Shown: piece by piece, positions 1 to 64,000 of the stretch
Numbering within the stretch: the first letter of the stretch is position 1
How the letters are laid out: each line of letters begins with the position of its first letter
Origin: an uncultured virus (IMG/VR IMGVR_UViG_3300031758_000013)
Lineage: Duplodnaviria > Heunggongvirae > Uroviricota > Caudoviricetes
Direction: 5' to 3' (one strand)
IMG/VR virus record: IMGVR_UViG_3300031758_000013
Length of the DNA: 64,000 nucleotides
The notes under the pieces: model-generated
Databases searched by the model: none
The model's input: only the letters and a program-made list of their open reading frames with translations
Told to the model about the DNA's origin: nothing
Position numbers and translations under genes: made by a program

Positions 1-79
1 TGTCTTCTGTAAACCAGATATGAGTTTCTAAATTGAAAAACAATTCATCTAAGATTTTTATTTTTTCCAACCGATTCAT
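1..79 (-). CDS. 5' end of a hypothetical protein (MNRLEKIKILDELFF...), truncated by window edge
   Basis: ATG at 79-77 with upstream AGGAG; frame open to the window edge. Confidence 0.5.
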   Translation of the reverse strand, partial: MNRLEKIKILDELFFNLETHIWFTED

Positions 80-133
80 TAAAATTCTCCTTGCTAGAAG
101 ACCTTTATATCACGTTTTGAATATATTGTAAAC

Positions 134-165
134 AAAAAAAGAGGGGAGCCTTTCGACTCCCCTCC
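134..165 (-). terminator. Intrinsic terminator
   Basis: GAGGGGAG-TCGAAAGG-CTCCCCTC hairpin followed by T7 on the minus strand. Confidence 0.85.
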
Positions 166-275
166 AATGCGTGTAGCAGGAGGAACCCCACCTTTGATCC
201 TGCTTATTCCAATCGTCAATTAAGACACTTGCCTCTTTTACGGAAAAACCGTAAATTCACGCACCACATAGTGTA
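134..275 (-). ncRNA. Candidate late-transcribed structured small RNA
   Basis: Lies between TATAAATA (280-287) and a terminator; closing stem TGCGTG/CACGCA plus internal hairpins TTTACGG/CCGTAAA and AGCAGGA/TCCTGCT. Confidence 0.55.
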
Positions 276-279
276 CTAC

Positions 280-287
280 TATTTATA
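280..287 (-). promoter_or_regulatory. T4-type late promoter TATAAATA (also at 7718, 12345, 12749, 14371, 15409, 15486, 15873, 39133, 44300, 48939)
   Basis: Exact T4 gp55 -10 consensus upstream of late genes; gp55 is encoded in the window. Confidence 0.75.
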
Positions 288-495
288 CAAAGAAGCTGTC
301 TTCGTCATAAGAAAATTTAGTTTTTTGTAGAAAAAATGATGGAGTAAGTCCATCAAATCCACCACCAAAGTTCAAATGACGACAACTGGTCTTGGCCTGA
401 CTCATATCTAGATTACCACCTATAATATTTCCGGTCTGAATCTCGACAATTTCATGCATACCATTTTCTGTCTTCTGAATCTTATAGTTTACCAT
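283..495 (-). CDS. Conserved T4-like hypothetical protein (GGGFDGxTPSF motif)
   Basis: Directly follows gp41; start re-called at MVNYKI to remove the overlap. Confidence 0.65.
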   Translation of the reverse strand: MVNYKIQKTENGMHEIVEIQTGNIIGGNLDMSQAKTSCRHLNFGGGFDGLTPSFFLQKTKFSYDEDSFFV

Positions 496-496
496 T

Positions 497-1912
497 TTAC
501 TTGAATCCTTCAAACTTACTACGATTGAACTTATTGACTGGCTTGGATTCTTCATTCATCCTACTACCAGAACTTGACGTATCAAATACAGGAACGTCTT
601 CATCTTGCACCAGATCTTCTTGTGCAGAAGCTTCTACATTATATAGTCGCATCTTGGAATAATCAACACCAATTACGAATCGCTTGTATACAGCAGGATC
701 GCCATAACGATTCTTAAGTTGTTTGACCATAATCTGATTCAATTGACGAAGTTCATCACTTGTAACAAGAGCAAACATGAAGTCAGCTGTTGCGGGTAGA
801 CCGAATGATTCTGAAGTATCTTCTAGACCAACATCAGAGTTAGAGAAGCCAGAACGAGTTGTCTGAGTAGCAGATACAATCGGAACATTGAACTCAACTG
901 CCAGACCACGAAGTTCTTCTGCGATTGCTTTGATGTATGTGTAAGAGTTTACAGCTGCACCAGCCTTGATACGAGAAGAAGCACAGATGTTCAGATAATC
1001 GATATAGATGATATCTGGAACAAAATTCTTCTTGAGGTTTAGTTCATTTAATAAATGCCTAAAGTTAGCCGAACCCACCGATGCAGTTGGATATTCTTTA
1101 ACAATCAACTTGCCCTTGGCGCGATCTCGAACTCGACCAATCAACTTATAATAGATTGCTTGTGGAAGATCTTTCAGCTCATCTAATGAAACACCGAGCA
1201 AATTAGCATCAATACGTTCTGCGATTCTTTCTTCAGCCATTTCCATGGTGATATACAAAACGTTTTGACCAGACATCAAATTATGAGCTGCATTATGGCA
1301 CATGAATAATGACTTACCAACACCAGTTCCTGCCAAAGCAATATTTAGTGTCTTACGTGGTAGACCACCCTGAGTAATCTTGTTGAAGAAGTCTAGATCG
1401 AATGGAATACGAACTTCCTTACGATGATAGAATTCATAACGAGCATCAGCATCATCAAGAAAATCATGACCAATCGAGTTGTCGAATGAAACACCGAGAG
1501 CGTCTTGCAAGATCTTAGGAATAGCACCAACACTGATGTTATCTTTTTTATTATCATCTACAATCTGAATAGATTGCATCAGCGCATTATATAAAGCTTT
1601 ATCTTTGCAGAACTTCTCAGTAGAGTCCACAAGCCAATTCATATCCTTCTCTTCAGACTTCTCAAGAGTTGTTATAAACTCTTTAGCTCTCTTGAATTGG
1701 TCTTCAGTCAAACCAGTCTTTTCATTCAAATCAATGTCAAGAGCAGTCTTAGTAGGAAATGAGCTGTACTTATTCACATAATCTAGGATCAGGTCAAACA
1801 CTGTACGATCGACCTGATCATTGAAATACTCTGACTTTAAGAATGGAATTACCTTACGTGCATACTCCTCATTGTTGATCAAATTGCCGAAGATAACATT
1901 CTCAATTTTCAT
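497..1912 (-). CDS. gp41: Replicative DNA helicase (T4 gp41 family)
   Basis: Walker A AGTGVGKS, IYIDYL, ATQTTR, LKNRYG; follows uvsX. Confidence 0.96.
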   Translation of the reverse strand: MKIENVIFGNLINNEEYARKVIPFLKSEYFNDQVDRTVFDLILDYVNKYSSFPTKTALDIDLNEKTGLTEDQFKRAKEFITTLEKSEEKDMNWLVDSTEKFCKDKALYNALMQSIQIVDDNKKDNISVGAIPKILQDALGVSFDNSIGHDFLDDADARYEFYHRKEVRIPFDLDFFNKITQGGLPRKTLNIALAGTGVGKSLFMCHNAAHNLMSGQNVLYITMEMAEERIAERIDANLLGVSLDELKDLPQAIYYKLIGRVRDRAKGKLIVKEYPTASVGSANFRHLLNELNLKKNFVPDIIYIDYLNICASSRIKAGAAVNSYTYIKAIAEELRGLAVEFNVPIVSATQTTRSGFSNSDVGLEDTSESFGLPATADFMFALVTSDELRQLNQIMVKQLKNRYGDPAVYKRFVIGVDYSKMRLYNVEASAQEDLVQDEDVPVFDTSSSGSRMNEESKPVNKFNRSKFEGFK

Positions 1913-2979
1913 TCGCTCTCCAACTCTTCATAAACAGAATCTACTTCATCTTCCTGCATAATACTACCAGAAGCTGCAACATACTTATTTTCAACAAATG
2001 CACTGAACTTCGGACACTTCAAGATAGGAGTCCAAAAATCAGATTTATATGTATCATTCATACGATATGACTTATCAAGAATTTCACCTGTTTCCATGTC
2101 AACACGCTGGAACCAACCAACCTTTGGCTTAATCACATGACCAGACTCGAGTGCCATGTCCATTAGACCAGACCATCTAGAAATACCTTCTGTCCAAGAC
2201 ACTTCAATCGGAATCTTAGACTTTTCCTTAACGAAACGAGACTTCTCAACATTGATAATGAAGTTATAACCAATAACATCCTTACCTTCCTTTTCCTGCT
2301 GACGGCCAAGGATAAAGATATTATCAGCTGAGTAGTAGATACCGGTACCACCCGACACAACCGGCTTAGAGAACATTTCTTGAGTCATATAAGTGTGGTT
2401 TACCACAACCATAGGAATATCCTTGATGGTCAAGTGAGGTGTAACCATACGGAATAGAGACTTGAGCTGCTTCGCACGAGTCATGTCAGCTGCTGAATTC
2501 TGCTTCAGAGCATCATCAACTTCCTTCTTCGAAGCTAGGTTACCAACAGAATCGATGATAATCATTACATGCTCACCACGGCCAATCTGCTCGAGCTGAG
2601 TCATGATATCAAACTTAAGTTGTTCAATATCAGTGATTGGCGTGTGAAGAACTCGACTGGTATCGATTTTGAACGAATCAAAATAGGCCTGAGGAGTACC
2701 AAACTCAGAATCATAGAACATCAACACAGCATCAGCATACTTGTCCATGTAAGCTTTGGCCATCAATAGACTGAAAGATGTCTTAAAGTGCTTTGATGGA
2801 CCAGCCCAGATAGTAAGACCGGGAGCAAAGCCACCGGTGATCTTACCCGACAGAGCAATGTTAATTGCTGGAACTGTAGTAGTAATCGTGTCCTTCTCAT
2901 TGAAGAACTTAGAGTCTGCAAGAACATCAGTATCTTTGATTGTAGAATTCTTACGCAACTTGTTTAGTAGATCAGACAT
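1909..2979 (-). CDS. uvsX: RecA-like recombinase UvsX
   Basis: GPSKHFKT, FYDSEFG, IIDSVGNLASKKE motifs. Confidence 0.96.
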   Translation of the reverse strand: MSDLLNKLRKNSTIKDTDVLADSKFFNEKDTITTTVPAINIALSGKITGGFAPGLTIWAGPSKHFKTSFSLLMAKAYMDKYADAVLMFYDSEFGTPQAYFDSFKIDTSRVLHTPITDIEQLKFDIMTQLEQIGRGEHVMIIIDSVGNLASKKEVDDALKQNSAADMTRAKQLKSLFRMVTPHLTIKDIPMVVVNHTYMTQEMFSKPVVSGGTGIYYSADNIFILGRQQEKEGKDVIGYNFIINVEKSRFVKEKSKIPIEVSWTEGISRWSGLMDMALESGHVIKPKVGWFQRVDMETGEILDKSYRMNDTYKSDFWTPILKCPKFSAFVENKYVAASGSIMQEDEVDSVYEELESE

Positions 2980-3002
2980 AACATCTCCTTGTTCATAATA
3001 TT

Positions 3003-3031
3003 AGTATACACAGTTTATCAAATAATGTCAA
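3003..3031 (-). promoter_or_regulatory. Sigma70-like early promoter TTGACA-17-TATACT upstream of uvsX
   Basis: -35/-10 hexamers with 17-nt spacer; same motif recurs across the window. Confidence 0.7.
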
Positions 3032-3255
3032 CTACTTAAAATTTTATTTAGTTTCGCAATAAACTGGTCTATTTTATTTGCTCGATCTGGCCAATTGATA
3101 ATTGGATTCTTATCAGCATCTTTCTTAAGATTAAGTAGCAGCGGCATGATGGCATCGTACATAGCACGGACCTTATCATTTCCTTCCTGCTTAATATCTT
3201 CTTCAGAAGAAGTAGTAAACCCAAAATCAAAATCATCAAAGTTCATGTCAGCCAT
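3028..3255 (-). CDS. Conserved hypothetical protein between gp43 and uvsX
   Basis: ORF coupled to the gp43 stop; DFDFGF and INWPDR motifs. Confidence 0.7.
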   Translation of the reverse strand: MADMNFDDFDFGFTTSSEEDIKQEGNDKVRAMYDAIMPLLLNLKKDADKNPIINWPDRANKIDQFIAKLNKILSS

Positions 3256-5753
3256 TAGTTAAACCAATCTTCTAGAGTTGCACGTTTTTCAGTTTGCCAT
3301 CCAATTTTACTAGTGATAGATGTAATCGGACTGAGATATCCTTTTTCAAATTGAATATCATAATCTATATAGAGATCCATTTTAAATTCTGGAGGAAGAC
3401 CATTAGAACAAGATATCACGTGTTCTCGAGTTGGATTCGGATTCTTAAGGTATACAAATTTGATCTTCTCGCCGTCGGCAATAGTTTGATATTTATTCTG
3501 GAGCTTGAGACTTTCAATCATTTTGTTAAAGACAACAGATCCGCGAACATGAATAGGAGTACCAGATTCAAATCGACCAAACCGATACCATTTTTGAATG
3601 TCATTTACTCCACGAGTAAAAGCAATATCAGAGAAGCCGAGTGTATGGAATTTTACACGAAACTCTGAGACATATTTTTGAAGATCTTCTTCAGTACCAT
3701 TCATGATAATCTCAAGAGACTTCTTAATACTATCGCGACACGCAGTAGGAGTTGAAGAACGAACAGCTTCAATGCCCATCATCTTCAATTTTGGCTTTTC
3801 GTACTGTACGCCTTCTGAGTTCCAGACGTTAAGGATATACATCTTCTTTGCTTTCCAGATACCCTTGTTTGCGATGTTTTCTCGCTTCATCTGCATCCTT
3901 TGATCGTAAGCATTCATGCTGGTAGCAAGTTCTTCATAGGACTTATCAATGAATGGTTCAATACGCTTCTTACAAGCATTATCGATAAACTTAACGATTT
4001 CAGTATCTTCGGCTCCGTCTGGAAAAACGCGATTGACTAGATCTTCAAGTGTAATGTAGATAGAATCAGTGTCAGATGCAATCACATAATCTTTATTTTT
4101 AGTACTAAGTAGATCGTTTAGATAGACGTTGATCTTCTTTTCAATCCAACGAATACTCAACTGACCAGACATAGTAATTGCTTCAGCGTTGTTCACATCA
4201 AACCAACGAAACCATTTATTACCAAGAGCACCATAAGCAGAATTCAACTGAATCTTTTTAGCCATTTGTAAGTTGTCGAGTCGAGAGATTTCCTTGACCA
4301 GCTTTGGATCTTTGGTCTTTTCATATTCTTTCTTACATTCAATCATTTTGTTCTTATATTTTGTACGATCATCATACATACGATCCATCAAACTCGGAAG
4401 AAAGCCACGCTGTTCTTTTGTATAAACACAAAGGTTGGCGGCGATAGTACAGTTTGAATTTTTCATATCATTCATATACTGACTAGCGCCACCAACAAGT
4501 AGGTCGTCGACTGTCATCTTATCACTCAAACGAGTTACAAGCGTCTCCGGAGAGATGTTGTATTGCATAATAAGATGAGGGTAAAGGGAGTTCAAGTCGA
4601 ACGACACAACCCATTTACTCATACCAAGTTTTGGTTCTTTTACATAGCCGCCAACAAATGGTCGATCATTCTTGTTCTTGTTGTTTTGATAAACAACAGT
4701 CTTGCGATCCAGCAGATAGTTATGTGTAATTACATCCCACTGCTTTACAGATGCTAAAGTATCTTCATAGTTTACTTTAGCATCATAAGCCATCGCATAA
4801 ACAAGTTCGATAAGCTTCAGTTTGTCTTCAAGTTTTTCAACGAGTTCAACGTCATGAATGTTGTACTCAATATACTTTTGAAAATTGTTGAATCGAAGAT
4901 CATCAAGATTATCGTATTCAGAATAGTCGAGCTTCTGCTCACCAAGTTCTACCTGAGCAATATAGTCAAGTCGATAAGACTCTTGCTCAGTATAAGTAAA
5001 CTTCTTGTAAAGCTGCATGTAGTCTAGTACAGCAATCCCTACTGGTGTATAGGCCACATTGGCTCGGCCTCGAATTTCGACTTTATAGTCGCGTAACATT
5101 TCCCACGGGGAAAGACGTCGAGCATGCTCTTCACCGAGAAGCTTTCGAATCCGGTTGACAAGATACGGTATGTCGAAGAACTCGATGTTCCAGCCGGTGA
5201 CGACGTCTGGCGAATAGATGGATCCATTCCACACTTCAAGAAAGGCGAGAAGGAGAGCAGATTCGTCTGCGCATTTGTAATATTGAACATTCGGTAAGTG
5301 CTCCTTGTAATTGCCGCAACCAAAGGTTGTCTTCTTACCATCGCGGCCAATGGTAATAGCTGTAATTTCATTGTCTGCTAGTTCAATATCAGGAAATCCA
5401 CCATCAATGCTAGTTTCAATATCAATAGAACAGACAGAAATAAGACTCGGATCATACCGAATCTCGCCAGGATAGTTATCATAAATATACATGTATGGCC
5501 AGTCGGTGAGACCATAAATCTCCATGCCATTGACATCTTCATATGTCTTAAGGAATTCACGTGCATCTCGCATTGATTCAAAATCAACACGACCAACACA
5601 TTCGTTTTTGAGATTCCGATACTCAGTCTGAGTTTGAGACGGAATAAATAGATACGGCTTATACTTTGTGGCGAACTTTACAGGCTTACCGTTATCAATT
5701 CCACGAATAAGAATTTGATTACCGTGCCTACTGATATTTGTATAAAATTTCAT
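3255..5753 (-). CDS. gp43: Family B DNA polymerase (T4 gp43)
   Basis: Exo DIET, SFDLNSLYP, KIQLNSAYG, SDTDS; no intron or intein seen. Confidence 0.98.
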   Translation of the reverse strand: MKFYTNISRHGNQILIRGIDNGKPVKFATKYKPYLFIPSQTQTEYRNLKNECVGRVDFESMRDAREFLKTYEDVNGMEIYGLTDWPYMYIYDNYPGEIRYDPSLISVCSIDIETSIDGGFPDIELADNEITAITIGRDGKKTTFGCGNYKEHLPNVQYYKCADESALLLAFLEVWNGSIYSPDVVTGWNIEFFDIPYLVNRIRKLLGEEHARRLSPWEMLRDYKVEIRGRANVAYTPVGIAVLDYMQLYKKFTYTEQESYRLDYIAQVELGEQKLDYSEYDNLDDLRFNNFQKYIEYNIHDVELVEKLEDKLKLIELVYAMAYDAKVNYEDTLASVKQWDVITHNYLLDRKTVVYQNNKNKNDRPFVGGYVKEPKLGMSKWVVSFDLNSLYPHLIMQYNISPETLVTRLSDKMTVDDLLVGGASQYMNDMKNSNCTIAANLCVYTKEQRGFLPSLMDRMYDDRTKYKNKMIECKKEYEKTKDPKLVKEISRLDNLQMAKKIQLNSAYGALGNKWFRWFDVNNAEAITMSGQLSIRWIEKKINVYLNDLLSTKNKDYVIASDTDSIYITLEDLVNRVFPDGAEDTEIVKFIDNACKKRIEPFIDKSYEELATSMNAYDQRMQMKRENIANKGIWKAKKMYILNVWNSEGVQYEKPKLKMMGIEAVRSSTPTACRDSIKKSLEIIMNGTEEDLQKYVSEFRVKFHTLGFSDIAFTRGVNDIQKWYRFGRFESGTPIHVRGSVVFNKMIESLKLQNKYQTIADGEKIKFVYLKNPNPTREHVISCSNGLPPEFKMDLYIDYDIQFEKGYLSPITSITSKIGWQTEKRATLEDWFN

Positions 5754-5826
5754 ATTACCTCGTCACTGCACATATTTTAGTTATATCACTATGCACAAAT
5801 AAAGTACACACGTAAAAGGAAAAAAT

Positions 5827-7011
5827 ATGAAATTGTCTGAACATTTTACGCTTGAAGAGATGATTGTTTCTCCTACTGCTAAAAAGCTTGGATTAAGTAA
5901 TAATCCTACAGTTCAACATATTGAAAATATGAAGTACTGTTGTGAAAATATTCTTGAACCAGTACGAACACACTTTGGTAAGCCAGTACAAATCAATTCT
6001 TCATATCGGTCTCCGCTTGTTAACAAAGCTGTAGGTGGATCTAGTACATCACAACACGTGAATGGACAAGCAATCGATTTCGAAATTGTTGGCGTTGATA
6101 ATAGAATTGTTGCTGACTGGATTGCAGATAACTTACAATTTGATCAAGTCATTCTTGAGTTCTACACAAAGGGTGATAAGAATTCTGGTTGGGTTCACGC
6201 TTCGATTAAGAAGGGTGGAGGCAATCGCAAGATGCGTATGATTGCTACGAAGTCGAAGGCAGGCGGTACCGTATATACACAGGTAGCTGACTTTGATCCA
6301 TCGACGACAAAGGCAGCTGGGGCTCCTTCAATCGCCACAGCGCCAAAGCAAGCTCCTGCTCCGTCGTCTCCGGCGGCTCCTTCAAATGTATCTGGTCTTG
6401 GTCCATTAGAATCTCTCCAATCTAAGTGTGGTATTACTGCTGATGGTAAATGGGGAGCCGGCACATATAAAGCAGCAAGAAATTACTTCAATCTGTCGAA
6501 TACACAAGCAGCACACTTCTTTGGTCAGTGTGCTCATGAGTCAGGTAACTTTAAGGTATTCTCTGAGAACCTGAACTATTCGGCAGATGGTCTTACTAAG
6601 ATTTTCAAGAAGTACTTCTCGACACTAGTTGATGCTCAACCATACGCTCGTAAGCCAGAGAAAATCGCTAATAAGGTTTATGCCAATCGTATGGGCAATG
6701 GACCGGAAAACTCTGGAGACGGATGGAAGTATAGAGGTCGTGGACCAATTCAGTTAACTGGCAAAGATAACTATACCGCGTTTTCGCAAGCGCTCTCTCG
6801 GCCCGATGTACTAACAAATCCAGATGTTGTAGCGGGAGAGCTGGCGTTCGAATCAGCTCTTTGGTTCTTCAGTAAGAATAATCTATTTGCTATAGCAGAT
6901 AGAGGTGTTACAGATGCTATCATTACTCAAATTACAAAAAAAGTAAATGGTGGTACGCACGGACTTGATGATCGCATTAATAAAACTAAGCAATACGCTA
7001 GCTGGGGATAA
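5827..7011 (+). CDS. Bifunctional endolysin: N-terminal peptidase M15 plus C-terminal GH19 lysozyme-like domain
   Basis: SSYRS..N..VGGS.TSQH..GQAID...WVH (M15); Pro/Ala linker; AHFFGQCAHES, ENLNYSA, YRGRGPIQLTGKDNY, VNGG (GH19). Confidence 0.88.
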   Translation: MKLSEHFTLEEMIVSPTAKKLGLSNNPTVQHIENMKYCCENILEPVRTHFGKPVQINSSYRSPLVNKAVGGSSTSQHVNGQAIDFEIVGVDNRIVADWIADNLQFDQVILEFYTKGDKNSGWVHASIKKGGGNRKMRMIATKSKAGGTVYTQVADFDPSTTKAAGAPSIATAPKQAPAPSSPAAPSNVSGLGPLESLQSKCGITADGKWGAGTYKAARNYFNLSNTQAAHFFGQCAHESGNFKVFSENLNYSADGLTKIFKKYFSTLVDAQPYARKPEKIANKVYANRMGNGPENSGDGWKYRGRGPIQLTGKDNYTAFSQALSRPDVLTNPDVVAGELAFESALWFFSKNNLFAIADRGVTDAIITQITKKVNGGTHGLDDRINKTKQYASWG

Positions 7012-7015
7012 ATTG

Positions 7016-7044
7016 AAGGGGACCGAGAGGTCCCCTTCTTTTTT
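7016..7044 (+). terminator. Intrinsic terminator after endolysin
   Basis: GAAGGGGACC-GAGA-GGTCCCCTTC followed by a T-run. Confidence 0.85.
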
Positions 7045-7138
7045 AGATGGTTAGCAAACCATAAAATACTAGGGCGCACATGGCAGCCACAGCAATGTGA
7101 CCGGCCCGTGAGACCGTCAACGCAAAATTATTATTCAT
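7043..7138 (-). CDS. Small hydrophobic peptide (31 aa, MNNNFALTVSRAGHIAVAAMCALVFYGLLTI)
   Basis: Read by eye right after the hsp20 stop; below ORF-track cutoff. Confidence 0.4.
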   Translation of the reverse strand: MNNNFALTVSRAGHIAVAAMCALVFYGLLTI

Positions 7139-7139
7139 C

Positions 7140-7661
7140 TTACTTGTCCTTACGTTCTGCGAGATACTCTGCAGTCGAAGGCGCAGCAGATGTTTCTTCC
7201 TCGTCTTGGATTTCTACCTTCTTCGGCTTCTTGTGTTCTGGAATGATATGCTCGAGAGCGATCTTTAGAATGCCGTTGAGAAGAGAAGCACCACGAATCT
7301 CTACGTTATCTGAGAGAGTGAAGGTGCGAGTGAAAGGACGCATAGCGAGTCCTTGATGGAGCATCTGAGGCCATGTCCACTCACCCTTCGAATCCTGTTC
7401 TGCAGGTTCTCCGGATTGTGTATTACCTCTGATGATCAGCTTGTCTTCCGCGATCTCGATCTCGAGGTCTTGCTTAGCGAAGCCAGCAACCGCGAGATCG
7501 ATCGTGTACTTGTTTTCATCAATCTTCTTGAGATTGTATGGAGGATACTTAGCAGCGAGGTCAGCGGTTTGCTGTGCAGCGGATGCCATCTTTTCTGCTA
7601 CCTTGTCAAAACCAACAAAGAAGCGATCAAAGTCCTTGAATGAGTGGGTATGATTCCACAT
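7140..7661 (-). CDS. hsp20: Small heat-shock protein Hsp20 (IbpA-like)
   Basis: YPPYN, LAVAGF, F.R.FTL, GASLLNGILKI, IPEHKKPKKVEI. Confidence 0.95.
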   Translation of the reverse strand: MWNHTHSFKDFDRFFVGFDKVAEKMASAAQQTADLAAKYPPYNLKKIDENKYTIDLAVAGFAKQDLEIEIAEDKLIIRGNTQSGEPAEQDSKGEWTWPQMLHQGLAMRPFTRTFTLSDNVEIRGASLLNGILKIALEHIIPEHKKPKKVEIQDEEETSAAPSTAEYLAERKDK

Positions 7662-7694
7662 AGTTTTTCTCCTTATTAAGCGAGTTGAATATTG

Positions 7695-8138
7695 TCACCC
7701 AGTAGGCGTGACGGGTTTATTTATAAGGTAAAGCACAACTTCGGCTTCCTTAAACATCTTTTTTGTAATTTCCCAGTTTAGATGTGGTCGATCATCTTCT
7801 GGCACATAGGAAACCACCTTCTTGATTCCCTTTTGAATAATGCTCTTAGCACATTCATTACAGGGAAGCAAAGGACTATAAAGAGTACAGCCCTCAACAG
7901 AGAGTAGCGCATTATCAAGAGCATTCCGCTCAGCATGAGCTACAAAGAGATACTTGGTTTCTTTATCCATGTATCTCAGATCATGATCTCGTACGCCTCG
8001 AGGAAACCCATTAAAGCCAAGAGACACTACTCGATTTTGTTTGTCAACAATTACACAACCAACTTTTGTGGATGGATCCTTAGACCACTGAGCTACATGC
8101 TCAGCAAGCTCCATAAATCGGCCGCACCATTTACTCAT
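7695..8138 (-). CDS. cd: dCMP deaminase
   Basis: SKDPSTKVG, GFNGFPRG, HAERNA, PCNEC. Confidence 0.92.
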   Translation of the reverse strand: MSKWCGRFMELAEHVAQWSKDPSTKVGCVIVDKQNRVVSLGFNGFPRGVRDHDLRYMDKETKYLFVAHAERNALDNALLSVEGCTLYSPLLPCNECAKSIIQKGIKKVVSYVPEDDRPHLNWEITKKMFKEAEVVLYLINKPVTPTG

Positions 8139-8551
8139 TTCTTTTTTCCTGCGTTCAGGATGCGCGCTCGAAGACTCGAAGAGCTATAGCTGTGTCTACG
8201 TGAGCAATAGTGAATAGGAATATCTAGATCATGCCCAGTAAAGTCATTGCGACCATTATAATCCTCACCAAGGAACCGTACGCTCCACTCATATCCAGCA
8301 AGCAGATTGTAGAGGTCTGCTTCGGTATCGTATGGAATTATCTGATCAACATACTTACACGCTTCAACCTGCGCATAACGTTCAAACAAGTTCTGAACAG
8401 GCTTATTCTTCTCTGGACGATCAAGAGTAGGATCGGATTGAAGAGCCACGACTAAATGATCACAGTGTTTCTTTGCTTCCTGTAACATCAAAATATGACC
8501 GGTATGAAACAAATCAAAACAACTGGCAACGACCCCTACGCGCTCAGTCAT
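8135..8551 (-). CDS. TagD-like cytidylyltransferase
   Basis: FDLFHTGH (HxGH), KNKP, RRHSYSSS. Confidence 0.85.
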   Translation of the reverse strand: MTERVGVVASCFDLFHTGHILMLQEAKKHCDHLVVALQSDPTLDRPEKNKPVQNLFERYAQVEACKYVDQIIPYDTEADLYNLLAGYEWSVRFLGEDYNGRNDFTGHDLDIPIHYCSRRHSYSSSSLRARILNAGKKK

Positions 8552-8756
8552 AATCTATTCCTTCATCTTGTTTACGACCCATATAATGATCATCACTGAC
8601 ACAATAAAACTGAGACTTTAGTCTAGTGTTAACTAGTGTCTTGGTTACCTTGCCGGCAAACTCAATACACTGATCTTTGTTGGCAGCTTCGTATATATCC
8701 TTACCAAGGAACTCACCATCAACAGTAAACAAAAATACAATCAGCCAATATGACAT
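8544..8756 (-). CDS. Hypothetical protein
   Basis: Coupled ORF in the minus-strand operon. Confidence 0.6.
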   Translation of the reverse strand: MSYWLIVFLFTVDGEFLGKDIYEAANKDQCIEFAGKVTKTLVNTRLKSQFYCVSDDHYMGRKQDEGIDYD

Positions 8757-8758
8757 TA

Positions 8759-9217
8759 TTAGTTCCTTGCAATCCAGCGCTGGTAAAGACCAACTTCTCT
8801 ACCATATGCTTCTACTTCCCATGGCGAATCAAAGTAATGATCTTCTTTGCGCTTAGGCTTCCAGATCTTTCCCATCCACCTACTGTGAATCTTCAATCCA
8901 CCTTTTGCTGCTACCATCACACCAGATTGAAGTTCATTCTTTGCATGTTGCTTGACGTGAACTAGTTCATGAGCAAGAGTTTGAATGATGTCTTCATCGT
9001 CCTTGGCGCCACGAAGGCTGATGGTAAACCAACGAGGATTTCGAGTACCATCTTCATCAGTGCACTCTCCCTGAACTTCGTTCTTGGGAGTGTGTTCGAT
9101 ATCAATGATGAGGTTCCGAACAAGCCGCGGATCCATAAGAATGTCAGCGAAAAACTCAGTGGCTTCCGCCAACTCGGCTTTCTGCTTCTTAGTGAAGCCA
9201 ATGATCTTAAGCTGCAT
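8759..9217 (-). CDS. Putative zinc metallopeptidase
   Basis: TLAHELVHVKQ (HExxH) and PWEVEAY. Confidence 0.75.
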   Translation of the reverse strand: MQLKIIGFTKKQKAELAEATEFFADILMDPRLVRNLIIDIEHTPKNEVQGECTDEDGTRNPRWFTISLRGAKDDEDIIQTLAHELVHVKQHAKNELQSGVMVAAKGGLKIHSRWMGKIWKPKRKEDHYFDSPWEVEAYGREVGLYQRWIARN

Positions 9218-9769
9218 TTGACTTATCCTTTTCCATTATGTATACTCTACATCAAAACTATAAAAATGTCAACTACAGCCACTCATTTTCATCAATAATT
9301 CGTGCACTTCCTCGCTTGACCTCACGGCGGCGAGCAGATTGATCCTTAGTAACTTCCTTGTGATTCTTACTCAGCCCTCCAGACCACTCGTACTGGTTGA
9401 GTAGCAGGCCACGATGATCATAATACTCTTGCATAAGATATCTCCTTAAGCAGCAGCGCTGGATAGACTATCAAATACCTTTTTCCAATATCGCTTAAAT
9501 GCCGGATCGCGTGCTTTCTCAAATGCTTTGAGTGCATTGTCCAGTCGATGGTGAAGCTTTGCATCACATTTCATTTAAACACTCCATACAAAAGAATCGC
9601 AGTAATAAATCCATTCACCGCCAGAAGAGCTTTGTCTTCCATCTTATAAGCTGCGTATCCCCAGAGGCTGGCGCCTACAATAGAAAGAATAAGATCTACA
9701 TTATGGTACTCGAATGAACGAGCTCCAGCAGCAGAAATGACACACGCAGTGCCAATCCATTTCAAAGCA

Positions 9770-10111
9770 TTAAGCACTGTGAGCATTCTCCAGCTCGGTG
9801 AAGCCAAAGGAAGCGCAACGAAACTTAGTGCCGTCTTCCATTTCAATGATATCGCCAACCGACATCGAAGAGCAGCGAGGCGTAATGCGCTCGATCGCAG
9901 ATTCGTTTTCCCAGAGGTTCATCAGTGTGAACGCTTCTTCCATATCGTCGGTATCAACAGTAGCGACGTGAGTGTAAAACTGGAAATCTTCAGCCTTGAA
10001 GCGCGAATCGAGCGAACGGTTGAAGTAAGCCAGGTGCTTCGGAAAAGTCTCGCCGCGGTTGATAGCGTCGATTTCTTCATCGGTGAGCTGAATCTGATAA
10101 ACCTTAATCAT
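9770..10111 (-). CDS. Hypothetical early protein with YodL-like SMSVGDII motif
   Basis: VYQI...SSMSVGDII...F; early promoter upstream (10144-10172). Confidence 0.55.
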   Translation of the reverse strand: MIKVYQIQLTDEEIDAINRGETFPKHLAYFNRSLDSRFKAEDFQFYTHVATVDTDDMEEAFTLMNLWENESAIERITPRCSSMSVGDIIEMEDGTKFRCASFGFTELENAHSA

Positions 10112-10192
10112 TTCGTATTCCTTCTTTCATTCCTTATATTATTAGTATAGTCTATTTTCAAAATAATGTACAATAAAAAATGCACCGGACAT

Positions 10193-10223
10193 AAAAAATC
10201 CGGTGAGATAAACCCACCGGATT
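10193..10223 (-). terminator. Intrinsic terminator after OMP gene
   Basis: AATCCGGTG/CACCGGATT stem then T-run on the minus strand. Confidence 0.75.
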
Positions 10224-10240
10224 CATTATTGGAATTAAGA

Positions 10241-10732
10241 TTAGAAACGAACGCCGAAGCCTACAAGAGCTCCGTGCTGACCAACTCCACGATCAAAGTC
10301 GGTATAGCGATACTCGACCTTGCCATAGACAGGACCAGCAATGTTGGCTTCAACACCAGCTCCAAGACGCAGGCCTTCGAGTTCAGTCGAAGTGGTCTGC
10401 TTCCAGTTGGCATATCCAACCTTACCATAAACAAGAACAGCGTCCTTGATTACATAGCCAAGGCGAGCAGATGCACCAACATTACGACGATCGAATACAT
10501 TGTCAAGATTTGCTTCAAATCCAACAATAACATTCTTGTAAAGTTCAGCATCGAAACCAACAGCAGCTCCATAAGTAACATCAGTTAGGTCAAGCCGGCG
10601 AGCTGCGACTGGACCAGTAACATCGTCTACTCCAGCAGTCACTTCAGCACGAACACCCGTAAAAGAATTTGCCATGGCTGGAGTTGCAAGAGCGGTGCTT
10701 GCAGTTGCAATTGCAATCATAAAGTTCTTCAT
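10241..10732 (-). CDS. Small outer-membrane beta-barrel protein (OmpA/Omp25-like 8-strand family)
   Basis: Signal peptide ending PAMA, amphipathic strands, KVEYRYTDF, C-terminal GFGVRF BAM signal. Confidence 0.85.
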   Translation of the reverse strand: MKNFMIAIATASTALATPAMANSFTGVRAEVTAGVDDVTGPVAARRLDLTDVTYGAAVGFDAELYKNVIVGFEANLDNVFDRRNVGASARLGYVIKDAVLVYGKVGYANWKQTTSTELEGLRLGAGVEANIAGPVYGKVEYRYTDFDRGVGQHGALVGFGVRF

Positions 10733-10831
10733 ATATATTCACCTTTTGTTGTTAATCAGCGATTGATAGGCTCAATCACCAAAGCCTTCATACAACTGGT
10801 TGATACTCTCTTCCAGTATTCCTTAAACTTG

Positions 10832-10999
10832 TTAATTCTTTGGATAGCGATAGTGGTAAACATCATCAATGTTTTCCCATTCAATATCGCTCAAATCAAG
10901 TGCACTAATATCTTTAAACACTTTATAGCCAAAATAAGATAAAATTCCTATGATGACTACTCCTGCAGCACCGGAAAATATCTTTGTATTTTTAAGCAT
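10832..10999 (-). CDS. Small single-TM protein
   Basis: Start re-called at MLKNTKIF after a GGAGA RBS; hydrophobic segment. Confidence 0.55.
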   Translation of the reverse strand: MLKNTKIFSGAAGVVIIGILSYFGYKVFKDISALDLSDIEWENIDDVYHYRYPKN

Positions 11000-11011
11000 T
11001 AATATCTCCAT

Positions 11012-11306
11012 GAATAAAGCGAAGTGGAAGGATTTGGTTGTACCTTCAAGACCCAGCCAATTACCTATGTAATCTCGGTCTACAACTCGTTTGCTGGTTG
11101 AGCAGGAGGACCACTCCCCGAGTTTTGCCTTACTCCCACTGGCGAGGGAGTTATTCAGCCACACTTCTTACGTAGCCCGTCGGCCACGATATCTAAATGA
11201 GTGTAATGGCTACTGAGGTGTCGACTCGCTAGGTCGGTAATTTCGCTCTTTACGTTCCCATCTTCCCCCATATCGCTTGGTCACCACGGGAACTTCCACT
11301 ACATTC
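11012..11306 (-). ncRNA. Candidate ~295-nt structured RNA immediately 3' of tRNA-Asn
   Basis: Terminal stem AGTGGAAG/CTTCCACT and many internal helices; GC-richer than flanks. Confidence 0.6.
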
Positions 11307-11310
11307 AAAC

Positions 11311-11385
11311 TGGCTCCTCAAGATGGATTCGAACCACCGACCAGCGCATTAACAGTGCGCGGCTCTACCGCTGAGCTATTGAGGA
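11311..11385 (-). tRNA. tRNA-Asn(GUU)
   Basis: Cloverleaf, anticodon loop CTGTTAA, encoded CCA. Confidence 0.95.
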
Positions 11386-11419
11386 ATATGATCTTTATAT
11401 TCTTAGTCTACATTATATA

Positions 11420-11617
11420 TCAATTAATGTCAACCGTTTTTAATTCAGCACGAATTTCTTTATAGTGGCGAGTAAGAATTTCGCGAACTTGTTGCTTCTC
11501 AGTAGGAGTTGCAAACTGAACTTCAAAATATAGATTACCATTCATTGAAGATTCACCAGCAGCATTATCTGCATCTTCAAGAAAATCGCTTATGTGTATT
11601 TGTGTTTTGATAGTCAT
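11420..11617 (-). CDS. Hypothetical protein
   Basis: AGGAG RBS, ORF between tRNAs. Confidence 0.6.
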   Translation of the reverse strand: MTIKTQIHISDFLEDADNAAGESSMNGNLYFEVQFATPTEKQQVREILTRHYKEIRAELKTVDIN

Positions 11618-11632
11618 AACAAACTCCTATAT

Positions 11633-11709
11633 TGGTGCCCTTGGCAGGATTCGAGCCTGCAACCATTCGCTTCGAAGGCGAGCGCTCTATCCAGTTGAGC
11701 TACAAAGGC
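11633..11709 (-). tRNA. tRNA-Arg(UCG)
   Basis: Cloverleaf, loop CTTCGAA, CCA; atypical T-loop CTCGAAT. Confidence 0.85.
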
Positions 11710-11714
11710 GTATA

Positions 11715-11751
11715 TGGTGCGGAATGAGAGGGTCGAACTCCCGGCATCCTT
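11715..11751 (-). pseudogene. 3' half of a split tRNA (probably Val)
   Basis: AAGG-ATGCC-GGGAG-TTCGACC-CTCTC-ATTCCGC-ACCA; pairs with the 5' half at 12358-12386. Confidence 0.85.
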
Positions 11752-11757
11752 TGAATA

Positions 11758-11833
11758 TGGTAGGTCCTGACGGGCTCGAACCGCCGACATCATCCGTGTA
11801 AAGGACGCACTCTACCAACTGAGTTAAGGACCC
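11758..11833 (-). tRNA. tRNA-Val(UAC)
   Basis: Cloverleaf, loop TTTACAC, CCA. Confidence 0.95.
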
Positions 11834-12317
11834 GTGACCGATATAATCGGTTGTATTTATTACGTTTTGTATTCTTTTTATTGCGACCACACCATGTATG
11901 TGTTTGAGTATGGCAGTTTGGACATAAAATTTGCAAGTTATCTAATGAATTATTATCACTATTTCCATCTATATGATCCATTTGTAAGGTGAGAGGTTTA
12001 TTGTTCCACTCAGAACCTACACCGCATGCTTCACAATATTCTCCGCGTGTTTCAAACAAATACCGTTTCATGTGCTGTTCAGCAAGAACTTCTCCATTTT
12101 GTATTTGTTTGAAACGTTCTTTCCATTCATATTCACGTTGACATTTATTACTGCAATATTTGGCATTAAACGTCAAGCTTTGGCAATTTGGGCACAGTGT
12201 AGCTTCTTTAGTTTTACGTGAAACAGAATATCTTCCACCTTCGCGATGGACACTTTTATGTCCATTTAGTTTACGATGGTTATCAAATTCTTTGTCGCAC
12301 ACTTCGCACTTGTACAT
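11790..12317 (-). CDS. HNH homing-endonuclease-like protein with N-terminal C2H2 zinc finger
   Basis: YKCEVCDKEF...HKSVH; CxxC ribbons; DHIDGNSDNNSLDNLQILCPNCH; AGGAG RBS and TATAAATA upstream. Confidence 0.9.
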   Translation of the reverse strand: MYKCEVCDKEFDNHRKLNGHKSVHREGGRYSVSRKTKEATLCPNCQSLTFNAKYCSNKCQREYEWKERFKQIQNGEVLAEQHMKRYLFETRGEYCEACGVGSEWNNKPLTLQMDHIDGNSDNNSLDNLQILCPNCHTQTHTWCGRNKKNTKRNKYNRLYRSRVLNSVGRVRPLHG

Positions 12318-12357
12318 ATAAACTCCTTAGCTCAATTACTAAGTTATTTATAATTTT

Positions 12358-12386
12358 AAGGCGCTCTACCACTGAGCTAATCCCGC
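12358..12386 (-). pseudogene. 5' half of a split tRNA (probably Val)
   Basis: GCGGGAT-TA-GCTC-AGTGGTA-GAGC-G-CCTT then abrupt AT-rich sequence. Confidence 0.85.
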
Positions 12387-12391
12387 GAAAC

Positions 12392-12468
12392 TGGTACCCG
12401 TGGAGGGACTCGAACCCCCAACATCCTGGACCTAAACCAGGCGCCTCTTCCAATTGGACTACACGGGC
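12392..12468 (-). tRNA. tRNA-Leu(UAG), short variable loop
   Basis: Cloverleaf, loop TTTAGGT, CCA. Confidence 0.85.
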
Positions 12469-12545
12469 AAGTGACTCCCCACAGTGTGCTTCACTACTTG
12501 GTTGGCCGAACCTTTCACATCGAGAGGCAGGGGGAGTTCTATTAA

Positions 12546-12704
12546 TTACTTAGTTACAGCAACTCTAAGAGTGCCAAGGCCAAGAGCACCAAGAAGTGCA
12601 TATACGTATTCTGGAATAACATAACCTAAAGCTTGAGCAACAGCTAAAGCAATAGTAACTGCAGATACGATATAGGTCTTTTTACCTTCTAAAAATGCCA
12701 TCAT
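12546..12704 (-). CDS. 52-aa two-TM protein, holin-like (MMAFLEGKKTYIVSAVTIALAVAQALGYVIPEYVYALLGALGLGTLRVAVTK)
   Basis: Read by eye; AGGAG RBS and TATAAATA at 12749-12756; not in ORF track. Confidence 0.65.
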   Translation of the reverse strand: MMAFLEGKKTYIVSAVTIALAVAQALGYVIPEYVYALLGALGLGTLRVAVTK

Positions 12705-12762
12705 AGAGTTTTCTCCTTATATTAATAAAGTCTTGCAAGACTCGACTATATTTATATAAGGT

Positions 12763-12838
12763 TGGTGGAGAATAACGGGATCGAACCGTTGACCTTCTGC
12801 ATGCAAAGCAGACGCTCTCCCAGCTGAGCTAATCCCCC
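12763..12838 (-). tRNA. tRNA-Ala(UGC)
   Basis: Cloverleaf with G3:U70, loop TTTGCAT, CCA. Confidence 0.95.
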
Positions 12839-12840
12839 AT

Positions 12841-13110
12841 TTAAATACTTGGTTTATCAACGTTTGCGTTCATAGCTTCCATTGTTTCTAACCGAAGTGT
12901 TTCAATTTCAGATGCAGACGGAACGTAATTCTTTTTATAATTATATTCCATCAATTCATCTTGAGACATAGTCGACTTGAGATCAGAAACTATGAATGCA
13001 AACCGTAATACTTCATTGCTATTTGGATTATACATTGATACAGACTTAAGTCTGGCTTCAGCAATACGAAGATTATCAAATTTACTCATTGCAGATGAGA
13101 CTACATTCAT
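12841..13110 (-). CDS. Hypothetical protein (start re-called at MNVVSS)
   Basis: AGGAG RBS; the longer ORF-track start runs through tRNAs. Confidence 0.55.
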   Translation of the reverse strand: MNVVSSAMSKFDNLRIAEARLKSVSMYNPNSNEVLRFAFIVSDLKSTMSQDELMEYNYKKNYVPSASEIETLRLETMEAMNANVDKPSI

Positions 13111-13134
13111 AATATACTCCTTTGTTGATAAATT

Positions 13135-13208
13135 TGGAGCGGGATACGGGAATCGAACCCGTCTAATCAGCTTGGAAGGCTGGAGCATTACCACTATGCT
13201 AATCCCGC
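13135..13208 (-). tRNA. tRNA-Gly(UCC)
   Basis: Cloverleaf, loop CTTCCAA, U73-CCA. Confidence 0.93.
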
Positions 13209-13215
13209 AGTATTC

Positions 13216-13291
13216 TGGTGCCCCCACGACGACTCGAACGCCGGACCTACGCATTACAAGTGCGTCGCTCTACCAACTGAGCTATAAGGGC
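13216..13291 (-). tRNA. tRNA-Thr(UGU)
   Basis: Cloverleaf, loop CTTGTAA, CCA. Confidence 0.95.
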
Positions 13292-13335
13292 TTACGATAT
13301 GTTCTATCGCTATTTGTGTTCTTTGCTTTATTAAA

Positions 13336-13412
<77 letters not shown>

Positions 13413-13432
13413 TTATTATCTATATATAAAGC

Positions 13433-13506
13433 TGGATGCCCCTCTAGGACTCGAACCTAGGTTGACGGATTCAAAGTCCGCTCTCTTACCACTAGAGGAA
13501 GGGGCA
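13433..13506 (-). tRNA. tRNA-Gln(UUG)
   Basis: Cloverleaf, loop CTTTGAA, U1:A72, CCA. Confidence 0.93.
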
Positions 13507-13513
13507 ATAAACT

Positions 13514-13598
13514 TGGTGGACCCCGTGGGGCTCGAACCCACGACCTTTTACAGATCGGTTTTACAGACCGATTGCCGAAACTATCGACTTTAAGACCC
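13514..13598 (-). tRNA. Atypical tRNA-Tyr(GUA)-like cloverleaf whose 3' 33 nt also match the split tRNA-Lys 5' half
   Basis: ATCGGT-CTGTAAA-ACCGAT anticodon arm and long variable arm; acceptor GGGTCTT/GGGGTCC has four G:U pairs; no U8 or D-loop GG. Confidence 0.55.
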
Positions 13599-13614
13599 CT
13601 TATTCTATACACCC

Positions 13615-13719
13615 TATCGGTTAACTCCATTCTAGATCGCGGTAAGGAATCCGATATTCGCCAGCGTTCCCCGTCTGTTAGTCTGGCTAGGTCTCTCCGG
13701 CAGTTTCTAGAATACCGGA
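13615..13719 (-). ncRNA. Candidate ~105-nt three-hairpin RNA with kissing loops
   Basis: TCCGG/CCGGA, GCCAG/CTGGC and TATCGG/CCGATA stems; loop sequences ATTCTAGA and TCTAGAAT are complementary. Confidence 0.5.
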
Positions 13720-13725
13720 TAATTC

Positions 13726-13801
13726 TGGTGATCCAGGTGGGGTTTGAACCCACGACCTCGGGTTTAAAAGACCTGTGCTCTACCTACTGAGCTACTGGAT
13801 C
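13726..13801 (-). tRNA. tRNA-Lys(UUU)
   Basis: Cloverleaf, loop CTTTTAA, CCA; one A-C mismatch in the anticodon stem. Confidence 0.9.
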
Positions 13802-14353
13802 GGTTATTTCTTTTAGAATATAATCTATAAATGTTTTTTTGTCAACTAGTTTTTGATAATCTGACCATTTGATACGAACAATTTTCCAACCTAAATTTTC
13901 TAGATATTCGTTTCGTCTTTTATCACTAGTAACAACTCTTCCATCTAAATAATGTTGGTCGCCATCAATTTCTAAATCAATATTACCTATAGCAAAATCC
14001 AATTGATAAGGACCAACTTGAAATTGTTCTACATATGAAACATCGTGTGAATCTAGAATTCCTTTCCAATATTCTTCTGGATAAGATCTTCCTTTAGAAT
14101 AGTGATTTAACTTATATGGTACCATATCAGGATTTTCTCTAAGAAATTTTATTCTGCTTTCGCTAATTTTTTTCTTAGTCTCTTCAGACAGTGGTCCACG
14201 TTTTTTGTTAGCATCACTCCACTTTTTTCGTGTTTCTTCTTTTATCTCCGGCTTAGATAGTCCTTCAACTTTTGCTTTAGTATATTGATTTGTACCATTG
14301 CCGCGTCTAGCAGCCATAGCAGCATACCATTTTTCGCTCTTAGGTTTACTCAT
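13784..14353 (-). CDS. NUMOD3-like + DUF559/Vsr-like (EDxHD-type) endonuclease
   Basis: SEETKKKISES repeat; EQFQVGPYQLDFA..LEIDGDQHY..DKRRNEYLENLGWKIVRIKW. Confidence 0.85.
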   Translation of the reverse strand: MSKPKSEKWYAAMAARRGNGTNQYTKAKVEGLSKPEIKEETRKKWSDANKKRGPLSEETKKKISESRIKFLRENPDMVPYKLNHYSKGRSYPEEYWKGILDSHDVSYVEQFQVGPYQLDFAIGNIDLEIDGDQHYLDGRVVTSDKRRNEYLENLGWKIVRIKWSDYQKLVDKKTFIDYILKEITDPVAQ

Positions 14354-14395
14354 ACCAGTCTCCTTACTAGTATTTATAAATTTAGAGCATTCAAC

Positions 14396-14431
14396 TAAAG
14401 CCCGTTGCTCTACCTACTGAGCTAGGGGTCC
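14396..14431 (-). pseudogene. 5' half of a split tRNA-Lys
   Basis: GGACCCC-TA-GCTC-AGTAGGTA-GAGC-A-ACGGG-CTTTA, broken in the anticodon loop. Confidence 0.85.
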
Positions 14432-14443
14432 ATTTAGTTGAAT

Positions 14444-14527
14444 TGGTGCGGGCGGCGGGACTCGAACCCGCACGGATCTCTCCACAAGATTTTAAGTCTC
14501 GCGCGGCTACCATTACACCACGCCCGC
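14444..14527 (-). tRNA. tRNA-Leu(UAA)
   Basis: Loop CTTAAAA, long variable arm, CCA. Confidence 0.92.
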
Positions 14528-14691
14528 GTGATTTAACCTAAGCGGTTTCTTCCTGCTTCAGGCGAGCGTATTCTTTCATAGCCCACTGAAAATCACCCGG
14601 TCGCAGAGCGCCCGAGTTTGCGGCCTGAGTGAACAGGCGGTCCAGCATTTCGCTCATCTTTTCCATAACAATCTCCATTCCGTATATTCTT

Positions 14692-14720
14692 AGTATAGTA
14701 TATTTTCAATATAATGTCAA
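14692..14720 (-). promoter_or_regulatory. Early promoter TTGACA-17-TATACT (family also at 9244, 10144, 11405, 19055, 19472, 20070, 28634, 38551)
   Basis: Near-consensus sigma70 promoters with shared flanking sequence. Confidence 0.75.
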
Positions 14721-14733
14721 CTAAAAAAACATA

Positions 14734-15009
14734 CTAGAACAGTAATGCGATAATAATTGCTACCAGCACTGGGCCTACAAGGCCGAGTCGCCGCGGAAAG
14801 GTATCCCACACTCTCAAATCAAATCCACCCCACCATGGCATCGATGCTCGAAGCTTATCGAGTGTATATCTTTCAATCCAACGATATTCTGCTTGAGCAT
14901 GCTCGCGACCTAGGTATAATGAGACTACTGCTAGTCCACCAATCCACCAATTACCAGTTGCAACACCTACTGCTATTTGGATTATTGCTGTTACTAAAAT
15001 ATGAATCAT
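14734..15009 (-). CDS. Membrane protein
   Basis: Hydrophobic segments; YLGREHAQAEYRWI motif. Confidence 0.65.
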   Translation of the reverse strand: MIHILVTAIIQIAVGVATGNWWIGGLAVVSLYLGREHAQAEYRWIERYTLDKLRASMPWWGGFDLRVWDTFPRRLGLVGPVLVAIIIALLF

Positions 15010-15036
15010 TGTGTTATTCCTTCACTGATCATGTGA

Positions 15037-15390
15037 TTAAGATCTTGATTGATTGCTTGTGTGCCATTGACCATATGAACAGTGAAGAAATTCATGACCC
15101 ACAAATTCTGGTTCATATTTAACAGTTGGTTTCACCATATGGATGGTGCATACATCAAAGGGAGCTCGTAATTCGCTAAACGCTACTATTTCTGTATCAT
15201 TAACGCCTTTAGCTTTAGCAGATGCAAGTAATTCTTTTTGTGTATTGTAAGTTACAACATTAACAAGAACCTGTTGTTTTTCATACTGTGGTGTACCAAA
15301 TTGATAACCATCAGCTCCAGTATTAGGAACTGGTTTGCATGAAGCAACAATAAAAGCAAATAACGTTACTGTAAAAAATTTGTTAAACAT
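15037..15390 (-). CDS. Putative lipoprotein with HExxH motif
   Basis: Lipobox VASC; GHEFLHC; late promoter at 15409-15416. Confidence 0.65.
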   Translation of the reverse strand: MFNKFFTVTLFAFIVASCKPVPNTGADGYQFGTPQYEKQQVLVNVVTYNTQKELLASAKAKGVNDTEIVAFSELRAPFDVCTIHMVKPTVKYEPEFVGHEFLHCSYGQWHTSNQSRS

Positions 15391-15446
15391 AAAGCAGTCC
15401 TCCTATATTATTTATAGGATTATACTGACTACCAATTCATGTTTAT

Positions 15447-15505
15447 AGTCCAAGATTTTATAAAAAAGTCTTATGTTTCCTGCTTTATTTATAAAATCTT
15501 GGACT
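15447..15505. repeat. 18-bp perfect inverted repeat overlapping a late promoter
   Basis: AGTCCAAGATTTTATAAA (15447-15464) / TTTATAAAATCTTGGACT (15488-15505). Confidence 0.8.
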
Positions 15506-15510
15506 CTATG

Positions 15511-15597
15511 AGGAAGCGGTGGGATTCGAACCCACGGTACCCGCAAAGGTACGACAGTTTTCAAGACTGTATCAATCGACCGCTCTGACACGCTTCC
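15511..15597 (-). tRNA. tRNA-Ser(UGA), CCA not encoded
   Basis: Loop CTTGAAA, long variable arm, canonical T-arm. Confidence 0.88.
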
Positions 15598-15654
15598 AAA
15601 GTTGAGGAGCTAACCGTGGCCCCTCGCGTGCTTATTAGGTAGCAACCCCATAAC

Positions 15655-15731
15655 TGGTGCGTCTGGCAGGTCCTGACCCTGCGACCTCAGAGTTATCAGC
15701 ACATGTGCTCTGCCAACTGAGCTACAAACGC
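15655..15731 (-). tRNA. Degenerate tRNA-Ile(GAU) (possible pseudo-tRNA)
   Basis: Acceptor, D-arm and CCA intact; anticodon stem mispaired; T-loop GTCAGGA. Confidence 0.6.
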
Positions 15732-15791
15732 ACATAAAGAGTTTCTAACGATGTCAAAGAGCAAGTTGGCGAGGGTGCCAGAATAGAAAAG

Positions 15792-15865
15792 TGGCGAAGG
15801 TGCAAGGATTCGAACCCTGACTAACGGAGTTGGAAGCCGTCGTGCTACCGTTACACTACACCAAC
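15792..15865 (-). tRNA. tRNA-Trp(CCA), with acceptor mismatches
   Basis: Loop TTCCAAC, G73-CCA; two T-T mismatches in the acceptor stem. Confidence 0.65.
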
Positions 15866-15884
15866 GAACTTTTATTTATACAGT

Positions 15885-16328
15885 TTAATGTAAATGACGA
15901 ACTGCGTGATCAGCAGCATGAGTAGCAGCGAATGAAGAAGGCTTAATCTTGGCATCAAGACCAAGAGAACCCTTCACCCAACCGAGCGCTTCCTTCACGG
16001 CAATACTCGACTTGTGCTTTGGATTCGGGTTGATGTCTAGATGGATCTCTATATGCCTGTTGCCGACTATTTCAATGATCTCAGTGGCCACTGAGACTGC
16101 CATCTGAACTTCCATAAGTAACCTTTGCTTAAGATTACCATAATCTGGCATATCAATAGACTCATGAAACAGCTTGCATCCGTGCTTCGAATCCATATGA
16201 ACAATTACAACCGTGCTATACTTAGCATACCACTGCTCATTTTTATGAAAGCGAATAGAATCGCATCCAATATAAATTGAAGACTGTTCACTAGATTCTA
16301 GAATTGCAGCCTTAGCTTGTTCAATCAT
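15885..16328 (-). CDS. RNase H-like YkuK/DUF458 family protein
   Basis: IYIGCDS, RLLMEV, IHLDINP, AATHAADH. Confidence 0.8.
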   Translation of the reverse strand: MIEQAKAAILESSEQSSIYIGCDSIRFHKNEQWYAKYSTVVIVHMDSKHGCKLFHESIDMPDYGNLKQRLLMEVQMAVSVATEIIEIVGNRHIEIHLDINPNPKHKSSIAVKEALGWVKGSLGLDAKIKPSSFAATHAADHAVRHLH

Positions 16329-16333
16329 TACTG

Positions 16334-17089
16334 TTACTCGCGTGAAAACAATCGATAGAAAAATGGATCAAATTGTTCAGGTGATGTTTTAACATATTGT
16401 TCTAAAGATCGACCATACAGATCAATACCTTCATCGATACATTTTTGTATGTGATTAGTATCTGTAAATTGTGGGGTATTCATTTCTCGATGAGAAGACG
16501 CCTGAATCTTCTCGCGAATCTTTTCTACGCTACCCCAGTGCGATAAATGCCATCCGGCTTCTGTAATGGGTGGATATGTGTTGCGCATATCTCTATACTC
16601 TTGCGGCTTCTTCTGCCGCATCTCGCGTGCTCGAGTAACAACATTGCCATACCATTGATTCAACGCTATTTGATTTAGATTATAGTAGTGTAAATCTTGA
16701 ACTAGAGTGACTGCTACAGATCGATCTAATTGATCGATAGCTTTATCAATACCACTAAAACTGGGGATTTCATCTATATCACCCATGATTACATAGTCAT
16801 TAGGATCTAGAAGTGACATTGCTCGCTGTAAATTGTTACGTTGAAAATGTTCTACACCCCAGTATTTTTGTGCTAACACGGGAGAAGCTACACACGGTAA
16901 ATAGATAATTCGATCCATGTAATATGCATATCGATCGATATTATCGATAAAATTGTATCTCTTTGGTTGACCACTAAAAGTCATATTACATTCAGAAATA
17001 ACAAAGTAATTTACTTTTTTAAACAGAAATTCTAGTCTAGATTCTAGAAGATCATATTCATTAAAAAATGTAAAACAGTCTACAATCAT
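16334..17089 (-). CDS. Glycosyltransferase family 17-like protein
   Basis: DCFTFFNEYDLL, TFSG.PK, EHFQRN, GDIDEIP, GWHLS. Confidence 0.85.
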   Translation of the reverse strand: MIVDCFTFFNEYDLLESRLEFLFKKVNYFVISECNMTFSGQPKRYNFIDNIDRYAYYMDRIIYLPCVASPVLAQKYWGVEHFQRNNLQRAMSLLDPNDYVIMGDIDEIPSFSGIDKAIDQLDRSVAVTLVQDLHYYNLNQIALNQWYGNVVTRAREMRQKKPQEYRDMRNTYPPITEAGWHLSHWGSVEKIREKIQASSHREMNTPQFTDTNHIQKCIDEGIDLYGRSLEQYVKTSPEQFDPFFYRLFSRE

Positions 17090-17261
17090 ACTATGCTTAC
17101 TTTTTTAAACTTACCACACCAACTATTAGATTTTATACGAGGATAACAATTATTTAAATCTTTAATATAAACAGGAGGATCATATCTGCAGATGCCTATA
17201 TTAATATCATTATCATAAGCATCTTTATGCAAAAAGGCATAAAAGAAACAGTCCTCACAAG

Positions 17262-17795
17262 TCATACGGATCTCTCTAAAACTGTAAAGCCATGGCAATG
17301 AATATTGTGAGATCTTACTCTCCAATGTTTATTACAGGCAAGAAATTCCATAATGGCTGGTAGAAGTTCTCCACCAAAAGGTTTATCAGTATCATGAAAA
17401 GCGAGGAACCGGCGAGCTTTATGCCCGTGTAATCTGAGCTCCTGCGATAACTGTTGATATGTATGATCAGTATCGATAAACAAAAGATCGGTTGGCTCGA
17501 TGTCAATTGCTAAGGTATCACCTTTAATATATCGATGATCTCTTCCAAGACTTCTTGATTTTTCGAAAAGAGCTTCTACTTGTGGATCGAGCTGTAGATC
17601 ATAAGCTCGTACGATACAAGCTTCTGTTAACAGTGCTCGAGTAGAAACACCAGTTCTTGTTCCCATTTCTGTCACGTGATCACACACAGAAGCAAGAGCT
17701 CTGAGCATGGGTAAATGTATATTAATATCAGATGGAGTTTCAACAGCCCATCTATAGTGAGCTTCTAACTCTTGTTCAGTAACATTCATTTTCAT
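17262..17795 (-). CDS. Class I SAM-dependent methyltransferase (Methyltransf_24-like)
   Basis: TEMGTRTGVS, DLLFIDTDHTY, AFHDT. Confidence 0.8.
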   Translation of the reverse strand: MKMNVTEQELEAHYRWAVETPSDINIHLPMLRALASVCDHVTEMGTRTGVSTRALLTEACIVRAYDLQLDPQVEALFEKSRSLGRDHRYIKGDTLAIDIEPTDLLFIDTDHTYQQLSQELRLHGHKARRFLAFHDTDKPFGGELLPAIMEFLACNKHWRVRSHNIHCHGFTVLERSV

Positions 17796-17824
17796 ACCTT
17801 ATTAAGGTGAGTGCGTGACAAAAT

Positions 17825-17899
17825 TGGTAGACGAGGAAGGACTCGAACCTTCACCCAAGCCGTTATGAGCGACCGGCTCCACCTTTGAGCTACTCGTCC
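17825..17899 (-). tRNA. tRNA-CAU (Ile2 or elongator Met)
   Basis: Loop CTCATAA, CCA; no initiator features. Confidence 0.85.
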
Positions 17900-18095
17900 G
17901 TTAGCTGTATTTACATGAGAAGTTTTGGAAGCTCAATTGCAACACTGTGCGCCATCCATCCAACAACAAACCAGGTAAAAGCCGCTGGCTTTGTTGAATT
18001 GTGTTTCTTTACGTCACTAATTCCAAAATAAGCATTTAAAACTAAAAAAAATATAAGACCAAATAGCCAAACCATATTGTCTCCATAAGTTAAAT

Positions 18096-18172
18096 TGGCG
18101 CGCCCGGCAGGACTCGAACCTGCTACCTCAAGATTAGAAGTCTCGCGCTCTATCCAGATGAGCTACGGGCGC
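18096..18172 (-). tRNA. tRNA-Arg(UCU)
   Basis: Cloverleaf, loop CTTCTAA, CCA. Confidence 0.95.
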
Positions 18173-18180
18173 ATTCTGCA

Positions 18181-20334
18181 TTATGCAATACGATTAATAC
18201 GATGTAGAAGATTAGCTACCTTGGACAATTCATCTGATGTATTAGCTGTTAACGGAGTACGTCGTAACACCTCCGTATATGCATACAAAGCGCGCTTTAA
18301 AGTTTTCATATCAGCAGTGGCAAATGCGCCGCCTTTTGCTTCTTTAATCATGTTACACACTTCCTCGATTCAATTAGCCAAGTATTTGCACTGTCCATCC
18401 AATCGAGAGCTTCCACAGGAATTAATTCTCCACGACGCTGAGCATTCAGAATTTCGCAGTAAGTAAATTCTACATCCTTAGGATTTTCCATAGTAGGAAA
18501 CGAGTATACTTCAACTTCCATAGCAACCTCCATATATATTATATATCACTTACTCGTAAAACTCTTGATCAACATTAGCAAAATTATAAAAACAGTTACA
18601 GCTGCAATTGGAATCCACAGTGGTGAAAGCACCCACCACCAAGACCATGCGATATATCCAGTGAGCTTCAGTGTAATAAAGATCAAAGTAAGAACTGGGA
18701 TCCATGGAAATGATATTGCAATACTTGATTTAGACATGAGTTCTCCGGCGATAAACAGAAAAGTGCGTAGCATCAGCCATCAAACAATCCCGATTGGCTT
18801 GACTCCGAGTGCGGCGATAAGTACGGCCAGCTTCGATACAAGGCATATCACGTCCGACTGAAGCTGCACGCGAACCACGGAAACGAATTTTAATAGGAAT
18901 TCCTTCTTCACGATAGGCCGCCAGAACACGTTGGCGAAGTGCAATGGGAACCCAATAGGCAACAGCGTATTGGCCACGAGGAGCGGGGAAGAGCGTTTGA
19001 AGAGCCTGGATTTCAGCATTCGACATAATGTTTCCTTTCATTTCGTATATTCTCAGTATAGTGCATTTTGAAAAAAATGTCAACTAAAAATCACGCAGCA
19101 AAAAGAAACTTTGCATGTTCTTCTGAAGTCTTATAGAGCTTACCACCCTTTTCGTAGATGAACGGCATCTTGTACTTCTTAGAATCGTAACGAACCAGCT
19201 TACAACCGTTCTTTTCCATGACAAGACCGAGAGACTTCACACGAGATTCGAGAATGGCATCGCTGAAAGTCTTAGCACCCTTCACCTTAGCCGAAACCTT
19301 GATCTGAACTTCAGAATCAGAGAACTTCATCGAACCAACTTCGAACTGAAGATTCGAATCAACACCGTACTTAGCGAGAACATGTTCCATTTCAGCACGG
19401 AGAGCGACAAGGTTCTTACGATCAAACTTTTCAAACTTAGTCATGATATATTTCCTTCAGTTGATATATTCATTATATACAAGATAGAATTAATGTCAAC
19501 AATTATTTTTCAACGCTAGCAATTTTTTTGCTCTTTGAACTACCCATGGATCAAATGAAATACGTATTCATTGTACGTTTTCCTTCATAAGAGTTTTGAT
19601 AGATCCATACTTCAGATTGAAGTGCCATTCGAGACGCTCATATCCATACCACTGATACGAATCAAGCTCGCCTTCAGCATCAGCGATGATTTCAACTGCG
19701 CGTTCTGCATCACAGTTGCAGAGCTCCATGGTTTCACGAACACGTGATGCGAACTTTTCAAGGTTCGCAGCCTGACGAATTTCTTCTTCAGCCTGTTGCT
19801 CATTGAGCTGGCTGATAAGAAGCTTGAAGTCTGCATCAAACTCTTCAACCGACTTAAAGGCGGCGGTGCGCGGACGGATGCCATACACGTCCTTGTACAG
19901 GTCCGAATAGACGTCGCCATCGTAGCTGTTGGTGGCTGCATTGATATCAGTAAGACTGAGCATTTTCGGTTCCTCGATTTCGGCCATACGGGCCTGAACA
20001 GCAGAAACGTTGATGAAAGGGTCGATGTAATCAATCTTGGTCATGTCAGTTTCCATTCCTTATATTTTTAGTATAGTATATTTTGAAAAAAATGTCAATA
20101 CGAAATATGCTGCTGAATGCCTTCAATACGAGGCGAAATCTTTTTGGCAGAGAACTGCATGCCATTGATCTCGAAGAAATGTCGGCCGGTGATTGGTCCA
20201 GTCTTTTCCCAGCGAAGCTTTAGAGCTTCACCTTCACGATAAGGACTAATGCCAGCGGTCCAAGACCGGCCGGTCTTGAGTTCAAAAGCTCCACCGCAAA
20301 GATTAATAATCATGTTGTTTCCTTCATTCCTCAT
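18181..20334 (-). other. Cluster of small early hypothetical genes (incl. 18348-18533, 19091-19444, 19568-20044, 20095-20334)
   Basis: Short minus-strand ORFs, several with their own TTGACA/TATACT promoter. Confidence 0.6.
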
Positions 20335-20427
20335 ATTCTTAATATATCAAAACTTTCATATAATGTACATAAAAAAATGCACTCGGAGTCAACCAAGTGC
20401 ATTTTAGTTTTCAATGAAATCAATGGC

Positions 20428-20823
20428 TTATTTTTTACGACCAATATTGTACTTGGTTACCAATTCCCATTGATCCTTTTCTTTGAACGGAAGGATCTTA
20501 ATTTGACTCAGTGGAGTCACCGGCGCTTTGATCTTTTCAGGTTCTACAATTGCAATCAAACCCCAGTCTGAAAGTAGTTGAGCGATGGTATTTCTACGCC
20601 CTTTATCTTCATCAGAAAAATTAGAAGGTTTTCCGTCTAATACAAATAATTCTTTAAAATGAACAATATAGTATTTGCCTTGCTTATGAAGAATGTGACA
20701 TGACTGGTATAGTGTACTATGTTTACGTGAAGCTACTCCAATACGTGTCAGTGTTTCACGAACCTTTAGGAAGTCATCTTCTTCGCCGAGTCTTATCTCG
20801 ACTAAACTATCAATTAAACTCAT
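20428..20823 (-). CDS. regA: Translational repressor RegA
   Basis: DFLKVRETLTRIGVA, LYQSCHILHKQGKYYIVHFKELF. Confidence 0.97.
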   Translation of the reverse strand: MSLIDSLVEIRLGEEDDFLKVRETLTRIGVASRKHSTLYQSCHILHKQGKYYIVHFKELFVLDGKPSNFSDEDKGRRNTIAQLLSDWGLIAIVEPEKIKAPVTPLSQIKILPFKEKDQWELVTKYNIGRKK

Positions 20824-21212
20824 CTCTGTATCCCACCTTTATCAAGCTTTTTCTTTATTATTTTTATCTGATCAGGTGTGAGGAGCTCGAGTGCAGTCTT
20901 GGCTTTCTGTCGGTTATAACCGAAATGTTCCATAATAGCTTCAAGATCTTCATCCTTTTCTTTCTTCGCCCACTTAGAAAACCGTTTGCTGGGTCTTACA
21001 ATATTTATCAAGAAAGAATATTGAAGCTTATAATCGATATGGTGGTTACAATTCATCATATTTGCAGCATGAATAGTGTCTGCGAAATACGAAAGAGCTT
21101 TATTAGTTAGCCATGGGCTATAAGTTTTCTCAGCGAGGTCGTCGTTTTCAGTTCCTTTCATTAAATTCTTTTTTGATGTGTTGATCGATGTAACAAAATC
21201 AAATGGGTTCAT
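20820..21212 (-). CDS. gp62: Clamp loader small subunit
   Basis: NPFDFV.SI, KRFSKWAK; synteny 45-44-62-regA. Confidence 0.93.
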   Translation of the reverse strand: MNPFDFVTSINTSKKNLMKGTENDDLAEKTYSPWLTNKALSYFADTIHAANMMNCNHHIDYKLQYSFLINIVRPSKRFSKWAKKEKDEDLEAIMEHFGYNRQKAKTALELLTPDQIKIIKKKLDKGGIQR

Positions 21213-21380
21213 CGTTCCGCTTTCCAGTCAAAGAGTTTGCTGCTGCGTCTAAGATATCAGCGCAATTTTCACAAATCTCTATAGTCATAATCTGATCAGA
21301 ATGTTGAAGTCGAACTTCATGAAAAGGAGTCGACTTCAGATATTTTTGATCACACGAAGGGCATTTCTTTTTGTTCCACA

Positions 21381-22316
21381 TTACACAAACGAACAATCAG
21401 CCATAATCTCTGTCACACACGCAACAAGATTAATTTCAGGATCGGCAGCAAACGCATTCTGATACTGGTATTTAGCAAGATGAAGAACTAACATTGGAAT
21501 AGAAGCCGGTGTAATATAGTTCTCAGCTTTATCGTAGAAGGCTCGAAAGAACTCATTAGTATCCATATCAGATTCAGCGATCCATTTACGTACACCGGTG
21601 AAGTTCTTATCCTTCATGAAATCGATCAACTTCTTTAACGAGTCATCGCTAAAGTTACGAAGGATACCGGAATCAATAACTCCAGTAGCACTGTAACGTT
21701 GAAGTTCGTTGATAACTCGGCGCCAGTCAGGAAAATGTTTCTTGATAACTTCAGCCACAGTAGCTTTATCATAAGTAACTCCTTCATTGTCTAGGATTCC
21801 ACACACACGCCGCAAAAACTGTTTGACCAGTTCTAATAGTTCAGACTTACGAATCTTGAACTTGATCACTGAACAACGAGAGTGAAGAGGTTCGATGATA
21901 CGATCAACAAAGTTACAAGTCAGAATGAAACCACAATTGGCACTAAACTCTTCCATAAAATTGCGAAGAGCTGGTTGAGTTGACTGAGCATTCAGATAGT
22001 CGGCCTCATCGAGGATAACCATTTTACGGCCGCCGGATAGAGAAACCGAACTAGCAAAACGAGAAATATCATTACGTAGAGTATCGATATTACCATTTAA
22101 CGAACCATTAATTACAATATAATCACAACCAAGTTCTTCACACATGGCTTTGGCGACAGTTGTCTTACCAACACCTGCCGTACCAGAGAGAATGAGATTT
22201 GGAATGTTCTTTTGATCAACGAACTGTTGAAATACTTTCTTCAGATCTTCTGGAAGAATAGTGTCTGCTACAGTTTTTGGACGATACTTCTCGACCCACA
22301 CGAATTCTTCAAGCAT
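21381..22316 (-). CDS. gp44: Clamp loader large subunit
   Basis: WVEKYRP, GTAGVGKTT, ILDEAD, LHSRC. Confidence 0.96.
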   Translation of the reverse strand: MLEEFVWVEKYRPKTVADTILPEDLKKVFQQFVDQKNIPNLILSGTAGVGKTTVAKAMCEELGCDYIVINGSLNGNIDTLRNDISRFASSVSLSGGRKMVILDEADYLNAQSTQPALRNFMEEFSANCGFILTCNFVDRIIEPLHSRCSVIKFKIRKSELLELVKQFLRRVCGILDNEGVTYDKATVAEVIKKHFPDWRRVINELQRYSATGVIDSGILRNFSDDSLKKLIDFMKDKNFTGVRKWIAESDMDTNEFFRAFYDKAENYITPASIPMLVLHLAKYQYQNAFAADPEINLVACVTEIMADCSFV

Positions 22317-22370
22317 AATATCTCCATCATATAAAATGTTTATAATGCGGCTAGGCCACTTTATAAACTA

Positions 22371-23030
22371 TCAACCCTGGTAAGTCGAACTCGACTCAAC
22401 AGCAATCCAGTATTCAACATTTGTGCCTGTGAAGTGACTGAGACCCTTCGCAGAGATCTGAACATTATAATTTCCAGGGATGAGCTTGATATTGTCTGCT
22501 CGGAAGACCATACGGAAGTTTGCCGAAGTGGAACCAACCTCAACACTATAAGCATCATGAGTCTTACCCTCAGCATCAATTGCCTGCAGGTAGATTGTAG
22601 TACCATCACCGGTCACAGCAATATGAGGAAGCTGAGAAACGCTCAGTGCCTTCATTACCTGATTGAGTGCTTCCTGAGTCAGAACAAATTCGATCTCAGG
22701 ATCTGGAAGAGCAATATCTCTATCGGGTGCAACCATAATGAGTGATGCATCAGACAAAGCGTACTTGAACTTATTGTTACCTTCCTTAATTTCAACCACC
22801 GAATCCTGGATATCCAACTCAGCTTCATTAAACAGAGTTAGAGTACCAAGGAATCGAGACAGATCATAAATGCCAAAGCTCTTGGGAATTTCTTGCTTGA
22901 TGGTGGACTTGGCCATCACCGACTTAGTATCCGAGATAGTTCGAATAACATTCCCAGTCTTGAACATGATGTTCTTGTTAATTGACGAGAAATTCTTGAG
23001 CACCTGTAGTGTGTTAGCATCAAACTTCAT
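22371..23030 (-). CDS. gp45: Sliding clamp
   Basis: LKNFSSIN, FGIYDL..FL, YWIAVE. Confidence 0.93.
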   Translation of the reverse strand: MKFDANTLQVLKNFSSINKNIMFKTGNVIRTISDTKSVMAKSTIKQEIPKSFGIYDLSRFLGTLTLFNEAELDIQDSVVEIKEGNNKFKYALSDASLIMVAPDRDIALPDPEIEFVLTQEALNQVMKALSVSQLPHIAVTGDGTTIYLQAIDAEGKTHDAYSVEVGSTSANFRMVFRADNIKLIPGNYNVQISAKGLSHFTGTNVEYWIAVESSSTYQG

Positions 23031-23087
23031 AATATTCTCCATAATGTTTGGTATTATCAATATACTTCAATTACTTATTAATGTCAA

Positions 23088-23945
23088 TCACTTCTTTTTG
23101 AGTTGCGAAACATCTGCAGTTGCAGCTGCTCCAATTTGAGCTAGATCAACCAACGATCCACCAAATACATACATACCCACATGCTGCAACTGCATCCATG
23201 GGCAGAACCAAACTTTCATACCAGCCTTACGTGTCCACTGGCAGAACATATAATCTTCTGAGAGATAGCGCTTACTATCCGGACAGATAGGAGTATCGAA
23301 GAACGCCATGATCTCACGAGTGCCATCAAAGTGCTCTGTACGAACATGATCTGGCTTGTACATCTGCTGAGGATAAGCTTCCTGGAATTTTTCAAACGTA
23401 TTACGACGAATCATCATGAATCCAGTACCAGCTTCTAGAACCTCTACTGGTTCTGAAAGTGGAATTTCACTTCGATCGCCAGCAGGATTAAAGACATAAT
23501 CGCCAACATACTTTTCAAGATTATTAGGATCTTCGTCTGCAAATCCCTTGTCAACAGCAAGCTTAATCTTTTCCCAGCTGATGCACTTCTTTGGATAGGG
23601 ACCGGCGATAATATCATAATCATCGTCTTCTGGATTTTCTGACTGAAGAGCAAGAAGAGCAATTACATCATTAGCATTAAAACCAATATCTGAATCGATA
23701 AACATCATGTGAGTATCACCAGAACGCATAAACTCATCTGCACAATAGTTACGAGCGCGAGTAATTAACGATTCATTAAACAGAAAATAGAATCGAATCT
23801 GAATGCCATAATGAGTACAGAGAGCTGAGAGGTCTGCGATTGATCGAGTAAACATACCCGCACACTGCCCACCATACATTGGAGCAGCTAGAAAGAGCTT
23901 GCGTTCACGAAGCTTTTCAATTGGAACATTGATTTCAATACCCAT
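23088..23945 (-). CDS. GT-A fold glycosyltransferase-like protein
   Basis: NESLITRARN, MFIDSDI (DxD), GTGFMMI, YLSEDYMFC. Confidence 0.75.
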   Translation of the reverse strand: MGIEINVPIEKLRERKLFLAAPMYGGQCAGMFTRSIADLSALCTHYGIQIRFYFLFNESLITRARNYCADEFMRSGDTHMMFIDSDIGFNANDVIALLALQSENPEDDDYDIIAGPYPKKCISWEKIKLAVDKGFADEDPNNLEKYVGDYVFNPAGDRSEIPLSEPVEVLEAGTGFMMIRRNTFEKFQEAYPQQMYKPDHVRTEHFDGTREIMAFFDTPICPDSKRYLSEDYMFCQWTRKAGMKVWFCPWMQLQHVGMYVFGGSLVDLAQIGAAATADVSQLKKK

Positions 23946-23947
23946 AC

Positions 23948-24295
23948 TTAATCCTTATTTTCAGTGTCGTGTACGTGGAGTTGCATAATTGCATAGTGGA
24001 TAACCTTGAGAAGGTCTTTGCGCCATTCGGCTGGATCGCCTTTGCGACCATATCGTTGCGTGTACTTCATCATATTCCCAATATTGAAACCAGTCCCATG
24101 ACCGGCGTCAATGATGAATTCTGTTGCTTGGAATTTATTGCGGGAATAATGCTGATTGTAAGTAGCATCAATATAAGACTGAATCTCGTCGAGGAGATTG
24201 CCTTCATTATATTTATAATCGATCGCACCGACTTCAGTTGGTTTCATAAAATAATCTTCTTCAATATTCTTTATCCATGTTTTGACTGCACTCAT
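23948..24295 (-). CDS. DUF3310-like nucleotide-modification-associated protein
   Basis: TYNQHYS, GNMMKYTQRYGRK, DLLKVIHY. Confidence 0.65.
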   Translation of the reverse strand: MSAVKTWIKNIEEDYFMKPTEVGAIDYKYNEGNLLDEIQSYIDATYNQHYSRNKFQATEFIIDAGHGTGFNIGNMMKYTQRYGRKGDPAEWRKDLLKVIHYAIMQLHVHDTENKD

Positions 24296-25506
24296 ACTAA
24301 AAACGCCTCCAATGATGCTTTCTCTTCATATGTACTGGTTTGTGAATGATTATATTGAATAATGTAATCAGTATCAAGCATTCTTCTCTCACCATTTAAA
24401 TATGCTACAACTTCAGTTGCCATGTCAGTCGCAGTCTGAACTGGAACATTTTGGCAAATCATATTCGCATTACGTGGGCTTGCATCAACTAATTCAAAGT
24501 CTTGTGGAAGTCCCATAATTGTCATTGCTTCGCGATAATTAATATACCGATCATGTACAGGATGTGCAAGCATAACAGGATAATGACCCACAAAGGCGCC
24601 GATATAATCACGGGGAACAATTGTATTCCTACGCATAATAGAACCACCAGCAGCGAGCTTAGCGTCACGGTATTCGCATTTAGTAACTTCTTTTTCATAC
24701 CCGTGAGCGCTCATCCACTTTGCTACTTCAACATAATTAGTTTTAGTTTCAATATAAGCTAATACGTCAGCATTACGAGCAGATTCTGATGGGATCTGAG
24801 AAGCAAACTGAGCATGAGTGATTCCACCCTCAAGTTCTTCTAGAATGTAGCGATAGTATGGATCATCCTGTGATGGAATCTTCTTGTTAATAGAATCTGT
24901 CTGGAAGTTAGAGTTAATGTTAGTCAGTAACTGCTCAATAGGAGTATATGGTCTACTGTAGTAATTCAACATTGGCACCTTATCATCTTTCCAGAAGAAG
25001 TAGAACGAACGTTCACGAACTTGAGGAAGACCGTGCAATAGAGACTTTGTGCGATACACCGACATAGTATATCCATTTTCTTTGCCAATTCGCTTTAGAT
25101 TGTTACGTACTGTATCACCAACCTTGCCGGCAAATCCTGGAGCATTCTCGCCCCAAAGAACTCGTGGCTTCATGTTTTCAAGTACGTACTGAGTACTTTC
25201 AGACAACCATTTGTTGTTGGGATTGTGGTCTCCATATCCATGACTAAGCATTGAAAGACCGGCACACGGACACACACTATGCACAACATCTACTGCATAG
25301 GGATGAACTCCACCCTGATCTAGAAGAATGTATGGAATATTTGAATCATACTTAGTCTTATAATGATTTAGAATATGCTTGTCGTTTGCTTGAAAAGGAG
25401 AATAGGACAAGAAATATTCTGGAGCTCTGCCATGAGCAGCATGAGCACCTAGAGTCTCGCCTCCGATAAGTGGTACAATACTAGCATGAGTAAATTCACT
25501 TTGCAT
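24292..25506 (-). CDS. DNA cytosine-C5 methyltransferase-like protein
   Basis: PCAGLS (motif IV), ENAP (VI), PQVRER (VIII), REAMTIMGLP (IX); motif I degenerate (PLIGG). Confidence 0.75.
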   Translation of the reverse strand: MQSEFTHASIVPLIGGETLGAHAAHGRAPEYFLSYSPFQANDKHILNHYKTKYDSNIPYILLDQGGVHPYAVDVVHSVCPCAGLSMLSHGYGDHNPNNKWLSESTQYVLENMKPRVLWGENAPGFAGKVGDTVRNNLKRIGKENGYTMSVYRTKSLLHGLPQVRERSFYFFWKDDKVPMLNYYSRPYTPIEQLLTNINSNFQTDSINKKIPSQDDPYYRYILEELEGGITHAQFASQIPSESARNADVLAYIETKTNYVEVAKWMSAHGYEKEVTKCEYRDAKLAAGGSIMRRNTIVPRDYIGAFVGHYPVMLAHPVHDRYINYREAMTIMGLPQDFELVDASPRNANMICQNVPVQTATDMATEVVAYLNGERRMLDTDYIIQYNHSQTSTYEEKASLEAFLV

Positions 25507-26593
25507 CTAGGATCCTTTGAATTTCATTTCGTTGTACGTTCTTATCTAAAGGATGATTGTCATAGAGACACTCGTACATGCGATGACCAAGTTGAGCCAG
25601 TTCTTCTGTGCTCATGTTTTCAATTTTTTGAATTGTATTTCCGACAAAGGCATCGCCATAGATGGCACCCTCTTTGTCTGAACAGAGTAAGATAGACTTA
25701 CAGTCAACAACCTGTTGTACCCTCGAGCGCCACCAGCCAGACCCAGCGTGGTAGTATTCGGGCATCAAACATCCCCAGTTCCTATTATATATACGGCACA
25801 TTTCTGATTCAATTACACGTTCACCCTTGTACTCACCTCGCTTAGCGCCGAAACTAAGAATTGGCCAAGAAGGATTTTGAAGCTTTAGCCACTTTTGAGT
25901 CTTACCCTGAATAAGAGATGAGAAGATCCACTGCTGCTGCTTATCATTAGCATCAACAATATCATCGCCTAGAAAAGCAGCAAGACCTGAAATCTCCTCG
26001 CCATAATTATTAAATGGTGAGCGATTTAGATTGTACGGGTTGGGATTGTAAGTGAAGACTGGGCCCTGCCATTCCAGACCAAAAAGTGCAGGATCACCAC
26101 CAGCAAAAGAGCAAACTAGAAGACGATTCTTCTTAGAGTTGATGATCTTACAAGACTCAATATAGTGTGACCGGTTATTCTTTAGAAGTTCTACTGGCTC
26201 GTCACCAGCATACAGATCGACAAGATAAGGCCGGAATGCAGCATTGCCATCTCCTTCTTCAAGATTCTTTTGATATCCACTAAAGCTTGCAAACACCTGA
26301 TTGATTTGCCAATCATCAAAAGCTAGAATACAATCTGGCCGTGCTGCTACAGCCCAAAGACCAGAATAAAGACGTTGACAAAAAGACTGAATAGAATGCA
26401 GATAAACAATCACCTCATCATAACTCGAAAGATCTTCACCCTGCTGAACAGGACGTTGTTCGACCTGCCAACCCATATCTTCCAAACAACGAATGAGTGA
26501 ATATTGTGAGTTCAGGATCTTTAGTTGCTTACGCTGAAAATAGTCTCGTTCATTCTGCTCAGCATTAAAACCAGTAATCAAAATCTTTTTCAT
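25496..26593 (-). CDS. Putative DNA glycosyltransferase (GT-B-like)
   Basis: KKILITG N-terminus, AFDDWQ, PEYYHAGSGWWR.R; adjacent to gp42 homolog. Confidence 0.55.
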   Translation of the reverse strand: MKKILITGFNAEQNERDYFQRKQLKILNSQYSLIRCLEDMGWQVEQRPVQQGEDLSSYDEVIVYLHSIQSFCQRLYSGLWAVAARPDCILAFDDWQINQVFASFSGYQKNLEEGDGNAAFRPYLVDLYAGDEPVELLKNNRSHYIESCKIINSKKNRLLVCSFAGGDPALFGLEWQGPVFTYNPNPYNLNRSPFNNYGEEISGLAAFLGDDIVDANDKQQQWIFSSLIQGKTQKWLKLQNPSWPILSFGAKRGEYKGERVIESEMCRIYNRNWGCLMPEYYHAGSGWWRSRVQQVVDCKSILLCSDKEGAIYGDAFVGNTIQKIENMSTEELAQLGHRMYECLYDNHPLDKNVQRNEIQRILDAK

Positions 26594-27270
26594 TACTTCA
26601 CCATATTAAAATGTCTAGAATACACATGAAGGCTACCAACACTCCAGACGATCTTAGTCTTAGTAATACCAAGAGCCGACCCGAGTAATTTAACCACATG
26701 ATCTTGCCAAGCATAATCATTACGATAGCCAAAGACAACATCATTACTGCGCATCTGAACAACTGCAATCAGTACACCATCACGAATCATATACTGAACA
26801 GTATTGGTGCACATGAAGTCTGAACGACCATTGTGATTATAGTCCAGCCACATATTTGGCCGAGTATAGATCATAACAGCTCGACGACTATTCGGATTTG
26901 CCGATAATTCTTGATACACACGATAGTACTGATTATAGTTATCTTCGTGCCAAATAGCCCAGCCATAATTGGAATTGATCTTGCCGTCAGTGCAAGCAAC
27001 CGAAGTCCAGATCTCAGGTGGATTTGCTTCTTGCTTTCCACCGGGAATGTCCTTAACATACAAAGACTTCGATTTGTACCAATCGAGCTCACGCTGGATG
27101 TAGTCTTCATTCGGCTTACCAAAGATGGCTGGTTCATTTGCTTCAAACGTAGCACCAATCATCTCGATAGTCTTAACGCCAGTCTTGTCAATTACAAACC
27201 GTTCAGCAGCGAGTTCATTGACAAAGTACTGGCGAATATCTTCAACTTGCATCATTATTAAGAACTCCAA
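26593..27270 (-). CDS. gp42: dCMP hydroxymethylase-family enzyme (T4 gp42-like, thymidylate synthase fold)
   Basis: INSNYG, SDFMCTN, MRSNDVVFGYRNDYAWQ with the dCMP-specifying Asp, SLHVYSRHF. Confidence 0.88.
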   Translation of the reverse strand: MEFLIMMQVEDIRQYFVNELAAERFVIDKTGVKTIEMIGATFEANEPAIFGKPNEDYIQRELDWYKSKSLYVKDIPGGKQEANPPEIWTSVACTDGKINSNYGWAIWHEDNYNQYYRVYQELSANPNSRRAVMIYTRPNMWLDYNHNGRSDFMCTNTVQYMIRDGVLIAVVQMRSNDVVFGYRNDYAWQDHVVKLLGSALGITKTKIVWSVGSLHVYSRHFNMVK

Positions 27271-27661
27271 GGTTAGTTGACTTGACCATGTTTACGTCAG
27301 CAACTCCTCCCTTGTTACCACTATCAATTCGAACAGGACGATTCACGAGATCTCGTCTTGAATCCTGACCTTCCATCTTTCCACGGCTGTATGAGACAAA
27401 GAAGGATAGATAGTTGATGGCATCCTTCGCCGAGTCTTCGAGCGATTCAAAGTTGGCTGTCTCGCCTGCTTCCATTGCTTCCATGACAGAATAAATTCGA
27501 GTAATTTTCTGATGGACCATATCAAGAATCGTAGCACAACCACGAGGATAATGGTCAGCCTGCCGAATACGCGACTTTTCATTTTGATAATCTTTCGACT
27601 TTCGTTGCTGCAGTTCACCACATTCTTGTAGGACTCTAAGAGATTCACGCATAATTTTCAC
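27242..27661 (-). CDS. Nucleotide modification-associated all-alpha protein (Nmad1/DUF1599-like)
   Basis: RKSKDY...FESLEDSAKDAINY. Confidence 0.6.
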   Translation of the reverse strand: MKIMRESLRVLQECGELQQRKSKDYQNEKSRIRQADHYPRGCATILDMVHQKITRIYSVMEAMEAGETANFESLEDSAKDAINYLSFFVSYSRGKMEGQDSRRDLVNRPVRIDSGNKGGVADVNMVKSTNLGVLNNDAS

Positions 27662-28122
27662 TTTCTAAATTTAGAAATTTGACGGGACATGGTATGTAGT
27701 TGTTCAGACAATTGTTGATTTTCTACTATATCAACAATCTCACAATTTGTCAATAGATAAGATCGTACTGGTGTTCCATCATTTCTTTTTTCCATCACAT
27801 ACGAGTTGACATGATTTGGACACTGGTATACTTTAACAGGATCTGAAGCTTCATGAGGAACCTGAACAAAATATAATTCATCAGTAGAATCGATCTTGTT
27901 CCATAGCGTCTTACTGTAATTTTCTCCGATCCAAAAACTTTGAGTCTTTCTATTTAGCTGAAAAGTTTTTACCTGAACAGTCTTATCAAAAAACAAAATA
28001 TCATGCGGATGATACTTATCAAATTCACGAGTTAAAATAGCAGCTGGACCTAGATGCTCTGCGACCAGGTCTTCACCAATACAACCAATAGTTTCACGCG
28101 CGTTCATATACTTTTTCTCCAT
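27658..28122 (-). CDS. Putative PD-(D/E)xK nuclease
   Basis: G.IGEDLV...HD.....VQVKT pattern. Confidence 0.5.
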   Translation of the reverse strand: MEKKYMNARETIGCIGEDLVAEHLGPAAILTREFDKYHPHDILFFDKTVQVKTFQLNRKTQSFWIGENYSKTLWNKIDSTDELYFVQVPHEASDPVKVYQCPNHVNSYVMEKRNDGTPVRSYLLTNCEIVDIVENQQLSEQLHTMSRQISKFRK

Positions 28123-28642
28123 ATTTCATAATCTGAGCTTTGCCAATTTGCGCGGAAAGCCGAGGATCTTTTAGTTGCACCTTGCCTTCAGTAATTTTTT
28201 TCCATTTACGATAAAGTTTTGGTTCCAGCAAGTGAAGTACGTCATTACAATTTAATTTCCAAATTTCTACAATTTTACCACTTTCATATCGAGAACAATA
28301 ATGATTTTTGTATTTACAAATTTTATCATTTATTAGATATTGCATTTGTTTTTCCCAAGTGGGAAAAACAGAAATGCCGCCGTATGAAGCTTTTAAAGTA
28401 GAAGTGGTGGAAGACTTATATTCACACCCTGCAGGCTCTTCATCAATACCATCAGCCCCAGTCAATGTTGGGGAAATTTTATGGCCAAGGATCCCAGCCA
28501 TATGGATTTCACGAAGACGACCACCGGCCGTAGGATCACCAAGGCCGTTCTCGATGCAAATATTAAAAATGCATTCAATATGATGTGCCATTTGTTGTTC
28601 AGGAGTCATAACCAATTCCCTTGTTACTATTTCAGTATACAA
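28094..28642 (-). CDS. Putative PD-(D/E)xK restriction-endonuclease-like protein
   Basis: RLREIHMA...GADGID...CEYKS pattern; early promoter upstream, so the true start is probably slightly downstream. Confidence 0.55.
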   Translation of the reverse strand: MYTEIVTRELVMTPEQQMAHHIECIFNICIENGLGDPTAGGRLREIHMAGILGHKISPTLTGADGIDEEPAGCEYKSSTTSTLKASYGGISVFPTWEKQMQYLINDKICKYKNHYCSRYESGKIVEIWKLNCNDVLHLLEPKLYRKWKKITEGKVQLKDPRLSAQIGKAQIMKYGEKVYERA

Positions 28643-28676
28643 AGGTTTGCAAAAAATGTCAACAAATTAATTTAGC

Positions 28677-29990
28677 TTAAAATGTTGGTGATTCTATCAT
28701 TGATACTATTGGAGTGTCTTGTGGTAAATCTGCTACTGTTCCTACAAATGTAACTTGTGAATTTAGAAGCAGTTTACCATTCTTTACTAACACTACCACA
28801 TCGTTGTTTATAACCGGAGGCGGTGGCGGTGGAGGGGGAGGCGGTGGTGGTGGAGGCGGTGGTGGAGGCGGAGGTGGGGGAGGAGGTGGGGGAGGAGGTG
28901 GGGGAGGAGGTGGAGGCATAACCTCGTCGCCTATAGTTACACCATATAAATCTGCGTCCGGAAGCAGTGTTGGTACCGAAGGGAATAGAATATCGTTAGT
29001 CGAATACGGATCAAGTCCAAATAATCTACACACAACTGCTAAAGTAACCGATCTCATATCCTTAGTAGGCATAAGATCTCGGCCTTGATACAGTTTCTCT
29101 TTAGCGAGACCTGGCCATTTAGTAATTACTGGAGCAAGGTTCCATTCTTTAAGAGCTCCACCAGCCAAAATAACTACGTTGCCTACTCCATGATCTGTTC
29201 CGGCATTTGCGTTTGGATAGAAGCCTCTACCAAATTCGGAAGCACCAAAGAATATAACATCGTTCCAGCGCTCTCCCATTGCAGCTTTTAGATTTCCTAT
29301 AAATTCGTCTACCGCATCAATTGCTCCACCCAAAGGCCAAGATTGACTTGTGTGTGTATCAAATCCACCAAATTCTGTATAAAATACGTTATAGCCTAAT
29401 GCGCTCAGTTCAGCTATTCTGGCTGGCGAAGTTAGTGTTGGTGTCATATCACCCTGTAGAACCATCTGATCAAAAGCACTCATGAGTGGTGTGTCAGATT
29501 TCCACATTTCTTGTAATCTTGTTTGTTGCACAGCAGTAAGTTTAGTTACTCTTTCGCCAAAGGTAGATATTGAATTATCACCTAAAACACCAAGAGTACC
29601 AAAAGTAGAAGTAGTGCCAGGTACTACAGAAGCGCCCTTGGCAACATAGCCATGATTGTTAATAGCCGTCATTAATCTATTAACCCAGCCAGTCTTTAAT
29701 TGCATTGGTGTGTCACCACCAGATTGCAATACTCGCTGGCCATCAAAGTGTGATCTATCAGCATAAGTAGTACCAACGGCATGAACAAAAGAAGCTTCTT
29801 TTAATCCTACCATATTATGTAGCACATTACATTTACCGTGTAGTGCAAAGAACCCGTCTAAGTCCATTTCTCCCGCGAAGGGAAACTTACTACGGTATAC
29901 ATTGAATTCTGGGTCGCCTCTAGGGATAACTACATCGAGTCCATCCATTGCACCTAGTAGTGGAGCGAATATAAAAATTGGCTGCTTCAT
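28677..29990 (-). CDS. DUF1501 family protein with C-terminal poly-Pro tract
   Basis: GAMDGL, RSHFDGQ, TGWVNR, GGFDTH, SEFGR, GTDHG, GRDL.PT.D.R. Confidence 0.88.
   Translation of the reverse strand: MKQPIFIFAPLLGAMDGLDVVIPRGDPEFNVYRSKFPFAGEMDLDGFFALHGKCNVLHNMVGLKEASFVHAVGTTYADRSHFDGQRVLQSGGDTPMQLKTGWVNRLMTAINNHGYVAKGASVVPGTTSTFGTLGVLGDNSISTFGERVTKLTAVQQTRLQEMWKSDTPLMSAFDQMVLQGDMTPTLTSPARIAELSALGYNVFYTEFGGFDTHTSQSWPLGGAIDAVDEFIGNLKAAMGERWNDVIFFGASEFGRGFYPNANAGTDHGVGNVVILAGGALKEWNLAPVITKWPGLAKEKLYQGRDLMPTKDMRSVTLAVVCRLFGLDPYSTNDILFPSVPTLLPDADLYGVTIGDEVMPPPPPPPPPPPPPPPPPPPPPPPPPPPPPPPPPPVINNDVVVLVKNGKLLLNSQVTFVGTVADLPQDTPIVSMIESPTF
28815..28916 (-). repeat. 34 consecutive proline codons (CCN)
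   Basis: 102-nt run with mixed synonymous codons. Confidence 0.95.
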
Positions 29991-30003
29991 TAAATTAGTC
30001 TCC

Positions 30004-31383
30004 TTATCGCCATGTCATTTCGGGGGAAACGAAGAAGGACGATAATGCATCATTCGTAGTTGATATACTACGAACAATAGTTTCTGTTGCCGCTCCAACA
30101 TCAGCCACGTCCAATGGCATAGTGGTTCCTACTAAAGTTAAGAAATTTTTCCAAATATACATAAACTTGTTTAATCTCCAGAACATTTCTTCTGAAGTTA
30201 CAAAAGACTTAATATCCGGATATCCAGCTGGAGATCCTGGTCTCCATACACCAGTGCGATCTAGAGCAAATCCATTAGAACCAAAAGCTATAGGTTCTAG
30301 ATTAGTAATTCCAGCTCCAGCTAAATATCTACTTACTGCTACTGACCAATCCCATTTATCTCTAAATTTCTTAGATTGGTTAATATCTGTATTAATTAAG
30401 TTATCAAAGAATATGTTGACCAACTTCTTGTAGATAGCTGGTAACCATCCTCCAGTGAATTTCCATTCGTCTTTTAGCTGATCAATAATCCATCTAGGAG
30501 GATCGTCGCTAATAAAGTGTCTTGCTAATTTGTAGCAAATGAACTCTGCACAAGAATCTGTAATACACAGATCTTTTACAATCGATTCTGCTTGCTCATA
30601 TCCACCGGCAGGATAAACTTTACCCAATACTACTCTTTCGCCTGGCTCGTGCATTCTTTCATCGAATACAAACTTACCCAGTCTTATACCAGCAATTGGA
30701 GCGAGTTCTGATACCCAACCATTTCTAGTATAGCCTGTGAGAGCCTTGCTTAACTCTATAACATCATCTTGTGTATAGCCACCATTAACACCGATGGTGT
30801 ATAACTCGAGTAATTCTCTACCAAGATTTTCATTCATTCCTTTACGGCCCCGACCCATCGGGCTATTCATTCCATATGAGTTCCAGTGCGTCAAATAGTC
30901 AAGCATAGCAGGACTCTGACAAGCAGCTGAAATTACTAGATCATGGAAATATCCCATCATCTTGGGACGAATGTGATAGAACTCATGGGCTACCATATGT
31001 CCGCCTGCTTCGCAAGCGAAATGATTAGACCAAAAATGCATTAATCTTTCTGGAAATGGGTGATTAGTGCTTACAGCAACTTCATACCGTTTCTTTATAC
31101 CGGCGGGCTGTGTAACAGTCATGCTGTAGTTCCACCACTCATTACTCCTCCACGCTGGTACTTCCACAGACATTTGCCCTGTGGGTACTGATCTTCTACG
31201 AATTTCCGCGTGATAAGCTGATAAATCGTCTGGTGTTTGTGCTAAAGCATATTGCTGTGATGAAGCATCAAATGTAGCTAACTGATCTAGTAAATGTTTT
31301 TTAGCATCTACAATAGAAGAAGCTTCACCGGGTTTAGCTCCTAATCCGAATCTATTTAGTGCATAAAAAATAGGTTTACTCAT
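30004..31383 (-). CDS. DUF1800 family protein
   Basis: ALNRFGLGAKPG, ERLMHFWSNHF, NENLGRELLELYTIG, YTQDDV, KLARHFISDDPP. Confidence 0.9.
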   Translation of the reverse strand: MSKPIFYALNRFGLGAKPGEASSIVDAKKHLLDQLATFDASSQQYALAQTPDDLSAYHAEIRRRSVPTGQMSVEVPAWRSNEWWNYSMTVTQPAGIKKRYEVAVSTNHPFPERLMHFWSNHFACEAGGHMVAHEFYHIRPKMMGYFHDLVISAACQSPAMLDYLTHWNSYGMNSPMGRGRKGMNENLGRELLELYTIGVNGGYTQDDVIELSKALTGYTRNGWVSELAPIAGIRLGKFVFDERMHEPGERVVLGKVYPAGGYEQAESIVKDLCITDSCAEFICYKLARHFISDDPPRWIIDQLKDEWKFTGGWLPAIYKKLVNIFFDNLINTDINQSKKFRDKWDWSVAVSRYLAGAGITNLEPIAFGSNGFALDRTGVWRPGSPAGYPDIKSFVTSEEMFWRLNKFMYIWKNFLTLVGTTMPLDVADVGAATETIVRSISTTNDALSSFFVSPEMTWR

Positions 31384-31783
31384 GTATCATTTTCCTTAAA
31401 AGACCATGATTGCCACTATGATCAGGAGCAATCCACCATTCAGGTTTTACAAGATCTGGAAGACCGAGTGGATTCGGTCGACTTTCTTTAATGCCTACCT
31501 GCTTCTGCATATTAGCAGAGTGTACTTCATTCCAAGCTAACTTGGCATTTACATCAAATGCGTCGAGTGTGCCAATGGCAACCACACACAAATCAATCAG
31601 TGCGTCGACAATCTCTTCAGGATTATTTATATTATCCTTTAACTCATTTAGTTCTTCTTCAAGGAATTTCACACGAAATTCAAGAAACTGCTTGAGCTTT
31701 TCAGCATCAAACGTCCGGACTTTTTCATTCACACCATACTTGGTGTGCATATCTTCAATATCATTAACCCAAACAATACTCAT
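31376..31783 (-). CDS. MazG-like NTP pyrophosphohydrolase
   Basis: LEEELNE, EEIVDALIDL, VHSANM.K, DLVKP. Confidence 0.8.
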   Translation of the reverse strand: MSIVWVNDIEDMHTKYGVNEKVRTFDAEKLKQFLEFRVKFLEEELNELKDNINNPEEIVDALIDLCVVAIGTLDAFDVNAKLAWNEVHSANMQKQVGIKESRPNPLGLPDLVKPEWWIAPDHSGNHGLLRKMIHE

Positions 31784-32349
31784 GATTTTAATGCCTCTAA
31801 AATTTGTTCTGCTTCTGGTGTAAGACTCTTAATTCGTAGGCCGCCTGCCGTAACAGGAGTACCCTTATTTAGCTTTGATTGAAGCTTCCTTGCTTGTTCA
31901 AGATGATAGCGATTCGCTCGCTTGATATGAACAATTCCTTCAAGGTGATCAAACTCGTGTTGAAAAACTCGTGCTGACATTCCATCAAAGACACGAGTCT
32001 CAGTCTGGCCATCTGGATTTGTATAACGAACTTTCACTTTCTTTGGACGCTTGACCTTTATCCAAAGATTAGGATAACTCAAGCATCCTTCTTCTAAATA
32101 TACCATTTCACTAGAAATGTCAACAACTCTTGGGTTGAATACACCAATAATATTTTGAGCTCTCATGACAAAAGCTCGATAAGGAAGACCTACCTGTGGA
32201 GCAGCAAGACCAAGGCCATCATGATCTCTCATCGTTTCAGCCAAGTCATTGTATAACTCGACCGGATTCATTGGAGGATTTGTAAAATCGAAGTTTGTAG
32301 TCTTCTGCTTCAAAATTAGATCATTACAATCTACAAGTTCACGAATCAT
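31780..32349 (-). CDS. def: Peptide deformylase
   Basis: GLGLAAPQVG, EEGCLS, QHEFDHLEG. Confidence 0.95.
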   Translation of the reverse strand: MIRELVDCNDLILKQKTTNFDFTNPPMNPVELYNDLAETMRDHDGLGLAAPQVGLPYRAFVMRAQNIIGVFNPRVVDISSEMVYLEEGCLSYPNLWIKVKRPKKVKVRYTNPDGQTETRVFDGMSARVFQHEFDHLEGIVHIKRANRYHLEQARKLQSKLNKGTPVTAGGLRIKSLTPEAEQILEALKS

Positions 32350-32563
32350 AGCCGTATTCTTTCATTAGTGTTTGCATGTCCATACCAAGCAGTTCTTTTA
32401 GCTTAGTAGTATTGTGTTGAATGACTTTAACCATCAAGTCTCCGGCAGTCTTCTTGGTAATCTTACCATCAATCATTGCAGTAATGATCATGGCTTCCTG
32501 CTCTACAAAGATAGGATGCTTAATAAACTTATTAATATATTTTACAAATTCAATATTTGTCAT
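32339..32563 (-). CDS. Hypothetical protein
   Basis: Coupled ORF between gp46 and def. Confidence 0.6.
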   Translation of the reverse strand: MTNIEFVKYINKFIKHPIFVEQEAMIITAMIDGKITKKTAGDLMVKVIQHNTTKLKELLGMDMQTLMKEYGYDS

Positions 32564-34275
32564 GCGGCCATTCGCGAAAAGTTCTTATGCTTTTCAAACT
32601 TAATAATGCTATGGAACTTATCATAGAGCTGGTCGCCCTTGTGTGAGATCACAAAAGTATTTGTGTCTTGTGTTAGACCGTCCAAGATCTTCATGAATTC
32701 TTCTGTACCACCGACATCAAGCGACGAGTCGAAGACTTCATCCATGATGAGAAGGTTGGTCGAAGCAGAATTGCGGAGCTTAGCAATAGCCCGCCAGGTA
32801 AACATAAGGCTAAGATCAATGCGCATTTTTTCTCCCTCGGAGAAAGAGGCATAGCTGAAATCGTCTCTGTAACGCGATTTAATAGTTTCATTAAAGTTTT
32901 CGTCCAATTCAAACTGGACAAAGAAGTCCATGGCCGCAAGATATTTATTAATTAGTTTGTTCATCACTGGAACATACTGCTTAATGATCTTAGTCTTAAT
33001 TCCAGTATCCTTTAGTAGAACACTTGAAACTTCTAGAACCTGTCGATGATGTGTAAGCTCTTCTTTATAAGTTTTACAATTCTTCAAATCTTTTTTAAAT
33101 TGATCTACATCATCGTTACCATTATCAATTGCTCGATTATTATTACGAATTGAATCGATTTCAGCATTCAATGTCTTAATTGAATTTTGCCATGAACGAA
33201 TATCAGCATTATAACCTGTGATCTGAGAATTTAGTGATGTGATTTGAGCATTGATCGCTATAATTTCGTTGAGACGAGCTTCGAGATTTTGTATTTGCTG
33301 CTCGATCGCAGCCATGGCTTCCGAGATCTCGGAAGTCTTAGATACTCTATTTTCAATCCATTCTTTCTTAAAGTCGTGATTGATACTCTGCCTGCAGGTC
33401 GGGCAATTGTCATGATCATGAAAGAAGGATATTTCTTTATTGAACTTGCGGACCTTGGTTTCAAGATCTGTCTCCATCTGCAGTAGCTTATTTTTACGCT
33501 TACTTACTTTATCATGATCTTCAATTTCATGCAAGAATGTAGAAATATTAGTTGAAAGAAGTTCAATAGTTTTTTCTGTAGAATGTACTCGATCTTCAAG
33601 CTCAACAATCATATCTTGCTTAGCTTTAATCAAATCTTCATTGTTAGTACGAATAGATATAATATGCTTCTCAGCCAGTTCAATTTTGTTTTCAATTAGA
33701 TTGATCTTATGATCTACTTCATTAATATCAGACTTGTTTTGGCCAATCTTTTCTTTCAGAAGAGTATTCATAGTACTAAAGATTTGAATATCCAATAGGT
33801 CTTCAATCACTTCTCTGCGTGCGTGTGCAGGAAGTTGCATAAAGGGCAGATAATTTGCAGAACCTAGGACTACAATCTGACCGAAAGATTTGAAACTTAG
33901 TTTCAGGATTTGCTTCTCAAATAGATCTTGATAATCTTTAACAGACGAATTTTGGTTTATTAGTACACTATTTTGGTAAATCTCGAATAGGTGTGGTTTC
34001 ATACCCCTTCGAACAAGAAAATCATTTTTACCGACAGAGAACTCACATTCTGCAATAAGTCCCTTATTTGTGATAGAATTCATCAATTGTGGCTTATTGA
34101 TGTTTCGAAATGGCTTACCATAAAGAGCAAAAACCAGCGCGTCCAAGATCGTGGACTTGCCGGCACCATTTTCACCAACGATTAATGTTGACTTAGTACG
34201 ATCTAGTTGGATCTCAGTCATCTGATTACCAGTTGACAAGAGATTCTGCCAACGCAGTTTTTTAAAGTGAATCAT
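32560..34275 (-). CDS. gp46: Rad50/SbcC-like recombination ATPase
   Basis: GENGAGKST, CPTC hook, FSEGEKMRID, MDEVFD. Confidence 0.96.
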   Translation of the reverse strand: MIHFKKLRWQNLLSTGNQMTEIQLDRTKSTLIVGENGAGKSTILDALVFALYGKPFRNINKPQLMNSITNKGLIAECEFSVGKNDFLVRRGMKPHLFEIYQNSVLINQNSSVKDYQDLFEKQILKLSFKSFGQIVVLGSANYLPFMQLPAHARREVIEDLLDIQIFSTMNTLLKEKIGQNKSDINEVDHKINLIENKIELAEKHIISIRTNNEDLIKAKQDMIVELEDRVHSTEKTIELLSTNISTFLHEIEDHDKVSKRKNKLLQMETDLETKVRKFNKEISFFHDHDNCPTCRQSINHDFKKEWIENRVSKTSEISEAMAAIEQQIQNLEARLNEIIAINAQITSLNSQITGYNADIRSWQNSIKTLNAEIDSIRNNNRAIDNGNDDVDQFKKDLKNCKTYKEELTHHRQVLEVSSVLLKDTGIKTKIIKQYVPVMNKLINKYLAAMDFFVQFELDENFNETIKSRYRDDFSYASFSEGEKMRIDLSLMFTWRAIAKLRNSASTNLLIMDEVFDSSLDVGGTEEFMKILDGLTQDTNTFVISHKGDQLYDKFHSIIKFEKHKNFSRMAA

Positions 34276-34457
34276 TTATTTCCCGTCATCCATTAATTGG
34301 AAGTCACGATGCATGTAACCAGCATCGTAAGCAGCCTTTAACCACTTCAGTAGAATTTCTGGGTTATCGCCCTGATAGTGTGAAGCATCTTCCCAGAACC
34401 ATTCAGCTCTTAAACTGAAGTTCTGTTGTTGATAGAACCAGTCTTCGAATGTCATAA

Positions 34458-35522
34458 CTACTCCACACTTAAAGCTTCACCATACAACGTTCTTAGAAAA
34501 TTGTCAAGTCTTTTTTTGTCTACCGGAGTTTCCCACTGGTCAACTACCTTAGTCAAAATTGTAAGAGTATCTTCTGCTTCATTTATAATATCGCTATCAT
34601 CTTCTAAATGAAGATTTAAATTGTCTTCAACCACCTGAATATCTAGAGCACCAGCTTTTTCCAGTTTATCAATATACGTATCAAACCAGAAAGGATTGTT
34701 CTTGCTCTTAACAATGACTTTAACATATGTGCCTTTGACAGAATCAAAATCAAAGGTGTTAACATGTTCAAAGTCTGCCCAATGAGTATCATCATAAAAC
34801 CACTTCTGAAACATCGTGAATGGATTCTGAATAAATGTTAACTCACGCGTGTCTGTGTCAAATATATGAAAACCGCGTGGATCATCATAATCAGACCAAG
34901 ACATCTCATAGGGTGCGCCAAGGTAATTGATATTACCGCGCGTGGATTTATGATGGAAGTGACCAGAACAAACCATATCAAACTTATTAAAAATGCTAGC
35001 ACTAAATCCGTGGTCATTTACCGCGCCTTTATACATTTCAAATCCAGCTAATTCTAAATGTCCAAATAAAACTTGAGCATCTGTGTCATTTATAAACTGC
35101 ATACTTTCATCATAATTACCAGAGCAAATCCATGGAAGCACAGCTAGCTTTAAGCCATCAATATCTACTTCAGTGGGATCAGAATAATAATGAATGTTAT
35201 ATGTCGAGTGATCAAAAAGTTCACGCATCGAATTCACGTCATTTGTGTTCTTAAATGATGTGTCGTGATTACCAATGATAACATCTAGTCTAATTGCTGA
35301 AGCATCACAGTGTTCGACGAATCGGCGTAAATGTCTTGCGGTGACGAAGTTGATATATTTTCTACGATCGACAATATCACCCAAGTGAAAAATACGGCTA
35401 ATACCATTAGCAGCAAGATACGGAAAGAAGTGTTCATAATAAAACCTATTGAAATATTCAGCAAAAGCTACAGAGTCACCTCGAGCACCCCAGTGAGTAT
35501 CAGTGATTAAAGCAATTTTCAT
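34458..35522 (-). CDS. gp47: Mre11/SbcD-like nuclease
   Basis: TDTHWG, HLGD, GNHD, GHFH. Confidence 0.95.
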   Translation of the reverse strand: MKIALITDTHWGARGDSVAFAEYFNRFYYEHFFPYLAANGISRIFHLGDIVDRRKYINFVTARHLRRFVEHCDASAIRLDVIIGNHDTSFKNTNDVNSMRELFDHSTYNIHYYSDPTEVDIDGLKLAVLPWICSGNYDESMQFINDTDAQVLFGHLELAGFEMYKGAVNDHGFSASIFNKFDMVCSGHFHHKSTRGNINYLGAPYEMSWSDYDDPRGFHIFDTDTRELTFIQNPFTMFQKWFYDDTHWADFEHVNTFDFDSVKGTYVKVIVKSKNNPFWFDTYIDKLEKAGALDIQVVEDNLNLHLEDDSDIINEAEDTLTILTKVVDQWETPVDKKRLDNFLRTLYGEALSVE

Positions 35523-35704
35523 TAAAAAACTTTCTTAGTTTTCTTATCATATTCACGAAGAGATTTATCACAGAAATCACGAATATTCTGTAGATTTGTC
35601 ATATAGTTATATCGAATCGACATTGAATTACTAGGGTTTAACATATTTTCTCTGTATTGCTCTAGCAATGGTGGAATATTTAAATTACTCATCTTGATCC
35701 TCAA
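35522..35704 (-). CDS. Small conserved hypothetical protein
   Basis: Between gp55 and gp47. Confidence 0.55.
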   Translation of the reverse strand: MRIKMSNLNIPPLLEQYRENMLNPSNSMSIRYNYMTNLQNIRDFCDKSLREYDKKTKKVF

Positions 35705-36257
35705 TAAATTTTTCTACGCCCTTCTTGGGCTTTTGCTTTACAGGAAGTTTGGCTTCATACTTTTCGGCAAGTTCTGCTAGCTTTTCATTTACATTAATAT
35801 ACACCGCATCAAAATGACTTCTATCTTCAGGAGCCATATCAACAAGAGTATTCATAATTATAGAATTTTCGAAACTCTTGTGTTTAATATAAAGTTGTTT
35901 CTTTTCTTTTTCAATTCTACGTAAGAATGCATTATATGTAATCTGTGTAAAATATGCAAATGGATTATTAGTCTTATCTGGATTAAAGTTATGAAGATAT
36001 CTCAAGCAATTCTCAATTGCGTCTCCAACCATTTCCTCACGATAAGAATATCCAGCGAAGTTTGGTCGAGTCGCGAGACGCTGTGCAATTAACATAATAC
36101 ACTTACCAACATAATTTGGTACTGGAGGACGATCTTCTCCAAGGCGCTTTGTTTCCTGATACGCAGTATGGTACTTAATCATCTCAGTATAAAAAAGCTT
36201 ATTATCAATATAATGAATTGGCTTCTTCTTTTTAGGTAGTGGTGTAGTAATTTTCAT
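35685..36257 (-). CDS. gp55: Late-transcription sigma factor
   Basis: HYIDNK, PNFAGYSYREEMVGDAIENC, NPFAYFTQI, RRIEKEKKQ. Confidence 0.96.
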   Translation of the reverse strand: MKITTPLPKKKKPIHYIDNKLFYTEMIKYHTAYQETKRLGEDRPPVPNYVGKCIMLIAQRLATRPNFAGYSYREEMVGDAIENCLRYLHNFNPDKTNNPFAYFTQITYNAFLRRIEKEKKQLYIKHKSFENSIIMNTLVDMAPEDRSHFDAVYINVNEKLAELAEKYEAKLPVKQKPKKGVEKFIEDQDE

Positions 36258-36268
36258 TATTAATAACC

Positions 36269-36640
36269 TTAATTCAACGTTGGTTTTGACATCATGCTAA
36301 TTAGTTTTTTATAACGCTCTTCAGACTTATTCATTTGTTCTAGAGCATGTTTTAAATAAGAATCAACGTCGGCTCCAGCTGCACACTCTACTAATTTTTT
36401 ATAGTAATTGACCATAGATTCGCTTGGAACAAAGCTAAATACAATCTTGTTGTTATCTATAATTATATAATCAGATGCAGAAAATGTCAACACTTTTGTT
36501 ATCTTAGAGCCCAGAATTCCAGATTCATCCATCGCATCTGTAATATAAAATGGGTTTATAATCTTGTAGTAATCAGGTTGAGGTTCTATTTCTCCGATGA
36601 TTTGTTCACCGCTAATAAGATTAAATACTCTGAACTGCAT
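36269..36640 (-). CDS. Conserved hypothetical protein
   Basis: LISGEQIIG motif; position between uvsW and gp55. Confidence 0.65.
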   Translation of the reverse strand: MQFRVFNLISGEQIIGEIEPQPDYYKIINPFYITDAMDESGILGSKITKVLTFSASDYIIIDNNKIVFSFVPSESMVNYYKKLVECAAGADVDSYLKHALEQMNKSEERYKKLISMMSKPTLN

Positions 36641-36643
36641 ATT

Positions 36644-38110
36644 CTATACCCTTACGTTATAGATTTGGTACTCAAATTGTTCCGAATCGTAGATTTTAGT
36701 TCGTTCTATAAAATGTTTAAGAGTATAATTTTGGTGTGACTTATAAGATAAATCATCTACAATATCATACAAAATAGCGCCTTCTTGTTTTTCTTTATGA
36801 AGCCGAAGCATTCTACCGATCGACTGTAAAACTTTAATTTTTGATTTAGACGGAGAAGCAGCAATCATATGATGAAGTCTATTAATTGAAACACCAGTTG
36901 AAGTAGTACCTAATGATGCTAACAGAATTGCATTCTCTTCTTCTTCTATCGCTTTTCGAATACTTTCACGAGTGTCACCACTAACAGAACCATCAATATA
37001 AAATACGTTATGATCTGTGCTTCTTGTGATGAGATCATAGAGTGATTTCCCATGATCCACAATTCTAAAGAAAACAAGCTTATTACCTTTCAGAGATAAA
37101 CATAAGTTCTTTATGAACTTGTTACGTTCAGTAGAAGATATCAGATAATCAATTTCTTCAGCATATGTTTTTCCTCGTACACTCTTTGCAATTTCATCAG
37201 AGTATTTAAGTACAATACATTTAATTTTCAGCTTAGAAACATATCCTTGATCCATGAGCTCTTTAGTAGAGACTGCTTTATATTTTGGACCAAACAATCC
37301 TTCAATTGTTGCTTCATTGAGAGGATTACCATCAAGAGTTCCTGTGGTTCCGAATCTATATTTACAGTACTGTAAGCTACTCAGAATTTGAATAAGCGAG
37401 GTTGCTTTTGCTCCGTGAGCTTCATCTCCAAACACTACACCAAATTGTTGGTACCATGATTTTGGCATTTTATTTTTGCCATTATTTAATGACTGCCAAG
37501 TTGTAATTACAATATCAGTTGGAACGTCGTTTGATCTATTTATTCCTTCTGTACTGCAATGAATTGTACCAGTGTATCCATAATCTCTAAAATCGCTGGC
37601 CATCTGATTCACCAGACCAATGGTAGGAACAATGATCAATCCTTTATGACCGAACTGCTGGTACCATCTCATAAGAACATAGATCATGAAAGACTTACCA
37701 GAAGATGTTGGACTTACTAAAGTTCTTCTTGTAGATCTTAAACACTTTAAGATAGAATCAAACTGATAGTCTCGTGACTGGTATTTTTCCGGAATATTAA
37801 GAGATTGAATAAACTGCTCGAGTTCGAACTCAGAAATGTTTTCGTAGAATAATTCTTCATCAAACGAGAAACTATAGCCACGACTATCACAAAATTTCTT
37901 TATACGTTGAGCAAGACCAGCATAACAAGTGCCTGACATCCTATTAATTAATGAAATATTCCCATCCCAAAGTCTGGCTTTGTACTTAGGATTAAACTTA
38001 TATCCATCTGCTTTCCATGTAAAAGCATCAGCCAGTTCCATGATTGTCGAAGATTCTGCGCAGACCTTAATATGTACTCTGTCTATGAATTTTAAATGTA
38101 CATCACTCAT
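36644..38110 (-). CDS. uvsW: SF2 helicase UvsW
   Basis: SPTSSGKS, GDEAH, QSIGRMLR. Confidence 0.96.
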   Translation of the reverse strand: MSDVHLKFIDRVHIKVCAESSTIMELADAFTWKADGYKFNPKYKARLWDGNISLINRMSGTCYAGLAQRIKKFCDSRGYSFSFDEELFYENISEFELEQFIQSLNIPEKYQSRDYQFDSILKCLRSTRRTLVSPTSSGKSFMIYVLMRWYQQFGHKGLIIVPTIGLVNQMASDFRDYGYTGTIHCSTEGINRSNDVPTDIVITTWQSLNNGKNKMPKSWYQQFGVVFGDEAHGAKATSLIQILSSLQYCKYRFGTTGTLDGNPLNEATIEGLFGPKYKAVSTKELMDQGYVSKLKIKCIVLKYSDEIAKSVRGKTYAEEIDYLISSTERNKFIKNLCLSLKGNKLVFFRIVDHGKSLYDLITRSTDHNVFYIDGSVSGDTRESIRKAIEEEENAILLASLGTTSTGVSINRLHHMIAASPSKSKIKVLQSIGRMLRLHKEKQEGAILYDIVDDLSYKSHQNYTLKHFIERTKIYDSEQFEYQIYNVRV

Positions 38111-38544
38111 TAAATACCAACTTTGAACTTCTCAAAATCGATAGCAGCTTTAATATTGAAACCACGATTTGTAAGAGATTTGATGACTGACTCAAGAAGA
38201 TCTAACTTCTCTTGCTGAATGCCAATTTTAAGTGTGAGGTTAATCACTTCTGTATCAGCGTCGATGTAGTTGTTCACGTCCGAACGAATGATCTTACCCT
38301 GAGGTGGCAACCGCCAACCCTTGGCATGAGTTTCTTCCGTCGGACCCATAGTAAAGAACTCGTGTTTAGCCAACTTCAATTGCTTGAATTCGGCTTCATA
38401 TTTACGAAGAATCAAACGTTCATTCGTAAACATCTTAAAATACTTATGGTGAAGCTTAGGAATACGTAAAACTTCGTCGCTCAACTCTGTGCGATCGATA
38501 GTTGCGTCTTTTTCCCATTCGGAGTATATATCTTCAAGTTTCAT
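38110..38544 (-). CDS. uvsY: Recombination mediator UvsY
   Basis: IPKLHHKY, NRGFNIKAAIDF; synteny. Confidence 0.9.
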   Translation of the reverse strand: MKLEDIYSEWEKDATIDRTELSDEVLRIPKLHHKYFKMFTNERLILRKYEAEFKQLKLAKHEFFTMGPTEETHAKGWRLPPQGKIIRSDVNNYIDADTEVINLTLKIGIQQEKLDLLESVIKSLTNRGFNIKAAIDFEKFKVGI

Positions 38545-38579
38545 AATATAAGTCTACCACAGATTGCAAAAAATGTCAA

Positions 38580-39095
38580 CTAAATTAGTTCGATATTATA
38601 CTTTAAAAATTTAAAATTTGCTGTACACTGAATATAGTTGACATCTGAGTCAGTTGTGTTAAAATCTAAATTGCCCAAACTAATTGGAAAAGCATCATGA
38701 AAAACTACTTTAATGTTTGGCTGCATAGAACTATTCATAATAATCAAAGTAATATCAGAATATTCAGTTTCTGCACTTCCGAGTGGAGCCTGTCTAAGAG
38801 ACTTGAATTGATCAAAATTTTCTGATGGTCCTAATTTAACCATCCAGTTGTGAAGCTCGAGATAGTCATTAATATCTTCACTCACTCTAAATGTAATAGA
38901 CAAAGGACTATATTTAATATTTCCTGCAAGAGGAATTGATACAAACGGTGTAGGAGAATTAGCATCTCCTAGATCAACACCTGGAAGACTCACATTTTGA
39001 ATGTTAAAGTCTAGATTAGGAGCACGCATAAGAGTGAATTTAAATCCCAGAGGAGATAAGAAATTCTTGTTTGTTGGAATATTTAAAACAGACAT
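38580..39095 (-). CDS. gp3: Tail tube terminator / tail completion protein
   Basis: NFLSPLGFKF, YLELHNW, FHDAFPISL; follows gp23. Confidence 0.88.
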   Translation of the reverse strand: MSVLNIPTNKNFLSPLGFKFTLMRAPNLDFNIQNVSLPGVDLGDANSPTPFVSIPLAGNIKYSPLSITFRVSEDINDYLELHNWMVKLGPSENFDQFKSLRQAPLGSAETEYSDITLIIMNSSMQPNIKVVFHDAFPISLGNLDFNTTDSDVNYIQCTANFKFLKYNIELI

Positions 39096-39152
39096 AGTAT
39101 TCCTTTAAGACTTAATATCATTATACCATAACTATTTATAATGTCAACAGAT

Positions 39153-39181
39153 AAAAAGAGAGGGAGCCGAAGCTCCCTCTC
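39153..39181 (-). terminator. Intrinsic terminator after gp23
   Basis: GAGAGGGAGC-TTCG-GCTCCCTCTC then T-run. Confidence 0.9.
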
Positions 39182-39212
39182 CAGGTTTGGTTGGTTATCC
39201 CAACTCTTATGA

Positions 39213-40571
39213 TTACATAAGGTTAGAAACAAGAACGCGGCGATAGTACTTGTTCGAATCCTGCTCAAGAGTAGCTGATGTATCAGCAGCAGTTGTACCC
39301 TTAGCGAATGGATTTGGAGCCATACCGTAACGAGTCTTGAAGCCGATCTTTGGCTGGAATGAGCCTGGATCAACTGCACGAACCATCTGTAGTGGAACGT
39401 ATGGGCAGTAGAAGAGACCAGCATCATAAGGGTTCGAACCCTTATAACCAGTAACAAGATAGTTAGTACCAGCATAAGGATCAATATAAACCTTGATGCG
39501 GCCATTGATAACACCAGCAAAAGTATTGCCAGTATCGTCAATGTTTAGCGAGTTAGTATTAAGAGCTGGAGCGTAATCAAGAACACCAGCCATCTGAAGA
39601 GCCGAAGCTACGTCCGACGAACAGATGATAACGTTACCCTTACCACGACGGGTTTGCTTAGCAATCTGGTTGCATTCGCGTTCAATCTGGAATAGAAGAC
39701 CCTTGAACTTTTCAACAGCCCAACGACCGTTTGAATCGGTATCAAGATCAAAAATACCTGCAGTTGTTGTACCGTCAGCAGCACCACGTTCAGCAGTGAT
39801 GATGATTGAACGAACAACTTCGCGGTTGATTTCTGCAAGAATTTCAGCCGAAAGAATGTTTGAAAGTTCTGATTCAGCATCAAGACCATGAATTGCCTTT
39901 AGATCCTGTGCAAGTTCTAAAGTATATTCTGCCTTGAGAGCGCGAGTCTTAGCAGACACAGTAACCTTCTCGATTGAGAAGCCCATTTCTGGGAAAATAT
40001 ATGTGCTATTTGCGCCAAGAAGTTCGCCTGTACCAAGCAGAAGACCCATTGTGTAGTTATAGGTCGAGTTACCTGCGTTGTTTGACGAACCAGGAGCTGT
40101 ACCAACAGTGTTAGCACCAACAGCAGTTGCCGAACCGGCACCGGTGTTAGCAGCATCAACACCAGCGCCTAGACGCGAAGAGTGACCGGTGTTTGCTTCG
40201 TTGTAGAATGCTTCTGAAACGCTTGAATCAGTTGTGTTAGCATAATGCGAACGCATTGCAAAGATAAGGCCAGTTGGGCCCGACATTGGCTGAACGCCGC
40301 AGATATCATAAGCAATCAGGTTTGGCATCGAACGACGAACCAGCGAAATAAGTACTGGATCAAAGTTTGCAGCATTACCAGCTGTGTTGACGTGTGTAGC
40401 TTCTCCAAGAAGATGTTGTGATCCACCTTGGCCAGCAGCTTCACGAAGAGCCTGCTCGGTATTTTCTAGAATTTGTGCGGTCACATAGCGCTTCTGAGCG
40501 TTTGTGATCTCTGGTAGATCACCATGCTCAAGCACTGGCTTCCACTTGTTTTGTAGTTCCTCAGCTAACAT
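39213..40571 (-). CDS. gp23: Major capsid protein
   Basis: DPVLISLVRR, QPMSGPTGLIFA, ELAQDLKAIHGLDAE, FYCPYVPL, KIGFKTRYG. Confidence 0.98.
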   Translation of the reverse strand: MLAEELQNKWKPVLEHGDLPEITNAQKRYVTAQILENTEQALREAAGQGGSQHLLGEATHVNTAGNAANFDPVLISLVRRSMPNLIAYDICGVQPMSGPTGLIFAMRSHYANTTDSSVSEAFYNEANTGHSSRLGAGVDAANTGAGSATAVGANTVGTAPGSSNNAGNSTYNYTMGLLLGTGELLGANSTYIFPEMGFSIEKVTVSAKTRALKAEYTLELAQDLKAIHGLDAESELSNILSAEILAEINREVVRSIIITAERGAADGTTTAGIFDLDTDSNGRWAVEKFKGLLFQIERECNQIAKQTRRGKGNVIICSSDVASALQMAGVLDYAPALNTNSLNIDDTGNTFAGVINGRIKVYIDPYAGTNYLVTGYKGSNPYDAGLFYCPYVPLQMVRAVDPGSFQPKIGFKTRYGMAPNPFAKGTTAADTSATLEQDSNKYYRRVLVSNLM

Positions 40572-40614
40572 TTTATTCTCCCCTTACCTTTCTGGGTATT
40601 TGATGTTTTATTTA

Positions 40615-41595
40615 TTACTTTACGTTTCTTGAAATTGCAGTTACATAGTTAGCCATATGAGCTGGTACTTCTACAATTTGATTGGTACCTTCTTCGGCTT
40701 CTTCAGTAATTACTCCGGTAGTACCTTCTTTCTTTTCAGAGAAGTACTTATTCTTAAGAATGTGGAGCTTTTTGGCATATGTCTCAGAATTACCAAATTC
40801 AATGCCTTCTGCTAGTGTGCGAAGCTTTTCAATTTGTGTTGCCACTAAGCCCTCACTAACTTCGTCAAAAGTAGCTTCCATGGTTGCTTCATCAATAACT
40901 GATTGAAGCTCAAGCTGCTTATTCACAGATTCGTCAAGCTTACTTTCTAGATCTTCGATTTGAGCTTGAAGCTCACCAAGAATGTCAAGCTTTTCATCAG
41001 GTACATTAATGTAACTTTCAGCAAACAGATTACGCAGACCTTCCATGAAGTCTTCTGCAACGTTTGCGCGGATCGATGATTCGATAGCAATCTTGTTATC
41101 TTCGATCCACTGTTCCACTACGTAGTCAAGATATTGATCGACCTTTTCGGTCATCTCTTCTTGAATAGCAACTACAGCTTCATCAAGCTTTGTTGCAAAT
41201 TCTTCTTCTAGGCGAACTGTTTCCAGATTCATACGAGCTGTAACAGCGGCTTCAAAAATAGTCGAAGCGCGCTCCTTGAATTCTTCAGAAAGATCTTCGC
41301 CGCTGAACATTTCAGCTACGTCTTCCTTAACTGCACCAAGAGTTGCAGCTGGCATCTGTCCAAGAGCAGGACCGCCACCAGGGGCAGTTGCTGAAGGAAC
41401 ACCGTCGGCGCTGTACTTCTTAATAGAATCATTGAAGAGATGCGATAGATCTTCTTTACCAAGCTGAGCTAACAGCGAAGTAAATGTAGCAAGCATCTCA
41501 ATACGAGTTGGATTTGGCTTTAGTGTTTCCGAAGCCGCTGATTCGTCAAGATTTTCTTCGTTCTCAACGATATCAGTTAGGTCCTTATCTGACAT
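40615..41595 (-). CDS. gp22: Prohead core scaffold protein
   Basis: LSEEFKERASTIFEAAV, VDQYLDYVVEQW. Confidence 0.93.
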   Translation of the reverse strand: MSDKDLTDIVENEENLDESAASETLKPNPTRIEMLATFTSLLAQLGKEDLSHLFNDSIKKYSADGVPSATAPGGGPALGQMPAATLGAVKEDVAEMFSGEDLSEEFKERASTIFEAAVTARMNLETVRLEEEFATKLDEAVVAIQEEMTEKVDQYLDYVVEQWIEDNKIAIESSIRANVAEDFMEGLRNLFAESYINVPDEKLDILGELQAQIEDLESKLDESVNKQLELQSVIDEATMEATFDEVSEGLVATQIEKLRTLAEGIEFGNSETYAKKLHILKNKYFSEKKEGTTGVITEEAEEGTNQIVEVPAHMANYVTAISRNVK

Positions 41596-41632
41596 TTTGC
41601 ACTCCTTAGTTAATTTAACTTATTTATTTGAT

Positions 41633-42304
41633 TCAGGATTTCGAAATATTGTTGAGAAAATTCTCAAAAATCTTAAATTTCTTTGCTTCTAGTTCTCTAG
41701 AAGTTGCGGCTTTTTCAATGATTTGAACTGTTTGTTCTACAACTTGAGCTTTCTTTGCAATAAGTAGATCGTTTTCCCATATCCACTCTACACCTTCCAT
41801 GATGCCATTGACAAAAGCATCAGGAGCAGAAGGGTCTGCTACAATATCAGCTGCAGTTGCTAAGTAAAAGTCATTTTGTACTTCATTGATTCCTTCTTTG
41901 TTAAGCTTTAATGAGCCCATACCACGAGAAGAAACACCAAGCTTTACACCCTCAGAAACAAGACCTTTGGCAATGCTACCAAAAGGAGTATCCATAAGCT
42001 TAGCTTTGCCGATGAAGTTATTACCTTCTTGGCGAAGATTTGTAATAAGATGAGAAACTCGATCAAGATTAATCTGTGGACCTTCTGGGTGACCAAGTTC
42101 ACCTAGAGCTCTGCCAGACTTTACATATGCTTCGTTGTAGCGTTCAACTTCTTTGGCAAGAGTTTCAACTGGATACATACGTCCGTTGCGATTCTTGATG
42201 CCACCCTGAAGAAACACGCCTTCGATGAATACGTTCTTCTTGCCGTCTTCTCTAGCTTCAGTAACTGTTTTGAGGTCTTCAAAGACTTCTGTAATAAGTT
42301 TCAT
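41633..42304 (-). CDS. gp21: Prohead protease
   Basis: NRNGRMYP, ALGELGHP, GVSSRGMGS, DIVADPSAP. Confidence 0.97.
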   Translation of the reverse strand: MKLITEVFEDLKTVTEAREDGKKNVFIEGVFLQGGIKNRNGRMYPVETLAKEVERYNEAYVKSGRALGELGHPEGPQINLDRVSHLITNLRQEGNNFIGKAKLMDTPFGSIAKGLVSEGVKLGVSSRGMGSLKLNKEGINEVQNDFYLATAADIVADPSAPDAFVNGIMEGVEWIWENDLLIAKKAQVVEQTVQIIEKAATSRELEAKKFKIFENFLNNISKS

Positions 42305-42313
42305 TTTCTTACC

Positions 42314-42712
42314 TTAACTGTTATTATATTCAGAAATGAATGTGCCAACCTTTTGAAGTTCAAAAAGAACATAACCATTTGCAGTTCCGACAAACTCTAC
42401 ACTAAGGTTTGCTGTTTGACTGACAGTAAGAGCCATACCGCATCCGGCATAGTCCTTGTAACCTGTCGAATCATATATTGCAATAGGAGTTGCACCGCGC
42501 TTGATTACGGCATAACCGTTCGGATCAAGGCCCCAGTATATCTGAGTAATATAAGCACCAGAAAGAACTTCATTGCTAACTGCAAGACATGTAGCAGATG
42601 AATCGACGTTTGTTGTAGTACTATTACCAGATACTTTAATCGTAGTATTAGCAGCAGAAACGTGAATAGTGGCAGCAGTATTTTTCTTATTTGAAATAAT
42701 TGTTACGGCCAT
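42314..42712 (-). CDS. Head-region virion protein, unknown function
   Basis: ORF between gp67-like and gp21. Confidence 0.6.
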   Translation of the reverse strand: MAVTIISNKKNTAATIHVSAANTTIKVSGNSTTTNVDSSATCLAVSNEVLSGAYITQIYWGLDPNGYAVIKRGATPIAIYDSTGYKDYAGCGMALTVSQTANLSVEFVGTANGYVLFELQKVGTFISEYNNS

Positions 42713-43977
42713 TATTCACCTCTATGACTAATTGCGAAGTCGAGCATTGAATCAACACCTTCTGGTGTCTGACATGCTTCAAGGAACTTCTTTTGGTTGT
42801 CTTCATTTAATTTATCAAACACAGAAAGCATGGTACGACGATGTGATTCTGTGAGATCACCAAGAAGCTCAGCTAGCTTTTCTTCCTTACGAAGTGGCTT
42901 ACCACCACGTTCTGCAGTAAGTTTAGCAGCAATCGCCATAGCACGACGCTTCTCTTGCGACTTGCCCTTGAACTGTGGAGCATCAGACTTCTGGAAATCC
43001 TTAATTACAGTTCCCATCGAAGCCTTGTCCATGTTGAGCTTTTCTTCGATTTCGACTTCTTCCTTAGCATTTACTTTAGCTTTACCAGCTAGTTTTCTAG
43101 TTGCTTTTGAAATACCAATTTGGCGAGTAAGGCTCTTCATGATCTTACCTGAATCATACTTACCTTCACCACCTTCTTTCTTACCGGCACGATAAGCTTG
43201 GTTATGAACGTCTTGAGCTGACTTTTCAATGTATGAGTGAAGAGTGTTCTTCGACAGTTCGTCAATATGTTCGGCTTCTTCAGTCTTCAGGCTTTCACCG
43301 CGCTTTACAAGTTGCTTGCCAGAAGCTTGTGCGCCTGCTGCTCTCTTACGAAGAGTCTTGGTATCCTTCTGATCCTTCGACCAGTCGCCACCGCCCATCT
43401 TCATCTTATCGACGATAGCGTTGCCTTGAGCACGAGCCTTCTTGCGATAGCTTTGCAGTGTAGCAGTTGACAGCTCGTCGATTTGCTCTTCTTCGAGTCT
43501 ATTGACACCGAGCTTCTTGCGAACAGCGTGTGAAAGAGCAACGTACCCTACACCGAAATCATTAGCAGCTGAACGAACATGGCTCTTACGAACATTATCG
43601 CCATAGCGCTTGATTAGGTGTGCTGCGATCTTAGCTGATTCATCTAGCTCTTCAGCTTCTTCAGCGACTTTCTTTTTCTTGCGAAGAAGTTTGAAGTCAT
43701 GAGCATCGACCTTGCCATTCTTGTTGGCATCGATCTTATGCTGATTGCCCTTGAGTTCCTCGTAGACCTTCTCGTCTTCGCCTGGGTTATAGCCATGACG
43801 CTCTTTACGGCGGTCGATCGGCTTTACCTTTGAACCCTTGAATACTTCATCACCATTGCCATTGCGATCTGGGTGCTTGACAACAACGTGCTTATCCACG
43901 AACTTCTGTTCGTCAGGATTTTTAACCTTCAGGTAACCTTCTAGGAATTGATTAAGCGTCTTCGCCATCGTCTTCAA
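42712..43977 (-). CDS. Putative internal head polyprotein
   Basis: Basic modules separated by EE.(L/I)DE(L)S linkers; DANKNGKVDAHD motif. Confidence 0.55.
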   Translation of the reverse strand: MKTMAKTLNQFLEGYLKVKNPDEQKFVDKHVVVKHPDRNGNGDEVFKGSKVKPIDRRKERHGYNPGEDEKVYEELKGNQHKIDANKNGKVDAHDFKLLRKKKKVAEEAEELDESAKIAAHLIKRYGDNVRKSHVRSAANDFGVGYVALSHAVRKKLGVNRLEEEQIDELSTATLQSYRKKARAQGNAIVDKMKMGGGDWSKDQKDTKTLRKRAAGAQASGKQLVKRGESLKTEEAEHIDELSKNTLHSYIEKSAQDVHNQAYRAGKKEGGEGKYDSGKIMKSLTRQIGISKATRKLAGKAKVNAKEEVEIEEKLNMDKASMGTVIKDFQKSDAPQFKGKSQEKRRAMAIAAKLTAERGGKPLRKEEKLAELLGDLTESHRRTMLSVFDKLNEDNQKKFLEACQTPEGVDSMLDFAISHRGE

Positions 43978-44290
43978 ACCCTTCTAAATCTTCGTCTTCT
44001 AAATCTTCGTCTTCGTCGTCCCAGTCGATATCGTCTAAATCATCGTCGTCAAGATCTAGATCGTCATCATCGAGATCTAAATCATCGTCGTCAAGATCTA
44101 GATCATCGTCGTCGTCGACAGAATCTTCTTGCGAAGCAAACATACTTTGTGCTACAGAGATTTTCATATCATCAATAGCTGTGCTTGCTTTTTGACCCAT
44201 AATTTCATCGAAAGCAGAAGCAAATTTAGTTGGCTGCTGATTCATAGAGTAATTAAGTAGATCATCAATATCGGCCATAGTTTCCTCCAA
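43952..44290 (-). CDS. gp67: Prohead core protein gp67-like, very acidic, with DDDDLDL repeats
   Basis: Position after the portal gene; acidic tail encoded by 21-nt tandem repeats. Confidence 0.7.
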   Translation of the reverse strand: MEETMADIDDLLNYSMNQQPTKFASAFDEIMGQKASTAIDDMKISVAQSMFASQEDSVDDDDDLDLDDDDLDLDDDDLDLDDDDLDDIDWDDEDEDLEDEDLEGFEDDGEDA

Positions 44291-44307
44291 AATTTTTATT
44301 ATTTATA

Positions 44308-45951
44308 TCACGCGGGTTTCTTAACTAGATCTGGAACTTTAGGTAGAGAAGGAACTTTAGAAGTCTTTCCTGTGTCTGGTCCTAATGCTCCACTGGTATC
44401 TTCCGGTCCTTGATCTTCTACAGGCTGGCCATCAGATCCCATTTCAACCGGTGGATTATATTGTGGGTTGTCTTGTTCTTCTACAATTTGTTCATCAATT
44501 TCTTTTATATCTCTTTCAGTCTGATACAGAACATTACGGCGTATCCATTCGTGTGAATAATACTTGCCGGTGTAATCATCAATATCACGAAGCATTGATA
44601 CACGATCACGAAGAATTTCAGTGTTTCTTAATTCGGAAAAATGATTGTCTTCTGAATATTCGTATTTGAAATTAGATTTAAATTCTTGCCAATCTTCACT
44701 AGTAATAACACCCTTTAGAATCAATTGTTTCTCAAGAATTTTATTAAAGAGTTCTGAAAACTTACCACGAAGGCGAGTAACAAACTTAGCAAATTTAACT
44801 TCATCGCGTGATATTTCAGTAGCACGACCAAAATTATAACTTTGTTCTGGATCAAGACGAGTAACTGGAACATTTAATGATTTATAAAGCTTGCGTTGGA
44901 AGTAAACCACATCATCCATTTGACCGAGGTTTTGACCACCGGGAAGAGTTGTAATTTCTGTTCCTTTACCACCCTCACGTCGTGGCAGCCAGAAATCTTC
45001 AAGCATTGTCATGTGCTTACGATCATCGCGAATTTCACCGGTCTGAGCGTCATAAACTACACGATTCTTAAAGCGAGTCATAATATCACGAAGATATTGC
45101 TCAGCTTTCATCTTTGGTAAATTACCAACATCAATGTAGAAGACTCGGCGTTCAGGAGCTCGTGAAATACGGTAGATAACCAGAGAGTCTTCCATTGACT
45201 TTAACTGATTGAGAGGTTTGATTGCTTTCTGTAAATGACCAATTACCATATCACCACCGACATTTACAAGTCCAGATGATACACTAACAACAGCATCTAC
45301 TGCAATCCGGATTCCTTGTGAGCCGGGATCATTATAAGTAGAGCCTTGAGTAGGAGCTTTAGCAAATCCTTTATCATTATAGATAAAGAATTCTTCTACA
45401 GTTTTATTAACCATGGCACTAGAAGTTTTATTTACTCGAGCTCGTCTTTGAGTTTTGATCTTACGAATTTTACGAGGATCAACATATCTTAATTCTTTAA
45501 TTCCATCCCGCGGAGTTTTTTCATCAATAATAGCATGATAGTATAGTCTACCATCAACATACCATTTACGGAAAATTTCATAAGCGTGTTGATTAAATTC
45601 AAGCAACTCAAGAGTATTGTCAAACTCTTCTAGAATCATCTTCTTGATATTTTCAGGTTGTTTTAAATCGTCAAGGTTAAGACTTACGATCTCTTTCTTT
45701 GGATCCATAACAATAGCTTCATTGATAATATCATCAACAGCCATTTCAATGTCTGGGTGCATAGAAATTTCACGATACTTGCTAACAAGTTCCGCTTCGT
45801 TTCTTACTGAACCTTCAAGATCGACATATTGGCCATAAGCACCACCTTCAGAAACAACAAGAGCTCCATCTTCTTCCACTTTTGGTGCAAATGAAGGAAG
45901 TTCTTGTTCTGGTTTCTTTCTTACAATCTGAAAACCAAATAATTCGGCCAT
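44308..45951 (-). CDS. gp20: Portal protein
   Basis: WYVDGR, YRISRAPERR, MLEDFWLPRREGGKGTEI. Confidence 0.98.
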   Translation of the reverse strand: MAELFGFQIVRKKPEQELPSFAPKVEEDGALVVSEGGAYGQYVDLEGSVRNEAELVSKYREISMHPDIEMAVDDIINEAIVMDPKKEIVSLNLDDLKQPENIKKMILEEFDNTLELLEFNQHAYEIFRKWYVDGRLYYHAIIDEKTPRDGIKELRYVDPRKIRKIKTQRRARVNKTSSAMVNKTVEEFFIYNDKGFAKAPTQGSTYNDPGSQGIRIAVDAVVSVSSGLVNVGGDMVIGHLQKAIKPLNQLKSMEDSLVIYRISRAPERRVFYIDVGNLPKMKAEQYLRDIMTRFKNRVVYDAQTGEIRDDRKHMTMLEDFWLPRREGGKGTEITTLPGGQNLGQMDDVVYFQRKLYKSLNVPVTRLDPEQSYNFGRATEISRDEVKFAKFVTRLRGKFSELFNKILEKQLILKGVITSEDWQEFKSNFKYEYSEDNHFSELRNTEILRDRVSMLRDIDDYTGKYYSHEWIRRNVLYQTERDIKEIDEQIVEEQDNPQYNPPVEMGSDGQPVEDQGPEDTSGALGPDTGKTSKVPSLPKVPDLVKKPA

Positions 45952-45968
45952 GAGGACTCCTAATTAAC

Positions 45969-46002
45969 AAAAAAAAGTAAGGGGAGTGATTACCCCTTAC
46001 TT
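45969..46002 (-). terminator. Intrinsic terminator after gp19
   Basis: AAGTAAGGGG/CCCCTTACTT stem then T-run. Confidence 0.85.
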
Positions 46003-46003
46003 A

Positions 46004-46540
46004 TTATTCACCACCGGCGTTGTCGGTAGCGCCACCACTTACAGTCCAATAATCATATGAGAATGTAACCTGGAATGATTCAATTTGATCAGTTGTTCCC
46101 CAATCTAATTCTATTGGAGAAATAACACTTGGAAAAATTCCATTGAACTTGTATTCACGTAATGCGGTTCCATCTTTTGCATACTGAATTACAGTAGCAT
46201 TAGACTTGTAACGATTAATTTCGCGAACGTTGCGTTCAAATCTATTAATCTGATTTGACCATTCTTCCATTGCATTACGGATTAAAAAGTCTTCATCATT
46301 AATAATTGTAACTGTCCAATCGCCAAAAGTTCTATCTCCTGCCAACTTCATTTGTCGGCCAAAGTAAAACACTGGAATTACTCCCAATTGAGCTTCTGGA
46401 ATCTGAGCAGCTTGCACCAAGAATGGTGATTTGAGATCACCAGAACTATTTGCAGGATTGTTAATACGCACCTGGAAAAGATTCTGACGAGCGCCGCCAT
46501 AGACCAGTTGGCTTCTCATTTCATTGATATTAAAAGCCAT
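46004..46540 (-). CDS. gp19: Tail tube protein
   Basis: GGARQNLF, AGDRTFGDWTVT, FQVTFSYDYW. Confidence 0.95.
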   Translation of the reverse strand: MAFNINEMRSQLVYGGARQNLFQVRINNPANSSGDLKSPFLVQAAQIPEAQLGVIPVFYFGRQMKLAGDRTFGDWTVTIINDEDFLIRNAMEEWSNQINRFERNVREINRYKSNATVIQYAKDGTALREYKFNGIFPSVISPIELDWGTTDQIESFQVTFSYDYWTVSGGATDNAGGE

Positions 46541-46569
46541 TCTTATTTCCTCCTAGTTTCTTTTATTTA

Positions 46570-48897
46570 TTAAAACTGGCCGACAATTTCATTGAACTCT
46601 ACACCAGATCTTACAGCAACAAAGTTCAATTGAATGAAGTTGATGCTCTTAGCTGGTTTAATGTAGATATCACCAACAAAGCGATTAGTATCAATAACTT
46701 CTGCTGTATTGTTTGTTTCATCGCAAACAACACGGAAGTCTGTAATACCACGGCGACCTTGAACATCACGGAGGAATGGTTCAATTAGATTTAGGAATTG
46801 TGCTCTAGTAAACTCATCATTGAATTCAAAGAGCATTTGATTTGCGGCAGTTGCAATTGTCTTTTCTAGAATAATGAACAAACGACGTACGTTGATACGA
46901 TCGAAAGCGCTCGGACGTCCAAGAGCAGTCTTATCGCCGAATAGAATAGTTCCCTGTCCTGGTTGTGTAATTACTGGGTTAACATCATTCTTATAAAGAA
47001 GATCACGATCTGTCTTGCTTGGGCTATAAGCTAGCTTTACAAGATTCTTGATCTGGCCACGAGTATAACCAGCAGGCGAGAACCAAGGATCACGTAGATC
47101 ATCAGAACGAGCTGTCAGACCAGCAATATCACCATTCAGTGGAACATATCGATATACGTCATTGTATTTGTCGTACTGATACTTGTAACCCGAGTCGATG
47201 AATGCATACGAGCTATTGCGTACGCTCTGACGGAAGGTTACAATGTTTGAAGCTTGTGAACCTTCTACTCCGCTTCCGACAACATCAGCTCTTTCAGGAG
47301 AAACGAATACTACACAGTCTTTACGACTTTCAGCAATATTATCAATTAGATAGTTAGCTAATTGTGCTCCGTTAGATAAACCAACAGACTTTCCAGTTAT
47401 GAGTAGAGATACATCGACAGAAGTTGGATCTGAGAATAAATCATATGCTGAGGCGAGTGCTGTTACAGGAGCATTAGTTTCTGTAATACCATCACGGCCA
47501 GCAATAAACGACTTAGAGTATGGAACAGATGTAGTCGAATTAGCAAGACTTCCTGCTAATCCAGTAGCATCTTCAGAGCGATCGCCGGTTGCCCACACAT
47601 AGCGCGAGTTGTCATTAATAACTGTTTTATAGAAAGCTGTTGTACCATCTTCACCAATAGCATCTGAAGCACGAGATAGATTCTCATAAACTTCTAGAAC
47701 AGTTCCTGGCGTACCTGAGAACTTACCATCTTCGTCGACAACTACAACACTTACTTCATCAACAACAGTTAAACCACGGTCTGATAAGTAACGCGATGTG
47801 CCTGGAGCCGCCGGAATAGTATTATAGAATTCCCAATTACGAGTGATTGTATTTGCTGTGTAATTTGCTGCACGATTCCAAGTATCTTCAAATGTGATCG
47901 AGAAGTAAGCTTGAGTAGCAGCATCATCAGATGTAATTGTTGGTAGAGATTTAATCTTCAGTGCTTGTGTACCTACACTGCTATTACCAAGTTGAATATA
48001 ATCACCAACAGATAGAGATTGTAAAATATTATTAGCAGTTGTTTTTACTTCAGCATAAGATAAAGTACCTGAACCAGCATAAGTTAAGAATACATTTGCT
48101 GTTGATGAGTTAACATTAATGCTAATACCACCAGCCGCAAGTAAACCAAGTTCATATGTAGCTGATGTTCCACCAACACTAGTGTTGCTAAATGGATCAA
48201 TTGTACGTACATATTGAGCAGCTGAAGAACACTGTGAAACACGTAGAGAATTTCCAAGGTCGCCAGGATAACGAGCTACAAACTGTGTATTTACAAATGC
48301 TGAATTTGCTGGACCCTTGTCTTCAAAGTCATCAGCATTCTTTACAATATTGCTAGCAAGAGCAACAACTCCACTATTAGCAACAGCATTCAGAGCAAGA
48401 GTATTTGCAAAGAAGTTAAGTTGAGCATCTGTAGAAGAGGTAGCATTTGCACTTAGAACGACTGTAGTATTTGCAGAACCAGCTGATGTAGCAGAAACAA
48501 CAACAGTTCCATCTGGAATTCCTGCACCAAATACAGCATAACCTGCAGCAATACCATAAGTATTACCAGTTAAAATAACTGTTGAGTTGCTATTTAGATT
48601 TGCAGAAGCGGCAGCAACTGTATTAGAAAAACCGGTTGTTACTGCAGCACGACTTACATATAAAGCATTACCATATGCGAGAAAGTTTGCTGCTGTAAAG
48701 AATGTTTCATAATCGTCGGTTGTTGGCTTGCCGTAGCGCGCCGCTAACATATTTTCTGAATCTACTAGAATAAATTTCCCGATTGGACCCCATCCAAATA
48801 CACCAGCAAATCCACCAACAGTGGTGGCTAAAGCTGGTACAGTAGTTGAAAGATCAATCTCGGAAATATTAATTCCAGGGCTGACTTGAAACGCCAT
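46570..48897 (-). CDS. gp18: Tail sheath protein
   Basis: QVSPGINISEID, WFSPAG, RINVRRLF, IKPAKSINFI. Confidence 0.97.
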   Translation of the reverse strand: MAFQVSPGINISEIDLSTTVPALATTVGGFAGVFGWGPIGKFILVDSENMLAARYGKPTTDDYETFFTAANFLAYGNALYVSRAAVTTGFSNTVAAASANLNSNSTVILTGNTYGIAAGYAVFGAGIPDGTVVVSATSAGSANTTVVLSANATSSTDAQLNFFANTLALNAVANSGVVALASNIVKNADDFEDKGPANSAFVNTQFVARYPGDLGNSLRVSQCSSAAQYVRTIDPFSNTSVGGTSATYELGLLAAGGISINVNSSTANVFLTYAGSGTLSYAEVKTTANNILQSLSVGDYIQLGNSSVGTQALKIKSLPTITSDDAATQAYFSITFEDTWNRAANYTANTITRNWEFYNTIPAAPGTSRYLSDRGLTVVDEVSVVVVDEDGKFSGTPGTVLEVYENLSRASDAIGEDGTTAFYKTVINDNSRYVWATGDRSEDATGLAGSLANSTTSVPYSKSFIAGRDGITETNAPVTALASAYDLFSDPTSVDVSLLITGKSVGLSNGAQLANYLIDNIAESRKDCVVFVSPERADVVGSGVEGSQASNIVTFRQSVRNSSYAFIDSGYKYQYDKYNDVYRYVPLNGDIAGLTARSDDLRDPWFSPAGYTRGQIKNLVKLAYSPSKTDRDLLYKNDVNPVITQPGQGTILFGDKTALGRPSAFDRINVRRLFIILEKTIATAANQMLFEFNDEFTRAQFLNLIEPFLRDVQGRRGITDFRVVCDETNNTAEVIDTNRFVGDIYIKPAKSINFIQLNFVAVRSGVEFNEIVGQF

Positions 48898-48941
48898 TGT
48901 TATCTCCCTTAGTCGAAGGTTATATACGAGTTTTGTTTTAT

Positions 48942-50618
48942 TTATAAGTTAAGGAAATTGCGTTTCTGCTCTGCCCAAAACTCGTCTCGGTAAGTATTAT
49001 CATCATTAGCTATTACTGATTCATTACTCTGATTGTCGTAATCATCATCGCCAGTGCTCATAAGTCCAAATGGAAGCATTTCTTCCTGAAACATTTTTTC
49101 ATTTTGATCATAAATTTGTTTACGAATATCAACATCTGTAAGTTCTTTTAGATATGGCTGCGTAGTTAACCAAGCAAAAAGAACACAACACATGGCCATA
49201 TCATCATGACCATCTTCTGCTTCGTACGATTGATTACCTTTAAGACTATTTTTGAGAGAGAATCGAGTTAATTCATAAATTGTATCATAATCTACAATAA
49301 TAAGTTTATCAGATTCTACTAAAGTTTTAAGAGTAGCACAACCGATTCTCTTTACTTGTTTAGTAGTTCTAACACCGCGTGTTGTCGAAACAGAAAAACC
49401 ACCAGAAAGACTTTGACCAGATCTGCCATTATTAGCAGTAACAAACACACCCTCATATTCTAAATCATAATGCAGAATATCAGCAACTTGCTGTCCAATA
49501 TCATTAGTTTCTACTAGAACAACAGCATCATTATAGTGTTTTGCAACTTCATGAATAATATTAGGATATATCAACGGACTAATTAAATTATTTCTAAATG
49601 TGGCGACCTGCTTATATGGTAGATTGTTCACATTCACAACCATAAATGCTGAATAGTCAGCACCGGCTCCACGAGCAGTATCTACAATGATTGCATAGAT
49701 ACTATCTTTTATTGGCTCTTCATACATTTTAAGCCCAGCTGGCGTTATATGAATCGGTTGTTTATAAACCATGTTACGCAGTTTATTTGGATTAATCAGT
49801 GTGTTTGAAGATCCGAGGAACTCACATTCATATTCCTGACGAAATTGATCTTCGCTCGTGTTAGCAATTGTTTCTTCTCTCCATGCCTGATCACGGCCTG
49901 GAATTTGCGACCAATGAACATCCACTCGAGTATAAGCATTACGAGCTTCTTCAGACTCTGTCCAAATGCGATAGAACATGTTCATACCATTTGGAGTCGA
50001 AGTGATTAAAACTTTAGAACTTTGACCAGATGAAATAGTAGGATAAACCGAAGCAAAGAACTCGTCCTGAATATTAGTCGGAACGAACGCAAACTCGTCA
50101 AGATAAATTAAGTTCTGTGATGTACCACGAATAGCGGAAGAAGACGTAGCAGACGCAAGGATTTCAGATCCATTTTCGAGTTTAATGTTACCTTTGTTCC
50201 ATTCTGTGACACCCATTTGAAGCCACTTTGGAAGGTGTTCGAACATGAGTTGAATACGGCCAAGAATTTCACGAGCTTGTCTATCCTTATTAGCCAAAAT
50301 AGCTATTGAATATTCTTCATTAAACAATATCTTCCAGAGAAGATATGCGGCCACTGTAGTAGTTTTACCAACCTGCCGAGGCATTTTACAAATAACGAAA
50401 CGATTCTCTTCAAAAGAAAGAACCATTTCTTTCTGAAAATCCCATAAAGGAAATGTAATAAGTCCTTTATCGATGTTGACAATTTTGCAATACTGTGTTA
50501 TAAAGTATATAACATCTTCAGAACATTTAATATACTCAGATACTTGATCCGGAGAATATTCTACTTTAGTATCTGCTCTTTTTAATCTAGGATTGCCTAG
50601 ATAGTTTTCACTACTCAT
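48942..50618 (-). CDS. gp17: Terminase large subunit
   Basis: PRQVGKTT, YLDEFAF, STPNG, DTARG.G.DYSA, HDD. Confidence 0.97.
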   Translation of the reverse strand: MSSENYLGNPRLKRADTKVEYSPDQVSEYIKCSEDVIYFITQYCKIVNIDKGLITFPLWDFQKEMVLSFEENRFVICKMPRQVGKTTTVAAYLLWKILFNEEYSIAILANKDRQAREILGRIQLMFEHLPKWLQMGVTEWNKGNIKLENGSEILASATSSSAIRGTSQNLIYLDEFAFVPTNIQDEFFASVYPTISSGQSSKVLITSTPNGMNMFYRIWTESEEARNAYTRVDVHWSQIPGRDQAWREETIANTSEDQFRQEYECEFLGSSNTLINPNKLRNMVYKQPIHITPAGLKMYEEPIKDSIYAIIVDTARGAGADYSAFMVVNVNNLPYKQVATFRNNLISPLIYPNIIHEVAKHYNDAVVLVETNDIGQQVADILHYDLEYEGVFVTANNGRSGQSLSGGFSVSTTRGVRTTKQVKRIGCATLKTLVESDKLIIVDYDTIYELTRFSLKNSLKGNQSYEAEDGHDDMAMCCVLFAWLTTQPYLKELTDVDIRKQIYDQNEKMFQEEMLPFGLMSTGDDDYDNQSNESVIANDDNTYRDEFWAEQKRNFLNL

Positions 50619-50985
50619 CTTTGTTTTGCTTTAAATATTTTTGTAATTCTGCCGTTGAGCCGACAAAAAGATTGTTTGTAACTTGATTTGGAGTTGCTAA
50701 CGGATCGTCCTCTAATAGTTTTTTCTTTTTAGCCTGAAGATCAAGTAAGTCTTTGCTTGCTCCAACCATGGTGTTCATCATCGTAGCAAGAACTTCATAT
50801 GCTCTTGGATGCTGACTCTGACGAGCTACGTCCATAAGATCAAAAAGAGCTTCTTGGCCTTTATTGATTACTTCCATCATATTTTCACGAGCATATTCAA
50901 AATCAGCATTTACCTGAGTAGTAGCTTTCTTTTGAATTACTGCCGGCAAATTATTACCACCATTAAATTTATCTATGTTGCTCAT
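50611..50985 (-). CDS. gp16: Terminase small subunit
   Basis: DFEYARE, HPRAYEV, NNLFVGSTAELQK. Confidence 0.95.
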   Translation of the reverse strand: MSNIDKFNGGNNLPAVIQKKATTQVNADFEYARENMMEVINKGQEALFDLMDVARQSQHPRAYEVLATMMNTMVGASKDLLDLQAKKKKLLEDDPLATPNQVTNNLFVGSTAELQKYLKQNKDE

Positions 50986-51791
50986 TAGATATTCTCTTCA
51001 AAATCATTAATGAATCCATAATTATCAGTTGCTTTAATTTCTGTATAGTCAATAGATAATGATGCATTGCTTGTTGGTTCGCCGGCTACAGTGAGTCCGG
51101 GCCGAGCGGTTACTTTTACAGTATTAGTTATAGAATCTCCGAGGTGAATATTCGCTTCAACAAATTTAATAAGGCCAGACTTCTTAGTTGGACCAAATAC
51201 ATAAGCTTTCATAGTAAAACTTAAATTCCAAATGATAGCACGTCTTTGTTCAAAACTTCCTTCATACGTATCTGTAACATTAATATCATTCAGAATAATT
51301 GGAATATCCATTGTAACATCAATTTCTGGAATTAAATTCACAGAAGCAGTCCACTCTGGAGTGAAGTATGGAAGAATCTGTTCTATAATACGAGTGCCAT
51401 CTTCTGCATTCTTTACCATGATGGACATTTCAAATGTAATATTATACGGCACTGGCATATACTGATAAGAAATTCTATCGTCGGTTCCGTTATTGGTAGG
51501 TTGTTTATAGAATCTATTTAAAGTATTAAGCTTTCTCTCTGTATCATATACAAAAGAAGTCATTTCAAAAGAAATGCGTGGAAGTACAACTCCGACTTTA
51601 TTAGCTAGATCTGGATTTCCATCGAGTCTTGCTAAGAATTTTTCTTTTGGACCATATGAAAGAGGAACTTTTAGTGTTTGAATTGATTCACCAGTAGAAC
51701 TATCACGTGTGATCCAGATATTGTTAAAAACAGTTCCAAATATAATAACATATTTTCTGAGTGTATCATGATTCCAAGTACTTCCAAACAT
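50985..51791 (-). CDS. gp15: Tail sheath stabilizer
   Basis: FGTVFNNI, VPLSYGPKEKF, EQILPYFTP. Confidence 0.94.
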   Translation of the reverse strand: MFGSTWNHDTLRKYVIIFGTVFNNIWITRDSSTGESIQTLKVPLSYGPKEKFLARLDGNPDLANKVGVVLPRISFEMTSFVYDTERKLNTLNRFYKQPTNNGTDDRISYQYMPVPYNITFEMSIMVKNAEDGTRIIEQILPYFTPEWTASVNLIPEIDVTMDIPIILNDINVTDTYEGSFEQRRAIIWNLSFTMKAYVFGPTKKSGLIKFVEANIHLGDSITNTVKVTARPGLTVAGEPTSNASLSIDYTEIKATDNYGFINDFEENI

Positions 51792-51792
51792 T

Positions 51793-52524
51793 TTACACCT
51801 GACCTTCGCTGAATGGATCAACTTGTGACCAGTCTAGAATGCTACTGCCTTCAAGTTGAAATTCCGTATTGTCTTCATACGGATCTCTTGCTTGTTCTTC
51901 AAAGTTATAATCAGATTGAACAATTTGATACCCATCTTGATCTGTAATGATAAATCCATCTTGAGTAAGAATATCGTAATCTGTAATAGCAAGTGAAAGA
52001 TCTTTTTCAATACTATCAATTGCTTCAATTCCAGTGTTAAATCTTTCAGAACTATACTCAAACATTTCACAAACAAGATCATACATTTGAATAGATCCCA
52101 TTTGATAGAACACAGCATTTTTATTTACATACTTAATAGTTAATAAACGATCGAGCATAGGAATGTATACAACATCGCCTTCTCTTGGTCTTTGAATTTC
52201 ATTTTGTAAAAGTGTAATTTCGTTTTGAAAATTACGAACAGAAATTGTAAGAGTCATTTGATCTCTTATTTCTAAGTTAAATTTAGATAGGAAGTTACCA
52301 TCGCCTTCGTAACTATCAACATTCTTAATGTACATATCAATGTAATAAGCTATGTTATATTCTGAGAGAGTATCTTCTCCGTAAATATCATCTTTGGCTA
52401 CTAAAGCTCTAGGACAATAATACATGTCGTGACCATACACTTTGATAGACTCCATTACGAGATCTTCTATCAAAAGCTGTTCTTGACTATTACTGAAATT
52501 ATTAAAATAGAAATTCGTAGTCAA
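51793..52524 (-). CDS. gp14: Neck protein gp14
   Basis: EQLLIEDLV.ESIK.YG, RPREGD, DPFSE. Confidence 0.94.
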   Translation of the reverse strand: MTTNFYFNNFSNSQEQLLIEDLVMESIKVYGHDMYYCPRALVAKDDIYGEDTLSEYNIAYYIDMYIKNVDSYEGDGNFLSKFNLEIRDQMTLTISVRNFQNEITLLQNEIQRPREGDVVYIPMLDRLLTIKYVNKNAVFYQMGSIQMYDLVCEMFEYSSERFNTGIEAIDSIEKDLSLAITDYDILTQDGFIITDQDGYQIVQSDYNFEEQARDPYEDNTEFQLEGSSILDWSQVDPFSEGQV

Positions 52525-52528
52525 GATA

Positions 52529-53272
52529 TCATCCGATCATATCCAATACAGGTAAACTGTAGCTCGAGATCATCTCGTCTTCCATTCTTCGAATTTCTTC
52601 AGTGGCATCGTCATAAATCTTTTCGCCATTAAACTGTACACCACCAGGAAGTTGCATACCAGTGAACTTGGTGAGATTTGATCCCCACTGTCTTTTAATG
52701 AGAGCAGTAGCGTAGTTCTGGAGCCAACGATCGTTCCATGCATCTGTCCATGTATTCGGATCAACTACTTCATATGCATCAACAAGAAGATACGAGCCAA
52801 TAGGAACTGTATTCCAGTCCATATCAACATGAAGTCTATCTTTATGTCGAGCATAACGAATCGGCTGTTGACCAACAAGAAGTTCTGTCACAAGTGCAAG
52901 ATGTTCCATAACCATATAGTAAGGAACTAAAGAAACGTTTGTTAATGTATAAAGATCATTGAGCGCAATTTGATAACGAATATTAAACATATCATCAGAT
53001 CGAATTGATGGATCACCAATCTGAAAGACTCGTACTGCTCCAATGATATTTTCTGGTAGAGTAATGTACTTATTTGTTACATCAGTTTCTGTTACTTGAT
53101 GCTTATAATATACTCTATCTGATCCATCAAAATGATAGTCATACCAGTAACGAATTGCTTCGTCGATGCGATCATCTATTTGATCATCATCAACGTTGAT
53201 TTCAATCACCGGCTTACCTAACTTACGTAAGCAATATTCTTTGAATTCAGCTTTTGTGATTGGAGTAGCCAT
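52529..53272 (-). CDS. gp13: Neck protein gp13
   Basis: YCLRKLGKPVIEINV, KRQWGSNLTKF.GMQLPGG. Confidence 0.95.
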   Translation of the reverse strand: MATPITKAEFKEYCLRKLGKPVIEINVDDDQIDDRIDEAIRYWYDYHFDGSDRVYYKHQVTETDVTNKYITLPENIIGAVRVFQIGDPSIRSDDMFNIRYQIALNDLYTLTNVSLVPYYMVMEHLALVTELLVGQQPIRYARHKDRLHVDMDWNTVPIGSYLLVDAYEVVDPNTWTDAWNDRWLQNYATALIKRQWGSNLTKFTGMQLPGGVQFNGEKIYDDATEEIRRMEDEMISSYSLPVLDMIG

Positions 53273-53347
53273 GATAATCATCCTAGTTTTGATTCTATTT
53301 ATTTATCTAAACTTAGGACCTTAGAATAGAGATGCTAGAGATCTTCT

Positions 53348-53917
53348 TTATATTACTGTTGCAGCAATAGTTATTGTAGCGCTATCAACAATTGTATTAC
53401 CTGTTTTAGTACGTATATCTAATGTAAATTCACAAGTTGTAGTCTGTAAATAAACAGTTTCTTGTACAGTCCAGTCCACCACGTTTGATGGTGCTAAATC
53501 AAACCATGTTCCTGCCGTACCACTGAAAAATGAACCAGTTATAATAGTAGCTCTTGCTTCGTAACCACTAGAAGCTGATGTGGGTGTACACCATTGTTCT
53601 AAACTAGTAGGTGTACCATTAATTAATTCGTAGACATACCCAGTGTGACTTATTCTATAGCCAGCAGTTGCAGTACCGGGAAATGCTTCTCCAGCATTTA
53701 CTGTTTGATTAGTAACAGATATTACTACATCCGAGGTACCATAAAAATTAGAAATACTAATTGTACCTGAAGTTGGAACTGCACCACTTACACCAGAAGT
53801 GCCAGCAGGAACATAGGTTCCATTGGCATAATATTCACTCAATGATATAGGATCTGAACCACCAAACTCAGTTTGTATGGTCGATAGCGCTAGCGCGCCA
53901 GTGTTTGCAATAGCCAT
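53348..53917 (-). CDS. Virion/tail-fibre tip protein
   Basis: IQTEFGGSDPISLSEYY...ISISNFYG N-terminal module typical of fibre adhesins. Confidence 0.6.
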   Translation of the reverse strand: MAIANTGALALSTIQTEFGGSDPISLSEYYANGTYVPAGTSGVSGAVPTSGTISISNFYGTSDVVISVTNQTVNAGEAFPGTATAGYRISHTGYVYELINGTPTSLEQWCTPTSASSGYEARATIITGSFFSGTAGTWFDLAPSNVVDWTVQETVYLQTTTCEFTLDIRTKTGNTIVDSATITIAATVI

Positions 53918-53925
53918 TAATTAAT

Positions 53926-54102
53926 TTAACTGGCTGCTAATGGCTGATCAACCTGATATTTTGGACCATCATTGACATCACCGCCACCTGTTTGATCACC
54001 ACCGGGGGCTGGTGGTGGAGTAGGTCCGGTAGGAACTTCTGATTCACAACCAGAAAGAATAGTACCAGATAAAGCTAAAAATAACAGTGTTGTTTTTTTC
54101 AT
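53926..54102 (-). CDS. Small Pro/Gly-rich lipoprotein
   Basis: Start re-called at MKKTTLLF; lipobox LSGC. Confidence 0.65.
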   Translation of the reverse strand: MKKTTLLFLALSGTILSGCESEVPTGPTPPPAPGGDQTGGGDVNDGPKYQVDQPLAAS

Positions 54103-54106
54103 TTTA

Positions 54107-54307
54107 TTATACCTTAATTTGCTCTTGAGCGTGTTGCATAATTTTACGTAAAATAGGATCTGCAACTCTGTGTGGCAGTTCTTGTAAAGCTGCTAAAATT
54201 ACATTCACTTCATTTATATCTAAGTCAAATTTTACAGTTGTAACTTGTGGTGTTGTTTCAACGAGTTTTGAATCAAGTTCTAAATTAGTAGTCATTATAT
54301 ACTCCAT
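54107..54307 (-). CDS. Small hypothetical protein of the tail-fibre locus
   Basis: EVNVILAALQELP motif. Confidence 0.55.
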   Translation of the reverse strand: MEYIMTTNLELDSKLVETTPQVTTVKFDLDINEVNVILAALQELPHRVADPILRKIMQHAQEQIKV

Positions 54308-54310
54308 TCA

Positions 54311-54700
54311 TTATTCAATTGGCTGTGATTCTTCTATAACAGGTTCATCTGGTGTGTTAAACCAAGGAAGATCATTTAAACTATCTTCAGTTGGCGGATT
54401 TTTTTGTACATAAATTAATTTGTTAATTTGCTCATCAATATGATTTTTATATTCATCTACTACTAAAGCCTGAATCCAACTAAGAACATCCGCTTCAGTG
54501 AGATTTTCATAGGGAATAAAATTGTCAGGATCTATTTGATCGAGTGAAAATGGAGTAGCACCATGGAAAGTACCTGCGTATCCATCTTCGTCTGTACCTT
54601 GACATTCCCAATAGGTCTGAAAAATAATATTATTAAGATCTAAAGAAGAATTATCTTGCTTTTTCAGACTTTTGATTTTCCACGTATACGTAAGCGCCAT
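54311..54700 (-). CDS. Tail-fibre-associated protein
   Basis: TYTWKI, FIPYENLTEADVLSW, LPW; follows the fibre gene. Confidence 0.6.
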   Translation of the reverse strand: MALTYTWKIKSLKKQDNSSLDLNNIIFQTYWECQGTDEDGYAGTFHGATPFSLDQIDPDNFIPYENLTEADVLSWIQALVVDEYKNHIDEQINKLIYVQKNPPTEDSLNDLPWFNTPDEPVIEESQPIE

Positions 54701-54702
54701 CG

Positions 54703-57528
54703 CTATCTATTCTCCAGATTAGTAATTTTTTCTTCTAAACTATTTATATGTGTCTGTTGTTCTTTGATTGCTTCAATCAGAAGAGCAACCATATTACCAT
54801 AAGCAACAGATAAAGTATCATCATCTCCGACTCCGCGTTGAACTACTTCTGGTATCACTTCAAGAACCTCCTGAGCAATTACACCAATTTGTTTTTGTCC
54901 GGTGTCTTTTCGAGTATATGAATATCCATTTAATTTTAGAACTTTATCAAGCGCACATGTAATTTTTACAATGTCATCTTTCAGTTTGATATCAGAATAT
55001 GCTGTTACATTGCCGAGCATAGTCAGATCGCCTGTACCAGTCATCTGGAAACAATTGTTTGATGCTGACCATCCACCTATTCTGAAAACGTTATCAGTAC
55101 CAAGTCCCATATTTATGGCGTATGTACTAGTTCTATGGAAGGACATCGCGGCAACGGTAGTTGAGTTGCCTCGAGCAGAAAATGAACCTGTATCATTTGT
55201 AGTATTTACATTATTAGATCCGGATGTTGCTCCTGTGATTAATCCGGCCATTGTAACAGTATTTAAAGACGATGTACCATTAGGATTTGCATAATAATTA
55301 GTATCATCATTATCGTAATATATTGGTGATCGATGCTGAACGTATGAATACACAATCCCAGTAGCATCAATTAAGAAACGCGCCGCGTTTACTGTACTAT
55401 CATAGACATAAAAATCTCTAGTATTGTCATTAGGAAGATCCACTCCGACTTCAAATTGTGTTGTGCCATTTTGAGCTAATCTAATACCAGTGCGTTTATT
55501 AGCAGTGTTTGCTGTATTCAGACGAAGATATGTTTGATTAGAGCTATATAGCTCTAATAATTCTCCAGGATTGTTTGTTCCGATCCCGACGTTGCCTCCT
55601 GCGGCAATGCGCATCTTTTCAGTAGGTGTAGCACCCGATCCCGTCCAGAATTGCAGCGTCGGTGCTGAGCCACCTGCAGAAGAGATCATCGCATAGCGAT
55701 TATCAGATAGGTCAAACGCGCCAGAGATAAATTGCACAGCTCCGGTTGGAGAGCCAGAAGCATTGCGATTGTGGATAAGAACACCAGTTGTCCCGTCCTG
55801 ATCTTTCCGAATATGCAAGGGTTGATCTGGTGCTTGCGTACCAATTCCGACCTTGTCAGTTAAAGCTATAATTGTTGAATTACTTACAGTGCTAATACGA
55901 ATTCCACCATTACCACCAGACCATGGAACAATGGAAAGGTTAGCATTACCAACAGTAGCACCAATAGTTAATATTACAGCATCACCCGAACTGGTTAAAT
56001 TATTCCAAGAACCCGCGGGAGCACGAGGAACTAATCCTAAAGTCTGTGTTCCATTAATAGCACTAATAATATGATTAGCATTCGCTACACCACTAGTATC
56101 AGTTGCAGCTATTTGGCCAGAAGATTTATTAAATGTTAATTGTGATACAGCATTCGCTACACCAGAATCATTAAAAATTACTTGAGTGTTTGATCCAGCG
56201 ACTGGTCCAGTAGATCCTGTAAAACCAATATCACCTTTTGATCCAGCAAATCCTACTGATCCAGAGAATCCGATCGATCCTGCAAATCCAACCGAGCCAA
56301 CAAAACCTACAGATCCTGTAAAACCTGTAGACCCTACAGATCCTGTAAAGCCAATATCACCTTTTGATCCAGCAAATCCTACAGATCCGGTAAAGCCCGT
56401 AGATCCCGTAGAACCAGTAAATCCAATATCACCTTTTGATCCAACAAAACCTACAGATCCAGAGAATCCGATCGATCCAGTAAATCCTATAGAACCAGTA
56501 AATCCAACTGACCCAACGAATCCAACTGACCCAGTGAATCCTCTAGATCCTGTAAATCCTATAGATCCTGTAAATCCAACTGAGCCAACAAAACCTACAG
56601 ATCCAGTGAATCCGATCGATCCAGTAAATCCTATGGATCCAGTGAATCCTGCTGAACCTACAAATCCAGCACCAGTAGATCCTGTGAATCCAATATCACC
56701 TTTTGATCCAACAAATCCTACAGATCCAGTAAAGCCAATATCACCTTTTGATCCTGTGAATCCAATATCACCTTTTGATCCAACAAATCCTACAGATCCT
56801 GTGAATCCGATCGAGCCAGTAAATCCTATGGATCCAACGAATCCTACAGATCCTACAAATCCTACTGATCCAGTGAATCCTCTAGATCCGACAAATCCAA
56901 CTGAACCAGTAAATCCAGCACCAACAGAGCCTGTAAATCCAACACCTTGTGAACCTGTAAATCCTACTGATCCAGTAAATCCAGCTCCAGTTGACCCAGT
57001 AAATCCTGTGCCACCAGATCCGACAAATCCTACTGATCCAGTGAAGCCACCGCCAGTTGACCCAGTAAATCCTATGGATCCTGTGAATCCAATTGATCCT
57101 ACAAATCCAACTGAACCAGTAAAGCCTCCACCGGTTGAACCAGTAAAGCCAGTTCCACCAGATCCGACAAACCCTACTGATCCAGTAAAGCCAGCTCCTG
57201 TAGATCCTGTAAAGCCGACACCCTGAGATCCGACAAACCCTACAGATCCAGTAAATCCTGCACCAACTGAACCAGTAAATCCAGTACCACCAGATCCAGT
57301 AAATCCGGTTGAACCTGCTGAACCAGTAAAGCCTCCACCGGTTGAACCAGTAAAGCCAGTTCCACCAGATCCGACAAACCCTACTGATCCAGTAAAGCCA
57401 GCTCCTGCGCCCCAGTATGTTGATGTGCCATTACTAAGCAATGCCTGTCCGGATCCACCTATAGATCCATTCGCAAGAACGCCTTTTACAGATAAATTAT
57501 TAAATAAATGAAGTGTATCTTTAGACAT
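54703..57528 (-). CDS. Tail fibre with Gly-X-Y (GFTGSx) repeats and C-terminal peptidase S74 intramolecular chaperone
   Basis: Long GFTGS repeat, VGIGT..P repeats, YSDIKLKDDI...IGVIAQEV...LLIEAIKE. Confidence 0.88.
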   Translation of the reverse strand: MSKDTLHLFNNLSVKGVLANGSIGGSGQALLSNGTSTYWGAGAGFTGSVGFVGSGGTGFTGSTGGGFTGSAGSTGFTGSGGTGFTGSVGAGFTGSVGFVGSQGVGFTGSTGAGFTGSVGFVGSGGTGFTGSTGGGFTGSVGFVGSIGFTGSIGFTGSTGGGFTGSVGFVGSGGTGFTGSTGAGFTGSVGFTGSQGVGFTGSVGAGFTGSVGFVGSRGFTGSVGFVGSVGFVGSIGFTGSIGFTGSVGFVGSKGDIGFTGSKGDIGFTGSVGFVGSKGDIGFTGSTGAGFVGSAGFTGSIGFTGSIGFTGSVGFVGSVGFTGSIGFTGSRGFTGSVGFVGSVGFTGSIGFTGSIGFSGSVGFVGSKGDIGFTGSTGSTGFTGSVGFAGSKGDIGFTGSVGSTGFTGSVGFVGSVGFAGSIGFSGSVGFAGSKGDIGFTGSTGPVAGSNTQVIFNDSGVANAVSQLTFNKSSGQIAATDTSGVANANHIISAINGTQTLGLVPRAPAGSWNNLTSSGDAVILTIGATVGNANLSIVPWSGGNGGIRISTVSNSTIIALTDKVGIGTQAPDQPLHIRKDQDGTTGVLIHNRNASGSPTGAVQFISGAFDLSDNRYAMISSAGGSAPTLQFWTGSGATPTEKMRIAAGGNVGIGTNNPGELLELYSSNQTYLRLNTANTANKRTGIRLAQNGTTQFEVGVDLPNDNTRDFYVYDSTVNAARFLIDATGIVYSYVQHRSPIYYDNDDTNYYANPNGTSSLNTVTMAGLITGATSGSNNVNTTNDTGSFSARGNSTTVAAMSFHRTSTYAINMGLGTDNVFRIGGWSASNNCFQMTGTGDLTMLGNVTAYSDIKLKDDIVKITCALDKVLKLNGYSYTRKDTGQKQIGVIAQEVLEVIPEVVQRGVGDDDTLSVAYGNMVALLIEAIKEQQTHINSLEEKITNLENR
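56205..57405 (-). repeat. Degenerate 18-nt coding repeat (GF[T/V]GS[V/I/T])
   Basis: About 1.2 kb of tandem hexapeptide repeats. Confidence 0.9.
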
Positions 57529-58786
57529 TCGACATTGCTACCATTAAAGTATTTGCAATATTGTCTGACATATATCCAAATTCATTTGGATTTGAAACAA
57601 ATACTGCGCTAGTAATATATTTATCGAACGCTACAGAAGATGTTATTATAGAATTTCCATTTCTGCTTACACTGATTCCATTGGCATTATAGTTAAATAC
57701 TAGTTTATTTGTTGCTTGTTGAGATCCACAGTTAACTGTATTAATAAAAACATTGTTTGAAGAATCTATATAGATTTTATTATTAGAATTACTAGAATTT
57801 AAACTCAAGATAGTATTTCCCGCGGCGACTGCACTCCAATTAATATACATCGCGCCTTCATCTTGATCATACGTATGAAATGGTACATATTCTTTTAATT
57901 CAAAATCTTTAACATACAGTCTATTATTAATATCACCGAATCCGAATGATACATGAGCAGTATCTGAAGTAGCAGAAAATATGATAGAGAAAGATGTATC
58001 AGTTGCAGTGGCAAAATATACACCATAGTTATCAATATTAAACTCAGTACCAATTTGTATTTTTGAAGGACCGGTGTCTCTGTCTTCTGGTGCATATGAA
58101 ATATTAGAGTCTGTAGTATAGTATGCATTTCCAGATAAGATATAATTTTTACCTGGTGACAGATTAAGTATTTGTGTTTGGCAATTATTCTTTTGTCCAG
58201 AAGAAACAATAACTTGATAGTCGTCATCTGCTACTAACAGACTTCCATTTGTAGCAGACCAGTCTGTTAGTATGTTGTTCTTTGTTTTTATAGGTCCCAT
58301 CACACCGGAAGTAACATAAGCATTTGCATACGTAAATATGTTATTATTTGATTGGCGAATGGTGATATTATTAGCGCCGCTGAAATAAATCCCAAGTCCT
58401 TCTTCAGTGAGAATGTTTCTTCCGGAAAGAGTATTCTCAGAATATAAGTTGCATGCTATAGAATTTCTTTCAATACTAAATGTAGTTGGTATAGCAGTAG
58501 GAGTGACACTCACAGTGCCAACATTATTAGAAATAGACGTTACAAATTCGAGTGGAGTAATTCCAGATTTAGCCAAAGCAATTTGCTCTTCAGAAGTCTG
58601 AATTCCATCATGACTAATATCAAGTGTAGAATACCAACTAGTATTTCCAGATATTACATTGATTTTATAATAAATTATTTTTTCAGTTGGCAAATCAAAT
58701 GTATCTAGTATCTGTGCACTAAGAGTAGTAGAAGTGTAATTAATAGTTTCCATTATACATCCGTTATTGTACCGGTCAGTACCCAT
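57521..58786 (-). CDS. Virion structural protein (Ser/Thr/Asn-rich, beta-rich)
   Basis: Composition and position among fibre genes. Confidence 0.55.
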   Translation of the reverse strand: MGTDRYNNGCIMETINYTSTTLSAQILDTFDLPTEKIIYYKINVISGNTSWYSTLDISHDGIQTSEEQIALAKSGITPLEFVTSISNNVGTVSVTPTAIPTTFSIERNSIACNLYSENTLSGRNILTEEGLGIYFSGANNITIRQSNNNIFTYANAYVTSGVMGPIKTKNNILTDWSATNGSLLVADDDYQVIVSSGQKNNCQTQILNLSPGKNYILSGNAYYTTDSNISYAPEDRDTGPSKIQIGTEFNIDNYGVYFATATDTSFSIIFSATSDTAHVSFGFGDINNRLYVKDFELKEYVPFHTYDQDEGAMYINWSAVAAGNTILSLNSSNSNNKIYIDSSNNVFINTVNCGSQQATNKLVFNYNANGISVSRNGNSIITSSVAFDKYITSAVFVSNPNEFGYMSDNIANTLMVAMSNV

Positions 58787-61700
58787 TTCTGAGCAGACGA
58801 ACCAAGGTTAATTCCTCCACCGACACTCAAAGCAGCCGCATTACCCTTCACATAACCTCTTGGTTGAGTTCCGGTGAATGATGAACCACTAGCTCCCCAG
58901 TCTGCAGGAGTTCCATCTGTGGCTACAATGCTGTTATGATTAGCCGCTGTGTTAAGGTTCACGAACTCATCTGTCATATAGAACAGGCCGAGTTGGCCAT
59001 TCAATAAGCCAGATCCAGTAGGCGGCGAGGTGTCATTTTGGCCCATGATCGCCATTGATGTTCTAAGGTTGCCAATATCATCATTCTTTAATTGCGCGAC
59101 TGCTGGGAATGGGTCTAACTCTTTCCCTTGCATAATAAAGTATCTGCCTGTGGTCATATTTATAGAGAACACCCACAACATCTTAGTAACATCAGAGGAA
59201 TTTGCTGCGAGTTGAGTGAATATGCCACTGCTATTAATATCACAAATGGCTGTAGAGCCGGCATTCTTGTAACGATAGCCAATTCTTCCGCTGGTCCCGT
59301 ATTTGCGAATAGTAAAGTCGACGCCGTTACTCTCAGCATAATAACAATCAGTCGAATCAGTACCAGTGAAGTTAGCATAGAATGCCATTGTGAGAGCGCG
59401 TCTATTGGTCATTCCAAGCAGAGGAGCAGATCCTGATAGTTGCAACCAATCATTTGTACCGTCAAACTGTGTTAGAGCTGGATTTGTTCCAGCTGCATTG
59501 GTTGTTTTAGGCTTAGTAAATGTTGGATAAGAGCCATGGCTGCGTGTTGACCAGTTATAGCCCGTGCCTATCGCGCCGATTCCATCAGATGTATAATATG
59601 AGCCGGCTTTAGGAGTCAGTCGAGCGACAACATTTTGAAGAGTAAGATCGTTGAACGTAGGCCCATCAAAGTGGAAGTCGTAGCAATTTAGATCGCTTGA
59701 AACCACACTGCCCAACCCAGCAGGTTGAGCATTTACATTATCCCAACTATTTGCAATAAAGTCTGAATGTATACCATTAACATTAGATGCTCCAAGAGAG
59801 TATCCTGGGAAAATGTTCTTACACGCATATGATCCAGCACCAAGATCATGATAATTAAGACCAGGAGTAAGAGAACTTCCGCTAAGATTGTCTTTAACTA
59901 CTGTATTATAGAATGTAGCAAAATTACCATATGAAATTTCGAGTCCAATACCATCTTGAGCCGAACATATGTTCCATGCAAATATTGCATTTACATAATT
60001 CATAGATGTGCCTGATGGATCATTAAACTTAGGTCCAGAAGCTGCAGCATAAGAACCCTTTGCGGTGAATCTGCGATCAACAGCTGATAGCATCTTATTA
60101 CCCACAACAATAGGAGTCCAAGCCGAGCTCGCCGAGAACCCTAATGTAGAAGAGTGAGGAGAACCCGGATCACTACTAATTGCCCAAGTTCCCATAGTAT
60201 CATTATGACGATAGTAAATGGTTCCTCCGGCCTCACAGGCCATTTCACACGGATTCTGATAGCTATCAATAACTGTATTATTTTCAATATAATTGACAGA
60301 AGAAGCAGCACCAACTACTGAATGTCCACGGTAAGTGTCGTGAATATAATTATTATGGAAATTAAAGTTGGTCATCGCTGTTGAACCATTAATACCACGA
60401 TAGCCTTGGAAATACAGCGAGCCGCTCGATCCATCTTGCATTGTGATACCAGCAAGAGGATTTGAACTAATTTCGCAATACGCAACTTCAAGATTAGTAG
60501 AACTGGAAGTCTCTAATACTCCTCCTGTACTATAAGCTGAGGTGCTGTTAGGTGCTAATCGAGTAATCTTTAAACCAAGTATTTTACAATCTGTGGTAGT
60601 AGTAGCAATCAATCCAGCCTGGAGATGTGGTACACCATATGTTTGTCCACGTAATGTTATTCCAGTTTTGCCAGCAATGCTTGCTTGAGCCGAAAATGTG
60701 CCGGTGTCAGACAGTACAATTATTTGACCTGTTGTGGCTGCTGTTACGGCGCTCGACAACTCGGCATCAGTAGTTACAAAGTAATCTGGCCATCTGCTTC
60801 CAGATACATCCGTAACAGCGGCTGAACCTACAGGAGCAAACTTACCAGAATTCGTACCGGCGGTACAAGATCCCCAGTTATGACCTGCAGCGGCATTCCA
60901 CTGTGAAGCGGTGCCAGTAAGGAACACAAGTGGTTGAGAACCGGTTGGCCCTTTACCAGTTGGTCCAATGTTAGCCGGATCAAACTTAGAACGATTAAGT
61001 GCAGAAGTAATATCAACTGCCGCGGCAATGTTAAGATATAATGCACCAAGTTGTATAGGAACTGTTGATACACTTGATACTATCCCCATAGGATAAAGAG
61101 TAACTGCATGACTATACCCTACAGTTACACCAGATCCGCCGCTCCAGGTACTAGATCCACCTTTGGCAGAGGCGCCATCTAGATATACATATGATCCCGT
61201 AGCAGAAACAGGATCATCTAAATTCCACGAAAATATGATATCATGATAATTATCATCGCATACTGAACCAGCAGTATCTATGTTAGCTATTACTGTTCCG
61301 GCCGCATTACGCAATCTTATCCGCATTCGACCTGTGGTTGATAGTATGGAACACTGAACTCTAGCACTTCCCGAATTGGAAGCAAATATGTGTTGTTCTG
61401 CCGCCGGAATGCTGGGCACTTTAAATCGCATAAGTGCTAAAGTGCCTGTAGCACCATCAGAACCTAATGCAACTCCCGAAGAAGAAAGCCGGAAAGTATC
61501 AGGCGTTGTTTCATCAAATTGAACAATAGGATAAGTTGCTGTTGAAACTGTCACAGAAGTAAACGTTGCAACTGTAGATGTTCCCCCAGAAGGAGTTAGT
61601 GTTACTGTAGCAGTTGTCACGGTAGAACCCGTACTCGCGTTTGTTACATTAACACGCACGTATTTCCCACGAGTATATGTTCCAGGCGCAGATGTTGCAC

Positions 61701-63588
61701 TCGTTGCTCCAGTACCAGCTGAATCATCAGCAAATTGGTATGTTCCATTTGTAATTGATATACTACCAGTAGTAGAAGATCCTACAATTAATCTCCAAGC
61801 TGAAGACGAAGATCCACTTAAAGTTTGATCTAATAGATCAGCAAAATCGACAAATACTGGCTCTTTAGTAATATCTGTAGTTTCATTTACATAATCTAAA
61901 TACCCATCAGTTCCACCCGCGCCTTTGCCGGCATAAGCTATCAGCGGCGCAAAAGCGGCAAGAATAGCGGCTTTGGTAGTAGGCCAAGAACCAGGCGCGC
62001 CAGCATCCGATGGAGGACTAGTAAACACAGAAGTATAAGGAATTGTAGCACCGAGTAATCCAACTTGAATATTTCCCGTGCTTGCTACTGCAGGATCATT
62101 ACTAATACTTTCACTAATATTACTTCCAAAGAAGCACTGTTCTGCGCCACTCTCAGAAAATGAAGATAAAATTGGTGAAATATTTCGTGCAGTATCTTCA
62201 CGATTAAATCTTACAATAGTATTACGATAAATGTAACCATTTTCAACATGAGGACATGTTAAACCATTAACCATTGCGGTTGATGCTACTATATTACCAA
62301 CAATTCTTAAATTACGATATTTGTATCCATCATCTGATTCCATAAAAATACCTTGAGTACTTCCACGAGTATCACCAGAATAGTAAATATTACGTTCAAT
62401 TATAAGAGGAGCAGTCCAATCTGCTGTAGCTCCTACAGGAATCCAAGTTTGAATAAAGTCTGAGTGTGGATCACCAGCATCTCCTCCACTCGCGAACGAG
62501 CGTGAACTAATAGTGTCTTTAATAGTAATAGATTTATTGCCACCTTGTGAACCTGGTATTACCCAATGGTCTCTATAGATACGATCTGACATACAATTCG
62601 TAATACTTAAATCTGATGATTGACTGAAAGAAACAGCACTATCAAGATCACGAAATTCACATTGATCCCACGATTGAAGAGCATTAAATGTTAATCCGCC
62701 AGCACACGAAACACCAGGAACTGTATATAGAGTCATCTTGGCCTGGCCAGTCCAAGTTATAACTTTAGAAAGAGCTCCAGTTGATCCATTTACCGCTGTA
62801 GTCGCTGTAGAAGTACCACCAGACGTGATTGTAGTGCCAGTAATAATACCACCAGACACAGTCATAGTGCAAACCGGAGCAACAGAAAATGTTGCTACGC
62901 CAGAAACATTATTAAATGTCAGACTATGCGTACCATCAGATACTAAACCGGCAACATTATTACGACTGATAATAAGTGATGTAACAACTCCTGAATCATT
63001 AAATTGAGGTAGTATGCATGCATATTCTGGATAATTGGTATTACAATTGTAATCATTATCGTAAAGAAGTCCTGTACTACCCGGTCCGCCGTATCCACCT
63101 TTAAATTGACAATTTTGCCAATGATGTGCTCCATATGTTCCAGATGAATAGCGTATCGGTCCCGAAGAGGAATCAGACCATACCGTTGATACAAATTTAA
63201 TATTTTCAAATCGTATATTACCAGTTGATGCTAGTGATAAACGATCCCAGACTGGTGGAACTGCGCTGTTAAGAGCTACAAATTTTACTGTAGTTGTAGG
63301 AAATAATGAAGTTATAGTTCTTGTTCCAAAAGAACCGCTCATAGCAATTGTTTTACCAGAAAGTGTTGCTGATCCTAGCGCTAGTACAGCAGTAAGTTCT
63401 GTATCATCTGTAACATAGTAATCAGGTGCAGCTCCACCACTACCACTAGTATAAGTAGGAATCCAGTCGCTGTCACTGGTATACATGTACAGAGGTCTAT
63501 CTTCCCACGCAGAGCCATTCCAGCGCTGAGCTATCTTCCATTCCCAAGAAGATCCATTCCATTTTTGTACAAACCCACCAAGTGTCAT
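58753..63588 (-). CDS. Large tailspike/depolymerase-like protein with duplicated [beta-helix + LamG-like] units
   Basis: Beta-helix-like repeats, PHSD/PHSS motifs, QFD...L concanavalin-like modules, internal duplication. Confidence 0.65.
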   Translation of the reverse strand: MTLGGFVQKWNGSSWEWKIAQRWNGSAWEDRPLYMYTSDSDWIPTYTSGSGGAAPDYYVTDDTELTAVLALGSATLSGKTIAMSGSFGTRTITSLFPTTTVKFVALNSAVPPVWDRLSLASTGNIRFENIKFVSTVWSDSSSGPIRYSSGTYGAHHWQNCQFKGGYGGPGSTGLLYDNDYNCNTNYPEYACILPQFNDSGVVTSLIISRNNVAGLVSDGTHSLTFNNVSGVATFSVAPVCTMTVSGGIITGTTITSGGTSTATTAVNGSTGALSKVITWTGQAKMTLYTVPGVSCAGGLTFNALQSWDQCEFRDLDSAVSFSQSSDLSITNCMSDRIYRDHWVIPGSQGGNKSITIKDTISSRSFASGGDAGDPHSDFIQTWIPVGATADWTAPLIIERNIYYSGDTRGSTQGIFMESDDGYKYRNLRIVGNIVASTAMVNGLTCPHVENGYIYRNTIVRFNREDTARNISPILSSFSESGAEQCFFGSNISESISNDPAVASTGNIQVGLLGATIPYTSVFTSPPSDAGAPGSWPTTKAAILAAFAPLIAYAGKGAGGTDGYLDYVNETTDITKEPVFVDFADLLDQTLSGSSSSAWRLIVGSSTTGSISITNGTYQFADDSAGTGATSATSAPGTYTRGKYVRVNVTNASTGSTVTTATVTLTPSGGTSTVATFTSVTVSTATYPIVQFDETTPDTFRLSSSGVALGSDGATGTLALMRFKVPSIPAAEQHIFASNSGSARVQCSILSTTGRMRIRLRNAAGTVIANIDTAGSVCDDNYHDIIFSWNLDDPVSATGSYVYLDGASAKGGSSTWSGGSGVTVGYSHAVTLYPMGIVSSVSTVPIQLGALYLNIAAAVDITSALNRSKFDPANIGPTGKGPTGSQPLVFLTGTASQWNAAAGHNWGSCTAGTNSGKFAPVGSAAVTDVSGSRWPDYFVTTDAELSSAVTAATTGQIIVLSDTGTFSAQASIAGKTGITLRGQTYGVPHLQAGLIATTTTDCKILGLKITRLAPNSTSAYSTGGVLETSSSTNLEVAYCEISSNPLAGITMQDGSSGSLYFQGYRGINGSTAMTNFNFHNNYIHDTYRGHSVVGAASSVNYIENNTVIDSYQNPCEMACEAGGTIYYRHNDTMGTWAISSDPGSPHSSTLGFSASSAWTPIVVGNKMLSAVDRRFTAKGSYAAASGPKFNDPSGTSMNYVNAIFAWNICSAQDGIGLEISYGNFATFYNTVVKDNLSGSSLTPGLNYHDLGAGSYACKNIFPGYSLGASNVNGIHSDFIANSWDNVNAQPAGLGSVVSSDLNCYDFHFDGPTFNDLTLQNVVARLTPKAGSYYTSDGIGAIGTGYNWSTRSHGSYPTFTKPKTTNAAGTNPALTQFDGTNDWLQLSGSAPLLGMTNRRALTMAFYANFTGTDSTDCYYAESNGVDFTIRKYGTSGRIGYRYKNAGSTAICDINSSGIFTQLAANSSDVTKMLWVFSINMTTGRYFIMQGKELDPFPAVAQLKNDDIGNLRTSMAIMGQNDTSPPTGSGLLNGQLGLFYMTDEFVNLNTAANHNSIVATDGTPADWGASGSSFTGTQPRGYVKGNAAALSVGGGINLGSSAQKWVLTGTITDV

Positions 63589-63590
63589 AT

Positions 63591-64000
63591 TTAACCGATT
63601 CCTATTACAGTTGCATTATATCCAGTATCTGGAGTTGCTGACTGCAGCCCTCTTACCCACAATTCTGTCCCAGCAGGCAGAGGAGAGTACGCTTGCCACG
63701 TATTACTCGAAAAGAAATCTGAATGTGATTCACCTGTTCCGATACTGGACATATGAGTATTTATTATATTTTTGGTAGTAACATCGCCGTGTGCTAGTTG
63801 TATAAAAAGTGTACCACCAGTAACTACGGTGTTGTTATCATAATTTACTCCAAGTTGCCACCACCAAAGAGGATTTGTTGTAGTTCCTAGACTTGTCCAA
63901 CTACCATACGTTGCATTACCGAGTGTAAAAGAAGTGCCGGTAGTGCCTGATGTATATCCAATAGTTTCTGAAAAGGTTCCTATTGGTGAATTCATAGTGG
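63591..64000 (-). CDS. 3' part of a virion structural protein (truncated by window edge)
   Basis: Thr/Gly-rich open frame upstream of the tailspike-like gene. Confidence 0.55.
   Translation of the reverse strand, partial: TMNSPIGTFSETIGYTSGTTGTSFTLGNATYGSWTSLGTTTNPLWWWQLGVNYDNNTVVTGGTLFIQLAHGDVTTKNIINTHMSSIGTGESHSDFFSSNTWQAYSPLPAGTELWVRGLQSATPDTGYNATVIGIG

Follow-up and report, generated by a model that had tools for sequence, protein, structure and literature searches.

Two separable structured RNAs, one of them a manA RNA, behind the last tRNA gene of an uncultured T4-like phage

What kind of RNA follows the last tRNA gene of an uncultured freshwater phage, and is it one RNA or several? 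The question is raised by a stretch of 295 nt (positions 11012..11306, minus strand) of IMG/VR record IMGVR_UViG_3300031758_000013, a DNA of 64 000 nt referred to here as the window. A preliminary description, made from the letters of the DNA, had proposed for this stretch a single, highly structured RNA of unrecognised type with paired ends, co-transcribed with tRNA-Asn and possibly released by tRNA processing. What it had observed is confirmed in part: its helices, position and base composition stand, whereas a helix joining the two ends and an internal GTAGCC/GGCTAC helix do not. Likewise, a structured RNA on the tRNA strand is retained from its interpretation, and a single RNA with paired ends is not. 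Indeed, the stretch lies on the tRNA (minus) strand, 4 nt (GUUU) past the encoded CCA of tRNA-Asn (ARAGORN and sequence), at a site where tRNA processing would release it, and it is richer in GC than its flanks (0.49 at 11000-11299 versus 0.33 and 0.38 in the adjoining 300-nt intervals). All the helices that had been named occur in the sequence, and signatures of tmRNA, RNase P or introns, reported as lacking, gave no match with ARAGORN or Rfam. A two-piece tmRNA was also considered for the stretch and rejected, neither program calling a tmRNA in the window.

The phage is a T4-like myovirus, as indicated by PHROGs matches to a UvsX-like recombinase, DNA polymerase, major head protein, portal, tail sheath and large terminase. 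In the major capsid protein, it shares 60-63% identity with Stenotrophomonas, Pelagibacter, Methylophilales, Synechococcus and Sinorhizobium phages. At the DNA level, no close relative was detected among 50,697 deposited phage records, either for the 295 nt (blastn, E<=0.01) or for region 9000-13000 (megablast); a further look among these records returned matches to the tRNA-Asn only, in the best 40 of 195 records. Given this lack of a close DNA relative among deposited phages, there is no known cultured host. In the nearest record (G001), the region is identical to that of the window.

The tRNA-Asn (GUU) with its encoded CCA (11311..11385, minus strand; ARAGORN; 66.9 bits with the Rfam tRNA model) is the last of 15 tRNAs, all in one direction (ARAGORN). 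Approximately 20 nt upstream of it on the same strand, a sigma-70-like promoter match (11405..11433; TTGACA, 17 nt, TAGACT; 10/12 positions) is a possible start of a transcription unit and only a lead, promoter-like sites being found in the region at chance frequency (6 found versus 5.5 expected). On the other side of the stretch, a Shine-Dalgarno GGAG (11009-11006), a 6-nt spacer and an AUG (10999-10997) introduce a 55-aa ORF (10832..10999, minus strand), which has one hydrophobic helix of the membrane type, no Pfam family and a 56%-identical relative in locus L051. It is followed by a gene for a 163-aa outer-membrane beta-barrel protein (OMP_b-brl; 10241..10732, minus strand; Pfam PF13505, E = 2.2e-14), which starts with a hydrophobic signal-like segment and for which 47 related loci were found in IMG/VR. 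Directly past this OMP gene, a strong terminator-like hairpin of 12 pairs with a T run (10196..10224, minus strand) is likely to end the transcription unit.

The larger part of the stretch turned out to be a known RNA. An Rfam scan of the whole window yielded a single non-tRNA match, a full-length manA RNA (RF01745) of 172 nt at 11017..11188 on the minus strand (66.0 bits against a gathering score of 55.2; E = 1.5e-14), covering positions 1-192 of the 192 in the model without truncation. The Rfam comparison proposed in the preliminary description therefore gives a significant match and removes the novelty of 11017-11188: the claim of a new RNA holds for 108 nt, which match no Rfam family, and fails for the 172 of the 295 nt that are manA. 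The match also accounts for much of the structure described beforehand, since the manA model contains the helices ACTCCC/GGGAGT, AACTCG/CGAGTT, GGAG/CTCC, AGACC/GGTCT and ATTAC/GTAAT (Rfam alignment and fold), and the two CAACCA loops are explained by the match as well.

Like the described motif, the window copy has the CUGAAUAA and GUAAGG blocks, a multi-stem junction, a long 3' hairpin and an outer helix, and it comes, like many known members, from a T4-like aquatic phage. It differs in that one of the two small junction hairpins is missing, in the scores of its clade (just 60-67 bits; 60.7-67.3 bits for the freshwater relatives), and in its place within a tRNA array behind another RNA, here as in relatives. 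The missing hairpin corresponds to model positions 99-115; the neighbouring one aligns with non-standard pairs, and the window sequence folds there into UGCU-CAACC-AGCA. In an alignment of 11 sequences of the clade (A3), whose variation was read by eye, both strands of the first hairpin vary (CGUGGC/GCUACG, CGCUGG/UCGGCG, AGCCUC/GAGGCU and CAGGGU/ACCUUG), and the CUCCC/GGGAG hairpin becomes UCCCC/GGGGA in relatives. Also preserved in the window copy are a UGGU loop and two loops containing ACCA (fold and A3), which could pair with one another; which of these loops would kiss in this clade is a guess.

The remaining 108 nt next to the tRNA (11199..11306, minus strand), hereafter module A, are not part of manA and form a structured RNA of their own. 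Its fold was read from an alignment of 28 distinct sequences (A2; 70% mean column identity), on which RNAalifold and manual reading agree. It consists of a closing stem enclosing three or four hairpins, with a long, GNRA-capped P2 arm and nearly invariant junction strands. The closing stem P1 (11 bp, 11306-11296 with 11209-11199) pairs GAAUGUAGUGG with CCAUUACACUC; P2 (8 bp, 11293-11286 with 11261-11254) carries a distal CCA(A)-GCGA-U(A)UGG hairpin; P3' (11253-11250 with 11240-11237) is an invariant GUAA/UUAC; and P4 (4-5 bp, 11236-11232 with 11226-11222) is followed by a conserved 12-nt junction, ACACCUCAGUAG (11221-11210), leading back to P1. The closing stem, P4 and the boundary between the two modules had been overlooked by the preliminary description, whereas its GTTCCC/GGGAAC helix is real: it is P2, and it covaries, with C-G in 6 sequences and U-A in 22. 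The minimum-free-energy fold of the window copy taken singly has the same architecture.

Pair counts in A2 support this fold. Standard pairs occupy 94.9% of the cells, versus 35-45% after a shift of the 3' partners by 1-3 columns, and none of 500 shuffles reaches the observed values, in a control that ignores relatedness among the sequences. Changes on both sides are found for 15 of the 32 pairs (10/11 in P1, 2/8 in P2 and 3/5 in P4). P3' and the other six P2 pairs never vary in A2 and hence carry no covariation information; a variant found later (L260) has a G-U within P3'. The family is narrow and its members closely alike, and these were fetched with patterns drawn from the conserved core, so that part of the core's invariance follows from the way in which they were collected. 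Variation of the kind typical of structured RNAs is nevertheless present in P2, where three sequences have an extra hairpin inside the arm and one has its tip wholly replaced. G-U pairs make up 58 of 895 cells (manual count from the pair table); as they would be A-C mismatches on the opposite strand, they point to the tRNA strand as the functional one. Module A is thus a conserved, covarying structured RNA, and a covariance model built from its alignment (R1) gives the window copy 115 bits.

This significance rests on the Rfam E-value for manA and on covariation for module A, and not on folding energy. The folding energy of the 295 nt is unremarkable (z = -1.38; 15 of 200 shuffles fold as well), and taken singly module A reaches z = -1.28 and manA z = -2.77.

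Comparison with relatives, fetched via neighbouring genes, shows that the two modules are separable. In the window, they are joined by a 10-nt linker, AUUUAGAUAU (11189..11198, minus strand), and the gap is likewise 10 nt in L177, L185 and L196. It widens to 53 nt in L180 and L191, to 95 nt in L197, where a tRNA-Met lies between module A and manA, and to 541 nt in L179, where an OMP gene does; L052 has both modules with a longer spacer. The order tRNA-Asn, module A, OMP gene, manA is found in L005/6/7 and L010. L051 has manA without module A, and in L008 the interior of module A is gone, its P1 arms alone remaining as a hairpin ahead of the OMP gene. Among 20 module A loci scanned with Rfam, manA scores above the cut-off in 7, and 13 have no manA within 1.5 kb. 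The 295 nt are, accordingly, two neighbouring RNA genes and not one RNA, and the single molecule proposed beforehand is contradicted by relatives in which its halves are split by a gene or a tRNA, or occur alone.

The two helices that would have tied the halves together fare no better. GTAGCC/GGCTAC is present in the sequence as described; however, it is not a conserved pairing, since GUAGCC is nearly invariant in module A (A2) while its supposed partner varies, covarying instead within the first hairpin of manA itself (A3). As for the helix between the ends, AGTGGAAG/CTTCCACT, its 8-bp run exists in the window only, that is, in 1 of the 8 loci having both modules; in the other 7, the longest complementary run is of 5-7 nt and situated elsewhere. 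It competes with pairs inside both modules (P1 in module A; the last hairpin and the outer helix in manA), and it arises here because that last hairpin reads GAAGG/CCUUC, where most relatives have GGAGG/CCUCC.

How far does module A extend beyond this phage? The family comprises 46 IMG/VR contigs and one contig of a metagenome-assembled genome (MAG). With an exact 20-mer of the core, 43 of 43 IMG/VR loci found are module A; a degenerate pattern brought in three further contigs differing by single changes, and a third pattern gave 41 stretches on viral contigs, all on contigs already found. An initial 14-mer pattern had given mostly chance matches, 30 of 172 loci among the matches listed being real module A. 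Among one genome each of 185,579 prokaryote species, a single true copy was met, on the MAG contig, which bears a tRNA array. The family is phage-restricted, its carriers being uncultured freshwater phages. R1 found no second copy in the window and none in 40 other OMP-gene loci.

Module A is absent from the catalogues searched (Rfam 15 and full-text literature), whereas the manA part was already known. No Rfam 15 family matched it at E<=10 in 11190-11312 (123 nt) or in 10800-11500 (701 nt), the sole item in the shorter scan being a chance match of 10 bits, on the opposite strand, to an archaeal snoRNA, and four strings of its sequence were not found in full-text literature. It may be present, unnamed, among the 8,495 candidate RNAs predicted in IMG/VR by Fremin et al. 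2023 (PMC10690425), the supplement of which is only partly searchable.

Two further identities were tried for module A and rejected. A tRNA or tRNA-like element is contradicted by the lack of any ARAGORN or Rfam tRNA call at 11199-11306 and of a T-loop motif in A2. The string GGAAGAUAGGAACG in module A resembles the core of the glnA glutamine riboswitch; no glnA match was obtained (Rfam, E<=10).

Both RNAs are residents of tRNA arrays. With ARAGORN, 37 distinct contexts of module A, extended by up to 1.5 kb either way, were analysed: flanking tRNAs lie on the strand of module A in 33 and on the opposite strand in none, ARAGORN having missed, in L213, tRNAs that Rfam finds. Of the 28 contexts with an upstream tRNA, 12 have it ending exactly 4 nt ahead of P1, and of the 22 with a downstream tRNA, 10 have it starting 6-16 nt behind P1. 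As to manA, tRNAs stand on both sides of it in L197 (spacers of 8 and 10 nt), and one follows it in L177 (after 9 nt) and L051 (after 12 nt). A cultured phage likewise has tRNAs on both sides: in the annotation of cyanophage S-CREM1, manA (10215-10429) lies between tRNA-Leu (ending at 10213) and tRNA-Asn (starting at 10429). In its accessible part, the S-CREM1 paper treats manA as cis-regulatory and mentions no placement among tRNAs. The tRNA region of S-CREM1 holds no module A (best score 9.4 bits). A literature search on manA with tRNA or GOLLD found no discussion of manA in tRNA arrays.

GOLLD (RF02032) has its habitat and kind of genomic neighbourhood in common with module A, and in 2 of the 20 loci (L188 and L211) it lies approximately 0.5 kb downstream of it, with a tRNA inside GOLLD; besides manA and GOLLD, no non-tRNA family was found by Rfam in these 20 loci. 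However, the window has no GOLLD, and module A, about a seventh of its size, is not matched by the GOLLD model. Complexes consisting of RNA alone have been reported for GOLLD and ROOL, among others, according to the part of that report accessible to us (10.1101/2024.12.08.627333).

A parallel in layout is provided by T4 itself, where the order is tRNA-Arg, 1 nt, rnaD (species 2; 119 nt), 6 nt, rnaC (species 1; 139 nt). In both phages, the tRNA cluster is directly followed, on its own strand, by two non-tRNA RNAs, with 108 and 172 nt and spacers of 4 and 10 nt in the window versus 119 and 139 nt and spacers of 1 and 6 nt in T4. Homology was rejected: with filters off, R1 scores no higher than 5.6 bits on the T4 region, and manA has no match there at E<=10. 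In addition, rnaC carries a tRNA-like T arm, unlike module A.

From these observations, we favour, with a probability of roughly 70%, the reading that the 295 nt are two independent RNA genes whose products are released by processing, manA then assembling with itself and module A acting in trans. A single transcript would run from the promoter-like site at 11433 through tRNA-Asn, module A, manA, the 55-aa ORF and the OMP gene to the terminator at 10196. The enzymes that trim tRNAs would free both RNAs, or at least give them defined ends; where another tRNA follows, RNase P acting at its 5' end, together with trimming of the 3' end of the preceding tRNA, would produce discrete RNAs, the ends of which the closing helices of module A and manA would protect. 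By analogy, T4 rnaD and rnaC, in the same place, offer a positional precedent for such a release.

Once free, manA would most likely act as a self-assembling RNA particle. A preprint (Ren et al. 2026, 10.64898/2026.07.01.735769) describes, in its accessible text, cryo-EM structures in which manA forms closed assemblies of 8, 10 and 60 subunits held by kissing loops; this result is unreviewed and was obtained in vitro with other manA sequences. The word 'tRNA' has 0 occurrences in that text. The placement of manA in tRNA arrays fits the cage claim as given there and would provide it with a natural route of release. For module A, a role in trans as a stable folded RNA, its invariant junction binding a putative partner, is weakly indicated; a leader or stabiliser role, or catalysis, is possible.

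The main alternative, which we hold to be improbable yet worth weighing, is that after removal of the tRNA, module A, manA or both form the 5' UTR of an mRNA for the 55-aa ORF and the OMP, acting in cis on translation or stability, whether as riboswitch-like aptamers or as a structure protecting the 5' end. Such was the first account of manA, a riboswitch candidate in 5' UTRs according to the accessible part of Weinberg 2010 (PMC2864571). The window agrees with it, as GGAG starts 8 nt and the AUG 18 nt past the end of the manA match, a riboswitch-like position, and an ORF is the next element after manA in 6 of the 8 two-module loci. In L005 and L010, module A also immediately precedes the OMP gene, approximately 55 nt from the start codon, and the P1-arm hairpin that L008 retains ahead of this gene would suit a 5' stabiliser. 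However, the ORFs behind manA differ between loci, so that no single gene class is controlled by it, and in the other 2 two-module loci the next element is a tRNA. The 5'-UTR-like position seen in the window is not general: a tRNA is the next gene in S-CREM1 and in relatives, with tRNAs flanking manA on both sides in S-CREM1 and L197 and following it in L177 and L051, and the same close succession of tRNAs behind module A in 10 of 22 contexts argues against a leader there too. Neither a terminator nor an anti-Shine-Dalgarno platform was identified. Since in several phages the neighbours of manA are tRNAs and not a coding gene, a free, self-assembling manA fits better than a riboswitch.

Much less probable is that module A is a candidate self-cleaving ribozyme, or a dedicated processing signal, that would cut the long transcript of the tRNA array. 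Its appearance invites the idea: the multi-stem junction is compact, its unpaired strands are nearly invariant while the closing stem varies, and in 12 of 28 contexts the module lies 4 nt past a tRNA 3' end. Moreover, self-cleaving HDV-like 'theta' ribozymes have been described beside tRNAs in gut phages. Against it, no Rfam ribozyme family matches at E<=10, the junction strands of A2, read by eye, do not match the hammerhead core, and a closing stem holding both ends would keep the cleavage products together.

Finally, a single RNA of about 295 nt closed by AGUGGAAG/CUUCCACU has next to nothing in its favour: the 8-bp complement does exist in the window and the minimum-free-energy fold of the whole stretch uses it, but the helix is confined to one two-module locus, conflicts with the covarying P1 and with manA model pairs, and belongs to a stretch with an ordinary z of -1.38 whose modules are parted or solitary in relatives.

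The reading of two independent, processing-released genes bears on how manA is classified. Rfam has listed it as a 'cis-regulatory' riboswitch candidate since 2010, whereas in this phage, in several uncultured relatives and in the cultured S-CREM1 it is placed among tRNAs as if it were a separate gene. Module A, for its part, adds a compact and strongly conserved RNA to the few non-tRNA RNAs of phage tRNA clusters (T4 rnaC and rnaD, GOLLD and manA), and its small size makes cleavage, ligand binding or assembly directly testable. One could speculate, with low expectation, that in aquatic T4-like phages the tRNA arrays serve at the same time as operons of self-organising RNAs, module A being a new functional class that tRNA-processing enzymes release beside manA and, in relatives, beside GOLLD. 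If so, module A would be an assembling scaffold, a partner or cargo of manA cages, or a new ribozyme, and manA would not be a riboswitch at all.

Public RNA libraries contain traces of these sequences. No run contains half or more of the sampled words of the stretch; small shares of it occur in six runs listed as freshwater or aquatic metagenomes. Contigs from such libraries can hold DNA, indicate neither ends, strand nor level, and mostly carry the sequence of relatives; with this reading, module-A-like sequence of 90-99% likeness is present in contigs of 3 of 4 metatranscriptome runs (X1, X3 and X4, from three studies). One such contig in X3 has a depth of 291, and as a whole the contigs from these runs give no more than a weak hint that RNAs of this kind are abundant. 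Contigs with the 3' part of manA were found in X2 and X4, and one contig of X1 reproduces positions 10886-11036 of the window without any difference.

tRNA genes flank or directly follow the manA RNAs, with spacers of 0-12 nt, in the locus of the cultured cyanophage S-CREM1 (L366, 4216-4430, equivalent to S-CREM1 10215-10429) and in the uncultured relatives L197 (835-1004), L177 (1282-1451) and L051 (1659-1829). This arrangement speaks for manA often being a gene in its own right within the tRNA array, and against its being a 5' UTR element in those cases.

A possible contact between manA and module A, the conserved structured RNA that precedes it in the window, was also noticed. The sequence GG(U/C)GA within the P2 loop of module A is complementary to UCG(C/U)C, which is located in the loop of the second manA hairpin. 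The complementary segments lie on the minus strand of the window, at 11282-11286 (module A) and 11136-11140 (manA), and read GGUGA and UCGCC, respectively; in relatives, the pair is GGCGA with UCGUC. Five pairs, including a single wobble, are retained in either version. This complementarity may be due to chance; a nearby manA is missing at 13 of the 20 module A loci. In a related phage, L008 (approx. 2422-2450), module A cleanly lacks its interior, and its sole remnant is the two arms of the closing stem P1, which form a small hairpin flanked by tRNA-Asn and the outer-membrane protein gene. Two further related contigs carry a GOLLD RNA (RF02032) with an embedded tRNA approximately 0.5 kb downstream of module A (L188, 2032-2494, 189.6 bits; L211, 2015-2478, 177.6 bits).

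The tRNA arrays also hold candidate tRNA-like fragments. On the minus strand of the window, the 48 nt spacer between tRNA-Val and tRNA-Arg (11710-11757) resembles a tRNA 3' half, with a T-arm (GGGAG-UUCGACC-CUCUC) followed by AUUCCGC-ACCA, and has no 5' half. Neither ARAGORN nor Rfam gave a convincing call, the sole overlap being a YrlA match (13.5 bits, E = 6.5), and the spacer may be a decayed tRNA or tRNA-like fragment. An 88 nt insert between tRNA-Asn and module A in L010 (approx. 2249-2336), whose terminal part resembles a T-arm and acceptor with a CCA behind it and which received no ARAGORN tRNA call, may represent a degenerate tRNA. In the tRNA arrays of related phages, ARAGORN assigns the label tRNA-Pyl to tRNAs whose anticodon is CUA (L051, 524-598; L052, 746-819), and these are candidate amber suppressors.

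Finally, the tRNA cluster of the window encloses an HNH endonuclease ORF (11790-12317, minus strand; Pfam PF01844) with an N-terminal C2H2 zinc finger, whose 3' end, as listed, overlaps tRNA-Val (11758-11833). The phage-encoded outer-membrane beta-barrel protein (OMP_b-brl; 10241-10732, minus strand) has 47 related loci in IMG/VR, and ARAGORN detected phage tRNA genes near its gene in most of the related loci scanned.

Follow-up and report, generated by a model that had tools for sequence, protein, structure and literature searches.

How a phage tRNA gene comes to be interrupted at its anticodon loop by a nuclease gene and a second, complete tRNA gene, and whether the interruption is removed from the RNA or instead replaces the gene that it breaks, is the question raised by positions 11,715–12,386 of a 64,000 nt stretch of DNA from an uncultured virus (IMG/VR record IMGVR_UViG_3300031758_000013), hereafter referred to as the window. 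The window encodes UvsX, a gp43-like polymerase, a gp41-like helicase, RegA and T4-type head and tail genes; the genome that hosts the cassette is that of a lake-type T4-like phage. The minus strand is the strand of every feature at the split tRNA-Val locus, and in the direction of transcription these features are:

12392..12468 (-), tRNA-Leu(UAG), upstream neighbour at a distance of 5 nt to the outer 5′ half (ARAGORN; Rfam 52.6 bits)
12358..12386 (-), outer tRNA-Val 5′ half, 29 nt: acceptor strand, D arm and 4 nt of the anticodon stem
12318..12357 (-), cassette leader: late-promoter motif TATAAATA (12352-12345) and Shine-Dalgarno AAGGAG (12328-12323)
11790..12317 (-), including the stop codon, zinc-finger HNH endonuclease gene, 175 aa (Pfam HNH, PHROG)
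11758..11833 (-), inner complete tRNA-Val(UAC) (ARAGORN; Rfam 59.7 bits against a gathering score of 29)
11752..11757 (-), 6-nt spacer TATTCA, which separates the inner tRNA from the outer 3′ half and closes the cassette on the right
11715..11751 (-), outer tRNA-Val 3′ half, 37 nt including CCA: 4 nt of the anticodon stem, variable loop, T arm, acceptor strand, A73 and CCA
11633..11709 (-), tRNA-Arg(UCG), the downstream neighbour (ARAGORN; Rfam 65.1 bits)

The first-pass annotation of this DNA had described two tRNA halves (12386-12358 and 11751-11715) with a 7/7 acceptor stem, D and T arms and a CCTT/AAGG anticodon stem, and both the coordinates and the sequences were found to be correct. The acceptor stem is formed by six Watson-Crick pairs and G5.U68, the D and T arms are intact and the anticodon stem is reduced to the 4 bp CCTT/AAGG remnant. 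The anticodon loop is absent from both halves. Compared to intact alleles, 7–11 nucleotides including the entire loop are missing, from which it follows that the outer gene is dead and that its role would be taken over by the inner tRNA. The outer tRNA is a two-piece pseudogene that was called by neither ARAGORN nor Rfam, and its halves in the window were no more decayed than the same parts of intact alleles. The energy of the halves folded together was unremarkable (-24.1 kcal/mol; 42/500 shuffles folded equally well) and therefore uninformative, so the case for paired halves was built on homology to intact genes.

A search with a 28-mer of the outer 3′ half, from which the 5′ part of the genes was left out, returned 36 metagenome contigs. 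An uninterrupted tRNA-Val(TAC) was present in 35 of these, and the gene was split in one of the 36 contigs with the window-type T arm. The 5′ part of the intact genes matched the window 5′ half at 23–25 of 25 positions in 31 of the 34 evaluable contigs (one contig was cut by its end), and that of L041 matched at 25/25; the remaining three contigs scored 20/25 and had a one-base insertion in the D arm. The outer target had been thought to be probably Val, with A73, and this was borne out by the TTTACAC loop found in all 35 intact homologues. Additionally, a Val anticodon loop was present in 10/10 IMG/VR tRNAs that share the acceptor stem and A73 of the outer gene, nine of which were named by ARAGORN. 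As judged from these homologues, the outer broken gene is a tRNA-Val(UAC), and the agreement of its two halves with intact genes is well beyond coincidence.

It had also been suggested that related phages should carry an intact version of this tRNA-Val between tRNA-Leu(UAG) and tRNA-Arg(UCG). Uninterrupted alleles do exist, but a window-type intact tRNA-Val in that slot was not found among the searched contigs. L019 has an uninterrupted tRNA-Val directly between tRNA-Leu(UAG) and tRNA-Arg, of a sequence type that differs from that of the window, and the closest syntenic relatives (L019, L026 and L176) all have a different tRNA-Val type in the Leu-Val-Arg slot. Intact window-type alleles occur in other gene orders, and a 33-mer of the tRNA-Arg(UCG) was found in only two contigs, both of them cassette-bearing. 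The second tRNA-Val type was intact in 102 IMG/VR contigs. All of the relatives compared here are metagenomic fragments.

Analysis of the DNA between the outer halves revealed an insert of 606 nt in place of the anticodon loop, in agreement with the earlier description of a roughly 600-nt insert with a ribosome binding site, a zinc-finger HNH gene and a complete tRNA-Val(UAC), for which Pfam, ARAGORN and Rfam concurred. The insert contains the leader, the HNH gene, the tRNA and the 6-nt spacer, and only 41 nt of it lie outside the ORF and the tRNA. Inspection of the cassette ends by eye showed no consistent pairing apart from the 4 bp remnant of the anticodon stem. The HNH ORF stands as a gene in its own right, preceded by a promoter motif and a ribosome site. 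The motif, TATAAATA, is of the T4 late-promoter type and had 15 matches in the window against 5.8 expected, all of them on the minus strand, to which the motif is confined as the gene strand; a count of 15 was reached in 0/100 shuffles. A predicted hairpin (12352-12317) pairs TATAAAT with GTTTATA and CTTAGT with GCTAAG and covers the Shine-Dalgarno sequence (-16.3 kcal/mol, z -2.38; 4/200 shuffles folded equally well). The last 38 nt of the leader were 37/38 identical to those of L026 and likewise of L029, whereas third positions of the ORF were identical at only 104/160 (L026) and 76/160 (L029), synonymous sites being near saturation.

The 175 aa protein matched Pfam HNH (PF01844) across residues 95–140 (27.4 bits against a cut-off of 21.4, E 3.7e-6) and several PHROG HNH families (E down to 3e-27). 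Residues D114, H115, N127 and H136, together with the Cys ligands C95, C98, C132 and C135, were invariant in four relatives. Comparison of the gene with that of L026 gave a pN of 0.059, a pS of 0.66 and a dN/dS of 0.04; by this measure the nuclease is under strong purifying selection, with its ORF intact. The HNH stop codon sits 44 nt within the inner tRNA-Val gene, and in each of the four lineages, L031 among them, the nuclease ORF runs into a Val-type tRNA sequence downstream and ends there. Among solved structures, similarity was remote and confined to the HNH core (group II intron maturase, E 6e-4; McrA, E 0.017). Megablast of isolated phages returned no match to the locus and blastn of the same phages returned similarity at the level of tRNA and the HNH core only. 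Using tblastn with the HNH protein, matches were obtained in several ~110-120-kb enterobacterial phage genomes and in many T4-like phages, restricted to the HNH core (about residues 52–144, 37–54% identity). A single metatranscriptome contig of 243 nt (depth 2.8), possibly due to DNA carry-over, mapped to the HNH gene at 12072-12315.

The inner tRNA-Val, with its full cloverleaf, UAC anticodon and A73-CCA end, was the sole tRNA-Val call across the window and is presumed to be a working spare. It was 73/76 identical to the inner tRNA of L026, and a tRNA-Val of the inner type occurs alone in L177, a contig of 248 kb. Relative to the outer gene, the spare has A10:T25 instead of G10:C25 in the D stem, one additional T in the D loop and different acceptor and anticodon stems. 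It had been proposed as a compensating isoacceptor; a divergent and complete spare is indeed present, but since it shares the anticodon UAC with the broken gene it is a diverged copy rather than a second isoacceptor. The spacer that follows it varies by lineage, being TATTTCC in L026 and L027 and TATTATACC in L176.

The cassette was found in at least three tRNA-Val alleles besides that of the window, one of them as a remnant. The allele GCCCGAT/ATCGGGT is occupied in L017 (=L026) and, on the 3′ side, in L028, the allele GCCCGGT/ACCGGGT is occupied in L027, and the remnant is in the allele GCCGGAT/ATCCGGT of L176. The occupied alleles of L026 and L027 have the arrangement for which a search had been recommended, namely paired tRNA halves flanking a nuclease and a tRNA. 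The GCCCGAT/ATCGGGT and GCCCGGT/ACCGGGT alleles also occur intact, in 10 and 7 of the 102 contigs respectively. An alignment of L026 with L027 showed 664/668 identical nucleotides across the unit and 29/100 in the flank on each side (100 nt), and the near-identical unit stopped exactly at the split-tRNA borders. The adjoining tRNA-Leu genes of the two contigs are of different types. Two of the four differences form a compensatory acceptor pair (6:67) and the other two are synonymous. On the basis of this alignment the cassette is mobile, and the unit has been transferred recently.

The whole anticodon arm is missing from L026 and L027. Decayed forms of the locus occur as well. In L029 and L030 the tRNA is a chimera (inner 5′, outer 3′) whose acceptor stem is mismatched, and ARAGORN made no tRNA-Val call at this locus. 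The nuclease is gone from L176, which has kept the spare tRNA and outer remnants, with the 5′ half down to 6 nt. In L031, a free-standing relative lies directly upstream of a tRNA-Val without outer halves, which is the classical layout; the window nuclease is also directly upstream of an intact tRNA-Val, yet both are nested in a second, broken tRNA-Val. The 5′ junction falls after position 29/30 in the window and L029 and at position 26 in L026, and the 3′ side begins at position 38–41 in the window, at about 45 in L026 and within the T arm in L029. These differences between lineages indicate either several insertion events or later rearrangements.

An insert at this position might be removed from the RNA, as a self-splicing intron or through protein-mediated cutting and ligation, with the outer tRNA being restored. 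The site is where bacterial tRNA group I introns sit, as they do in cyanobacterial tRNA-Leu and tRNA-fMet, the acceptor, D and T arms are still perfect in the halves, and the embedded tRNA would attract RNase P. We nevertheless regard removal as extremely unlikely. The earlier reader had seen no group I intron core, and indeed no Rfam intron family was detected at E<=1 between 10500 and 19000, nor any other structured RNA within the insert apart from the tRNA; the 41 nt of insert that are neither ORF nor tRNA, the lack of any junction that yields a 7-nt loop with U33 and the failure of ARAGORN in intron mode to call anything all point the same way. As the anticodon loop is deleted, no excision could restore the outer tRNA, and with neither a ribozyme core nor an anticodon loop left the insert is not an intron; its description as a non-splicing element that destroys its target accordingly stood. 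The relatives argue likewise, with no anticodon arm in L026 and L027, halves from different alleles in L029 and most of the 5′ half lost from L176, and no RNA contig joined the halves, a weak point that covers assembled contigs only. Candidate joints that skipped 617–618 nt were considered as spliced RNA and rejected: they came from DNA runs and contained 20–22 letters of the Val anticodon arm, and so represent the intact alleles of other phages. It is also very unlikely that the outer halves are still under selection, whether to guide processing of the nuclease mRNA or to form a tRNA-like RNA of two pieces that lacks an anticodon arm. The undecayed halves of the window and the compensatory outer acceptor pair between L026 and L027 would fit such a role, but both acceptor variants exist intact (in those 10 and 7 of the 102 contigs) and separate invasions thus explain the pair. 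Additionally, the 5′ half and 3′ end of L029 are mismatched, L176 has only the 6 nt of its 5′ half and the cofold energy of the window halves, as given above, was unremarkable.

An assembly chimera could be suspected, as the window comes from a metagenome and tRNA genes resemble repeats. The identical 672-nt arrangement was however present in two IMG/VR contigs, the 5′ junction was spanned by pieces from X9 (12281-12496) and X11 (12219-12468) and the 3′ junction by a piece from X13 (11725-12078), each with 0–1 differences. These pieces came from three independently assembled runs of three studies, and the layout recurs, with diverged sequence, in four other lineages, which leaves a vanishingly small chance of an artefact. 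The HNH gene could also be a passenger that does not home, having arrived by one-off illegitimate recombination and spread by ordinary recombination and descent while the nuclease cuts elsewhere. tRNA clusters are strongly mosaic in any case, with gene orders that vary around the same tRNA-Val, and the junctions are not identical across lineages. Set against this are the 664/668 unit that ends at the split-tRNA borders between unrelated flanks, the recurrence of the same cassette in at least three matched outer alleles that also exist intact, the strong purifying selection on the nuclease, its sporadic distribution (1/36 window-type contigs split, 102 second-type contigs intact) and the position of distant relatives, as in L031, directly upstream of tRNA-Val. 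A passenger without homing is therefore considered unlikely. Wherever sequence data could probe it, the first-pass interpretation was supported, and we think it probable that the cassette is a non-splicing, mobile "break-and-replace" homing element of a T4-like phage.

As a break-and-replace element, the cassette could act as follows. In a mixed infection, the HNH enzyme would cut an intact tRNA-Val gene in or near the anticodon arm, a target deduced solely from the position of the cassette. The recombination machinery of the phage, including a UvsX-type recombinase such as that encoded in the window, would repair the break from the cassette-bearing genome, with the two tRNA halves serving as homology arms, and in doing so would furnish the victim with copies of both nuclease and spare tRNA. 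The arms would be very short (about 25 + 32 nt), and T4-type repair with arms of this size is assumed. The carrier genome would be immune, as its outer gene has no loop and its spare differs in the D stem, D loop and acceptor and anticodon stems. We predict that the nuclease reads a two-part site consisting of the D arm and the anticodon arm, which both the split allele and the spare would escape. The D-arm motif is also present in the tRNA-Asn of the window, so the D arm alone cannot be the target. Sites that join the D arm to the Val loop numbered 0 in three nuclease records and one remnant record and 1 in the nuclease-free G006, a weak count given that these five records are fragments that are 7–47% complete. 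Their absence from carriers and the motif in tRNA-Asn are consistent with two-part recognition. Expression may be controlled on the T4 pattern: read-through transcripts of the tRNA cluster would hide the ribosome site in the hairpin, transcripts from the late promoter would be without the 5′ arm of the hairpin and hence translatable, and RNase P, in processing the inner tRNA, would separate the HNH frame from its stop codon and thereby hold the enzyme in check. The place of the cut, the resistance of the spare and this regulation are what we infer from the arrangement of the locus.

The same design was found a second time in the window, in tRNA-Lys(UUU) and with a different nuclease fold:

13513..14431 (-), second nested cassette, tRNA-Lys(UUU)
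14431-14397 (-), outer tRNA-Lys(UUU) 5′ half, which ends within the anticodon
14378-14371 (-), TATAAATA
14353-13784 (-), DUF559-like endonuclease ORF, 189 aa, with its stop within the inner tRNA-Lys(UUU)
13801-13726 (-), inner tRNA-Lys(UUU)
13545-13513 (-), outer tRNA-Lys 3′ half

About 180 nt of extra DNA lie between the inner tRNA-Lys and the outer 3′ half. The outer 5′ half matched the intact tRNA-Lys of L019 and L021 at 32/35 positions (counted manually), and the outer acceptor strands GGACCCC/GGGGTCC pair 7/7 and covary with GGACACT/AGTGTCC of L021. The ORF matched Pfam DUF559 (29.2 bits against 20.6) and RAP (31.5 against 24.2). We give even odds to a wider reading, in which the two cassettes would be members of a class of natural, selfish "home-and-rescue" elements that is widespread in the tRNA clusters of phages and apparently undescribed so far, with a nuclease fused to a recoded spare of the tRNA gene that it breaks, dead halves as homing arms and at least two unrelated nuclease folds.

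Homing endonucleases are usually rendered harmless by introns or inteins or by intergenic sites; the cassette would represent a third way, in which a conserved target is destroyed and its replacement is brought along. This would explain tRNA fragments and duplicated or odd tRNA genes in phages, where pipelines would show an unexplained HNH gene beside a tRNA, and it gives a specific route by which tRNA alleles could be shuffled rapidly from phage to phage. If the class reading is true, tRNA allele turnover, tRNA fragments and mosaic cluster order would have such elements as one of their chief causes. The nuclease is compact, its target is predictable, and intact, split and spare alleles are all available as sequence.

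Several known systems share part of this design. Group I introns occur in the anticodon loops of bacterial tRNA genes, some with homing endonuclease genes, and they splice out and restore the tRNA. The cassette resembles them in its site and, by analogy, in a spread presumably driven by its nuclease, but it has no ribozyme and the loop is deleted. SegB of T4 is a free-standing GIY-YIG homing endonuclease encoded in a tRNA gene cluster, which cuts the tRNA genes of phages without segB and drags adjoining tRNA genes along; its authors had already proposed that tRNA processing of the transcript limits the enzyme (PMC2330249). As in SegB, the cassette is a selfish nuclease gene in a T4-type tRNA cluster with a predicted late promoter and hairpin, and the combination of a late promoter with a hairpin that hides the ribosome site has been described for I-TevI, segB and mobE (PMC2988022). 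The two nevertheless differ, as the cassette enzyme is of the HNH family and segB, as described, lies between tRNA genes, breaks none of them and carries no dedicated spare of its target; SegB recognises a conserved T-loop motif of many tRNAs. Nucleases of the HNH family among phage tRNA genes are also mentioned there (PMC2330249); these share the family and neighbourhood of the cassette enzyme, but no nesting within a tRNA gene is annotated for them.

Nuclease genes that split other genes provide a further comparison. MobE, an HNH endonuclease, is inserted in nrdA of Aeromonas phage Aeh1, an example of "genes in pieces" (PMC2988022). Like the cassette, mobE is a free-standing HNH gene that splits a conserved gene and is enclosed by neither an intron nor an intein. 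The nrdA protein fragments reassemble and stay functional, whereas the cassette supplies a second complete gene for an RNA that has lost its loop. In the "fractured genes" described for split inteins, a homing endonuclease gene is similarly lodged between two gene pieces (PMC2677866); there function returns by protein trans-splicing, whereas the cassette carries a replacement gene. A full-text literature search, in which subscription journals were scarcely covered, found no description of a nuclease-plus-tRNA cassette nested in a tRNA gene. The same logic underlies engineered cleave-and-rescue and home-and-rescue gene drives, which are synthetic, CRISPR-based and built in insects (PMC7183144, PMC7968924). 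They too link a nuclease that breaks a needed gene to a recoded and presumably uncuttable copy of it. The cassette differs in being natural, in residing in a phage, in targeting an RNA gene and in using an HNH enzyme, and would be a natural counterpart of the engineered home-and-rescue drives.

The tRNA cluster of the window encodes a split tRNA-Val gene, with a nuclease gene and a complete tRNA gene nested between its two halves. The features of this locus, in order along the minus strand, are as follows.

12468-12392, minus strand: tRNA-Leu(UAG), then 5 nt before the outer 5′ half
12386-12358, minus strand: 5′ half of the outer tRNA (acceptor strand GCGGGAT, complete D arm, G26 and CCTT)
40 nt, minus strand: leader with TATAAATA (12352-12345) and AAGGAG (12328-12323)
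12317-11790, minus strand: HNH endonuclease ORF of 175 aa (Pfam, PHROG)
11833-11758, minus strand: complete inner tRNA-Val(UAC) (ARAGORN, Rfam)
6 nt, minus strand: spacer between the inner tRNA-Val and the outer 3′ half
11751-11715, minus strand: 3′ half of the outer tRNA (AAGG, variable loop ATGCC, complete T arm, acceptor strand ATTCCGC, A73 and CCA)
11709-11633, minus strand: tRNA-Arg(UCG), 5 nt beyond the outer 3′ half

The inner tRNA-Val starts 44 nt ahead of the HNH stop codon, so the two genes overlap, and it is the sole Val gene among the 15 tRNAs called by ARAGORN in the window, which were confirmed by Rfam. The split locus is real DNA. The same arrangement was found, identical, in two IMG/VR contigs, one of which matched the window at 100% across 1601 nt. 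Independently assembled contigs from sequencing runs labelled freshwater or lake spanned the 5′ junction (X9, 12281-12496; X11, 12219-12468) and the 3′ junction (X13, 11725-12078) with 0-1 differences.

Other features of the cluster were also recorded. The adjoining tRNA-Arg has the anticodon UCG in the window (11633-11709, minus strand) and ACG in the homologues of the relatives L019, L026 and L027 (2104-2180), similar genes in which the anticodon is switched by one base. Two ORFs without a family match lie between cluster tRNA genes: one of 52 aa (12546-12704, minus strand) behind TATAAATA at 12756-12749, and one of 65 aa (11420-11617, minus strand) with homologues after tRNA-Arg in three relatives (L017, L019 and L021). 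A tRNA at 15658-15731 (minus strand) scored 44.2 bits in Rfam, above the gathering score, without an ARAGORN call. Just downstream of the cluster, a manA RNA motif (RF01745; 11017-11188, minus strand; 66 bits, gathering score 55.2) overlaps the listed ORF 10832-11164.

The first-pass annotation had taken the two halves for one tRNA, probably Val, with uninterrupted versions expected in relatives, and the homologues agree on each count. A 28-mer spanning the T arm and acceptor of the outer 3′ half, a query that left out the 5′ parts of target genes, was present in 36 metagenome contigs. Thirty-five of these encoded an uninterrupted tRNA-Val(TAC) of 75-76 nt; the remaining one is identical with the contig of the nearest virus record. 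The 5′ parts of the intact genes matched the window 5′ half at 25/25 (one gene), 24/25 (14 genes), 23/25 (16 genes) or 20/25 positions (three genes, each with a one-base D-arm insertion), and one further gene was cut by the contig end. Additionally, all ten IMG/VR tRNAs that share this acceptor stem and A73 had a Val anticodon loop, nine being named as such by ARAGORN. The two halves are a single broken tRNA-Val gene.

The intact genes read ...GAGC-G-CCTCG-TTTACAC-CGAGG-ATGTC..., with variants. Compared to them the window outer gene lacks 7-11 nt, including the whole anticodon loop, the range depending on whether T30 and A40 are counted as remnants of the old stem or as part of the insert. An intron would be recognised by a ribozyme core and by flanks that restore a functional gene, and the element had neither. 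No intron family was matched in Rfam at E<=1, in line with the earlier failure to see a group I core; no joining of the flanks produced a seven-base loop with U33, and ARAGORN did not call the outer tRNA-Val even with introns allowed.

The ORF product matched Pfam HNH at 27.4 bits (cut-off 21.4) and PHROG HNH families at values as low as 3e-27, and its N-terminal part showed a weak zinc finger of the C2H2 type. Four relatives had no substitution at the catalytic D-H...N...H residues or at the four Cys ligands, and the ORF ended inside a downstream Val-type tRNA sequence in every lineage. By sequence criteria, the element is of the HNH homing-endonuclease kind. Codons 1-160 compared with those of L026 gave pN 0.059, pS 0.66 and dN/dS ~0.04; this pattern indicates that selection has kept the enzyme working. 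An unannotated HNH-like frame was also seen in Gordonia phage Forza (MK814760.1, 591-1139), where it fills the gap between tRNA-Pro and tRNA-Tyr, overlaps the annotated tRNA-Pro and is 33.6% identical to the window HNH over residues 15-138.

Conservation of the leader exceeds expectation: over its final 38 nt the window was identical to each of L026 and L029 at 37/38 positions, whereas ORF third positions were identical at 104/160 and 76/160, respectively. TATAAATA occurs 15 times in the window, always on the gene strand (expected 5.8; reached in 0/100 shuffles), an enrichment that, from established T4 knowledge, we take to fit T4-type late promoters. The leader is predicted to fold into a hairpin (-16.3 kcal/mol, z -2.38; 4/200 shuffles as good) in which TATAAAT pairs with GTTTATA, a stretch that extends into the start codon, and CUUAGU pairs with the Shine-Dalgarno region (GCUAAG). 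For I-TevI, I-TevII, I-TevIII, segB and Aeh1 mobE, PMC2988022 describes late promoters giving late transcripts without the 5′ arm of an RBS-hiding hairpin. By analogy, we infer that the HNH gene may be under the same temporal control as I-TevI, segB and mobE. Trimming of the inner tRNA by RNase P would cut off the HNH stop codon; the authors of the SegB study (PMC2330249) proposed that tRNA processing has a similar influence on the expression of segB.

Relatives, all of them fragments, were found by searching with the neighbouring tRNA-Leu and the HNH protein. In the empty allele of L019, tRNA-Leu(UAG), an intact tRNA-Val and tRNA-Arg(ACG) follow in direct succession. The earlier expectation of an intact tRNA-Val between tRNA-Leu(UAG) and tRNA-Arg(UCG) held for the slot but not for the allele or its neighbour: the L019 gene belongs to a second tRNA-Val type, intact in a further 102 IMG/VR contigs, and the window type was found uninterrupted only where the phage tRNA genes are ordered differently. 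The second type occupies the slot in the closest syntenic relatives.

The same cassette, its HNH protein 89% identical, lies inside a second-type tRNA-Val in L017/L026 and in L027. Their outer acceptor stems, GCCCGAT/ATCGGGT (L017/L026) and GCCCGGT/ACCGGGT (L027), were also found intact in 10 and 7 of the 102 contigs, respectively. In these relatives the whole anticodon arm is gone and the left junction has a duplication of the 8-nt TTATAAAT. Aligned from the first base of the outer tRNA through its CCA, L026 and L027 differed at 4/668 positions, namely a compensatory pair (6:67) and two synonymous sites; the flanks were 29/100 identical on either side and the adjacent tRNA-Leu genes were of different types. 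As a near-identical unit lies between unrelated flanks, the block that moved was the split tRNA with its cargo. This comparison indicates a recent transfer, and in each phage the outermost acceptor bases resemble the recipient's own.

Decayed alleles were also present. L029/L030 (HNH 67% identical) encode a chimera in which the 5′ part of the inner tRNA is fused in the T arm to the outer 3′ end; the acceptor strands are mismatched and ARAGORN called no tRNA-Val. L176 has lost the nuclease: ~16 nt from the end of the ORF are left, preceded by 6 nt of the outer 5′ half and followed by the inner tRNA, a spacer and the outer 3′ part. In L031 (HNH 53% identical, tblastn) the nuclease is free-standing between tRNA-Ala and tRNA-Val, without outer halves, and in L177, a 248-kb contig, the inner tRNA type is an ordinary stand-alone tRNA-Val. 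The junctions differ among lineages, which therefore points to several events or later rearrangements. Separately, a tRNA 3′ fragment in L021 (2028-2070, plus strand; T arm, acceptor strand and CCA), directly after tRNA-Leu(UAG) and without a 5′ partner nearby, may be another broken-tRNA remnant.

The window also encodes a second nested cassette, in tRNA-Lys(UUU).

13513-14431, minus strand: whole tRNA-Lys(UUU) cassette
14431-14397, minus strand: outer 5′ half, directly after tRNA-Leu(UAA), stopping inside the anticodon
14378-14371, minus strand: TATAAATA, then a ribosome site
14353-13784, minus strand: DUF559-like endonuclease ORF of 189 aa, its stop codon inside the inner tRNA-Lys(UUU)
13801-13726, minus strand: complete inner tRNA-Lys(UUU)
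13545-13513, minus strand: outer 3′ half (AGGTC, T arm, GGGGTCC-A-CCA), ~180 nt beyond the inner tRNA-Lys

By manual count, the 5′ half matched the intact tRNA-Lys(UUU) of both L019 and L021 at 32/35 positions, the L021 gene being in the same slot, immediately downstream of tRNA-Leu(UAA). GGACCCC and GGGGTCC, the two acceptor strands of the outer gene, pair 7/7 and covary with the L021 pair. The ORF scored 29.2 bits for DUF559, 31.5 bits for RAP and 36.4 bits for MTES_1575, the last just below its own cut-off; the same design has thus been assembled with another nuclease fold, unrelated to the first. A truncated tRNA-like piece (13517-13598, minus strand) with a CTGTAAA loop (GTA, Tyr-like) lies in the stretch that separates the inner tRNA from the 3′ half; it scored 24.9 bits in Rfam, below threshold, and its 3′ end is the outer tRNA-Lys half. 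At the matching place in L019, upstream of tRNA-Gln, there is an unusual tRNA-Tyr-like sequence with a long variable arm and no ARAGORN call.

The window encodes a UvsX-type recombinase, a gp43-type polymerase, a DnaB-like helicase, clamp-loader subunits, a gp46-like nuclease subunit, RegA and a T4-type major head, portal, sheath and terminase, and the phage is therefore a T4-like myovirus. An outer-membrane beta-barrel protein whose start resembles a signal peptide is also encoded (10241-10732, minus strand; Pfam OMP_b-brl, 54.4 bits). In a mixed infection, the HNH enzyme would cut uninterrupted tRNA-Val genes within the anticodon arm or close to it, and recombination-dependent repair would copy the cassette with the tRNA halves, which are short, as homology arms. 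The carrier would be immune because the loop is gone from its outer gene and because its spare differs in both the acceptor and anticodon stems as well as in the D arm, with A10:T25 in the stem and one extra T in the loop. As the window tRNA-Asn shares the D-arm motif, the D arm by itself cannot be the recognition site; we predict a two-part site of D arm plus anticodon arm.

The split tRNA-Val with its HNH and tRNA cassette is thus as first annotated, and the anatomy, allelic series, recent transfer and selection on the enzyme support its reading as a non-splicing element that breaks its target tRNA and brings a spare. The homing mechanism, deduced from these, we regard as quite probable.

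A nuclease-plus-tRNA cassette nested in a tRNA gene was not found described in the full-text literature searched, a scope mostly outside subscription journals. Among known systems, the closest are T4 SegB, the insertion of mobE into nrdA of Aeh1, the HNH enzymes of the T5 tRNA region and tRNA group I introns. What is new is the packaging, in which a nuclease is fused to a spare of its own target and nested inside that target. The window contributes a tRNA-Val case with a full allelic series and a tRNA-Lys case with a different nuclease, and in its logic the cassette resembles engineered home-and-rescue drives.

Follow-up and report, generated by a model that had tools for sequence, protein, structure and literature searches.

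In the tRNA array of an uncultured T4-like freshwater (lake) phage, two pieces of a tRNA-Lys gene lie apart on the minus strand, with a nuclease gene and a whole tRNA-Lys(UUU) gene between them. This arrangement raises the question of whether the two pieces still act together as a tRNA, serve some other purpose or are the remains of a destroyed gene. The locus was analysed within a stretch of 64,000 nucleotides, hereafter the window, in which a preliminary description had read the pieces as a split tRNA or, alternatively, as decoys for anticodon nucleases. It is argued here that they are very probably scars, left where a free-standing homing-endonuclease cassette broke a resident tRNA-Lys gene and brought a spare one with it. 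The features concerned are listed in Table 1.

Table 1. Features of the interrupted tRNA-Lys locus, from the upstream to the downstream neighbour
Feature	Position	Strand	Basis
tRNA-Leu(UAA), upstream neighbour	14444..14527	-	ARAGORN; Rfam 53.9 bits
5' stump of resident tRNA-Lys(UUU), GGACCCC..ACGGGCTTT	14397..14431	-	34/35 identity to intact gene of L008/L009
Cassette leader, AGTTGAATGCTCTA..TATAAATA	14371..14396	-	Conserved 5' of related nucleases
Nuclease ORF, 189 aa, DUF559/Vsr-like PD-(D/E)XK	13784..14353	-	Pfam; profile against PDB
Complete 'spare' tRNA-Lys(UUU)	13726..13801	-	ARAGORN; Rfam 71.2 bits
Conserved non-coding element, ~125 nt	13600..13725	-	Exact core in other IMG/VR loci; covariation
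Non-canonical tRNA-Tyr(GUA)-like gene, 5' two-thirds (first 53 nt)	13547..13599	-	Homology to relatives
3' stump of resident tRNA-Lys(UUU), AGGTC..GGGGTCCACCA	13514..13546	-	33/33 identity to L008/L009
tRNA-Gln(UUG), downstream neighbour	13433..13506	-	ARAGORN; after tRNA-Tyr in relatives

Two stumps of one resident tRNA-Lys gene

A comparative search among relatives for an intact form of the outer tRNA-Lys recovered this gene in two related phage contigs (L008 and L009). Taken together, the two pieces are identical to the intact 76-nt tRNA-Lys(UUU) gene at 67 of 68 positions, which makes them more than a product of chance, and both derive, as had been supposed, from a single tRNA-Lys gene. 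Compared with the intact gene, 8 nt (TAACCTGT) have been lost between the pieces, and with them half of the anticodon loop and the 3' strand of its stem. The 5' stump keeps the acceptor strand, the D arm, the 5' strand of the anticodon stem and the CTTT of the loop; the 3' stump keeps the variable loop, the T arm, the acceptor strand and ACCA. The 5' piece is real, although the end given to it by the preliminary description (14396) takes in one base of the insert, the true end being 14397. The other comparisons made in that description hold good: the acceptor strands GGACCCC and GGGGTCC complement each other exactly, the D arm of the outer piece equals that of the nested tRNA at 19 of 19 positions, and the T arms are nearly alike (identical T stems, T loops differing at two positions), while the acceptor and anticodon stems are unlike.

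Further related intact alleles of tRNA-Lys(UUU) occur in L027-L043. An uninterrupted tRNA-Lys(UUU) within a comparable tRNA order is found in L008, L009, L043 and others, relatives which are not near-identical siblings of the phage studied here. In IMG/VR, a 26-nt pattern from the 5' stump retrieved contig G001 only and no near-identical sibling without the cassette; among metagenome contigs, the Leu-Lys junction pattern also retrieved G001 only and no uninterrupted sibling. The nearest intact genes are those of more distant contigs.

Leader, nuclease and spare tRNA

The leader that follows the 5' stump contains TATAAATA (14378-14371, minus strand), a T4-type late-promoter-like motif that occurs 15 times, always on the coding strand, against 5.8 expected. 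The nuclease had been labelled NUMOD3-like/DUF559. The second half of this label stands, DUF559 (PF04480) scoring 29.2 bits for a cut-off of 20.6, and NUMOD3 is hinted at: 12.2 bits (E 0.18) in the window's protein, below the cut-off of 20.4, and E around 0.004 in two of 11 relatives. Matches to the Pfam families MTES_1575 and RAP were also obtained, and all 11 aligned relatives match both DUF559 and MTES_1575. A profile built from 11 relatives matches the DUF559 structure 3hrl (E 8.9e-6) and the 'mobile intron protein' 3r3p (E 9.8e-6), which we take to be I-Bth0305I. With the single sequence, 3r3p_A is found at E 0.01; the relationship is weak, yet reciprocal in region (residues 88-167). Six residues of the predicted active-site region are invariant across 11 sequences (D119, E128, D130, G131, Q133 and H134). 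On these grounds the protein is a plausible homing endonuclease.

The final 18 nt of the nuclease ORF lie inside the spare tRNA, which thus supplies its last codons and its stop. The spare has the acceptor strands GATCCAG/CTGGATC and the anticodon stem CAGGT/ACCCG, and its anticodon arm is also found in a nuclease-free tRNA-Lys, that of L045. It would presumably be immune to the nuclease encoded next to it. Its sequence leaves such protection unexplained, because the D arm, the anticodon loop, the variable loop and the T stem are all shared with the broken gene.

Recurrence of the layout

The arrangement is not confined to one phage. Eight loci (L072-L079, of which L074 and L075 are alike) encode full-length relatives, matching over nearly the whole nuclease at 56-67% identity, and all eight have the same succession of a tRNA 5' stump broken off within the anticodon loop, a leader, the nuclease and a whole tRNA-Lys(UUU). 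In each of them the tRNA-Lys(UUU) overlaps or abuts the end of the ORF (-32 to 0 nt) and, as in the window, the 5' stump breaks off 2-4 nt inside the anticodon loop. The stump acceptors vary between loci (GAACTCT, GATCTCG, GGACTCT, GGACCGT, GGACCAT and others), suggesting that separate resident genes were broken. A 3' stump complementary to its own 5' stump was found in L073 (CGAGATC ACCA), L076 and L078; no 3' stump was recognised in four of the eight full-length loci, and the 5' stump is truncated in L076 and L079.

In the wider nuclease family a tRNA directly adjoins the ORF in 51 of 57 non-self loci. The neighbour is a tRNA-Lys in 36 of the 42 loci at 42% identity or more, against none of the 15 below that value. 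Relatives of the nuclease in cultured phages are located before tRNA-Arg(UCU) and tRNA-Met, and the region itself, compared with cultured phages by megablast, matched five records over short tRNA stretches only. Within the window, a cassette at 12386-11715 (cassette 1) has, as had been noted, the same layout built around an unrelated HNH nuclease; no intact relative of its outer tRNA was found among the loci compared.

The right-hand junction

In relatives the gene order is Lys(UUU)-(element)-Tyr-Gln. The distance of about 180 nt between the spare tRNA and the 3' piece had been given correctly, but its contents, the conserved element followed by the 5' two-thirds of a tRNA-Tyr-like gene, had been missed. 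A 26-nt core of the element recurs exactly in 19 other IMG/VR loci, and an alignment of the element (A1) contains two covarying pairs, in hairpin 1. No Rfam match was obtained for the element in the window, and none of relevance for the element and Tyr regions of relatives; the 20-nt core of the element has no exact match in cellular genome contigs. A looser gapped pattern added one locus in IMG/VR, L055, an unrelated coding stretch, and blastn of element and chimera against cultured phages gave only a 33-nt tRNA-like match.

The tRNA-Tyr-like part comprises an acceptor strand (GGGGTCT), a D-like arm of 5 bp and 5 nt, an anticodon arm (loop CTGTAAA) and the start of the variable region. It is homologous to an 84-85-nt gene of L028, L032, L034, L041, L042 and L043, a family whose cloverleaf is supported by covariation. 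This tRNA-Tyr-like gene had gone undetected and, like the conserved element, constitutes a separate lead. Alignment with the Tyr genes of relatives places the Lys 3' stump in the position expected for the last third of the tRNA-Tyr-like gene. It had been considered that 13514-13546 might be the normal 3' end of a tRNA-Tyr in nuclease-free relatives. The site before tRNA-Gln is indeed the 3' end of tRNA-Tyr in those relatives, but the sequence that the window has there is the 3' end of a tRNA-Lys.

The resulting Tyr/Lys chimera (13599-13514) is probably not a working tRNA. It scores 24.9 bits as a tRNA in Rfam, under the gathering threshold of 29, its acceptor stem in tRNA register has one mismatch and three G-U pairs, and part of the CCA tail is paired in its minimum-energy fold. 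Some residual function is possible, since the chimera still adopts a cloverleaf-like shape when folded. Another fusion of tRNA pieces of this kind was observed in L078. The position of the 3' stump also bears on the history of the locus: it follows the element and the Tyr 5' part here, and directly follows the spare tRNA in cassette 1, L073 and L076. With the stump displaced in this way, the history needs either a resident Lys-Gln order, seen in no relative, or two events.

Unlikely alternatives: functional halves, intron or artefact

That the halves form a functional split tRNA, their transcripts meeting through the acceptor stem to act as two pieces or to be joined in the archaeal manner, agrees with the recurrence of the layout and with the co-folding of the two pieces alone into acceptor, D and T arms (-31.8 kcal/mol). 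Such a molecule would nevertheless lack the 8 nt of anticodon stem and loop described above, and the flanks add no complementarity: the duplex of the 50-nt flanks has -12.0 kcal/mol where shuffled sequences average -14.1, with 215 of 300 shuffles pairing equally well or better, and the longest complementary run between the flanks measures 4 nt. Moreover, the 3' piece sits within another tRNA-like gene, no intron was matched in the Rfam scans described below, the stumps are truncated or unrecognised at some of the loci mentioned above, and a whole tRNA-Lys(UUU) is already at hand. The working split tRNA proposed in the preliminary description is highly improbable on this evidence. Its alternative was that the anticodon-less halves absorb host anticodon nucleases aimed at tRNA-Lys(UUU); PrrC, for instance, targets tRNA-Lys. 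Phages are known to counter tRNA-cutting defences with tRNAs of their own; Septu, for example, cleaves tRNA-Tyr, and T6 escapes it by amplifying its tRNA-Tyr gene (PMC13096335). Anticodon nucleases, however, attack the anticodon stem-loop, and the pieces have none. The stumps, moreover, show no conservation and are degraded in relatives, and the fused 3' piece is found in one phage only, so that decoy halves appear extremely unlikely.

Group I introns of bacterial tRNA genes typically sit in the anticodon loop, and one of them carries I-Ssp6803I, a PD-(D/E)XK endonuclease (PMC2677866); the whole insert could accordingly be imagined as a new kind of intron whose removal from the RNA restores tRNA-Lys. 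Against this, Rfam matched no group I or II intron over the 9 kb of 10500-19500 (E up to 1), nor any intron in the 281 nt of 13480-13760 (E up to 10), which cover the 3' side of the insert only. The joined exons would remain 8 nt short, and the insert contains a complete tRNA, the conserved element and part of another tRNA; an intron is therefore a most improbable explanation. Finally, tRNA arrays are repeat-like, and reads mis-joined across similar tRNA genes could in principle have produced both chimera and stumps. The contigs of runs X11-X14 compared over 13000-15200 are short, with rare variants dropped, and none was seen across 13546/13547. None of them joins the two sides of the cassette as an uninterrupted allele would, a result that carries no weight as to the absence of such an allele. 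Yet contigs of X11, X12 and X13 (three runs from three studies) span the 5' junction with no difference, a second assembly (contig G001) is 100% identical over 2001 nt, and the same layout exists at eight other loci. An assembly artefact is thus very unlikely.

Probable insertion, replacement and scars

The halves are best read as scars because an intron signature and a complementary leader and trailer are absent and because the stumps decay in other phages. The reading that we favour with considerable confidence is that the cassette, made up of its own late-promoter-like leader, a DUF559/Vsr-like nuclease and a directly attached tRNA-Lys(UUU), would have been inserted into the anticodon loop of the resident tRNA-Lys(UUU) gene. 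During co-infection with related phages, the nuclease would cleave their nuclease-free tRNA-Lys(UUU) alleles close to the anticodon, and repair of the break would copy the nuclease gene along with the attached tRNA. As the phage retains a Lys(UUU) tRNA, the insertion would be cheap and would persist, and the outer halves would be stumps of the broken gene with no function of their own. The right-hand join seems not to have been clean: copying may have continued through the 125-nt element and two-thirds of the tRNA-Tyr-like gene, and the copied stretch may then have been joined to the tRNA-Lys 3' stump over a few bases common to both, GTAAA(A)GG, giving the Tyr/Lys chimera.

A more tentative extension, possible rather than probable, is that break-and-replace cassettes are a general class of mobile elements in phage tRNA arrays and that homing endonucleases are a main driver of the turnover of tRNA alleles and of the formation of chimeric tRNAs. 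Unrelated nucleases (DUF559/Vsr-like and HNH) may share one design, with insertion in the anticodon loop and a tRNA of the same isotype finishing the ORF with its first bases. Sloppy right-hand joins may shuffle pieces of different tRNA genes, as here and in L078. Variant spare tRNAs, with an altered anticodon stem or a long variable arm, might also evade host tRNA-cutting defences.

Relation to known systems

Several known systems share part of this anatomy. Archaeal split tRNA genes, as in Nanoarchaeum equitans, have their halves encoded apart with a break near the anticodon; the leader and trailer sequences of these halves are complementary, and the splicing endonuclease joins the two. At the present locus the 5' and 3' halves are likewise apart and broken near the anticodon, but the complementarity of leader and trailer is absent and 8 nt are missing. 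I-Ssp6803I, for its part, is intron-encoded, and self-splicing restores the tRNA; at the present locus no intron was matched in Rfam and the gene stays broken. The two have in common a restriction-fold homing endonuclease, putative in the present case, and an element in the anticodon loop of a tRNA gene, which is that of the group I intron of a cyanobacterial tRNA-fMet for I-Ssp6803I (PMC2677866).

Closer in setting is SegB of T4 and T6, a free-standing endonuclease gene within the tRNA array of T4-like phages whose product cuts tRNA genes (PMC2330249; PMC13096335). SegB has tRNA gene sequence as its target, spreads along with the tRNA genes beside it and causes rearrangements among tRNA genes, much as suggested for the nuclease studied here. 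It differs in its GIY-YIG fold, as opposed to DUF559/Vsr-like, and in reading a T-arm motif of many tRNA genes and sitting between genes, whereas the present cassette lies within the anticodon loop of one gene, with stumps left on either side and a same-isotype replacement tRNA fused to it. In type, the nuclease is related to the Vsr-like homing endonucleases of 'fractured genes' and of the recA intron of phage 0305phi8-36 (PMC2677866). The nucleases of 'fractured genes' are also free-standing, have their own control elements and are inserted in the middle of conserved genes, mostly in phages, but the genes broken are protein genes repaired by split inteins (PMC2677866). Here, by contrast, a tRNA gene is broken and left unrepaired, and a whole spare gene is supplied instead. 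Among the papers listed by full-text searches of the literature, none has a title or abstract that reports such a combination of nuclease and spare tRNA inserted in a tRNA gene.

The locus indicates that selfish nucleases can settle in an RNA gene intolerant of insertions without a self-splicing intron, none being needed because a whole replacement gene is brought along. Cassettes of this kind would account for isolated tRNA fragments, for isotypes present twice and for unusual tRNA variants in phage tRNA arrays, and caution is needed before such fragments are called split or permuted. The DUF559/Vsr-like subfamily and tRNA-Lys(UUU) make a concrete, testable pair of nuclease and target. The fused Tyr/Lys gene suggests, in addition, that cassette events can destroy or recombine adjacent tRNA genes.

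A tRNA-Lys gene broken by a nuclease cassette

The window encodes a T4-type DNA polymerase, portal, tail sheath, terminase and long tail fibre (PHROGs), and its source is a T4-like myovirus. The T4 late-promoter motif, TATAAATA, occurs 15 times in the window, always on the coding strand (15/15), against 5.8 expected occurrences. The split tRNA-Lys with its nuclease and nested tRNA-Lys(UUU) was confirmed, and the preliminary description read the locus accurately, down to the identity of the D arms and the differences in the acceptor and anticodon stems. Because the ORF and the complete tRNA-Lys(UUU), referred to as the spare tRNA, overlap, the stop codon TAG of the ORF lies in the D loop of the tRNA. 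The same architecture had been proposed for a neighbouring cassette with an unrelated nuclease. Indeed, a second break-and-replace cassette of the same plan is found at 11715-12386 (-), with an HNH nuclease unrelated to the DUF559 ORF; the acceptor strand of its 3' stump is complementary to its 5' stump but for one G-U pair.

Two other RNA features were noted in the window. A manA RNA motif (11017-11188, -) adjoins the tRNA array (Rfam, 66 bits for a gathering score of 55.2). A tRNA-Ile(GAU)-like sequence (15658-15731, -; Rfam 44.2 bits), missed by ARAGORN, may be a decaying tRNA gene; its T loop (GTCAGGA) is unusual and its anticodon stem pairs poorly.

Features of the two cassettes in the window and of the tRNA-Tyr-like gene in related phage loci
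Feature	Position	Strand	Remark
tRNA-Leu(UAA)	14527-14444	-	first feature in order
35-nt 5' piece GGACCCC TAGCTCAGTAGGTAGAGCA ACGGG CTTT	14431-14397	-	
Leader AGTTGAATGCTCTAAATTTATAAATA	14396-14371	-	
189-aa ORF	14353-13784	-	preceded by a Shine-Dalgarno sequence
Complete tRNA-Lys(UUU) (spare)	13801-13726	-	overlaps last 18 nt of ORF
Non-coding sequence, ~180 nt	between spare tRNA-Lys and 3' piece	-	
33-nt 3' piece AGGTC GTGGG TTCGAGC CCCAC GGGGTCC ACCA	13546-13514	-	
tRNA-Gln	13506-13433	-	
tRNA 5' stump	12386-12360	-	second cassette
TATAAATA	12352-12345	-	second cassette
HNH/zinc-finger endonuclease ORF	12317-11790	-	second cassette; runs into tRNA-Val
Complete tRNA-Val(UAC)	11833-11758	-	second cassette
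35-nt 3' stump	11749-11715	-	second cassette
tRNA-Tyr(GUA)-like gene, 84-85 nt	L028:1588-1672; L034:1588-1671; L042:1588-1671		
tRNA-Tyr(GUA)-like gene, 84-85 nt	L032:1355-1439; L043:1355-1439	-	

An intact tRNA-Lys of the GGACCCC...GGGGTCC type, envisaged in relatives by the preliminary description, exists. An IMG/VR scan with the 3' piece retrieved contigs L008 and L009 of related phages, both with an uninterrupted 76-nt tRNA-Lys(UUU) gene, to which the window pieces are identical at 34/35 (5') and 33/33 (3') positions. The eight nucleotides TAACCTGT separating the pieces in this gene are absent from the window. Nine further loci carry related intact alleles, and the tRNA gene order in relatives is Leu(UAA) - small ORFs - Lys(CUU) - Lys(UUU) - Tyr - Gln - Pro - Thr - Gly. 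Since both pieces match an intact gene, their acceptor complementarity is not due to chance; they are the ends of a resident tRNA-Lys(UUU) interrupted after the first anticodon bases.

The interrupting ORF contains a DUF559 domain above the Pfam cut-off and also matches MTES_1575 and RAP. An 11-relative profile matches the DUF559 structure 3hrl (E 8.9e-6) and 3r3p, a 'mobile intron protein' (E 9.8e-6), and residues D119, E128, D130 and H134 are invariant. The initial label 'NUMOD3-like/DUF559 nuclease' holds for DUF559, while the NUMOD3 match is sub-threshold and a hint only.

Conservation of the nuclease and spare tRNA layout

A profile-guided scan of IMG/VR for the nuclease returned 58 loci, 57 besides the window's own contig, and a same-strand tRNA lies directly beside the ORF in 51 of these 57. 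The adjoining gene is tRNA-Lys in 36 of the 42 loci with at least 42% identity; the 15 loci below this identity have Asn, Ser, Tyr or Met genes as neighbours and in no case tRNA-Lys. Nuclease relatives also occur in cultured phages: in a T4-like Klebsiella phage they share the leader GCTCTA..TATAAATA and precede tRNA-Arg(UCU), and in a Rhizobium phage a relative precedes tRNA-Met.

Eight loci (L072-L079, of which L074 and L075 are alike) match approximately the whole protein with 56-67% identity. In all eight, the ORF overlaps or abuts a complete tRNA-Lys(UUU) (-32 to 0 nt). Upstream of the ORF the leader is conserved and a TATAAATA-like box is present; they are preceded by a tRNA 5' stump, identified by eye like the 3' stumps, that breaks off within the anticodon loop, after 2-4 nt of it. 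The acceptor strands of these stumps differ (GAACTCT, GATCTCG, GGGTTAT, GGACTCT, GGACCGT, GGACCAT) and two stumps are decayed, by an internal deletion in L076 and loss of the acceptor strand in L079. A 3' stump complementary to the locus's own 5' stump follows the spare tRNA in L073 (CGAGATC ACCA) and L076 (T arm and AGAGTCT ACCA); in L078 (~1850-1925) such a stump (..ATGGTTC ACCA, facing GGACCAT) stands behind part of another tRNA-like sequence. As far as these comparisons indicate, the layout of nuclease and spare tRNA is a family trait. A nuclease gene fused to a tRNA of the resident isotype divides the resident tRNA gene at the anticodon loop. This junction is found again in many phages whose resident alleles differ, and relatives have uninterrupted genes.

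Many nuclease-adjoining tRNA-Lys(UUU) genes (L011/L073, L012/L074, L016, L017, L018, L076, L078) have an extended variable region (e.g. CGCGAAAGCATTGTC) and D arms of unusual form and reach 82-89 nt, in contrast to the canonical 76-nt stumps that they replace.

The right-hand junction

The 180-nt stretch after the spare tRNA comprises a conserved non-coding element of ~125 nt (13725-13600) and a Tyr-like 5' part (13599-13547). The 26-nt core of the element recurs without a mismatch in 19 other IMG/VR loci (L024-L043), across which the element is nearly invariant and always lies in a tRNA array whose flanking tRNAs vary. It is followed by the tRNA-Tyr(GUA)-like gene and then tRNA-Gln in nine of the 19, by other conserved non-coding sequence in nine more and by the contig end in one. 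Hairpin 1 of the element contains two covarying pairs, and the element folds with an energy in the ordinary range (z -0.38). The element has no match in Rfam or in cultured phages, and its core no exact match in 185k prokaryote genomes.

The Tyr-like part corresponds to the first 53 nt of the tRNA-Tyr-like gene of relatives. The D-like arm of this gene is 5 bp/5 nt and its T stem 4 bp, and the T loops are unusual (ATCGATA or AGCGTAA); the variants of D loop and T loop seem to change in concert. ARAGORN missed it in all seven scanned relatives carrying it, as did the Rfam tRNA model in both relatives tested (n=2). Its cloverleaf is supported by covariation, with 96.6% of cells paired versus 36-49% in slid controls and both sides changed in 11 of 26 pairs. 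In the window, the tRNA-Lys 3' stump stands exactly in place of its last third (junction at the slash: window GATCTGTAAAAGG/TCGTGGG; Tyr relatives GATCCGTAAAGG/GAGTGG; tRNA-Lys CCTGTAGG/TCGTGGG), and the 9-mer TCTGTAAAA is present twice, 13 nt apart. The chimera (13599-13514) scores 24.9 bits as a tRNA for a cut-off of 29; in its acceptor stem one position is mismatched and three are G-U pairs, and the lowest-energy fold engages part of the CCA end in pairing. Elsewhere in the window there is no other copy of the element and no other Tyr-type anticodon arm, so the phage has probably lost its tRNA-Tyr-like gene. L078 is a second case of such a fusion: its Lys 3' stump is attached to the 5' half of a different tRNA-like sequence (GCGCCAG..), apparently within the anticodon loop, and the fusion is not called by ARAGORN.

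The right-hand junction possibly arose in one event, in which a donor comprising nuclease, spare tRNA-Lys, element and Tyr 5' part was joined to the 3' half of the cut gene. Joining would have occurred by microhomology in a phage with tRNA-Gln directly after tRNA-Lys, but this gene order was seen in no relative. A clean insertion followed by a further rearrangement is also possible.

Proposed origin and spread of the cassette

An assembly artefact is unlikely: a second contig (G001) is 100% identical to the window over 2001 nt of the region and independent contigs bridge the 5' junction, although none of them was seen across the 3' junction. As far as can be told from Rfam, which found no group I or group II intron in the region, and from the bases missing between the pieces, the insert is not an intron. 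Neither the split-tRNA nor the decoy interpretation is supported. That the pieces form a working split tRNA is unlikely, since eight nucleotides are missing, the flanks of the pieces are not complementary, stumps are decayed or absent in other phages and a whole tRNA-Lys is already supplied. Nor is there support for the halves acting as decoys, as they lack the anticodon stem-loop and the stumps are not conserved.

By its behaviour, the nearest known system is SegB of T4/T6, a free-standing endonuclease encoded in the tRNA cluster; it cuts tRNA genes and takes adjacent ones with it (PMC2330249; PMC13096335). In protein type and gene-fracturing habit, the Vsr-like endonucleases come closest, free-standing genes set into conserved phage genes and also present in recA introns (PMC2677866). 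In contrast with both, the broken RNA gene is here answered by a fused replacement gene and not by splicing or trans-splicing. A full-text literature search, most matches being judged from listing entries alone, found no description of the nuclease and spare-tRNA layout.

In the window, the spare tRNA matches the target everywhere but in its acceptor stem, its anticodon stem and two bases of the T loop, and the anticodon arm of the spare is also found in a nuclease-free tRNA-Lys of another phage locus (L045). The nuclease would cut the nuclease-free tRNA-Lys(UUU) genes of co-infecting relatives, and repair would copy the nuclease with its attached tRNA, the 5' stump and the 3' half of the spare tRNA being available as homology arms. 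The spare tRNA would keep the insertion nearly neutral. The 'general strategy' suspected from the two cassettes holds as a strategy of the selfish element.
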